DNA from: Pyrobaculum calidifontis JCM 11548
GTDB lineage: Archaea > Thermoproteota > Thermoprotei > Thermoproteales > Thermoproteaceae
Assembly (NCBI RefSeq): GCF_000015805.1
Contig: NC_009073.1
Location: 1,110,001 to 1,142,000, forward strand
Direction of reading: 5' to 3'
Length of the DNA: 32,000 bases
Position 1 is the first letter of the stretch, and each line of letters starts with the position of its first letter. Below, in pieces: positions 1 through 32,000 of this stretch. The notes beneath the pieces are model-generated. The model made no database searches, had not been told where the DNA came from, and worked only from the letters and a program-made list of their open reading frames with translations. The translations under genes were made by a program, and so were the position numbers.

Positions 1-403
1 TCCACACGCCGCAGTTTGGCTTAAAGGGTGCTATCACATACGCGCCGGTCTCACACGCTGCTTCCTCTACTGCGGTGTAGTACGGCTTAGAGAGGACGAG
101 GACTAGGGTGGACGCCTCTGCCAGCTTTCTAAGCTTCTCCAACACGCCGCGCTCCGCGGCCCACCTCTTCAGCTCTTCTCTAGGTCTCCCGGACAGCGTC
201 TCGTCGTATGGCTCCACCACGTCGTACTCTCCCAGCAGGCCGTATTTGGCTGAGATTATGTACAGAGCCACGGGGGCGCCCCAGGCCCTGGCCTCGTCCA
301 CGGCCTTGACCACCCGCGCCACAGAGGGCCCGAGGTACAGCTCCCGGGCGGGGGCCGGCCTGCCCAGCTTCTTCGCCGTGCAGTTCGCCACGACGGAGAT
401 CAT
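1..403 (-). CDS. Conserved hypothetical protein, N-terminal part only (gene continues beyond the left window edge); DUF6884-like
   Basis: The minus strand is open from ATG (complement of 401-403) to position 1 with no stop. It is absent from the ORF track because no stop lies in the window. Hand translation: MISVVANCTAKKLGRPAPARELYLGPSVARVVKAVDEARAWGAPVALYIISAKYGLLGEYDVVEPYDETLSGRPREELKRWAAERGVLEKL... The pattern C..KK...pA.ELY...(I)SAKYGLL...EPYDETL matches my memory of the DUF6884-type family. Codon usage looks native. Confidence 0.6.
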   Translation of the reverse strand, partial: MISVVANCTAKKLGRPAPARELYLGPSVARVVKAVDEARAWGAPVALYIISAKYGLLGEYDVVEPYDETLSGRPREELKRWAAERGVLEKLRKLAEASTLVLVLSKPYYTAVEEAACETGAYVIAPFKPNCGVW

Positions 404-410
404 GCGAAAG

Positions 411-433
411 GTCTTTAATGGGGGGATTTATAC
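411..433. promoter_or_regulatory. Crossed divergent TATA boxes in a 34-bp intergenic gap
   Basis: TTTAAT at 414-419 lies about 24 nt upstream of the uppP ATG at 438. ATTTATA at 426-432 (TATAAAT on the minus strand) lies about 26 nt upstream of the minus-strand ATG at 403. Confidence 0.35.
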
Positions 434-437
434 GTGC

Positions 438-1241
438 ATGGATTGGATCGCCGGGCTTGTCCTAGGCGTGGTGCAGGGGGTAGCCGAGTGGTTGCCCATC
501 AGTAGCAAGACCCAGGTGATGTTCGCCTCCATGTGGCTACTCGGCCTAGACCCCGGCGTCGCATACTCGCTGGGGCTCTTCCTAGAGGCCGCGTCGGTGC
601 TAGCCGCGTTGATATACTTCCGGCACATCTACGCAACAGCGCTTAGGGGCTTTCTGGGCCATCCAGAGGGAAGGCGCTGGCTGGCCTACTTCGTCATGAC
701 CACCGCTGTGACGGGGGCCGTGGGAGTCCCGCTGTACGTGGCGGTTAGAAAGTCCATGCCCGCGGGGGCCGCCGGGTGGCTCATGGCCGCGCTGGGGGTT
801 GCCGTCATGTTAAACGCCTTTCTCCTATCAAGGGCGAAGAGGGCCGCCGGGCTGAAGGACTTTCGGGAGATTACTCTTAGAGACATGGCCCTAGTCGGCC
901 TCGCCCAGGCAATCGCCGTCCTCCCCGGGGTGAGCAGATCTGGCGCAACCACTACCACGCTACTCCTCCTCGGCTACAAGCCGGAAGAGGCGTTCAAGGC
1001 CTCCTTCGCCCTAGTCCCCATAGCCGGGTTAGGCGCAGCGGTGCTCTCATACGCCGCCGAGGGAGGCGCAGTGGCCACTGCCACTGCGGCGCTGGCCATG
1101 GCGGTGGGCGTGGCGGTTAGCCTAGCCACGATAGAGGCCTTACTCAGATTTGCAAAAAGCGGGAGAGCCGCGCTGGTAAACGCCGTGGTGGGGCTCATCG
1201 CCGTGGCAGGCGGCTTAGCCGCGTTAATTAGACCAGTCTAA
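438..1241 (+). CDS. uppP: Undecaprenyl-diphosphate phosphatase (BacA/UppP family)
   Basis: This is the tail of ORF 108-1241. The 108-437 part is antisense to the real minus-strand gene, so the start is moved to ATG 438 (MDWIAGLVLGVVQGVAEWLPISSKTQ). Multi-pass membrane protein carrying the two UppP signatures EWLPISS and PGVSRSGATTTT. Confidence 0.85.
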   Translation: MDWIAGLVLGVVQGVAEWLPISSKTQVMFASMWLLGLDPGVAYSLGLFLEAASVLAALIYFRHIYATALRGFLGHPEGRRWLAYFVMTTAVTGAVGVPLYVAVRKSMPAGAAGWLMAALGVAVMLNAFLLSRAKRAAGLKDFREITLRDMALVGLAQAIAVLPGVSRSGATTTTLLLLGYKPEEAFKASFALVPIAGLGAAVLSYAAEGGAVATATAALAMAVGVAVSLATIEALLRFAKSGRAALVNAVVGLIAVAGGLAALIRPV

Positions 1242-1296
1242 AAAACTGCATGAACAATTAAACCCTTGCGACGCCGAGATTTTAGACTGGGCAAAG

Positions 1297-1303
1297 TTTT
1301 TAT
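1297..1303 (+). promoter_or_regulatory. TATA box of mntH
   Basis: TTTTTAT lies about 27 nt upstream of ATG 1325, which fits a leaderless transcript. Confidence 0.4.
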
Positions 1304-1324
1304 CTAGAAGTCGGCTCTTCTTCA

Positions 1325-2455
1325 ATGGGTTGGAACGTCTTGGGGCCCGCCACCGTCGTCTCCGTGGCGTATGTAGATCCGGGGAACTTTGGGGCCAACA
1401 TAGAGGCTGGGATGAGGTTTGGCCTTTCCCTGCTCTGGGTGGTGTGGCTCAGCGGCGCGTTGAGCGTGGTGGTGCAGTACGCCGCGGGCATGGTGGGGGT
1501 CAGGAAGGGGGCTGGTATCTTCGACCTAGTGGGGAGGAGGTGGGTCGCGGCGCCGGTGGGGGTGGCCGTGGTCTTGGCCACGGACATGGCCGAGTACATG
1601 GGGGTGGTCCTGGGGTTGCACTTCCTATTCGGCCTGCCCTACGAGGCCGCCGCCGTGGTGGGCTTTGCCGATGTGGCTCTGCTCGCCGCGCTCGCCGACA
1701 GGAGGAGCCTCTTCGTGAAAGTGATAGGCGCGATGGTGGCGGCCATAGCCGTGAGCTTCCTCGTAGAGCTCTACTTGGTCAAGCCCGACTGGGCCGCCGT
1801 CCTGCGGTACTCGGTGACTCCAACGCTCAGCGGCGAGGAGGCGCTGGTGGCCGCCGCCATCGTCGGCGCGACCATCATGCCGCACGCAGTTGTGCTCCAC
1901 AGCCACTTGGCGGTGGGCCAGAGGCGGGAGGAACACCTGCGGCAGACCGTGGTCAACCTGCTCGGGGTCGCGGCCATAAACGCCTCAATCCTAATCTCCA
2001 GCGCGTACATGCTACACGGCGCCGAGGCCGACGTGGCCGACGTGCCCAAGTTGCTCGAGCCGCTCTACGGCCCCCTATCCGCCTACCTCTTCTCCCTAGC
2101 CATGTTGCTCTCCGGGCTCTCCTCCTCCGCCGTGTCTGTGGAGTTCGGCCTAATCACCGCCCGCCTCCTCCTGGGGAGGCCCGTGTCGGCTTGGAAGGCC
2201 AGGCTGGCGGCCAGGGCCGTAAACGTGGCGCCGGCGGTGCTCGCCCTCACGGCACTCGGCATGACCCCCCTATCCGTACTTGTATACACCCAGTTCGTCC
2301 TCGCCGCGGCGCTGCCAGCGGTGTTGGCCATGCTCTGGGCCTGCTCCAAGGGCGCAGTCGGCGGAGCCGTCAGGGCCGTGGTAGGCGCCACTGCCCTCTA
2401 CGCCGCGGCTCTAACCGCGTTAACTATTTTAGCTGGCGTACGGGTTGGGCCGTGA
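1325..2455 (+). CDS. mntH: Nramp-family divalent metal (Mn2+/Fe2+) transporter
   Basis: 376 aa, about 11 TM segments. Carries the TM1 motif VAYVDPGNFGANIEAG (DPGN) and the TM6 motif GATIMPHAVVLHSHL (MPH), both canonical Nramp metal-site signatures. Confidence 0.9.
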   Translation: MGWNVLGPATVVSVAYVDPGNFGANIEAGMRFGLSLLWVVWLSGALSVVVQYAAGMVGVRKGAGIFDLVGRRWVAAPVGVAVVLATDMAEYMGVVLGLHFLFGLPYEAAAVVGFADVALLAALADRRSLFVKVIGAMVAAIAVSFLVELYLVKPDWAAVLRYSVTPTLSGEEALVAAAIVGATIMPHAVVLHSHLAVGQRREEHLRQTVVNLLGVAAINASILISSAYMLHGAEADVADVPKLLEPLYGPLSAYLFSLAMLLSGLSSSAVSVEFGLITARLLLGRPVSAWKARLAARAVNVAPAVLALTALGMTPLSVLVYTQFVLAAALPAVLAMLWACSKGAVGGAVRAVVGATALYAAALTALTILAGVRVGP

Positions 2456-2862
2456 AGGGCCACGAGTACCTCAGGTACAGGCCCGAGCACTACCTAGAGG
2501 CCATACACCAGCTGGGGCCCCAGGCCACTCTCACCAACGTCTCCAAGGCGCTGGGGGTCAAGCCCAGCACGGCCAGGAAGATGTTGCTGGCACTGGAGAG
2601 GCAGGGCCTCGTCAAGTACCAAGGCCGTGGGGGCATCGCCCTCACCGAGGAGGGGCTTCGGCGCATAAGAGAGCTGGACGAGGTGCACAGGGCGCTGGCA
2701 GAGTTCTTCAAGGCCATAGGAGTGGAGGAGGACCTCGCCGAGGCCGAGGCGGAGAAGCTTGAACACGTGATAGACCGCAGAGTGGTGGAGAAGATGGCCA
2801 AGGCCGCGGCTCTGCTAAAGGCGCTTAGGGAATTCGCCTGCCCCCCTGCCCAGCGCCCTTAG
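2452..2862 (+). CDS. DtxR/MntR-family metal-dependent transcriptional regulator (short form, about 136 aa)
   Basis: Only the last third of the 1330-2862 ORF is protein-like. GTG 2452 overlaps the mntH stop (GTGA at 2452-2455). It has a wHTH ([42 protein letters not shown]) followed by a helical dimerisation region ([13 protein letters not shown]), as in DtxR/IdeR/MntR proteins. Confidence 0.75.
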
Positions 2863-2871
2863 GAGAGCCGC
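2806..2871. repeat. Imperfect 21-bp inverted repeat (18/21) with a 24-nt spacer at the convergent DtxR-family/trpF overlap
   Basis: Arm 1 is 2806-2826 (gcggctctgctaaaggcgctt). Arm 2 is 2851-2871 (cagcgcccttaggagagccgc), whose reverse complement is gcggctctcctaagggcgctg. The spacer contains GAATTC. Confidence 0.8.
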
Positions 2872-3465
2872 CACCTTCCCCAACTCCTTTACCCCAGGCG
2901 CAGACTCTACGCCGCTGGCCACGTCCACCATGTAGGGCCTAAGCCCCGCCACGAGGTGGGCGTTCTCGGGGGTAACCCCGCCTGCCACTGCCACTTTGCC
3001 CATGTGCACAACCCGCCTAAGCTCGGAGAGGAGTACCTTGAGCCCACCCTCGTAGCGCGGCGCAGCCCCCTTCTCCCCGTCCACGAGGACGTACTCGTGG
3101 GGCAGGGCCAAAAGCCTGGCCACCGCCTCGGCCAAGTCGACGCCCGGCCTGTACACAGCCACGGGGGCAAGTCGCACCCCCCGCGAAGCCGCGTAGTCGA
3201 CGTCCGCCGCGGTGAGGCCGCCGTGGTGCTGCACCACCGGGATCTCAAACTCCGCCGCCAAGTCCACCGCCTCCCTGGGAGACAGACTCGCCGTGACGAG
3301 CACAGGCGTACTCTTATACACGGCGCCCCTAAGCGCCCCAAGCGCCTCCCGCCGCACCGACCGCGGACTAGTAGGCTCCACGATAAACCCCACGTACTCT
3401 ACCAAGCCGTCCAACGCCTCCGCATCCTCCACCCTGGCAACACCGCAGATCTTCACCAAAACCAC
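2815..3465 (-). CDS. trpF: Phosphoribosylanthranilate isomerase
   Basis: VKICGV near the N-terminus, then the (beta/alpha)8 TrpF pattern ending in ..[21 protein letters not shown]. The longest ORF starts at TTG 3474. I prefer GTG 3465 (or GTG 3456 giving MKICG), because TATA TTTAAA at 3485-3490 lies 20-30 nt upstream. The 3' end overlaps the regulator gene by 48 nt. Confidence 0.85.
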
Positions 3466-3484
3466 AAAACGCAAAAAGACGCCA

Positions 3485-3490
3485 TTTAAA
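3485..3490 (-). promoter_or_regulatory. TATA box of trpF
   Basis: Minus-strand reading is GGTATTTAAATGGCGTC. It is preceded by a small CCTCC-N3-GGAGG hairpin (3493-3505) just after the stop of the upstream membrane gene. Confidence 0.45.
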
Positions 3491-3510
3491 TACCTCCAAA
3501 GGAGGCGGGA

Positions 3511-4146
3511 CTAAGCCGTTGGCCCGCCTTGTTGCTTCTGGCGGGAGTACGCCCACTCGTATACCGCCTCCTCTCCCCGCGAGGCGGCCATGTACAACAG
3601 TATCAACATTACGAGGCCTAGCAGGCCGGGGTCCACCGGCGAGAGTAGGCCAGACAACAGCGCCACCACCCCCACCGCCTTGAATAAGTCAACGCCAGAG
3701 TCTTCGGCTAGCTTGAGGAATACCCGCATGTAGAACCCACCGACAAGGACGCCCACGGGCCACGCGAGCCACCTCAGCGGAGATAGATCCGGCGGCCTGC
3801 TCCCCGCCTCGGCCAGAGATACGACCCACCACGCCAGCGCGGGCGCCGCCACTGCGGCCGCCACAGCCCCGCCCAGCGTCAGCCAAGCCGCATAGCGGTA
3901 CAGCCTCTCGTCGTAGAACTCGCTGAGGCCCAAAAACCCCTTAAACTCGAAGTACGCAGGCACGATGAAGAGCACGACGAAAAGAGACAGCGCGACGGCA
4001 AACGGCGTGACGCTTTGCGACAAGGCGGCAATAGAAAGGCCAACAAAGATGGCGAGAATCCCAACTACAGCAACGACAAAGCCGTATACAACTCCCCTCT
4101 TTATGTACTCAAACGCCTCCGCCGCCTTTCCCACGTCCTCGCCCAT
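3511..4146 (-). CDS. Integral membrane protein of unknown function (about 6 TM)
   Basis: Taken from ORF 3511-4287. The first 47 codons (MPILICLF...) are not protein-like and overlap the promoter. ATG at 4146 (MGEDVGKAAEAFEYIKRG...) lies about 24 nt downstream of a TATA. Long hydrophobic segments; native high GC. Confidence 0.7.
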   Translation of the reverse strand: MGEDVGKAAEAFEYIKRGVVYGFVVAVVGILAIFVGLSIAALSQSVTPFAVALSLFVVLFIVPAYFEFKGFLGLSEFYDERLYRYAAWLTLGGAVAAAVAAPALAWWVVSLAEAGSRPPDLSPLRWLAWPVGVLVGGFYMRVFLKLAEDSGVDLFKAVGVVALLSGLLSPVDPGLLGLVMLILLYMAASRGEEAVYEWAYSRQKQQGGPTA

Positions 4147-4495
4147 GGGGCATGGATTTCGAAAAAATATAAATCTGCAAAGGGGAGAGGTCGTAAAGAG
4201 GAGGGAGGCCCTAATCTCAAAGGAGCTGTTAAAGCTTGTAGCAGAGGGGAAGGTCAAGGTAACGAATAGGCAGATTAGGATAGGCAAGTGGAGGTTGGTA
4301 GAAAAACAATGGCGGTCCGAGGTCGTTAGGCACGGGGAGTTCCATTACGCTTGTCGTATTAGTAAATGGGGGCGCAGAAAGCCGACGATAGTGTTAGGCG
4401 TAGAAGGGGCTAGAGAGCTCGACCTCTACCTCCCGCGCCCCACTCGGAGATTTATGAGGCGGTTGAGGTCTCTCAAGTTCGATACGTGTATGTAG
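4145..4495 (+). CDS. Small hypothetical ORF (start very uncertain; may be non-coding or the 5' part of a degraded gene)
   Basis: This is the part of ORF 3965-4495 that is not antisense to the membrane gene. Translation: ...KELLKLVAEGKVKVTNRQIRIGKWRLVEKQWRSEVVRHGEFHYACRISKWGRRKPTIVLGVEGARELDLYL... No family recognised. Its last 82 nt overlap the open frame of the next ORF (open from 4414) in another frame. Confidence 0.25.
   Translation: MGHGFRKNINLQRGEVVKRREALISKELLKLVAEGKVKVTNRQIRIGKWRLVEKQWRSEVVRHGEFHYACRISKWGRRKPTIVLGVEGARELDLYLPRPTRRFMRRLRSLKFDTCM
4162..4174. promoter_or_regulatory. A/T-rich TATA element, possibly bidirectional
   Basis: AAAAAATATAAAT. On the minus strand it reads ATTTATATTTTTT, centred about 24 nt upstream of ATG 4146. 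Confidence 0.45.
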
Positions 4496-4707
4496 TTCCA
4501 GACGCCGTTGAAATAGAACTACTGGGCGACGAAGGTGAGACGTTAGGCAAAGTCGTAGCCGACGTGGCCGTCGAAGAGGGGATAACAGAGCCGTTGATAA
4601 CAGATGCCACAATAGATGCGCTTGGGATACAAGTGGTGAGCTTCGGCAAGGGGCTTTGGAGACACGTAAATGACCCTGAGGGAAAGGTAAGAAGCTCGGC
4701 CGCATAG
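4486..4707 (+). CDS. Small hypothetical protein; the C-terminal pattern resembles the second half of retropepsin-like (clan AA) proteins, but no DTG/DSG is present
   Basis: The frame is open from 4414, with GTG at 4486. Translation: YVVPDAVEIELLGDEGETLGKVVADVAVEEGITEPLITDATIDALGIQVVSFGKGLWRHV. The stretch PLI.D..IDALGI.V....G.L resembles the hhG.D.L..LG..hD motif. Confidence 0.3.
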   Translation: MYVVPDAVEIELLGDEGETLGKVVADVAVEEGITEPLITDATIDALGIQVVSFGKGLWRHVNDPEGKVRSSAA

Positions 4708-4732
4708 TTCCGCAAAGGCCCCGTTTGGCGTA

Positions 4733-5413
4733 GTGCAAATAAAGGGTGCATTGAACCTTGCTGTGGCTTACAGCGTCGCCGTAGGTAGTGGTGCACCGTT
4801 ATTGCTGAGGGTGATTGCAGTAGACTTCTCATATTACAGAGGCGCCGTGGGCATAGGCGTGGCCGTGTATGAGGGAGACTTGCGGCACGTTCTACGCCAG
4901 TCTTTCACTTTGTCGTGGGCTAGCCACAAAATTGCGGCGACGTGCGCGTCTAGGAGGTGTTTGATGAGGGCAATAGAAACGGCGCTCAGAGGCTTCCACG
5001 TCAGGGAGAGACTAGAGCAAGGACAGATACGCAGTTTCCTTAGACTGCTCAGGGGAAGGGGGCTAAGAGTCTCCTACTTACTTGCAACTAAGTACACAAG
5101 TGTAGTAATTAGCCGTATAGCACAGCGTGGTTTCCACGGCATAAACGTAATCGTTTATGACGAACTAAGCGGCGACGAGGCAGTGCGGGCGGAGGAGATA
5201 AAGAGGGGGCTTAAGGAAAGGAGACTTAGCATAATCGGCGAAATTCGTGGTAAAAACTATCTCGTTGCCCTTAGCGATATTGCCGCATATCTAGCCGCTT
5301 TAGACAACTACCTGAGTAAATATCCTCCGGACGATGAAGAAGGCAGGAGGGCGGAGGAGATGAAAGAAGAGCTAATTGAGTTATTAAAGCCGTATAACCT
5401 TGAATTACTGTGA
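4733..5413 (+). CDS. Hypothetical protein A of the 3-gene cassette; possible degenerate RNase H-like fold
   Basis: 226-aa ORF starting at GTG 4733, with alternative in-frame GTGs at 4763 and 4811. Motif order is VIAVDFS..GIGVAVY (D at nt 4823-4825), CLMRAIETAL, VIVYDE, ALSDIAAYLAA. The stop overlaps the start of gene B (GTGA at 5410-5413). Confidence 0.55.
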   Translation: MQIKGALNLAVAYSVAVGSGAPLLLRVIAVDFSYYRGAVGIGVAVYEGDLRHVLRQSFTLSWASHKIAATCASRRCLMRAIETALRGFHVRERLEQGQIRSFLRLLRGRGLRVSYLLATKYTSVVISRIAQRGFHGINVIVYDELSGDEAVRAEEIKRGLKERRLSIIGEIRGKNYLVALSDIAAYLAALDNYLSKYPPDDEEGRRAEEMKEELIELLKPYNLELL

Positions 5414-6603
5414 TTGCGATAACCGCGTATGAGGCGCTTGAGGAGATATGCTCAGAGATTAAGCAGTTTGGGGAGCCTGCAAATCCTGCGCTGGGCACAC
5501 AGCTGAAAAACGCCTATTCAGCTCTAAAGGCGGGGGGCGCCGTAGTGGGCTTCTACGGGCAGGGAAAGAGCTTGCTGGCCAATTTGACCGCTTTGGCGGA
5601 GCTCCTCCAGGGGAGGCGGGCAGTGGTGATAAGGGCTAATCAAGTGCTAGCAGGCGAGACGGAGTTGGAGGACGTGTCAACTTGCGGAATGTTGAACGAC
5701 GTCGTAAAAGAGTGCGGTGAAACGTACCGCGACTGGTTTAGAAAAGTCATAAAACTAGATGAGGGGGGTGCGATGCGTTTAAACTGTAGGGAAAAGCTCG
5801 AGGTAAGAGGGGAAAGGCTTAGTAAACTGGACTCAATAATCGTCGACTTGAGGTCAAGGGGTTTTACGGTTGTGGTAGACGAGCTAGAGAGACTAGTGGA
5901 ACAGCCGACGGCCTACGGCTTTAGAGACCTCCTAGACCTCCGCGAGCAGTTCTTCAACTTGGTGGATAGGCGTAGCGGCGCCGCCGGCTTTGCAATACCT
6001 GTGTCGCTTTGGGCGACATTTGACATACAGATAAAGTCGCGTATTGCCCCAGTCTACTTCATCTCAGGCGACGTAAGGCCGGAGGACATGCGTGAGTTTA
6101 TGAGAAGGAAGCTTGGGCAGACGCCGAGGGAGTTTGAGCCCGTCGAATTTAGAAACCCGCGAGTCGTAGCCGCTATATTGCGAGAGCTCGCTTCTGGTAA
6201 GAGCCCAGCCGACGTAGTTAAGTTGAGGCTTGAGGTGCTTAGAGCTCTCGCAGACCTCTTGGCCAAGGGGCCTAAGGTTAAGAAGGCCCTCTTCATAGCG
6301 TTGACGGCGGCGTGGCTAAGGCAGAGCGTCTACATGGAGTTTGACAAATCGATTTTTCAAAAGGCGACGTCTCTTGCCAAGGAGTACCTCGGGGCAGATG
6401 TGGACATGGGTGTTGACGAGGCGGTCAAAGTACTAAGGCGCAACAGAAAAGTTCGGAGGGGCGTCGCCGGTTATTACCTCTCTCCCCTCGTGGTACATGA
6501 GTTAGAGGAGCTGGCGAGAGGTGGCGGCTATCAGAAGAGGCTTCTGGCGCTCTTTGGGGAGGACGTAGTGCAGAGGATATCCACAGAGCTTGGCGTTGTA
6601 TGA
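5410..6603 (+). CDS. P-loop NTPase of unassigned family (protein B of the cassette)
   Basis: 397 aa. Walker A is GFYGQGKS (nt 5548-5571) and Walker B is FTVVVDELE (VVVDE = nt 5869-5883). About 230 aa of helical C-terminal region follow. Linked to both neighbours by 4-nt overlaps. Confidence 0.7.
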   Translation: MIAITAYEALEEICSEIKQFGEPANPALGTQLKNAYSALKAGGAVVGFYGQGKSLLANLTALAELLQGRRAVVIRANQVLAGETELEDVSTCGMLNDVVKECGETYRDWFRKVIKLDEGGAMRLNCREKLEVRGERLSKLDSIIVDLRSRGFTVVVDELERLVEQPTAYGFRDLLDLREQFFNLVDRRSGAAGFAIPVSLWATFDIQIKSRIAPVYFISGDVRPEDMREFMRRKLGQTPREFEPVEFRNPRVVAAILRELASGKSPADVVKLRLEVLRALADLLAKGPKVKKALFIALTAAWLRQSVYMEFDKSIFQKATSLAKEYLGADVDMGVDEAVKVLRRNRKVRRGVAGYYLSPLVVHELEELARGGGYQKRLLALFGEDVVQRISTELGVV

Positions 6604-7487
6604 CGGCTCTTGTGGAAAGGCTTGGCACACTGCACAAGGGGGGTAGGGGTAGCTGGGTGTATCAATCCCCGCGGGTGCTCTTCCTGCTCTTATACGCCGA
6701 GGTCAAGGGGCTGGACCCAGGCGACCTCTTGCGACGCCATTTGGCGTATGTCAAGAGGATCGGGCCCCAGATGGCGTGGCTCGCCGAGCGGCTGAGGTGG
6801 CTTGGCTACGAGACGCGGGGCGGGCGGGAGCCCGACCCCCACAAGTCGATGGAGTACGCCAAGCGCCTAGGCCTAGACCCCGGGGAAGTAGCCGCCACTG
6901 TCGAGGCCTTGCTCAAGGTGCTCAAGGCCAGAGGCCCAGAGGACGCCGCCTATCTGCCACCAGCCCTCGCCCTCCCCGAGAAGGCCCTGCTCCTAGACGC
7001 CGTGGCCCAGTCCCAAGCCTTCAATCTCCGCGGGACGCTCAGCCTGTTGGCCAAGCTGGCGCAGGGCGAGGAGGTGGAGGTGGGCGACCCAGACAGCTTT
7101 AGGAGAGAGCTCCGCTTTAGACACGCCTACCTCTACGCCCTCCACTTAGCCGCGGCGGAGAGGAGGCCCACATGCCTCGGCTACGCCCTGGCCCTCCACC
7201 TCGACATGGGCCACCCCCCACTTCCCACATACATCGGCCTTCTCCGGGCCACGGGCCGGCTGAGATACGTCGTGGCCCTAGAGGCGCTGGCGCTGGGGGT
7301 GGGGACGAGGGAGGACCTCGACGTAATGCTAGACGTCTACGAAAAGTTGCTCAACAAGCGGGGCGTGGCGCTTCCGCCCCGCGAGGAGATCTACACGGCG
7401 TTTGTGGGCATGAGAAGCGACATAGGCGTAGGCATGATCGCTCCTGCAAAGCCCTTAGAAGACTTGTTGATGCTAATAGAAACTTAG
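6600..7487 (+). CDS. Hypothetical helical protein C of the cassette
   Basis: 295 aa, Leu/Ala/Arg-rich, no recognised motif. ATGA overlap with gene B at 6600-6603. Markedly more GC-rich than genes A and B. Confidence 0.6.
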   Translation: MTALVERLGTLHKGGRGSWVYQSPRVLFLLLYAEVKGLDPGDLLRRHLAYVKRIGPQMAWLAERLRWLGYETRGGREPDPHKSMEYAKRLGLDPGEVAATVEALLKVLKARGPEDAAYLPPALALPEKALLLDAVAQSQAFNLRGTLSLLAKLAQGEEVEVGDPDSFRRELRFRHAYLYALHLAAAERRPTCLGYALALHLDMGHPPLPTYIGLLRATGRLRYVVALEALALGVGTREDLDVMLDVYEKLLNKRGVALPPREEIYTAFVGMRSDIGVGMIAPAKPLEDLLMLIET

Positions 7488-7562
7488 ACGCAGACCATAG
7501 CCCTGCAGAAATATGTCACCTTCACGAGAAGTTCATAAATACTAAATTTTATACATGCTGAT

Positions 7563-8120
7563 ATGCGAACTTCCCAAATTAAGAATAAAATACTGGTGGC
7601 ATATGCGCTAGTAAATAGTGCTACTATACTAGCTTATGTGGTAGCTTTTTTATGCCCTTGGTCTCCTTTGAGTTATATTTTACTTTACGGTTGGATTATA
7701 GACAGTTTGCTTGTCATCATATTTCCACTGTTTTTCCGGCGAGTTGCTGCGGTCTTTGCCGCAGTCTCGTTTTTGTCTGCTCTATTCTTACCAATCGTTG
7801 GGTCAATTATTCCGGAGGATGTGCGTAGGGTTTTGCAGGCGGTGCATATCCCACTTGTCTTATATGCTGTTGCCCTTTTCGCCCTTGGCCGTGTTCTTTT
7901 GAGTGTGAGCAAGATTGCTGGGGCTATTTACTATGGTGTCGCCGCCATCATGGGGGTCTTCGCGCTGTTATACACCGTGGATATACATCTTTTCTTCGAA
8001 ATCTACCTATTAAACAGATATACAGGCGTGTTCCTCAACCTTCTATTGGCCGTTGCGTGGTTGATAGTAGCCGTTGAGGTTGTTAGAAAGCTTCGCCATG
8101 GGCATGGCCAGCCCCCGTAG
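7563..8120 (+). CDS. AT-rich orphan integral membrane protein (about 5-6 TM)
   Basis: 185 aa, nearly all hydrophobic helices. ATAAAT at 7535-7540 lies 28 nt upstream of ATG 7563. The local line 7561-7620 is 21/60 GC. Confidence 0.6.
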   Translation: MRTSQIKNKILVAYALVNSATILAYVVAFLCPWSPLSYILLYGWIIDSLLVIIFPLFFRRVAAVFAAVSFLSALFLPIVGSIIPEDVRRVLQAVHIPLVLYAVALFALGRVLLSVSKIAGAIYYGVAAIMGVFALLYTVDIHLFFEIYLLNRYTGVFLNLLLAVAWLIVAVEVVRKLRHGHGQPP

Positions 8121-8204
8121 CCGCCGCTGGGCTTGAACAGCTTCTCGCGGCATTGACAGTGTTCGCTGTCATGATCACAGGCGCCCCTCTTGTCTAGAAA
8201 GAGT

Positions 8205-8210
8205 TTTATA
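8205..8210 (+). promoter_or_regulatory. TATA box of trpB2
   Basis: TTTATA begins exactly 36 nt upstream of GTG 8241. The trpD promoter has the same spacing and downstream context. Confidence 0.5.
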
Positions 8211-8240
8211 TTCGGTGTTTTGTGGGGACATGTCCTCGGG

Positions 8241-9482
8241 GTGGATAGGTGGTACAACATAGCGGCTGACTTGCCGGCGCCTTTGGCGCCTCCCAGGGAC
8301 CCGGACGAGGGGGAGAGCAGGATTGCCCTCTTGACGAGGATTCTCCCATCGGCGCTTATCGACCAGGAGTTCACCGCAGAGAGGTGGGTCGCCATCCCGG
8401 AGGAAGTTAGGGCGGTCTACGCCAGGCTGGGAAGGCCCACTCCCCTCCTCCGTGCCGAGGGTCTGGAGAGGGCCCTTGGGGTCGAGGTGAGGATTTACTA
8501 CAAGTACGAGGGCGTTCTGCCGGTGGGTAGCCATAAGGTCAACACGGCGGTGGCCCAGGCCTACTACGCCAAGGCTGACGGCGCGGTGGAAGTGGCCACG
8601 GAGACTGGGGCGGGGCAGTGGGGCATGGCGGTCTCGCTAGCCGCGGCCCTCTTTGGCCTCAGGGCGGTGGTGTTTATGACTAGGTCTTCTTACAACTCCA
8701 AGCGGCAGAGGCTCGCCTTTATGAGGGCCTACGGCGCCACTGTGTACCCCAGCCCAAGCGACGTCACTGAGGCGGGGAGGAGGCACTACAGGCCGGACCA
8801 CCCCGGCTCCCTTGGCATAGCCATATCGGAAGCTGTGGAGTACGTCCTCTCGGGGGAGAGGAGGCGCTACCTGCCGGGCAGCGTGATGGAGTTCGTCCTC
8901 TTGCACCAGACGGTGATTGGGCTAGAGGCCGTGAGGCAGTTGCCCGAGGAGCCCGACGTCGCCGTGGCCTGCGTGGGTGGGGGGTCCAACTTCGCCGGCT
9001 TTACCTACCCAATGATAGGGGCCAAGCTGAGGGGGGAGGGGTTTGAGAAAACCCGCTTCATAGCCGCAGAGTCCGCCGCCGCCCCCAAGTTGACCAAGGG
9101 AGAGTACAGATACGACTTCCCCGACGCGGTGGGCACCTTGCCCATGATCAAGATGTACACCCTGGGCCACGACTACGTCCCGCCCCCCGTCCACGCCGCG
9201 GGGCTCCGCTACCACGGAGCGGCGCCGAGCCTATCCCTCCTACGCCGCCTCGGCTACATAGAGGCAGTGGCCTACCCCCAGGAGGAGGTTATGCAAGCCG
9301 CCCTACTATTCGCCCGAACAGAGGGCGTAATCCCAGCCCCCGAGTCGGCCCACGCCATAAAAGCCGCAATAGACATAGCCAAGAAGTTGCCCCCAGGCTC
9401 CGTCATCGCCATAAACGTCTCCGGCCACGGCCTCCTAGACGTAGACGCCTACGAAAAATTCCTAGACATAAAACAGCCCTAG
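8241..9482 (+). CDS. trpB: Tryptophan synthase beta chain, TrpB2 type
   Basis: N-terminal WYNIAADLPAPLAPPRDP is typical of TrpB2. The PLP-lysine motif is LPVGSHKVNTAVAQAYYA. The longest ORF starts at TTG 8190, but the TATA at 8205-8210 lies inside it. GTG 8241 (MDRWYN) sits in the same 10-mer TCGGGGTGGA as the trpD start. Confidence 0.9.
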   Translation: MDRWYNIAADLPAPLAPPRDPDEGESRIALLTRILPSALIDQEFTAERWVAIPEEVRAVYARLGRPTPLLRAEGLERALGVEVRIYYKYEGVLPVGSHKVNTAVAQAYYAKADGAVEVATETGAGQWGMAVSLAAALFGLRAVVFMTRSSYNSKRQRLAFMRAYGATVYPSPSDVTEAGRRHYRPDHPGSLGIAISEAVEYVLSGERRRYLPGSVMEFVLLHQTVIGLEAVRQLPEEPDVAVACVGGGSNFAGFTYPMIGAKLRGEGFEKTRFIAAESAAAPKLTKGEYRYDFPDAVGTLPMIKMYTLGHDYVPPPVHAAGLRYHGAAPSLSLLRRLGYIEAVAYPQEEVMQAALLFARTEGVIPAPESAHAIKAAIDIAKKLPPGSVIAINVSGHGLLDVDAYEKFLDIKQP

Positions 9483-9506
9483 AGCGACGGCTCTTAGGCC
9501 CTGAGC

Positions 9507-9791
9507 CTATAGTTGTTTTACCTGCGTCTCTACTTTGGCCGCCTCTACTTCTGGCACTTCTAGGCGGTACTTCACGCCTCCGGCGAAGAACTGGAAGTGG
9601 AGGACGGCTTGTATCCTCTTGCCGCAGAGCTCTAGGGAGAGCTCCGCCCTCCCGCCTCTAGCCGCCTGGGGGCCGTACTGCTTTATCAAGCAGTACATGT
9701 CTATCACGTCGCCGCAGTCTAGGACGGCTACTTGGTATATGGCCGTCCACTGGGCGGGGCCCCTCTTGACTAGTGTGGTCTCAAGTTGCAC
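9507..9791 (-). CDS. Small hypothetical protein (94 aa, 3 Cys)
   Basis: GTG start at 9791. Translation: MQLETTLVKRGPAQWTAIYQVAVLDCGDVIDMYCLIKQYGPQAARGGRAELSLELCGKRIQAVLHFQFFAGGVKYRLEVPEVEAAKVETQVKQL. The composition is more protein-like than the overlapping plus-strand ORF 9535-9795 (Ser/Thr/Pro-rich). Confidence 0.4.
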   Translation of the reverse strand: MQLETTLVKRGPAQWTAIYQVAVLDCGDVIDMYCLIKQYGPQAARGGRAELSLELCGKRIQAVLHFQFFAGGVKYRLEVPEVEAAKVETQVKQL

Positions 9792-9830
9792 ATAGGGGTG
9801 GGGCTTGGGGGTTTATGAAGGTGGTGGAAA

Positions 9831-9840
9831 ATATTTAAAG
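9831..9840. promoter_or_regulatory. Near-palindromic TATA element (ATATTTAAAG) serving trpD and possibly the divergent small ORF
   Basis: TTTAAA at 9834-9839 begins 36 nt upstream of GTG 9870. Confidence 0.5.
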
Positions 9841-9869
9841 GGGGCGTTTGTAGTGCTTATGGCTTCGGG

Positions 9870-10868
9870 GTGGACGTCCAACCTTTGCTGAAGAAGCTGG
9901 GCGAGGGCAAGACTCTAACGGTGGACGAGGCCTATAGGCTTGCCCGGGGCATTCTCCTCGGCGAGTTGGGGGAGGTGGAGGTGGCGGCGGCTTTGACGGC
10001 GATGAGTGTGAGGGGGGAGACGGGGGAGGAGGTGTTGGGGTTTGTGAAAATGGCCAGGGAGGCGGCTGTCAGAGTCCCCCTGGAGGTAGACGCCATTGAC
10101 ACGGCGGGGACTGGGGGCGACGGCGCTGGGACTATAAACTTGTCCACGGCGGCGGCCATAGTCGCCGCGGCGGCTGGGGCCAAGGTTCTTAAGCACGGGA
10201 ACAGATCCGCCTCTGGCCTCTTTGGGAGCGCGGACTTCATGGAGGCTGTGGGGTACAACCTCGACCTCCCGCCCGAAAAGGCGGCTAGGCTCGTGGCGAC
10301 TGTGGGCTTCGCCTTTGTCTTTGCCCCAAAGTACCACCCAGCCTTTGCCAAAGTGGCGCCGGTGAGGAGGAGGCTCCCGTTTAGGACTATATTCAACGTG
10401 GTGGGGCCTTTGGCAAACCCGGGCTGTGTGAAGAGGCAGCTGGTGGGCGTGGCTGAGCCGAGGCTGTTGGAGGTGGTGGGGGAGGCCTTGGCCGGAATGG
10501 GCCACGTCAAGGCGCTCGTGGTGCATGGGGGTGGGGTAGACGAGGTGTCTACGGAGGGTCCGACTACGGTGGTGGAGGTGAGGGGGTTTAAGCTGGAGCG
10601 GTACGTGGTGTCGCCGGGGGACTTCGGGGCGCCTGTCACACCACTGCCCAGGGCTAGGTCTAGGGAGGAGGCGGTGGCCAGGGCCTTGGCTGGGCTGAGG
10701 GGGGAGGATAGAGAGGCGGCGGTGGCCATTGCCGCAAACGCCGGCTTTGCCCTATACGTCGCCGACGTGGTTAAGGACTTTAGAGACGGGTTTGAGCTGG
10801 CGTTGAAGACTATAGAGGAGGGGGCGGCGTATAGAAAGCTGGTGGAGGCGGTGGAGGCGTCGCGATGA
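9870..10868 (+). CDS. trpD: Anthranilate phosphoribosyltransferase
   Basis: DTAGTGGDGAGTINLSTAAAIVAAAAGAKVLKHGNRSASGLFGSADFMEAVG is the classic TrpD core. GTG start. Confidence 0.92.
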   Translation: MDVQPLLKKLGEGKTLTVDEAYRLARGILLGELGEVEVAAALTAMSVRGETGEEVLGFVKMAREAAVRVPLEVDAIDTAGTGGDGAGTINLSTAAAIVAAAAGAKVLKHGNRSASGLFGSADFMEAVGYNLDLPPEKAARLVATVGFAFVFAPKYHPAFAKVAPVRRRLPFRTIFNVVGPLANPGCVKRQLVGVAEPRLLEVVGEALAGMGHVKALVVHGGGVDEVSTEGPTTVVEVRGFKLERYVVSPGDFGAPVTPLPRARSREEAVARALAGLRGEDREAAVAIAANAGFALYVADVVKDFRDGFELALKTIEEGAAYRKLVEAVEASR

Positions 10869-12127
10869 AGATCCCGCTGTCTAAGCTTCCGCCTCCCAGG
10901 GACCTCGCCCACGGCCTCTACCTGGGGGGCGAGGAGTTTGTGGCGCTCCTGGAGTCTGGGCAGGGGTTTGTGGAGAGGTCTAGGTACACGCTGGTGGCTT
11001 GGGGTGTGGAGAGGGAGTACGTGGCCCACGGCGGGGAGCTGTACAACGTATTGGACTCGGCCTACCGGGGCCTTGCGAGGGGGGAGGGCCCCTTCGGCGG
11101 CGAGGTGGCAATAGGCGTGGTGGCCTACGACGCCGCAGCCTACGTGGAGCCGGTGCTGCTTAAGTACGGGAAGGTACGGCGCCCCGTGGCCTTCTTTGTG
11201 AAGCCCAGGGGGTTTGTGCTATACGACAAGGCCCTTGGGAGGGCGTATGTGTATGGCGAAGTGCCGCCGATCCGCGGCGTGGGCGACGGCGGAGAGCTAG
11301 AAGTGAGGGGGCCCGTGGGCCAGACGGACTCTGCGTCTTTTAAGAGGTGGGTGGCGGAGGCCAAGAGGAGGATTGAGGCTGGGGAGGCCTTCCAGGTGGT
11401 GCTCTCCCGCTTTGTGGACTTCGCCGCGCGGGGCGACTTGTTCAAGCTGTACCAGTCGCTGGCGGAGCTCAACCCCTCGCCGTATATGTATTTCCTCAAG
11501 TGGAGAGACGTGGCGGTGTTGGGCACCTCGCCGGAGCTCTTGGTGAAGGTGCAGGGAGACAGGGCCGAGACGCACCCCATCGCCGGCACTAGGCCCAGGG
11601 GGGCCACCGAGGAGGAGGACATAGCCCTGGAGGAAGAGATGCTGAGAGATGAGAAGGAGCTAGCCGAGCACTCCATGTTGGTGGACTTGGCGCGGAACGA
11701 CCTGGGCCGCGTCTGCCGGCCGGGCACCGTGCGCGTGGACGAGCTGTTTGCGGTGGAGAAGTACAGCAGAGTTCAACACATCGTGTCCCGCGTCTCGTGC
11801 GTCGTGGAGAAGAAGTACAGCCCAGTGGACGTCCTACTCGCCGCGCACCCCGCCGGCACAGTCTCGGGGGCGCCGAAGGTGAGGGCCATGGAGATAATAG
11901 CGGAGCTCGAGGAAGAGCCGCGTTGGATATACGCAGGCGCCCTGGGCTTCTTCTCCCCCGCCCTCTCCGAGTTCGCCATCGTCATAAGGTCCGCCGTATT
12001 CCACGAGGGCCTCCTCCGCATTCAGGCAGGCGCCGGGGTGGTATACGACTCGACGCCGGAGCGGGAGTTCAACGAGACTGAGGCCAAGCTCAAGGCGCTG
12101 AGGGAGGCGCTGGGGCTATGGACCTGA
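10865..12127 (+). CDS. trpE: Anthranilate synthase component I
   Basis: ATGA overlap with trpD. Chorismate-binding domain motifs SPELLVKV, THPIAGTRPRG, LVDLARNDLGRV, GAPKVRAMEII and YAGALGFF. Confidence 0.92.
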   Translation: MKIPLSKLPPPRDLAHGLYLGGEEFVALLESGQGFVERSRYTLVAWGVEREYVAHGGELYNVLDSAYRGLARGEGPFGGEVAIGVVAYDAAAYVEPVLLKYGKVRRPVAFFVKPRGFVLYDKALGRAYVYGEVPPIRGVGDGGELEVRGPVGQTDSASFKRWVAEAKRRIEAGEAFQVVLSRFVDFAARGDLFKLYQSLAELNPSPYMYFLKWRDVAVLGTSPELLVKVQGDRAETHPIAGTRPRGATEEEDIALEEEMLRDEKELAEHSMLVDLARNDLGRVCRPGTVRVDELFAVEKYSRVQHIVSRVSCVVEKKYSPVDVLLAAHPAGTVSGAPKVRAMEIIAELEEEPRWIYAGALGFFSPALSEFAIVIRSAVFHEGLLRIQAGAGVVYDSTPEREFNETEAKLKALREALGLWT

Positions 12128-12696
12128 CGCTAATAGTAGACAACTACGATAGCTTCGTCTACAACATAGCCCACTACGTGGCAGAGCTCGGTAGCAGGCC
12201 CCTAGTCCTCCGCAACGACGAGGTGACGGTGAAGATGGTAGAGAGGATTAGGCCAGACCGCATAATCATCTCGCCGGGGCCGGGCCACCCCGCGGACCCA
12301 AGAGACGTGGGCAACTCCCCCGACATAGTCAGAGAGTTCGCCCCCAGAGTCCCCCTGCTGGGGGTCTGCCTCGGCCACCAGATAATTGGCCACGTCTTCG
12401 GCGCCTCGATTAGGAGGGCGAGGACCATAAAGCATGGGAAGACTAGCCAGATAAGGCACAGCGGGGGCCCCCTCTACCTGGGAGTCCCTGAGGTGTTCAC
12501 AGCCATGAGGTACCACAGCCTAGTGGTGGACAACCTCCCCGACGTCTTGGCCGTGGAGGCAGTCTCCCTTGACGACGGCGAAATCATGGGAATCCGCCAC
12601 GTGGAGTATCCCACATACGGCGTCCAATTCCACCCAGAGTCGGTGGGAACCCCCCTCGGCAAGAGGATAATAAAGAACTTCTTAGACCTCGTATGA
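12118..12696 (+). CDS. trpG: Anthranilate synthase component II (glutamine amidotransferase)
   Basis: 10-nt overlap with trpE. Class I GATase triad context: GVCLGHQ, then FHPES near the C-terminus. Confidence 0.92.
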   Translation: MDLTLIVDNYDSFVYNIAHYVAELGSRPLVLRNDEVTVKMVERIRPDRIIISPGPGHPADPRDVGNSPDIVREFAPRVPLLGVCLGHQIIGHVFGASIRRARTIKHGKTSQIRHSGGPLYLGVPEVFTAMRYHSLVVDNLPDVLAVEAVSLDDGEIMGIRHVEYPTYGVQFHPESVGTPLGKRIIKNFLDLV

Positions 12697-12712
12697 GGTT
12701 AAAAATTGGTGC

Positions 12713-13435
12713 ATGTCCGGGCACATGATTAAGCGACCCGCCCTAGGCGTGTACATTGTGGCTGGTTGGCCCAGCGCCGAGGTATACAGGGAGGCCGTGG
12801 CCAGACTCTCCGGCCTCGTGGACTTCTTCGAGCTGGGCGTCCCCACGAAGAATCCCAAGTACGACGGGCCCTACATCCGCGCGGCTCATAGAGAAGTCGC
12901 AGCGCCGGTTTGGGACAAGCCTGCGGCGCCGACTTACTTGATGGCGTATTGGGAGGACTACGCGGCGCGGCCCGCGGAGTTGTTCAACCTGGCGGCCGAG
13001 GTCGGCGCGCGGGGGGTCCTGGCGCCGGACCTCCTCGTGGACTACCCGGGGGACTTGGAGCAGTACTTGGCCTTGTCCAAGGAGTTTGGCCTAGCCCCCG
13101 TCTTCTTCCTCCCCTCGAAGTTCCCGCACAGCCTCGCCAGGCGGATCGCAGCGGCGGGGCCGGACTTCATATACCTCGGACTCTACGCGGCCACGGGGAT
13201 AGAGCTCCCCGTCTACGTGGAGCGCAACATCTCCATCGTCAAGGGGCTGGCGCCTGAGGTCCCCCTCGTGGCTGGCTTTGCAATAGACAGGCCGGAGAAG
13301 GCTGTCAAGGCGGTGAAGGCGGGGGCAGACGGCGTCGTGGTTGGCACGGCGTTTATGAGGAGGCTGAAAAGCTCCGTGGAGGAGGGGCTCCGCTTCCTGT
13401 GGGAGATTAAGCAGGCGCTTGTTGGGCTACGATAG
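12713..13435 (+). CDS. trpA: Tryptophan synthase alpha chain
   Basis: FFELGVPTKNPKYDGPYIRAAH supplies the catalytic Glu and Asp context. The C-terminal pattern GADGVVVGTAF is also present. Confidence 0.85.
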   Translation: MSGHMIKRPALGVYIVAGWPSAEVYREAVARLSGLVDFFELGVPTKNPKYDGPYIRAAHREVAAPVWDKPAAPTYLMAYWEDYAARPAELFNLAAEVGARGVLAPDLLVDYPGDLEQYLALSKEFGLAPVFFLPSKFPHSLARRIAAAGPDFIYLGLYAATGIELPVYVERNISIVKGLAPEVPLVAGFAIDRPEKAVKAVKAGADGVVVGTAFMRRLKSSVEEGLRFLWEIKQALVGLR

Positions 13436-14084
13436 CCTTCACGTACCGCCGGGCCCCGTATATCAACACCGCCTCCAGGGGGATTTGGGCCCACTTCACC
13501 AAGATCTGCCCCGTTATTACCGAGGCCTCGGGGCCAAAGGCGAGGGATATGAACACCAAGCTGTCCACCACCTGGGCCACGAGGGAGGAGGAGTAGACTC
13601 TGGCCAAGATGTGTAGCCGGGGCCACTTGGTGACAATGTACACGTCCACGGTCGAGGAGATGAGGTAGGCCGTGAGCGAGGCCGCGGCTATCCTCGCCGA
13701 CGGCGCCAAGACGCTGTCTACCACGGCCGCCCTCTCGGCGAACCAGGCGGGAGGCGGGAGGGTGGAGGCCGCCCAGGCGGCGAAGGCCACCGCGGCTTGG
13801 AAGAAGAAGCCGAGCCTCACGGCCCTCAATGCGAAGCTCCTCCCGTAGAAGACCGCCATGGCGTCTAACACGGCCACGTTGGTCATGAAGATGACTGTGC
13901 CCGCCGGGGCAACGCCTATTCCATAGTCCACCAGCTTGTTGGCTATAAACTGCGCCGCGGAGAGAGTGCCGAAGAACAGCCCCACAAGCACCAAGTCCGC
14001 CCTGTCCCTCCACAGGCGGATTAAAAAGAGGTATATTGCGTATATGACGAGGCCGTAGGCCCACGCCACCGCCAAGGCGAGCAT
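13407..14084 (-). CDS. yhhQ: VUT/YhhQ-family transporter (queuosine/archaeosine-precursor type)
   Basis: Taken from ORF 13407-14270, with the start moved to ATG 14084 (MLALAVAWAYG...), about 26 nt downstream of a TATA. SLTAYLISSTVDVYIV and SSLVAQVVDSLVFISLAF align well with the E. coli YhhQ motifs SFMAYALGQILDVHVF and GNVSDTLAFFFIAF, recalled from memory. The 3' end overlaps trpA by 29 nt. Confidence 0.7.
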   Translation of the reverse strand: MLALAVAWAYGLVIYAIYLFLIRLWRDRADLVLVGLFFGTLSAAQFIANKLVDYGIGVAPAGTVIFMTNVAVLDAMAVFYGRSFALRAVRLGFFFQAAVAFAAWAASTLPPPAWFAERAAVVDSVLAPSARIAAASLTAYLISSTVDVYIVTKWPRLHILARVYSSSLVAQVVDSLVFISLAFGPEASVITGQILVKWAQIPLEAVLIYGARRYVKAIVAQQAPA

Positions 14085-14106
14085 GGGGGCTTGAGACGTC
14101 AACTTT

Positions 14107-14119
14107 AAAAATATAAAGC
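14107..14119. promoter_or_regulatory. Shared bidirectional TATA region between yhhQ-like and trpC
   Basis: AAAAATATAAAGC. TATAAA at 14112-14117 begins 25 nt upstream of the trpC ATG at 14137. The reverse reading CTTTATATTTTTA lies about 26 nt upstream of ATG 14084. Confidence 0.5.
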
Positions 14120-14136
14120 AGGCGTAGAGCATAGAC

Positions 14137-14889
14137 ATGGACTTCCTGGCCGCGGTCAAGCGGGCTGTTGAGCTCAGGCTGGCCACGGAGCCCCCGCCGC
14201 CTCCCCGCACGGCGCCGCTGGTGGACTTCGCCAAGGGGCTCGGGGAGTTTGGGATAATTGCCGAGTACAAGCGCGCCTCGCCGCGGGGCGTAGTAAGGCT
14301 GGACCTACCCCCCTGGGCCTACTTCGCCGAGGTATACCCCCACGTCTCCGCTTTCTCAGTACTGACAGAGCCCTTCTGGTTCCTAGGCGACTACCGCTTC
14401 CTGCCCCTGGCCAAGGCCTTTAAGCCCGTCTTAATGAAGGACTTTATAATAGACAAGAGGCAGATAGACGCCGCCTACGGCTACGGCGCAGACGCCGTGC
14501 TCATAATATACAAGCTCGTGGGGAGGGAGAAGGCGATGGAGTTGGCCGAGTACGCCCAGCGCCTAGGCCTAACCCCAGTGGTGGAGGTGGACAACGTCCA
14601 AGACGCCAAGGAGGTGGCCACCTGGGGCGGGAGAGTGGTGTTGGGGATAAACGCGAGAGACCTGCGAACTCTCGAGGTGAGCCTCTCCAGGGCCTTTGAG
14701 GTGGCCAAGGCGCTGAGGGGGGACGTGGATTACATAATTGAAAGCGGCATCTCCAAGCCGGAGGAGGTGGAGAGGGCCTGCGAGGTCTACGCAAGAGGCG
14801 TGTTGGTTGGGACGGCCCTGATGAAAAACCCGCAGTTGGCCAAGGAGCTTGCCCACGCCGCACATCGGGCTTGTAAGGCTCGTTCATAA
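14137..14889 (+). CDS. trpC: Indole-3-glycerol-phosphate synthase
   Basis: IIAEYKRASPRG matches the E-x-K-x-x-SPS-type motif. FSVLTEPFWF, MKDFIID, GINARDL and ESGI are also present. Confidence 0.9.
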   Translation: MDFLAAVKRAVELRLATEPPPPPRTAPLVDFAKGLGEFGIIAEYKRASPRGVVRLDLPPWAYFAEVYPHVSAFSVLTEPFWFLGDYRFLPLAKAFKPVLMKDFIIDKRQIDAAYGYGADAVLIIYKLVGREKAMELAEYAQRLGLTPVVEVDNVQDAKEVATWGGRVVLGINARDLRTLEVSLSRAFEVAKALRGDVDYIIESGISKPEEVERACEVYARGVLVGTALMKNPQLAKELAHAAHRACKARS

Positions 14890-15293
14890 GGGGAGTGAAA
14901 CATCTGTAACTACAGTAACGTGGAGAGTCCCATCAAAATAGTTACCTAACTTTTATCCATTTTTCATACTGAATAAATCGTATATTTCTATATAGTTTAT
15001 TTGACAAAATTGTTCTAAATATATGTCTAAATTCTGAAAACTGTGTAAAGAGCGATTTTCAAGCCTAAGTAGATCTTGACGGCGGGCTCAACTCTGTCAA
15101 GCACTGGGTGGCCGCCGTTTTGGGCAATCGGCTTTCCGCTTTTCACCGTGTCGGCGCCGCTTTGACAAAGGAAATGTAAATGGGAAGTGCGGCGTTCAGT
15201 TGTCTTGCTTGTGTAAATCAAGTGTTAGACGGCGGCTAATCATTGGCCGCATTTTAGTACCTGATATCTCACTGCGTGTTCAAGCTTGCGTAG

Positions 15294-17156
15294 GTGGTTT
15301 TAAAACGTGTTTTTAACATGGAGAGAGAAGTGGTTGTCAACAGGGCTTTGGAGGAGTTCCGCGAGAGGCTTTTGAGGTGGGACGAGCTGTGCGAACAGCT
15401 AAGGGAGCTCTACTACAGGTACCTCGACCTAGCGGCCTTCCGCTCGGAAAAGTGCTACTTCCCCGGCAGAAAGTGCAAGAGGCCGTGGAAGCGGGAGTAC
15501 GACGTAGGCGATCTCACCCTCATGTGGACGTACATTATGAACACCGCGCCGCTATGCGGCAAGCTCATAAGGGCGTTGGCGGAAGTGGAGTACGAGATAC
15601 GCAAAAGGGCAATAGAGAGTCTTGAAAAGTATGGCGGTGTTAAAAAGAAGGTGAGTCCCAACGGTGGGCGTGAAATAATACATATCCGTTTAAAAAAGCC
15701 AGTATATGGGTATTTAATATTGTGGAATGACAAGCTTTACACAATATGGGGCGAGTTTGATGATTTGCCCAAGAACGGTCGACTGAGAGTCGATGAGGTT
15801 GGGCGTAGAGTTACAAACGTTATAGAGTGGTACAAACGCGGTGAGGAAGTAGAAGTTGAAGTGAAAGAATACGATATTGACAAAGAGTATGAGCGACTGT
15901 GGTTCGAAGTTCCTTTGTCAAATAATATTTCGAAGTTGTTGGGTGGAAGGGACAGGGCGCCGATAGCGCTATTTAGGAATCTCGGGTGGTTGTTGAGTGA
16001 CGACTGGAGACAACTACTTGGACACACAGCTGGCAATTTTGGTCAAATGACTATGAGATTATTCGATTGGATTTCTTTAGTAAAATATAAAATGACGAGA
16101 GAATTCTCACCAAATGTGTTACTAATTTTTAGGTTTATGGTAAATAGAATGACAAAGACAAAAAACGGTGAAAATCCCATAGTGAAAATACGGCCTATTG
16201 GTACTGCGGTCGAAGCCGTTCAAGCCGCTTACGAGTTGTTTGGAATAACGCTGGGTAAGACTGAGGAAGTGCTTGCCCGCGGCTATGCCGTGCTGGGGGC
16301 GCTGAAAGAAGAGGCCTTTAAACGCGATGGCAAAGTATACGTCGTTGACGACGTCAGTGCGTGGATTGCTTTTAGCAACGCCGCGGCGGTAGTGGTGTTG
16401 GGCGACGGTTACGTCATGCCAACTGAATTTAGAGTAGTAGCCAAGTTGTCGACGAATAAAACGTTAGCGGGAGAGACGGCGAGAGTGAAAGAGCTAGCAA
16501 AGGCGCTGGGCGGGACGGCGGTTGGGAGAGAGGTAAGACTTCAAAGTTGGCATATGCGCTTATTGCTTCCAATATCGCCAATGCCATCTTTTGAAAAAGC
16601 GACCAAGTTATACAAAGCACTTGTCAATTATTTAGCGGCCGTTATAGTGGAGATTAACGGTACTACATACTTGCTTACACATACTAGGGGTGGCAAATTT
16701 GTAATTGGAAAAGAGAAGGCAAAAACGCTATACGAGACTGTGGAGCGGCTTAAGTTGAGGACAAAATTTGAGAAGAATATGATAGTATTGGCTTACACCC
16801 AACTTAAAGAGTTAGCGAAACGGGGCTTTATCGTTAAATTCCTCAATGATATGGAAAAAGATGCGATAAGAGAAGTAAAACCTGTGTTACCGATGCCCGA
16901 CTTAGAGGAGGTTAGAAAGGTGTTTGAGAAAATAGCTAACGTTGCAAGAATTTCTGTCGGATTGTATCGGGGACGCGAATATGTCTACATTACATTGTAT
17001 GACAAGTCTAAAGTCGAGGAAGTAGCCGCCATGCTTAAAACTGTAGGGATAAGGTTCTCTCTAGTTCGCCAGGAAGGATTATTGTTGGTACGTGAACGAA
17101 GGTCGGTCGAAATAATTTGTAAGTCGATTCTACATCTTTTTCCAGGTCGTCTCTAA
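15294..17156 (+). CDS. Large orphan protein (620 aa), low GC; possibly a Pyrobaculum paralogous-repeat (PaREP2-like) protein, with two LAGLIDADG-like motifs
   Basis: Starts at GTG 15294 or ATG 15318 (MEREVVVN). Motif 1 is LGWLLSDDW (nt 15981-16007) and motif 2 is AAVVVLGDGYV (core nt 16389-16415). The C-terminal third contains repeated beta-alpha-beta-like modules. The PaREP assignment is from memory only and is unverified. Confidence 0.6.
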   Translation: MVLKRVFNMEREVVVNRALEEFRERLLRWDELCEQLRELYYRYLDLAAFRSEKCYFPGRKCKRPWKREYDVGDLTLMWTYIMNTAPLCGKLIRALAEVEYEIRKRAIESLEKYGGVKKKVSPNGGREIIHIRLKKPVYGYLILWNDKLYTIWGEFDDLPKNGRLRVDEVGRRVTNVIEWYKRGEEVEVEVKEYDIDKEYERLWFEVPLSNNISKLLGGRDRAPIALFRNLGWLLSDDWRQLLGHTAGNFGQMTMRLFDWISLVKYKMTREFSPNVLLIFRFMVNRMTKTKNGENPIVKIRPIGTAVEAVQAAYELFGITLGKTEEVLARGYAVLGALKEEAFKRDGKVYVVDDVSAWIAFSNAAAVVVLGDGYVMPTEFRVVAKLSTNKTLAGETARVKELAKALGGTAVGREVRLQSWHMRLLLPISPMPSFEKATKLYKALVNYLAAVIVEINGTTYLLTHTRGGKFVIGKEKAKTLYETVERLKLRTKFEKNMIVLAYTQLKELAKRGFIVKFLNDMEKDAIREVKPVLPMPDLEEVRKVFEKIANVARISVGLYRGREYVYITLYDKSKVEEVAAMLKTVGIRFSLVRQEGLLLVRERRSVEIICKSILHLFPGRL

Positions 17157-17181
17157 TTTTGACTGTGCATGCAGATTGTAC

Positions 17182-17213
17182 CGACGCTTTACCTTTCTTT
17201 TTTCAAAGCGTCG
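17182..17213 (+). terminator. Hairpin with T-rich loop downstream of the 620-aa gene
   Basis: CGACGCTTT (17182-17190) pairs perfectly with AAAGCGTCG (17205-17213). The 14-nt loop is ACCTTTCTTTTTTC. The element starts 26 nt after the TAA stop at 17154-17156. Confidence 0.45.
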
Positions 17214-17544
17214 CTAATGCTGTCAAAAACGAGCGACCATAAACTCCGCCCCGCTGTAGATCCAACGTTTTACACAGTTAAGCTTGCCGTCAAAAATTAT
17301 TAGGTTTGAAAACGCTCTTTACAGAGTTTTCAAGGTTTCGATATGTGTCCAGAGTTGAATTAATAAAGTGAATATATAGAGATATATAGTGAAGCAATAC
17401 ATGGTAACAAATGCCTATGGTAGATGGGATCAACGAGAAATTGAACCTCTCCAGACTACTAATTGATACACACCACGCCGCTGAGAAGTGTAGACAGAGG
17501 CGGTGAAGCGGCGCCGCGGCGCATATACATTTAAATATGTCTGA

Positions 17545-18453
17545 GTGCCCGCCGCCGTGGATAAGCTGAGGGCTGCACTCACCTCGCTTCTGGCCGGGGT
17601 TGCAGTCACGGCTCTCAAGGCGGTTGCCTGGGCCCTCAGTGGCTCTGTTGCAGTGCTTGCAGACGCGGTGCACTCGGCGGTGGACCTGCTGGCCGTCACT
17701 ATTACGTACCTCGCGGTGAGGGCCAGCCTAAAGCCCCCGGATGAGGAGCACCCCTACGGGCACCAAAAGGCTGAGCTTCTTGGAGGCGTCGGGGGCTCGC
17801 TTGCGGTGATGGCATCGGCGGCCTTTGTGGCATATGAGGCCGTGCATAGGCTCATCCACTGGGAGATCTACACGCCGACCCTCATAGGGCTCGCCGTGGT
17901 GGCCGTCGCAATCTTCGTAGACTTCAACAGAGTGGTGGTGCTGAGGAGGTTTAAGGGCGTGTCCAGGGCCCTTGAGGCAGACGCCCTCCACTTCTCCACA
18001 GAACTGGCCTCCTCCACGGCCATAGCCGCGGTGCTGGCCTTTGGGCTAATTGCCTCGGCCCAACTGCCCAACCTCTTTGCGACGTGGGGGCCGCTGATAG
18101 ACGCCGCAGTGGCGCTGGCGCTAGTGGCGTATTTCACAAAGCTGAGCTTGTCGCTTCTCAAGACGTCGGTGGTTGAGCTACTCGACTACGCCCCCCCGGA
18201 CGTGGTGGCCCGGGCCAGGTCCAGAGCCGCGGCTGTGGAAGGCGTCAGAGCCGTGTCGGCTGTGAAAGTGCGCAAGGCAGGCTCGGTGTACCACGCAGAG
18301 GTCACAATAGCCGTAGACGAGAACTTGACGGTGGCCGCGGCCCACGAGATAGCGGACAAGGTGGAGAAGGTGCTCAGGGGCGAGCTAGGCGGAGACGTGA
18401 CTGTACACGTGGAGCCCTACAAAGAGCGGCGCTCAGAAACAAGCACCGCCTAG
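17545..18453 (+). CDS. Cation diffusion facilitator (CDF) family metal efflux transporter
   Basis: LADAVHSAVDLLAV in TM2, EEHPYGHQKAELLGG, DALHFSTE in TM5, and a C-terminal cytoplasmic domain (YHAEVTIAV...HVEP). Starts at GTG 17545 or in-frame GTG 17557; the TATA-like TTTAAATA at 17530-17537 favours the latter. Confidence 0.85.
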   Translation: MPAAVDKLRAALTSLLAGVAVTALKAVAWALSGSVAVLADAVHSAVDLLAVTITYLAVRASLKPPDEEHPYGHQKAELLGGVGGSLAVMASAAFVAYEAVHRLIHWEIYTPTLIGLAVVAVAIFVDFNRVVVLRRFKGVSRALEADALHFSTELASSTAIAAVLAFGLIASAQLPNLFATWGPLIDAAVALALVAYFTKLSLSLLKTSVVELLDYAPPDVVARARSRAAAVEGVRAVSAVKVRKAGSVYHAEVTIAVDENLTVAAAHEIADKVEKVLRGELGGDVTVHVEPYKERRSETSTA

Positions 18454-19413
18454 GGTATAGCAGTAGGCGTAGTATACGTAGCTGGCCAGGCCTAGGGGTG
18501 CTGAGAGGCCGAAGTAGCCAAAGCGCCATACAATCGCTATTTCCACAATGGAGACAAAAATCGCAATCACAAGGGCCGTTATCGCAGCTGGCTCTAGAGT
18601 GTAGATCCCTAACGCCATGGCAAGGCCTGGGTAAAACGTGCTGTACAACGCCTTCTCCCCTACCACCGCGCTGACCCCCTCGTCGTCTTTGCCCTTAGCT
18701 ATGAAGATAAGCGCTACTATTGACTCAGGAACCACGGTGGCTATGGGTATTAATATGACAGAAAGCGCCAGCTTGTCTAACCCAAGAGCCGCGCCAATCT
18801 CCCTTATTCCACTCACCATCCACTCGGCGCCAAAATACATCGCCGCTATAGCGGCAGCTACCTGTAGGGCGGGGTGGCGTAGCCACAGCTTGGCCTCCCC
18901 TCCTCCTGCCTCCTCTTCCTTAAGCATATACCTGGCGTAGAGCACGTATAGCGCGAGTAGGACAAGGCCGTAGAGTTGGCCATATGCCCCGTACTTCTCG
19001 GGGTGAAGGATGAGGATAGGGGCCAGGGGAATTGTAAAGACGAGAAGCGGAATGGCTACCCCCCTATGCACATGGAGAAGCATATATCTCCTCCGCTTAA
19101 AAGCCCACGAGACAAGCGCAACAGCCAACAGCACGGGGTATATGATAGTGGAGGCCATAAAGGGCTGAGCCACGATGGAGCCCCAAGCGATCTCCGCCTG
19201 GCCTTGCAACAGTGCCACAGTGAAGATCGCCAGCTCGGGGCTGGAGGTTATGATAGGGGCAAAGATGGCCGCAACCCCCGTGGCGGCCCTTTTGTAACGC
19301 CAGGAGATAAAGTGGACGAGTTGCTCTATGAGGAGGCCGGCCAACACTGTGAGCAAAACCCCCGCGGCCACCCCAAAGGGCCCTATGGAGGGCACAATCC
19401 CCTCGCCAGCCAT
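18433..19413 (-). CDS. CaCA-family Na+/Ca2+ (cation/Ca2+) exchanger-like membrane protein
   Basis: Two alpha-repeat-like motifs: PIITSSPELAIFTVALLQGQAEIAWGSIVAQPF and PIATVVPESIVALIFIAKG...VVGEKALYSTF. About 10 TM. The 3' end overlaps the CDF gene by 21 nt. Confidence 0.75.
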   Translation of the reverse strand: MAGEGIVPSIGPFGVAAGVLLTVLAGLLIEQLVHFISWRYKRAATGVAAIFAPIITSSPELAIFTVALLQGQAEIAWGSIVAQPFMASTIIYPVLLAVALVSWAFKRRRYMLLHVHRGVAIPLLVFTIPLAPILILHPEKYGAYGQLYGLVLLALYVLYARYMLKEEEAGGGEAKLWLRHPALQVAAAIAAMYFGAEWMVSGIREIGAALGLDKLALSVILIPIATVVPESIVALIFIAKGKDDEGVSAVVGEKALYSTFYPGLAMALGIYTLEPAAITALVIAIFVSIVEIAIVWRFGYFGLSAPLGLASYVYYAYCYTLGGACF

Positions 19414-19432
19414 GCCACGCGGTGAGGCGGGG

Positions 19433-19439
19433 TTTATAT
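19433..19439 (-). promoter_or_regulatory. TATA box of the CaCA gene
   Basis: Plus-strand TTTATAT (ATATAAA on the minus strand) lies about 23 nt upstream of ATG 19413 and only about 15 nt after the stop of the upstream Fe-S gene. Confidence 0.4.
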
Positions 19440-19453
19440 CGTTGATCCCCCTC

Positions 19454-19750
19454 TTACCTCTGGGCGACTCGTCTGTAGTACAAGGCCTTGAAGCTACGTA
19501 TCACCTCGGCGATCCGTATCCCCGCGGGGCACTGGAAGTCGCACGCCCTGCAGTGTAGACAAGTTGCCACTCCACGGAGCGCCTCTTTTCCAACTCCGCC
19601 GTTTGTAAGCGCCATGAGGATGAGGTTGATCCTGCCCCTGGGGCCGTAGTGCCTCTCCCGCGTTGCCACATATGTGGGACAGACGTGTTCACAAAACCCG
19701 CAGAATTGGCACCGCCGAACTTCCTCAAGAATCTCTCTTTCACTGAGCAT
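19454..19750 (-). CDS. Stand-alone 2x[4Fe-4S] ferredoxin-like protein (GlcF N-terminal-domain-like)
   Basis: 98 aa with CQFCGFCEHVCP and CLHCRACDFQCP. No CCG domain. Its ATG shares one nucleotide with the stop of the upstream GlcD paralog (TAATG). Confidence 0.8.
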   Translation of the reverse strand: MLSEREILEEVRRCQFCGFCEHVCPTYVATRERHYGPRGRINLILMALTNGGVGKEALRGVATCLHCRACDFQCPAGIRIAEVIRSFKALYYRRVAQR

Positions 19751-21129
19751 TAGTCCACGATTTTGCCAGGGTTAAATACGCCATAGGGGTCAAACACCCT
19801 CTTCAGCTCTTTCATAAGCTTTAACACGACGTCGCTGCCCTTGGCAGTTGCCGCCTCCCTCAATAGGGCCTTCTTATGTGTGCCAATTCCATGTTCTGCG
19901 CTTATCGTACCTCCCAGCTTAATGGCAAGCCTCCCCACCTCAAGATAGAACTGTCTCACTCTTGACATCTCCTCTTCATCGCTCCTCCTCGCCCATGCCG
20001 CCGGGTGTAAGTTGCCGTCGCCTATGTGTCCGCCCATTGCATACTTTATCCTGTATTTCCTCGCCAGAGTCTCAATTGCCTTAACGGCCTCTCCCAGTTT
20101 GCTTATTGGAACCGCGATATCTTCTATGTAGAGAAAGGCGTCGGTGCCATAGTCTTCAAACGCCGCATTAAGCTGAGCACTGTAAAGTCTCCTCCTCGGT
20201 TCTAACAGCTTATTAAATTCGCCAAGAGACGACGCCACTGCGATAATTTCACCCCTGCTGGACAGCACGTTGCTGAGAGCATTTAACATGTTTTTCTCGC
20301 CCCCCGGCGTCACTTCACAGCCAAGCCACAGGTAGTACCCCTCCCCGAGGCCCACCAGCTTGGCCACCTCTCTATCCACGAACTCGGCCACCGTGGGCCA
20401 GATCCTCGACCTCCTCACCTCTATCACCGCGTCTACTAGCGGCATTACGTCTTGGAACCGCGACATAACTCCTACAAAAGACTGCGGCAACGGCGCCAGT
20501 CTAAGAGTTGCCTCAGTGACAATGCCCAACGTCCCCTCACTGCCGATGAAAAGTTGCATAAGGTTGTACCCCTCGCGGCATTTCACAGTGGAACAGCCCA
20601 CCCTGATCACATCCCCAGTGCCTATGACTGCCTCAAGAGCTAGTACCCAATGAGAAGCCGGGCCGTATCTAGCCCCCTTGACTCCTCCGCCGCCATTTGC
20701 TATGACGCCCCCCACCGACGCCGCCCTTGCGGATGCGGGGTCAACAGGCCACTGAAGCCCATACTTAGAGAGTTCCAAGTTAAGCTCATCCACCCTAATG
20801 CCAGGTTGCACCCGTGCATACCAATCCACGTCGGAGATTTCTAAAACTTTTACCATTTTTTCAAAAGAAACAGCTACCACTCCCTCTTCCTTTGTTACAG
20901 TATTTCCAGAAAGGCTAGTGGAAGAGGCTAGAGGTACAATCTTAAGCCTGTTTTTAATAGCAGTTTTCACCAGCTCAACCACCTCATCTGGATTTGCTGG
21001 ATAAACCACAGCCAGGGGAAGACGGCCAGACTCAGAAGAGGCCTCTCTACTATAAAGAGCCAGTATCTGCGGCTCTGTATATAACCGATCCCCGAAAATT
21101 GACTCAAGTTCTTTGAGAACGGTCTTCAC
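19750..21129 (-). CDS. FAD-linked oxidase, GlcD/D-lactate dehydrogenase family (paralog 2)
   Basis: 459 aa. FAD-binding PCMH domain (VVYPANPDEVVELV...PLASSTSLSGN) and a C-terminal FAD-oxidase domain (GGTISAEHGIGTHKK...DPYGVFNPGKI). GTG start at 21129. Confidence 0.85.
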   Translation of the reverse strand: MKTVLKELESIFGDRLYTEPQILALYSREASSESGRLPLAVVYPANPDEVVELVKTAIKNRLKIVPLASSTSLSGNTVTKEEGVVAVSFEKMVKVLEISDVDWYARVQPGIRVDELNLELSKYGLQWPVDPASARAASVGGVIANGGGGVKGARYGPASHWVLALEAVIGTGDVIRVGCSTVKCREGYNLMQLFIGSEGTLGIVTEATLRLAPLPQSFVGVMSRFQDVMPLVDAVIEVRRSRIWPTVAEFVDREVAKLVGLGEGYYLWLGCEVTPGGEKNMLNALSNVLSSRGEIIAVASSLGEFNKLLEPRRRLYSAQLNAAFEDYGTDAFLYIEDIAVPISKLGEAVKAIETLARKYRIKYAMGGHIGDGNLHPAAWARRSDEEEMSRVRQFYLEVGRLAIKLGGTISAEHGIGTHKKALLREAATAKGSDVVLKLMKELKRVFDPYGVFNPGKIVD

Positions 21130-21151
21130 ACTATAGACGTGCGTTTTGATA

Positions 21152-21166
21152 TAAAAGCTTTAAATA
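21152..21166. promoter_or_regulatory. Back-to-back TATA boxes for the divergent glcD paralogs
   Basis: TATAAAAG at 21152-21159 (CTTTTATA on the minus strand) lies about 26 nt from GTG 21129. TTTAAATA at 21159-21166 lies about 24 nt from GTG 21185. Confidence 0.5.
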
Positions 21167-21184
21167 AAACTCGGAGGCGTTGTA

Positions 21185-22585
21185 GTGGATCTTAGCTTTA
21201 TAAAGAGGCTGGAGGAGGTTGTGGGGAGAGGAGGCGTCTTATATCGTGAGGTCGATTTGTTGGTGTACGAATCAGACGGAACCCTGGCGCTTAGGGGGCG
21301 GGCAGACGCCGTGGTGTTTCCACGTAGCGTGGAGGAGATGGCCAAGGTGGTGGAGCTGGCGTACAGCCATGGGGTCCCCATCGTGGGCCGCGGCTCTGGG
21401 ACGAGTCTAAGCGGCGGAGCCGTGGCGGCAAAGGGCGGCATCGTGATAAGCACGGCGCGTATGAACAAGATCATAGAGGTGGACTTGGCCAACGAGGTGG
21501 CTGTCGTGCAAGCCGGCGTGATAAACGACTGGATAAACGCCTACCTCTCCCGCCTGGGCTACCAATACCCAGTAGACCTCGGCTACCAGTACATGGCCGA
21601 CCCGGGGTCCCAGAGGGTGTCCACCATAGGGGGCAACATAGCCCACAACTCCGGAGGCGTCAAGTGTTTTAAATACGGCGTAACTGTGAACCAGCTGAGG
21701 GGCCTCACCGTCGTTATCCCGCCGGGCGAGGTGAGGAGAATCGGCGGCAAAGAGTTCGAGCAGCCTGGATACGACCTAATAGGCCTAGTGGCGGGCTCCG
21801 AGGGCACTCTGGCCCTAGTGGCAGAGGCCGTGGTGAGGATAACCCCCCTCTACGAGGCCACGCTCACAATACTGGCATCGTTCAAAGACCTCTACACCGC
21901 GGGCAGAGCAGTTTCCGCCGTCATAGCCTCAGGCGCCATGCCAGTGGCGATGGAGCTCATGGACAAGCTCGCCGTGGAGGCGGTGGAGTCTGGGCCATAC
22001 GCCGCCGGGCTCCCCAGAGACGCCGAGGCCGTCCTCCTCATACAGGTAGAAGGCTCGCCCCCAGGCGCGGCGGCTGAGGCGGACAAGGTGGCCAAAGTCC
22101 TCAGAGAGGCCGGGGCCGCCCAAGTAGAAATCGTAGACGACCCCAACAAGGCGGCGCGGCTTTGGGCCGCGCGTAAGCAGGCGTTCGGCGCCATGGGATT
22201 TGTGGGGCCTAACTACGTCGTGGAAGACGGCACTATTCCCAGGAAGCGCCTGGCCGAGGCCTTGGCCATTGCCAGAAGCGCCGCGGCGAAGAGGGGCCTC
22301 CGCGTGGCCAACGTGTTCCACGCCGGCGACGGGAACTTGCACCCCCTCATCCTCTACGACGAGAGAAAGCCCGGGGAGAGGGAGAAGGCGATAGAGGCGG
22401 GAGAAGAGATCTTAGAGGCATGCGTAGAGCTCGGCGGCACCATCACCGGGGAGCACGGCGTGGGCTACATGAAAAAGAGACTTTTGGCGAAGATGTACGG
22501 CGAGGCTGAGATAGGCATCATGAAGGCCATAAAGGCGTCCTTTGACCCAAAGGGCCTCCTAAACCCGGGCAAGATATTCCCATGA
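21185..22585 (+). CDS. glcD: Glycolate oxidase subunit GlcD (FAD-linked oxidase)
   Basis: 466 aa. VVFPRSVEEMAKVV..PIVGRGSGTSLSGG, GGTITGEHGVGYMKK and DPKGLLNPGKIF. It is the first gene of an ATGA-linked D-E-F trio. Confidence 0.85.
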   Translation: MDLSFIKRLEEVVGRGGVLYREVDLLVYESDGTLALRGRADAVVFPRSVEEMAKVVELAYSHGVPIVGRGSGTSLSGGAVAAKGGIVISTARMNKIIEVDLANEVAVVQAGVINDWINAYLSRLGYQYPVDLGYQYMADPGSQRVSTIGGNIAHNSGGVKCFKYGVTVNQLRGLTVVIPPGEVRRIGGKEFEQPGYDLIGLVAGSEGTLALVAEAVVRITPLYEATLTILASFKDLYTAGRAVSAVIASGAMPVAMELMDKLAVEAVESGPYAAGLPRDAEAVLLIQVEGSPPGAAAEADKVAKVLREAGAAQVEIVDDPNKAARLWAARKQAFGAMGFVGPNYVVEDGTIPRKRLAEALAIARSAAAKRGLRVANVFHAGDGNLHPLILYDERKPGEREKAIEAGEEILEACVELGGTITGEHGVGYMKKRLLAKMYGEAEIGIMKAIKASFDPKGLLNPGKIFP

Positions 22586-23556
22586 GGCCCAAGTCCGTGG
22601 AGGAGCTCGTCGGCGCCGTGGCCGAGGCAAATAGGCTGAGGATAAGGCTCTTCCCCACTTGCCTAGGCTCCAAGGCCGGGATGGGCCCCCCGGCGGCCTA
22701 CGACGAATTGCTCGAGCTTACGTCAATGCCTAAGGTTGTCGAAGTGGACGAGGAGGAGATGGTAGTCAAAGTCTCCGCCTGCTACCCAGCGGCCTCTCTC
22801 CAAGAGGAGCTCGCGAGGAGGGGGAGGAGGCTCGCGATGGACCCACCTCTCTTCACCAGGTCCTCCATAGGCGGCATAATAGCCACAAACTTCTACGGGC
22901 CCATGGCGTATCGCTACATGACGCCCAGAGACCAACTGTTGAGCGTCCGGGCGGTGACTGGGGGCGGGCAGTTGGTTAAATTCGGGGCTCCGGTGATGAA
23001 AGACGTGGCGGGGTACAACCTGAAGCGCCTGTTAGCAGGCTCGTGGGGCACCCTCGCCGTAATAGTTGAAGCATTCCTAAGGATATACGCCCTGCCGGAA
23101 TCCGTCGCCGTGGTGGAGACAGACCCCAAGCCCCTCGGCGATGTGCGCAAGCTACTCTCAACGGCGGCGCTAGAGAAGAATGGAAAGCTCTACCTGAGGT
23201 TCGAGGGAACAGCGGCTGAGGTGGAGTACCGCGTCGCGAAGGCGGGCAGAGGCGAGGTTTACTATGGCGCAGACGCAGAGGCCCTTTGGCAAAGCGCCAC
23301 GGAGGCCATAGACGTCTTCTCCTCAGACGTTGTGTACAAGGTGGTGGCGCCCCCAGCCCAGTTGCCCCCGCCGCCGAGCGGTGCTAGGTATGTGAAATAC
23401 CCACTGCTGGGCGTAATGTACGTGGGCGGGGAGGCGGGGGCTGGCTATAGGCTCAAGCCTCCTCAAAAGTGGCAACTCCCTAACGCAGACCTCATGGCCA
23501 GAATAAAGCAGGTATTTGACCCAAACGGAGTACTTGCACCCGGGCGGCTTCCATGA
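22582..23556 (+). CDS. glcE: Glycolate oxidase FAD-binding subunit GlcE-like
   Basis: 324 aa. PCMH-type FAD-binding domain (SIGGIIATN..., KDVAGYNLKRLLAGSWGTLAVIVEA) and DPNGVLAPGRL at the C-terminus. ATGA overlaps on both sides. Confidence 0.8.
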   Translation: MRPKSVEELVGAVAEANRLRIRLFPTCLGSKAGMGPPAAYDELLELTSMPKVVEVDEEEMVVKVSACYPAASLQEELARRGRRLAMDPPLFTRSSIGGIIATNFYGPMAYRYMTPRDQLLSVRAVTGGGQLVKFGAPVMKDVAGYNLKRLLAGSWGTLAVIVEAFLRIYALPESVAVVETDPKPLGDVRKLLSTAALEKNGKLYLRFEGTAAEVEYRVAKAGRGEVYYGADAEALWQSATEAIDVFSSDVVYKVVAPPAQLPPPPSGARYVKYPLLGVMYVGGEAGAGYRLKPPQKWQLPNADLMARIKQVFDPNGVLAPGRLP

Positions 23557-24710
23557 CGGCGGCATACGACGAGGTGTATAAGTGCGTCCACTGCGGCTTC
23601 TGCCTCCCCACGTGTCCCACATACCTCGCCACAGGCGTGGAGGGGATGAGCCCCCGCGGCAGGCTGTACCTCATCAGAGCGGTGCTAGAAGGCCGGGCAA
23701 GGCCCACCAAAGACCTCCTCGAATACCTAGACGCATGCGTCTACTGCCTCCGTTGCGAAACCGCCTGCCCCTCCGGAGTGAAATACGGCGCGGTGTATGA
23801 ACAATTCTTCAAAGAGCATAGGAAAGAGCTCCAGTCCATCACCTACAGCCGCTACCTGCCCCTCTTCAACGCCCTAAACACGGGCCCCGGCCTCGCCTTG
23901 GCCCGCGTGGGTGGCAGCCTTGTGAAAGAGCTCGGGGCCCTGGTCGCTGGCAGGGACGTGAGAATGTATGTGGGGAAGGAGTTTAAGGCCAAGGGGGAGA
24001 GAGTCGGCAGAGTAGCCCTCTTCGTTGCCCCAGACTGTGTGGCGTGGCGCTACAAGGGGAAGATGGTGGAGGCCGCCATCCGTGTCTTGACGTGGAACGG
24101 CTATGACGTGGTGGTGCCGCGCTTCCGTTGTTGCGGTGCGCCTTATAGACACAGCGGCCAGTTTGAAAAAAGCGAAGAGCTGGCCAAGTATAACAAGGCT
24201 GTGGTGGGACAACTTGGCCGCATAGACTACGTCGTAGTTGCAAATTCTGGAGGTTGCCAAGCCGAATTAATGAGGTACTTTGACAACGTTGTCGACGTGT
24301 TTCAGCTGTTGGCCAAGAACGGCGTGAGGGAGAGACTGGGGCCTGTTAAACTTAGACTGGCGCTGCAACACAGTTGTCATCTCATGAACGTGGCCAAGGC
24401 CCATACGCACATTGTTGCTCTACTGTCAAAAGTGCCGGAGCTTAAAGTCGTCCCCTTGCCAAGCGCCGACGTCTGTTGCGGAGGTGGCGCACTCTACCCC
24501 ATGCGCCATAGAGATATTGCAAATAAGATCCTAGAAGTAAAAAGGCGTGAAGTCTTCGAGATAAAACCCGATGGAATATTAGTGGAAAGTCCTGCGTGTT
24601 TGCAACAATTGTCGAAGCTAGGCGTGCCCGTCTACACCCCTATTGAAATTTTAGATTTATCATATAAGAATGCAAATAATTTAAAATATCTTGATTTAGA
24701 AATTGGTTAA
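23553..24710 (+). CDS. glcF: Glycolate oxidase iron-sulfur subunit GlcF-like (2x[4Fe-4S] plus two CCG domains)
   Basis: CVHCGFCLPTCPTY and CVYCLRCETACPSG, then Cys-rich CCG repeats (RCCGAPY; CCGGGALYP). Confidence 0.85.
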   Translation: MTAAYDEVYKCVHCGFCLPTCPTYLATGVEGMSPRGRLYLIRAVLEGRARPTKDLLEYLDACVYCLRCETACPSGVKYGAVYEQFFKEHRKELQSITYSRYLPLFNALNTGPGLALARVGGSLVKELGALVAGRDVRMYVGKEFKAKGERVGRVALFVAPDCVAWRYKGKMVEAAIRVLTWNGYDVVVPRFRCCGAPYRHSGQFEKSEELAKYNKAVVGQLGRIDYVVVANSGGCQAELMRYFDNVVDVFQLLAKNGVRERLGPVKLRLALQHSCHLMNVAKAHTHIVALLSKVPELKVVPLPSADVCCGGGALYPMRHRDIANKILEVKRREVFEIKPDGILVESPACLQQLSKLGVPVYTPIEILDLSYKNANNLKYLDLEIG

Positions 24711-24735
24711 TGAAACATAAATATATTCTATATAT

Positions 24736-24747
24736 CGTTAATTAACG
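24736..24747. promoter_or_regulatory. Perfect 12-bp palindrome CGTTAATTAACG upstream of the permease TATA box
   Basis: Self-complementary by inspection. It lies 10 nt upstream of TTTATAAA at 24757-24764. Confidence 0.4.
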
Positions 24748-24756
24748 AATAAATAT

Positions 24757-24764
24757 TTATAAAG
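24757..24764 (+). promoter_or_regulatory. TATA box of the AT-rich permease gene
   Basis: TTTATAAA begins 26 nt upstream of ATG 24783. Confidence 0.5.
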
Positions 24765-24782
24765 GTATAAAAGTTTCCATAT

Positions 24783-26237
24783 ATGACTGAAACAACTAAG
24801 TTAGGTAAGTTACCTATTGAAGTTGTTGATAAAATTCCGACGCCCGAAGAAGTTTTTAACGTAAAGAAAATTGGAGTAAAAGAGAGGATTTTGTTACTAT
24901 ATGGGTCGGCGCTTATAGCTCTTGGTGTTTCAATAGGAAGCGGTGAATTCTTACTGGGCCCCTCCCTGTCTATAAAATTAGGGCTTGTATTAGCGTGGCT
25001 TGTGCCTATTGGAGCTTTTCTACAAACAATATACATATATAGTTATACAAAATTCACTATAGCTACAGGTGAAACACCTGTGACAATGTTCTTCAGAATT
25101 GGTATATGGGCAGGCTGGTTGGGAGCACTTGGTGTCTTAATTGGGAATATCTGGGGTGGTTGGGCCTACTCTGCCGCAGCAGCATTGGCAGGAGGCTTTC
25201 TAGGCAGACAGCCAACCCCCGAAGATCGCATGTTTGTCGGAATCGCCGGCTTCTCTCTATTACTTCTCGCGTTTGTGATTCTCTCCCTAGGACGGAGAGT
25301 TGCAAGAACTCTTGAAATATTTAATTGGTTTGACCTAGGTGTAGTTTTTACTTCGTTTATAATTCTTGCAATAATTTTAGTTCCGCCCTCTATATGGGGT
25401 GAGCTAGGTAGCGGCCTAGTTTCATTTACCATACCTCAAGGAATTGACCCTATTCTCTTAGCGGGTTGGTGGGGGTACATCGGATTACTCACAGGGCTAA
25501 ATTATGTGGCGGTCAGCTGGTTTAAAGACAAAGGCCATGGCATGGGATCGCTTACGGGCTACATATCGGCGCTGATTGGCGGTAAGAAAATAGAAGTTAG
25601 TACATTTGGAAAAATATTTAGACTCACACCCGAGAATATAAAGATATTTAAAAGATGGTGCAATCTAGCATTAGAAGAATTATTTGTGATATTCTTTTTG
25701 GGCGCCATTGTTGGCATGCTTATACCTATGACTCTGGCATATGCGATTGCCAGAGGTCTTGGATTAGAAATTCTTTGGGGAATTCCGTTGTGGCTAGCCT
25801 TAGCGCTAGGCAAGTTATGGGGACCCGCCGGGTATTGGTGGGGCGTGGTAGTGGCTGTGTTTGTTTTATTTAAGACGCAACTTGGAATAGTAGATGCTAT
25901 AGTTAGAAATGTGGCAGACGCCGCTTGGAAGTCGGAAGGCGTTAGGAAGTTCTTTAGAAACGACATAAGATATCTCTACTACTTGTTAGTGGCTATCATC
26001 TTGGCTTGGGCTTCTGTGGCGTTTTTCGCAACGGCACCAGTAACACTGATTCTTATATCGTCTAACATGGCAAACGCCGCAGCTCTATACGGAGTACCGT
26101 TTTTACTGTATCTAAATTATAAGATGCCTAAGGAGCTAAGGTTACACTGGGGGCTAATAGTGCTAAATATCATATTCATGATTATATGTGCAATCTTTTT
26201 GACATTCTCAGTGGGAAGAGCGCTGGGAGTTCTATAA
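24783..26237 (+). CDS. Multi-pass permease, distantly Nramp/APC-fold-like, lacking Nramp metal-site motifs
   Basis: 484 aa, about 11-12 TM. The N-terminal TM1 segment ALGVSIGSGEFLLGPS resembles the unwound TM1 of COG1914-type proteins, but has GSGE in place of DPGN and no MPH motif. Line 24841-24900 is 20/60 GC. Confidence 0.55.
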   Translation: MTETTKLGKLPIEVVDKIPTPEEVFNVKKIGVKERILLLYGSALIALGVSIGSGEFLLGPSLSIKLGLVLAWLVPIGAFLQTIYIYSYTKFTIATGETPVTMFFRIGIWAGWLGALGVLIGNIWGGWAYSAAAALAGGFLGRQPTPEDRMFVGIAGFSLLLLAFVILSLGRRVARTLEIFNWFDLGVVFTSFIILAIILVPPSIWGELGSGLVSFTIPQGIDPILLAGWWGYIGLLTGLNYVAVSWFKDKGHGMGSLTGYISALIGGKKIEVSTFGKIFRLTPENIKIFKRWCNLALEELFVIFFLGAIVGMLIPMTLAYAIARGLGLEILWGIPLWLALALGKLWGPAGYWWGVVVAVFVLFKTQLGIVDAIVRNVADAAWKSEGVRKFFRNDIRYLYYLLVAIILAWASVAFFATAPVTLILISSNMANAAALYGVPFLLYLNYKMPKELRLHWGLIVLNIIFMIICAIFLTFSVGRALGVL

Positions 26238-26246
26238 GAAGAAAAA

Positions 26247-26252
26247 TTTAAA
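26247..26252 (+). promoter_or_regulatory. TATA box of malate synthase operon
   Basis: TTTAAA begins 29 nt upstream of ATG 26276. Confidence 0.45.
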
Positions 26253-26258
26253 TACACA

Positions 26259-26265
26259 TTTTTTT
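26259..26265 (+). terminator. T7 tract after the permease gene
   Basis: TTTTTTT lies 22 nt after the TAA stop at 26235-26237. It is flanked by AATAC (26251-26255) and GTATT (26266-26270), which can pair. The tract sits between the aceB TATA and the aceB start. Confidence 0.35.
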
Positions 26266-26275
26266 GTATTCTATA

Positions 26276-28717
26276 ATGATAGAAATAAACCCTAAGGTAC
26301 TTCACTTATACCGAGATCTCTTCGGCGAGAAGGTTGTTAATGGGCGGAGAGTGGTCGTGGAACAACTTATTGAGGACTTGACCAGGGAGTTTCGGGCTGA
26401 GATAGATAGAGTCATCAGGGCGAGGCGGGAGTGGCTTGAGAGGAGGGAGCCCGTGAGAGTCAAGGCGGCGTTTCCCAAGTGGGACGACAAGTTTGTAGAC
26501 GCGGATGGGAACGTCCGCACGTTTAGGGAAATTGTGCAGGGGCTTATCGACAACTTCCTCGGCAGAGACACGCCTCTGCGGTGGGGGCTGAACTGGAACA
26601 CGCCCGTGCCAGACGACTTGCACCCGTTGAAGAACCCGGGGCTGGAGATCACTGGGCCTTGGTTCCCCATGTCCCGCGCCATTCACCAAATCAACGCAGA
26701 CGTGGCATCCATGATGGAGGACGAGGAGGACGCCTCGCCTGCCTGGTACGTGCCCTGGGGCTCTGGGAGAGAAGTGGCGCCTGTCTGGGAAGCGCGGCGG
26801 ATAGTGAAACGGGTCTTGTCGGGGGATGTGCCAGACCCCTACTACGAGGGGGGCAAGGTGTACCGTATACAAAAGCCCAGGGAGAGGTGGCCCACTCTCA
26901 TACACAGGGTGCCGGGCCTCCACATCCTCGACTTCGACGTGAGAGTGGACGGGAGGCCCGTCCCGGCCATAATCACCTCCATCGTGATCTACACCGTCAA
27001 CAACTACGACGCGCTGAAGAGGGCCGGCTCGGGGGTGTACTTCTATGTGCCCAAGGTGCAGACGCCCGAGGAGGCCCTCGTGGTGGAGAAGATCTTGCGG
27101 CGGGTGGAGGACGCGCTGGGGCTTAGGCGGGGCGAGTTGAAGATAGCCATGTTGTACGAGGAGGCCAGGGCGGGCTTGTACCTCCCCGTCATCTTCTGGA
27201 TTTGGAGAGAGAGGCTTGTCAAGTCTAACAACGGGAGGTGGGACTACTTGGGCTCGTTGATTGAGATGTGGAAAGACGAGGCGGTTTACCCAGACCCGCA
27301 GAACATTACGATGACTCACCCCATAATGATGGCGTACCAGAAGTACAACGCGTTGATGTGCCTAATGGCTGGGCTTGGGAGAGATGGGAGACTGAACGCC
27401 GCGCCGGTTGGGGGCATGGCCGCGGTGATGCTCTACCGCCCCGACGACCCGTACCAGCGCCATAGGTACAACGCCAGGGCGCTGAGGGCCATATGGCTAG
27501 ACAAGCTCAGGGAGAGGCTAATAGGACTAATCTTCGTGACTGAGGAGCCCGTGAAGAAGGTGAAGCTCAGGGAGATCCTGGAGGGGAAAGTTAGGGGGAG
27601 ACTGTACGACTTGTTTAGGCAGAGCTGGGTGGCCACGCCGGAGGAGGCGTACGTGAGGGCGGGCAACGAGCCGCTTAGAGCGAGGCTGGAGGAGTTGGAG
27701 AAGTTGATCAACCGCCCCGTCAAATACGTGGAGGTGGACGGGGTTAAGATACCGGCGGTGGACAGCGGCCTCACGGAGCAAGAGAGGCAACTCTTCATAA
27801 GGCTAGGCCTAATAGACGAGGCGGGGAACATCACGCCGTGGGTCATAAGGCCGGACATGGTGGACACCCCGGAGAAGCTGCTCATAAACCCGGAGCTGTG
27901 GGGGGGCGCCGACCTCTGGACCGCGCTCTACCAGCCGCCGAAGGGCGACATCACGGCGGAGCACATACAACACGCCTTCTACATGGCCGCCAACTACGGC
28001 TTCCAACTCCTCAACGGCAATCTGGCCGCGGCCATCGACGACTACGAGCTGGGCCAGCGCTTCATGAACGACTTAGCCACCTACCGCATATTCTCCACCT
28101 GGCTCTGGACGCTACTGCGCCACAAGGCCCCCATTACGAAGGACGGGGCGTTTAAGGGGCCCGCCAAGACGGCGCTCGGGGTCATCCCAGCCGAAGACAG
28201 GGTCAAGGTGGCGGCCGGCACCCCCTTCACCGAGGAGCTCTTCGACAAGCTCTGGGAGTTGCACATGGAGTGGACTTGGGCGTTTTACGACGACTTGGAC
28301 AGAATAGCGTCGGAGAGGATACTCCACAAGTTTGTAAACGCCGTGAAGGAGGCCGTACGCGACGCCTATGCGGCTGGCCCGTTTAGGCGCGTGAAGCCGG
28401 GCGACGCGGCGAGGCGGGTCCTCTCTGCCATAAGGGCTGAGGAGGTGGAGAAGGCCGTCGTCGAAAATGCGCCGCGCTTCGACAGGGCCTTCGCGCCCGT
28501 CATAATGGAGATACTACGCGCGAAGCTTAAGTCGCCCATGTACCTCCAACACGGCGGCAGACTCATCATGGCCCTAGCCCCCCTACCGGACGAGGTTAGA
28601 GACGCGGCGCTCAAGGCGGTCTTCATGCCCAGGGAAGAGGTGGAGAGGCTAGTGGCCTCTGGCAGACTCGGCAAAGAGGTGTTGGAGATATACGACTACG
28701 TCCACGACATAAGATGA
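26276..28717 (+). CDS. aceB: Malate synthase, large archaeal type
   Basis: The ORF runs from TTG 26264; ATG 26276 (MIEINPKV) fits the TATA spacing. Malate synthase motifs are GLEITGP, MMEDEEDA, YFYVPKVQTPEEA, KIAMLYEEARAG and NGRWDYLGSLI. The size (about 813 aa) matches the large crenarchaeal enzyme. Confidence 0.8.
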   Translation: MIEINPKVLHLYRDLFGEKVVNGRRVVVEQLIEDLTREFRAEIDRVIRARREWLERREPVRVKAAFPKWDDKFVDADGNVRTFREIVQGLIDNFLGRDTPLRWGLNWNTPVPDDLHPLKNPGLEITGPWFPMSRAIHQINADVASMMEDEEDASPAWYVPWGSGREVAPVWEARRIVKRVLSGDVPDPYYEGGKVYRIQKPRERWPTLIHRVPGLHILDFDVRVDGRPVPAIITSIVIYTVNNYDALKRAGSGVYFYVPKVQTPEEALVVEKILRRVEDALGLRRGELKIAMLYEEARAGLYLPVIFWIWRERLVKSNNGRWDYLGSLIEMWKDEAVYPDPQNITMTHPIMMAYQKYNALMCLMAGLGRDGRLNAAPVGGMAAVMLYRPDDPYQRHRYNARALRAIWLDKLRERLIGLIFVTEEPVKKVKLREILEGKVRGRLYDLFRQSWVATPEEAYVRAGNEPLRARLEELEKLINRPVKYVEVDGVKIPAVDSGLTEQERQLFIRLGLIDEAGNITPWVIRPDMVDTPEKLLINPELWGGADLWTALYQPPKGDITAEHIQHAFYMAANYGFQLLNGNLAAAIDDYELGQRFMNDLATYRIFSTWLWTLLRHKAPITKDGAFKGPAKTALGVIPAEDRVKVAAGTPFTEELFDKLWELHMEWTWAFYDDLDRIASERILHKFVNAVKEAVRDAYAAGPFRRVKPGDAARRVLSAIRAEEVEKAVVENAPRFDRAFAPVIMEILRAKLKSPMYLQHGGRLIMALAPLPDEVRDAALKAVFMPREEVERLVASGRLGKEVLEIYDYVHDIR

Positions 28718-29631
28718 TTGAGTGGCTCTCTGCCCTCAGAGACCTCCTAGTGGACAACCTAGAGCGATCCCACCTCCCCCTCCCGGTGGACCCTGGGGTT
28801 TGCAAGAAGTGGAGGGAGGGGCTGTCCTTCGGCGGGAGGGAGAGGGTGTTGTACACCTCCTGCATGTACCAAATGGCGCCGCTTATTCACAAGGCCGTGG
28901 AGCTTTTGGAGAAGTACGGCGCCCACCGGGGCGGGCTGAGGACCCGCGTGGCGAGCCTGGGCGCCAGGTTACTCGGAGGCATCTTGCTGAAGCCCAGCGA
29001 GGAGGAGGAGCGGCGCGCCGCGGCCATACTCCGCTCCATTTACTCCCTCTTGAAGAAACACGGCGTGGAGTTCGGCGTGTTGGAGGAGGAGCCCTACTCA
29101 GGCGCCTTGTTGTACGAGCTGGGCTTTGTAGACGACTTCGCCGAATATGCCAAGAAGGTATACAAGCGGTTTAAGGAGGAGGGGGTGAGGGAGGTGATAA
29201 CGGTGGACCCCCACACTCAGCACATTTTGGAGAAGGTCTACCCGCAGTTCGTGGAGGGGTTCGACATCTCTGTGAGAAGCTACCTCGACTTCTTAGACTC
29301 CTCCAAGGTCAAGGTGAAGATCAGCGGCTTTACAATACACGACTCGTGTCTCTACGCCCGGTACCTAGGCCGCTACGACACGGTAAGAAAGCTACTGGCC
29401 GCTGGGAGGCCTGTGGAAGACCCGTTTATAACTGGGAGAGAGACCTCGGGCTGTTGTGGAGGGCCCGCGGAGTCCATAATGCCAGAGCTCACGAGGAAAA
29501 TCGCCATGGACAGGGCGGCCAAGCTCTCAAAGCTTTCTCGCACCGCCGTGGTGGCTTGCCCAATATGTTTCGTAAACCTCTCCCGCACTGGGGCAATTGA
29601 GGTGAGAGACATGGCCGAGGTGTTGGAATGA
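28714..29631 (+). CDS. lutA: LutA-like (Fe-S) oxidoreductase with CCG cysteine-rich domains
   Basis: ATGA overlap with aceB. VLYTSCMYQM..., ITVDPHTQHIL, IHDSCLYARYLG, SGCCGGPA and VVACPICFVNL. Confidence 0.7.
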   Translation: MIEWLSALRDLLVDNLERSHLPLPVDPGVCKKWREGLSFGGRERVLYTSCMYQMAPLIHKAVELLEKYGAHRGGLRTRVASLGARLLGGILLKPSEEEERRAAAILRSIYSLLKKHGVEFGVLEEEPYSGALLYELGFVDDFAEYAKKVYKRFKEEGVREVITVDPHTQHILEKVYPQFVEGFDISVRSYLDFLDSSKVKVKISGFTIHDSCLYARYLGRYDTVRKLLAAGRPVEDPFITGRETSGCCGGPAESIMPELTRKIAMDRAAKLSKLSRTAVVACPICFVNLSRTGAIEVRDMAEVLE

Positions 29632-30767
29632 GTTGGCAGGAGGCTGTAGAGAGGGCGAGGGCGCACATTGTGCCTAGGACGTACGAGGTGTTGCAGAGGT
29701 TTGAATACGTCAGAGAGTTGGCCAAGGAGGTGAGGAAGGCGCGGGAGGAGGTGGTCAAGAACTTGGACTACTACATTGAGGAGGCGAGGAGGGCCGTGGA
29801 GCGGATAGGCGGGCGCTTCTACCTAGCCGCCACGGGGGAGGAGGCCGTTGAGACTGTGGCAAAGATCGTGGGGAGGGGCAAGGTGGTGGTAATGAGCAAG
29901 AACAACGTGGCCACGGAGACTGGGCTTAGGCAGAGGCTTGAGGCGGCGGGCAACGAGGTGTGGGAGACGGACTTGGGCGAGTTCTTGATACAGCTGGCCG
30001 GGGATGAGCCGAGCCACATACTCGCCCCCGCAGTCCACATGACCAAGGAGAGGGCGGCCGAGGTGCTTAGGCAGAGGCTTGGAATCGCCGTTCCCCCAGA
30101 GGCGGAGGCCATTGCGCAGAGGGCGAGGGAGTTTTTGAGGGAGAAGTTCCTAAGGGCAGACGTGGGGATCACAGGTGCAAACGCCATAGCCGCAGACACG
30201 GGGGCGGTGGTGCTCGTGGAAAACGAGGGCAACATTAGGATGACCACAGTGTTGCCGCCGGTCCACATAGTCTACGACGGCGTGGAGAAGGTAGTCCCCA
30301 CGCTACACCACGCCTTCATGTCCGCCATGGTGCAGTCCGCCTACGCTGGCCTCTACCCGCCCACCTACGTAAACCTCTCCGCGGGCCCGAGCTCCACGGC
30401 TGACGTGGAAATGCGCCGGGTGTCCCCCGCCCAGGGGCCGCGTGAATTCCACGTGGTGCTTGTAGACAACGGGAGGAGGAAGGCCGCCAAAGACCCAGAC
30501 CTATGGGAGGCGCTCCTCTGCATAAGGTGCGGCCGCTGCCACCTCCACTGCCCAGTCTACCTGACGCTGGGCAGAGAGTTTGGGAGGCCCCCCTACACGG
30601 GGCCCATGGGCGTGATGTGGACAGCGGTTACGCGGGGCATAGAGGAGGCCGGCCCACACGCGCTTAAGTGCGTACACGCGGGGAACTGCAGAGAGGTGTG
30701 CCCAATGTCAATAGACATCCCCAAGGTGATACACGCAATAAGGGCCAGATATCTAAGGGCGCGTTAG
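29628..30767 (+). CDS. lutB: LutB-like iron-sulfur protein (LUD/DUF162 domain plus 4Fe-4S motif)
   Basis: ATGA overlap with lutA. ETDLGEFLIQLAGDEPSHILAPAVHMTKE, ITGANAIAADTGAVVLVENEGN and CIRCGRCHLHCPVY, plus a degenerate second cluster CVHAGNCREVCP. At 379 aa it is shorter than bacterial LutB. Confidence 0.7.
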   Translation: MSWQEAVERARAHIVPRTYEVLQRFEYVRELAKEVRKAREEVVKNLDYYIEEARRAVERIGGRFYLAATGEEAVETVAKIVGRGKVVVMSKNNVATETGLRQRLEAAGNEVWETDLGEFLIQLAGDEPSHILAPAVHMTKERAAEVLRQRLGIAVPPEAEAIAQRAREFLREKFLRADVGITGANAIAADTGAVVLVENEGNIRMTTVLPPVHIVYDGVEKVVPTLHHAFMSAMVQSAYAGLYPPTYVNLSAGPSSTADVEMRRVSPAQGPREFHVVLVDNGRRKAAKDPDLWEALLCIRCGRCHLHCPVYLTLGREFGRPPYTGPMGVMWTAVTRGIEEAGPHALKCVHAGNCREVCPMSIDIPKVIHAIRARYLRAR

Positions 30768-31516
30768 CCCTTCCACTTCTTGCTCAAGAGGTTCTTCAAC
30801 GCGTCCAAGAGGAGGTAGGCGGCGTCGCCGACGTCGAGGTCGAGCCTCTTTGCAAACTCCGCCACAGCCTCCTCGGCCGCGCTCTGCATATGCCTCCTCT
30901 TCTCCACGGCGTCTGTCATGCCCCTGGCATACTCAAACTCCACGAGGGGGCCAACTGTGGCAAATCGCCTCTTCACAGGGCCGGGGCGCCTCGACCTGCC
31001 GACGTAGAGAATAGGCTTGTACTTCTCCAGCCGCCACCCGCCCTCGGTGAAATCCTCAGACGCGTATGCCGCAACTACGCGCCCCACAAATATGTCGTGG
31101 TCTCCGCCCACGTCTACCACTTGCTTAAGCTCGCACTCAATGACGGCGACTGCCTCGCCCACAGCCACGCTGGGGATCTTCCACGCCGGCACTAAGGTAA
31201 GTCCAGCACGCTCAAGCTTGTCTCTTACAACGCGGCCAGAGACGTCGCCTACAAAGGCCAGGGCATCTGCCCTGGAGAAGTCGAGGAGATTTACAGTGAA
31301 GTATCCGCTCTCTCTTACCAGCCTATAGGTGCGCCGCTCTGGGGCAATGGCCGTAATCAGGAGAGGTGGCGACATGGAGATAGACGTAGTCCACACGGCG
31401 GGCATGGCGCCTGCCTCTTCCCCAGCCTTAGCCGCTATAATGGGGACCGTGGCTGGGTAGAGCAGGTAGTGGAAAAGCTCTGCTTCAACCTCTCTAAGCA
31501 CGCCGCTCATGGCCAC
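30764..31516 (-). CDS. Flavin reductase-like (FMN-binding split-barrel) domain protein with a C-terminal extension
   Basis: PIIAAKAGEEAGAMPAVWTTSISMSPPLLITAIAPERRTYRLVRESGYFTVNLL...GDHDIFVGRVV. About 70 extra C-terminal residues. Starts at GTG 31516, directly abutting the TAG of the upstream ABC gene (or at ATG 31510). The 3' end overlaps lutB by 4 nt. Confidence 0.7.
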   Translation of the reverse strand: MAMSGVLREVEAELFHYLLYPATVPIIAAKAGEEAGAMPAVWTTSISMSPPLLITAIAPERRTYRLVRESGYFTVNLLDFSRADALAFVGDVSGRVVRDKLERAGLTLVPAWKIPSVAVGEAVAVIECELKQVVDVGGDHDIFVGRVVAAYASEDFTEGGWRLEKYKPILYVGRSRRPGPVKRRFATVGPLVEFEYARGMTDAVEKRRHMQSAAEEAVAEFAKRLDLDVGDAAYLLLDALKNLLSKKWKG

Positions 31517-32000
31517 CTAATACAAGTGGCATGCCACATAGTGTCCCCTCTTCACCTCCACTAGGGGCGGCTCTTCTCTTTCGCACTTGCCCTTTATCAC
31601 ATATGGACAACGTGGGTGAAATCTACATCCAGGCGGCGGATTTATGGGGCTCGGCGGCTCGCCCGTGAGCAAAATCTTCTTCCTACTCCTAGCCACCTTT
31701 GGATCCGGTATGGGCAGGGCAGATATGAGGGCTTGAGTGTAGGGGTGTAGTGGCTCTTTTACAATCTCCTCAGCTGGGCCCACCTCCACGACTTTCCCCA
31801 AGTACATCACGGTGATTCTATCGCTCATATACCTCACAGCCCCAATGTCGTGGCTTATGAAGAGGTACGTCAACCCCATCTGCTTTTGCAAATCCTTCAA
31901 CATGTTCAATATCTGGGCCTGTACCGACACGTCCAGCGCCGAGGTCGGCTCATCTAACACCAAAAACTTCGGCCTCAGCAACAAGGCCCTTAATATGGCT
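31517..32000 (-). CDS. Oligopeptide/dipeptide-type ABC transporter ATP-binding protein, C-terminal part (5' end beyond the right window edge)
   Basis: Walker B is FLVLDEPTSALD and the H-loop is FISHD. The Opp/Dpp C-terminal domain is also present (HPYTQALISALP...PPSPINPPPGCRFHPRCP). The frame stays open to position 32000. Confidence 0.85.
   Translation of the reverse strand, partial: AILRALLLRPKFLVLDEPTSALDVSVQAQILNMLKDLQKQMGLTYLFISHDIGAVRYMSDRITVMYLGKVVEVGPAEEIVKEPLHPYTQALISALPIPDPKVARSRKKILLTGEPPSPINPPPGCRFHPRCPYVIKGKCEREEPPLVEVKRGHYVACHLY

Follow-up and report, generated by a model that had tools for sequence, protein, structure and literature searches.

A linked three-gene cassette in Pyrobaculum calidifontis encodes a predicted Orc1/Cdc6-clade ATPase, a predicted RNase H-fold protein and an orphan

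What holds together three genes that interrupt the trp genes of Pyrobaculum calidifontis JCM 11548, and what might their products do? We addressed this in a 32,000-nucleotide stretch of the genome (NC_009073.1, 1,110,001 to 1,142,000; hereafter the window, with positions counted from its first letter). As the initial annotation of this DNA had described, trpF (PRAI; 2815-3474, minus strand) and a TrpB2-type PALP gene (8190-9482) flank an insert of non-trp genes. Our ORF check of the window placed in it the same chain of three plus-strand reading frames: gene A (from GTG 4733 or 4763 to 5413), gene B (5410-6603) and gene C (6600-7487). A and B are joined by a GTGA overlap at 5410-5413, and B and C by an ATGA overlap at 6600-6603. 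The 4-nt overlap is kept at the B/C junction in seven of eight loci and at the A/B junction in six of eight; these retained overlaps, with the adjacency of the trio in all complete loci, support the earlier view that it forms a single expression unit. GC content is 0.50 in A, 0.54 in B and 0.64 in C, which, together with the differences in divergence among the three, agrees with the mosaic assembly proposed before.

The start of A had been set at GTG 4733, giving 226 residues. The true start is probably GTG 4763 (216 residues), because homologues begin there, independent gene callers choose that codon, a TATA-like box, AAATAAAG, occupies positions 4737-4744 of the plus strand (about 19-26 nt upstream of GTG 4763), and the first 20 residues of the longer version are modelled at pLDDT <50. 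Four other loci (L002, L088, L091 and L092) have a similar A/T box some 25-35 nt ahead of A. From its sequence and place, the box is a putative operon promoter that would yield a leaderless or short-leader transcript. Just upstream of A lies a plus-strand ORF of 73 codons (4486-4707), which the gene calls of L096 and L099 include. P. aerophilum has a 59% identical homologue at 3 kb from the trio, the L002 copy is frameshifted, and a Pfam search with the ORF found no match; it is possibly linked to the trio, loosely. Scans of the window for Rfam families and tRNAs gave no hits.

At least seven unrelated neighbourhoods contain the trio; they come from Pyrobaculum, from Thermoproteus and from thermophile contigs of lower GC, and its co-inheritance extends down to about 25-30% identity. 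A, B and C are neighbours in every complete locus recovered, and one lineage retains all three in the permuted order B-C-A. Because the same three families adjoin in every complete locus, their linkage is beyond chance. B forms only 8 clusters in 5.8e9 proteins, one per species, and as far as can be seen the trio is single-copy per genome, at a position that is stable between strains of the same species. These counts bear out the suggestion that the trio is conserved as a unit, patchily distributed and unannotated: nothing in Pfam, NCBIfam, PADLOC or PHROG matches it at threshold, and we found no description of it in the literature. A scan of GTDB representative genomes with a B profile gave no match; it is uninformative about absence, since P. 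aerophilum and P. ferrireducens carry the trio. A genome scan with TrpB2 as the query recovered distant relatives only (≤56% identity) and no Thermoproteaceae.

We also weighed whether the three reading frames adjoin without being related, or are pseudogenes in decay, and have no function in common. The lack of database annotation would fit, as would decayed copies (a B fragment in L086/L087 and a frameshifted A in L100), but the conservation data effectively refute this, and we give it next to no credence: the three genes are inherited together across their many contexts and great divergence, one permutation included, all are under purifying selection (dN/dS 0.11-0.38), their catalytic motifs are invariant, and the AF2 models of A and B are confident.

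Protein B (397 residues) had been described as a P-loop ATPase with helical domains after the Walker motifs, and its motifs and AF2 model (pLDDT 88, pTM 0.82) agree. The Walker A motif GFYGQGKS (5548-5571) fits GxxxxGK[ST], and the Walker B motif VVVDE (5869-5883), which fits hhhhDE, lies within TVVVDELER (5866-5892) and is followed by ER; G47, G50, G52, K53, D157 and E158 are invariant among nine divergent members. An N-terminal GEPANPAL motif (5470-5493) is specific to the family. After strand 2 comes a variable, helical insert (residues 76-136, nt 5635-5817), modelled as helices 76-80, 86-89 and 92-113 between strands 71-75 and 153-157. S199 (within 5989-6012) is a putative sensor 1. R211 (6040-6042), invariant and placed in helix 206-212 directly before strand 215-217, and R251 (6160-6162), part of an xPR that opens lid helix 250-261 and present in eight of nine members, are by position the putative Arg finger and sensor 2. 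Helices 224-303 follow, and then helices 313-344 with a hairpin (348-350/355-357), which make up a variable predicted winged helix (residues 313-357, nt 6346-6480).

The initial annotation had set B apart from Orc1/Cdc6. The top Foldseek matches in the PDB are nonetheless ORC4, DnaA and P. aerophilum Cdc6 (prob 0.97-1.0), and the hallmarks of B match the published definition of the ORC/Cdc6 clade, its helical (HEH/ISM) insert after strand 2 included (PMC12839542). Judged by its modelled fold, its complete motif set and its C-terminal winged helix, B is an AAA+ ATPase of the Orc1/Cdc6/DnaA clade, although no sequence model, Cdc6_C included, reaches threshold: matches to AAA_22 (Pfam) are sub-threshold in six of nine members (best E 0.001), and a PDB sequence-profile search gave no significant match. 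B shares with this clade, for which P. aerophilum Cdc6 (PDB 1FNN) is a reference, the AAA+ core, the helical insertion that follows strand 2, an Arg finger ahead of strand 5, a helical lid and the C-terminal winged helix. Unlike Orc1/Cdc6 initiators, it lacks a sequence-model match, is patchy rather than near-universal, is not origin-adjacent, carries the GEPANPAL motif and is always encoded with A and C. STAND/NLR-like systems join an NTPase of NBD-helical-WH order to a repeat-type sensor (TPR/WD40/LRR). B has this domain order and plant NLRs appear low in its Foldseek list; C gave no match to a repeat family.

Such a fold raises the idea of a replication-initiation module from a captured or cryptic extrachromosomal element, in which B would be the initiator, C a loader or partner (WhiP/Cdt1-like) and A a primer-processing RNase H. 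Archaeal integrated elements typically carry Orc/Cdc6-like ATPases (PMC4158269), and replication initiators, P. aerophilum Cdc6 among them, are the best structural matches of B. By conservation profile, B is least conserved in the insert that follows strand 2 and in the wHTH. The corresponding elements of Orc1, the insert and the winged helix, contact origin DNA (structures of Orc1-DNA complexes, cited in PMC12839542). Against this, 7 loci showed no terminal inverted or direct repeats, and no iterons, near the trio, and in the window it is not accompanied by an integrase, a tRNA or any other gene of such an element. No conserved flank or element ends emerged when flanks, non-coding sequence included, were compared between contexts, so no origin appears linked to the trio. 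Searches for viral relatives (a viral-contig scan and tblastn of A, B and C against phage and archaeal-virus genomes) and for plasmid or phage relatives (tblastn of B against plasmids, PHROGs and a BFVD fold search with B) found none that were specific. The P. calidifontis copy lies at none of the four mapped or predicted origins of that species, by a position estimated from gene numbers only (PMC4009838). We regard the replication module as distinctly unlikely.

Protein A had been given an RNase H-like fold, and its AF2 model (pLDDT 79, pTM 0.78) sustains that assignment. The best Foldseek match in the PDB is an archaeal RNase HII, 1eke_B (E 3.5e-4, prob 1.0, TM-score 0.38), followed by weaker matches to integrase cores, the RNase H domain of RT, RNase HI and RuvX; TM-scores are low, at 0.3-0.4 for the matches of A and 0.25-0.39 for fold matches overall. 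On its modelled structure, A is a member of the RNase H-like superfamily. It has no Pfam or NCBIfam match, the RNase_HII model included, and none of significance in a PDB sequence-profile search.

The acidic positions of A had been thought not cleanly conserved, and the fold perhaps inactivated. Both statements need revision. D31 (nt 4823-4825) on strand 1, D143 (5159-5161) at the end of strand 137-142, the fourth core strand, and D182 (5276-5278) at the start of helix 178-196 persist in ten of ten family members, D143 with a 2-residue alignment shift in the most divergent. Because these three carboxylates, spaced 112 and 39 residues apart, are kept throughout the family where the catalytic residues canonically sit, the third being on the helix after the fifth strand, the inactivated-fold reading is unsupported. 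Signature motifs are hhhhDFS, GxGV and GKNYxVxLSDIxAY; H65 is conserved in most members. As to a fourth catalytic residue, a Glu on helix 1 or beside the first Asp, E92 (within GxHxRE) is invariant in Pyrobaculum-type members and not alignable in L093, L102 and L103. A clearly conserved counterpart of the DEDD/RNase HII glutamate is not seen, with E92 not kept in the most divergent members and DFS on strand 1, and this weighs against the nuclease system proposed below.

A resembles RNase HII (PDB 1EKE) in its length of about 215 residues, its core sheet, the helices inserted before the fourth strand, a C-terminal helical extension and the placement of its carboxylates, whose spacing is similar to that of D7/E8, D105 and D135 in Tk-RNase HII. 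It differs in that strand 1 reads DFS, without the 'DE' pair of RNase HII, in having no RNase_HII Pfam match and in the modest TM-score of the best superposition. Unlike the housekeeping rnhB, moreover, A shares an operon with an AAA+ ATPase and is hypervariable.

The same fold also admits a remnant or domesticated transposition module of the Tn7/Mu/IS21 type, with A as a DDE/DDD transposase, B as its AAA+ regulator and C as a target selector. Retroviral integrase catalytic cores are among the fold matches of A, the D143-D182 spacing is near that of DD35E/DD34D, the trio occupies many different genomic sites, and AAA_22, which presumably also includes TniB-type ATPases, is the only recurrent Pfam hint for B. 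The absence of terminal repeats and of a flank conserved across contexts argues against this, as do the single copies and stable positions; in addition, A has only about 200 residues and no DNA-binding domain, and TnsC, IstB, MuB and DnaC are outside the best 50 PDB matches of B. A transposition origin seems to us very improbable.

Protein C (295 residues) is the most conserved of the trio and, as first described, a helical orphan. A search of 1.84e9 representative proteins returned only 27 matches, two of which (P0032 and P0042) are spurious repeat proteins, leaving about 25 genuine relatives. C carries the motifs RGxWxYQSPR (6645-6674), LPPxLxLPEK (6954-6983) and RExRFRxxYLYxLH (7104-7145), all on the plus strand, and an invariant H47. 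C has no consistent Pfam or PDB match and none to repeat families (TPR/WD40/LRR), and profile-profile comparisons of C with A and with B found no relationship. One match to wHTH-HSP90_Na-assoc was dismissed as noise, being weak, 13 residues long and confined to one member.

Divergence within the trio is uneven. In close relatives, the synonymous divergence of A is 5-7 times that of the flanks: between P. ferrireducens and sp. 3827-6, dS is 0.77 for A and 0.10-0.13 for B, C and the flanks, and in the P. calidifontis clade it is 1.1-1.45 for A and about 0.2 for C, trpF and trpB2. Because dS is raised this far while dN/dS of A stays at about 0.3-0.4, the sequences indicate that A is the hypervariable member of the trio, with old alleles exchanged by recombination. 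Fast positive selection as the main cause of the divergence of A was rejected, since dS itself is elevated and dN/dS is 0.28-0.38.

This pattern bears on whether the trio serves DNA repair or recombination in the manner of RuvC-RuvB-RuvA, or processes R-loops and RNA:DNA hybrids with an RNase HII-like enzyme. Like the Ruv proteins, the trio would bring together a nuclease of RNase H fold, an AAA+ ATPase that ends in a winged helix, and a helical partner as the third component. The fold matches of B include many chains of RuvB and of clamp loaders (prob 0.7-0.9), the list for A is topped by RNase HII and includes the resolvase-like RuvX, and both the housekeeping neighbours in the window and purifying selection on all three genes would suit such a role. 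However, RuvB falls about two orders of magnitude in E-value behind ORC, Cdc6 and DnaA for B, and C shows no evident resemblance to RuvA. Most sequenced relatives lack the trio, its loci differ between species, some copies are decayed, and gene-bounded replacement of A alleles, with the dS excess seen here, is unexpected for a repair enzyme. We consider a repair or recombination module unlikely.

An accessory role in defence or conflict fits the trio better than housekeeping. Tentatively, and with a little less than even confidence, we read it as an accessory, ATP-dependent, DNA-recognising nuclease system, probably of defence or genetic conflict. Speaking for defence are the linkage, purifying selection, the folds and motifs of B and A, the accessory distribution and the hypervariability. 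The initial annotation had spoken of a defence or mobile-element module; the defence half is favoured here as a working hypothesis, and the lack of repeats, an integrase, a tRNA gene or a conserved flank argues against the self-mobile half. Co-localisation with conflict genes, raised at the same time, was found in part. The neighbours differ between species, in keeping with an accessory character: they are trp genes in P. calidifontis and ATPase_2/PaREP1 in P. aerophilum. In P. ferrireducens/sp. 3827-6 the trio lies 1 kb from Csx1 and Cmr, and HEPN-MNT, VapBC or CcdA genes, of kinds very common in these genomes, lie near it in several loci; an integrase was not found.

Other observations count against defence. 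CRISPR adjacency is limited to one of about seven contexts, and no recognised defence gene lies near the trio in the window, where the neighbours are trp and transporter genes. The low TM-scores of the fold matches weigh on the same side. In PADLOC-DB v2, A and C have no match and those of B are sub-threshold (mad8, E 0.04; SspC, E 0.04; PDC-S27, E 0.005, in two of nine members). Variability is also not placed as is usual for sensor-effector defence, where it lies in the sensor: A, the putative effector, is the most variable of the three and C the least.

If the trio is such a nuclease system, A, B and C may form one accessory complex that targets nucleic acid. Like Orc1/Cdc6, B would use its winged helix and the helical insert behind strand 2 to bind DNA, and its binding and hydrolysis of ATP, in an Arg-finger-dependent oligomer, might act as a switch that licenses or positions A to cut the bound nucleic acid. 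A would then act as a Mg2+-dependent nuclease whose RNase H fold holds a D-D-D active site, and C would be a conserved structural core or adaptor. The role would most likely be in defence or genetic conflict, discriminating self from non-self DNA, with divergent old alleles of A and of the DNA-contact elements of B persisting in populations and being swapped by recombination. A narrower proposal, possible but more doubtful, is an undescribed archaeal immunity or self-non-self system of three components: the Orc1/Cdc6-type B, its DNA-contact elements differing in specificity between alleles, would direct A, C would assist as a subunit of novel fold, and balancing selection would keep divergent alleles of A in Pyrobaculum populations.

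Known systems offer partial parallels. ORC/Cdc6-ATPase 'capture' systems have been discussed as an example of the NTPase-plus-nuclease grammar of anti-invader systems (PMC12839542), and the trio resembles these in pairing an ORC/Cdc6-type ATPase, with fast-evolving wHTH and putative DNA-contact elements, with a predicted nuclease, and in being patchy and, in some genomes, located in variable regions close to TA and CRISPR genes. Unlike them, A has an RNase H fold rather than PD-(D/E)xK, HNH or Toprim, the orphan C has no counterpart, PADLOC gives no match, and the family is confined to Thermoproteales-type thermophiles. BrxC/BrxD of BREX and DUF499 proteins are defence ATPases of the Orc1/Cdc6 clade, and BrxC is in the Foldseek list of B; in contrast to BREX, B has 400 residues against about 1200 in BrxC, and no PglZ or PglX lies nearby.

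To our knowledge, few defence or conflict systems are defined in Crenarchaeota besides CRISPR-Cas and toxin-antitoxin pairs. Most defence catalogues rest on bacterial data. The trio unites a replication-initiator-type ATPase, a predicted RNase H-fold nuclease and an orphan in one operon, and none of the three is in a curated family. Should the defence role prove true, it would be a new type of system, one more case in which immunity has recruited the ORC/Cdc6 scaffold, and the first functional context for C. Allelic polymorphism of A and the variable, putatively DNA-contacting parts of B supply a testable idea of where specificity resides, and experiments are feasible because P. calidifontis and P. 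aerophilum are cultivable.

The last gene of the non-trp insert, an AT-rich membrane-protein gene (7563-8120, plus strand; GC 0.43), is missing beside the trio in other contexts. Its product shares only 35-40% identity with that of L002, against about 95% in the flanks. The gene is another hypervariable part of the island and lies outside the conserved trio.

Genes A (4733-5413), B (5410-6603) and C (6600-7487) were delimited by ORF reading on the plus strand of the window and are chained by overlaps, GTGA at the A/B junction and ATGA at the B/C junction, as the initial annotation described. They lie within a non-trp insert that has trpF (PRAI, on the minus strand) at one end and a TrpB2-type gene at the other. 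The true start of A is likely the GTG at 4763, giving a protein of 216 aa, because homologues begin at that position, gene callers on independent assemblies pick the same GTG, a TATA-like AAATAAAG occurs at 4737-4744 and other loci have comparable boxes ahead of A, and the AlphaFold2 model of the long form shows no structure for residues 1-20. A compositional step between A/B and C had also been reported; it is present (GC of 0.50, 0.54 and 0.64 for A, B and C) and arises because A is the most GC-poor of the three genes at nearly all loci.

The trio forms a conserved unit without a fixed genomic place. Homologues of A, B and C, confirmed by BLASTP and profile searches, are adjacent at the trpF-trpB2 site (the window and the homologous loci L002 and L096-L099), in P. 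aerophilum IM2 and its relatives (L088-L090, L084) next to PaREP1 genes and an ATPase_2 gene, in P. ferrireducens, Pyrobaculum sp. 3827-6 and a related MAG (L091, L092, L001) between a 450-aa secreted-looking protein and Csx1 with a Cmr cassette, and in four further contexts on contigs of 36-59% GC (L003, L093, L100, L102, L103). The 4-nt overlaps are kept in most loci, and the gene order is B-C-A in L103 and L104, so linkage outlasts rearrangement. Chance adjacency of the three genes is excluded. Between contexts, no conservation was found outside A, B and C, and terminal inverted or direct repeats are absent at every locus examined. Some copies have decayed: L086 (660-869) and L087 (1045-1260) retain a 71-aa remnant of B with Walker B mutated to VVVDKFER, and in L100 (8253-8826) a frameshift interrupts A, with B and C intact.

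As a check, the initial annotation proposed to look for co-localisation with CRISPR-cas, toxin-antitoxin or integrase genes. Type III CRISPR genes lie within ~1-2 kb of the trio in a single context class (L091 13752-20606, L092 13764-20618, L001 13834-19700), where a Cmr/RAMP cassette is found in all three loci and has a Csx1 CARF gene ahead of it in those of P. ferrireducens and sp. 3827-6. HEPN-MNT, VapBC or CcdA genes occur near several loci. The window itself contains no integrase, tRNA or Rfam element. In the CRISPR-adjacent context (P. ferrireducens, sp. 3827-6 and the related MAG), a HEPN-nucleotidyltransferase pair sits ~9 kb upstream. An SMC/AAA_15-type ATPase flanks the Cmr cassette in L091 and L001, and it may be the SMC-type accessory ATPase described as ‘cluster 17’ (PMC6546367).

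The model of protein A (pLDDT 79, pTM 0.78) finds archaeal RNase HII as its best fold match (1eke_B, E 3.5e-4, prob 1.0), followed by retroviral integrase catalytic cores, RT RNase H domains, RNase HI and RuvX, in agreement with the RNase H-like fold suggested from its motifs. The same reading had held that the acidic positions were not cleanly conserved and that the fold might be inactivated. This is not supported: three aspartates, D31 in strand 1, D143 at the end of strand 137-142 and D182 at the start of helix 178-196, persist across ten members, down to 15% identity, where RNase H-like folds canonically place their catalytic carboxylates. The spacing of 112 and 39 residues between the aspartates resembles that of the RNase HII carboxylates, and E92 and H65, each conserved in most but not all members, are uncertain candidates for a fourth residue. 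Given these conserved aspartates, A is likely an active metal-dependent nuclease or polynucleotidyl transferase. Membership of the RNase HII family itself was rejected, as no model matched and strand 1 carries DFS in place of DE.

Protein B, 99% identical to the representative of a 90%-identity cluster that includes ABO08628.1 of P. calidifontis JCM 11548, carries Walker A and Walker B at 5548-5571 and 5869-5883, where they had been annotated. An AlphaFold2 model built from an 8-sequence alignment (pLDDT 88, pTM 0.82) retrieved human ORC4, Aquifex DnaA and P. aerophilum Cdc6 first in a Foldseek search of the PDB (E 1.6e-4 to 5.9e-4, prob 0.97-1.0), with more ORC and Cdc6 chains, BREX BrxC, RFC, RuvB and plant NLRs as weaker matches. 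The low TM-scores (0.25-0.39) are what a multi-domain protein would be expected to give. Taken with an alignment of nine members, the model shows the hallmarks listed for the ORC/Cdc6 clade (PMC12839542): both Walker motifs, helices inserted after strand 2 (residues 76-136), R211 as an invariant arginine directly preceding strand 5, an xPR motif (R251) in the helical lid, and a winged helix (helices 313-344, hairpin 348-357). The earlier exclusion of Orc1/Cdc6 therefore holds for sequence models but not for fold and hallmarks. A GEPANPAL motif N-terminal to the core is family-specific. Both between close alleles and family-wide, conservation within B is weakest in the insert after strand 2 and in the helices of the winged helix, the two elements that contact DNA in Orc1-DNA complexes.

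An initiator-like ATPase could instead belong to a captured replicon-initiation module. We consider this quite improbable, since neither linked conserved non-coding DNA, repeats or element genes nor viral or plasmid relatives were found, and published origin positions speak against it, the trio's own position being an estimate. That the trio is a Tn7/IS21-like remnant is very unlikely: element ends and extra copies are absent, A is small, and TnsC, IstB and DnaC are not among the top matches of B.

Protein C is the most conserved member, with the motifs RGxWxYQSPR, LPPxLxLPEK and RExRFR...YLYxLH and an invariant H47. No relative of it was detectable in either Pfam or the PDB, nor did it show any relationship to A or B. 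None of the three proteins matched Pfam, NCBIfam, PADLOC or PHROGs at threshold; for B, AAA_22 recurs below cut-off in 6/9 family members, and PADLOC gave only scattered sub-threshold matches (mad8, SspC, PDC-S27). The B family comprises 8 clusters in 5.8 billion proteins, every one of them from Pyrobaculum, Thermoproteus or hot-spring metagenomes. For C there were 27 matches in 1.84 billion representatives; most of these are fragments, and two are spurious. The GTDB representative-genome collection yielded no Pyrobaculum locus for the B profile or for TrpB2, although the trio is encoded in the genomes of both P. aerophilum and P. ferrireducens; the empty scan is thus not evidence of absence, and negatives from this collection are untrustworthy for this clade. 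The superfamilies of two components are known and the ATPase-plus-nuclease grammar is familiar, but all three proteins are undescribed at family level, C is an orphan, and neither the combination nor its population-genetic signature was found in the literature searched.

That signature centers on A. Between the window and the syntenic L002, dS is 0.16-0.22 for trpF, trpB2 and C, compared with ~1.45 for A and B (dN/dS of 0.28 and 0.13, respectively); against the homologous locus L105, it falls from 1.12 in A to 0.42 in B and 0.21 at the start of C. In the comparison of P. ferrireducens with sp. 3827-6, dS is 0.10-0.13 for B, C and the flanks, and A alone reaches 0.77, with 60% amino-acid identity and a dN/dS of 0.38. 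In two independent lineage pairs, then, a block of much older divergence coincides with A, and the gene is still under purifying selection. This indicates divergent alleles exchanged by recombination and rules out both decay and simple rapid evolution of the gene. P. calidifontis-like populations hold at least 3 or 4 classes of A allele, 46-63% identical, beside near-identical C genes. Such allelic replacement, together with the patchy distribution, makes a repair, RuvABC-like or R-loop module unlikely.

We tentatively favor an accessory role in conflict or defense over housekeeping, though with somewhat less than even confidence. This reading draws on the patchy distribution, many insertion contexts and decayed copies, on the Csx1/Cmr, HEPN-MNT, VapBC or CcdA genes near several loci, and above all on the old recombining alleles of A and of the DNA-contact elements of B. 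Against it count the lack of a match to any known defense model in PADLOC at threshold, the housekeeping neighborhood of the window, the restriction of CRISPR adjacency to one context class, and the finding that the putative effector, not a sensor, is the most variable part. The three proteins are inferred to form one ATP-dependent complex, in which B would provide DNA recognition and a nucleotide switch, A would act as the nuclease, and C would serve as a conserved core or adaptor.

Other features lie around the trio. Downstream of C, an AT-rich membrane protein (7563-8120, plus strand) is only 35-40% identical to its L002 counterpart within flanking DNA that is ~95% identical, and L002 carries an additional 230-aa secreted-looking ORF (segment 6007-7192) with no equivalent in the window. 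The region forms a second hypervariable segment of the same island. Just upstream of A, a 73-aa plus-strand ORF without a family hit (4486-4707) is frameshifted in L002 and has a 59% identical homologue in P. aerophilum, 3 kb from the trio (L088 15732-15941, minus strand); its association with the trio may be loose or coincidental. The trpF-proximal part of the insert encodes a membrane protein with a weak DUF996 match (3511-4287, minus strand), 86% conserved with L002, and the long plus-strand ORF overlapping it (3965-4495) is probably spurious. Farther away, two low-GC plus-strand orphan ORFs without Pfam or PHROG matches sit among housekeeping genes in a background GC of ~0.62: one of 620 aa (15294-17156, GC ~0.42-0.46) between trpC and a cation-efflux gene, and one of 484 aa (24783-26237, GC 0.34-0.45) between glycolate-oxidase-type genes and malate synthase. 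Both look like further foreign or variable insertions.
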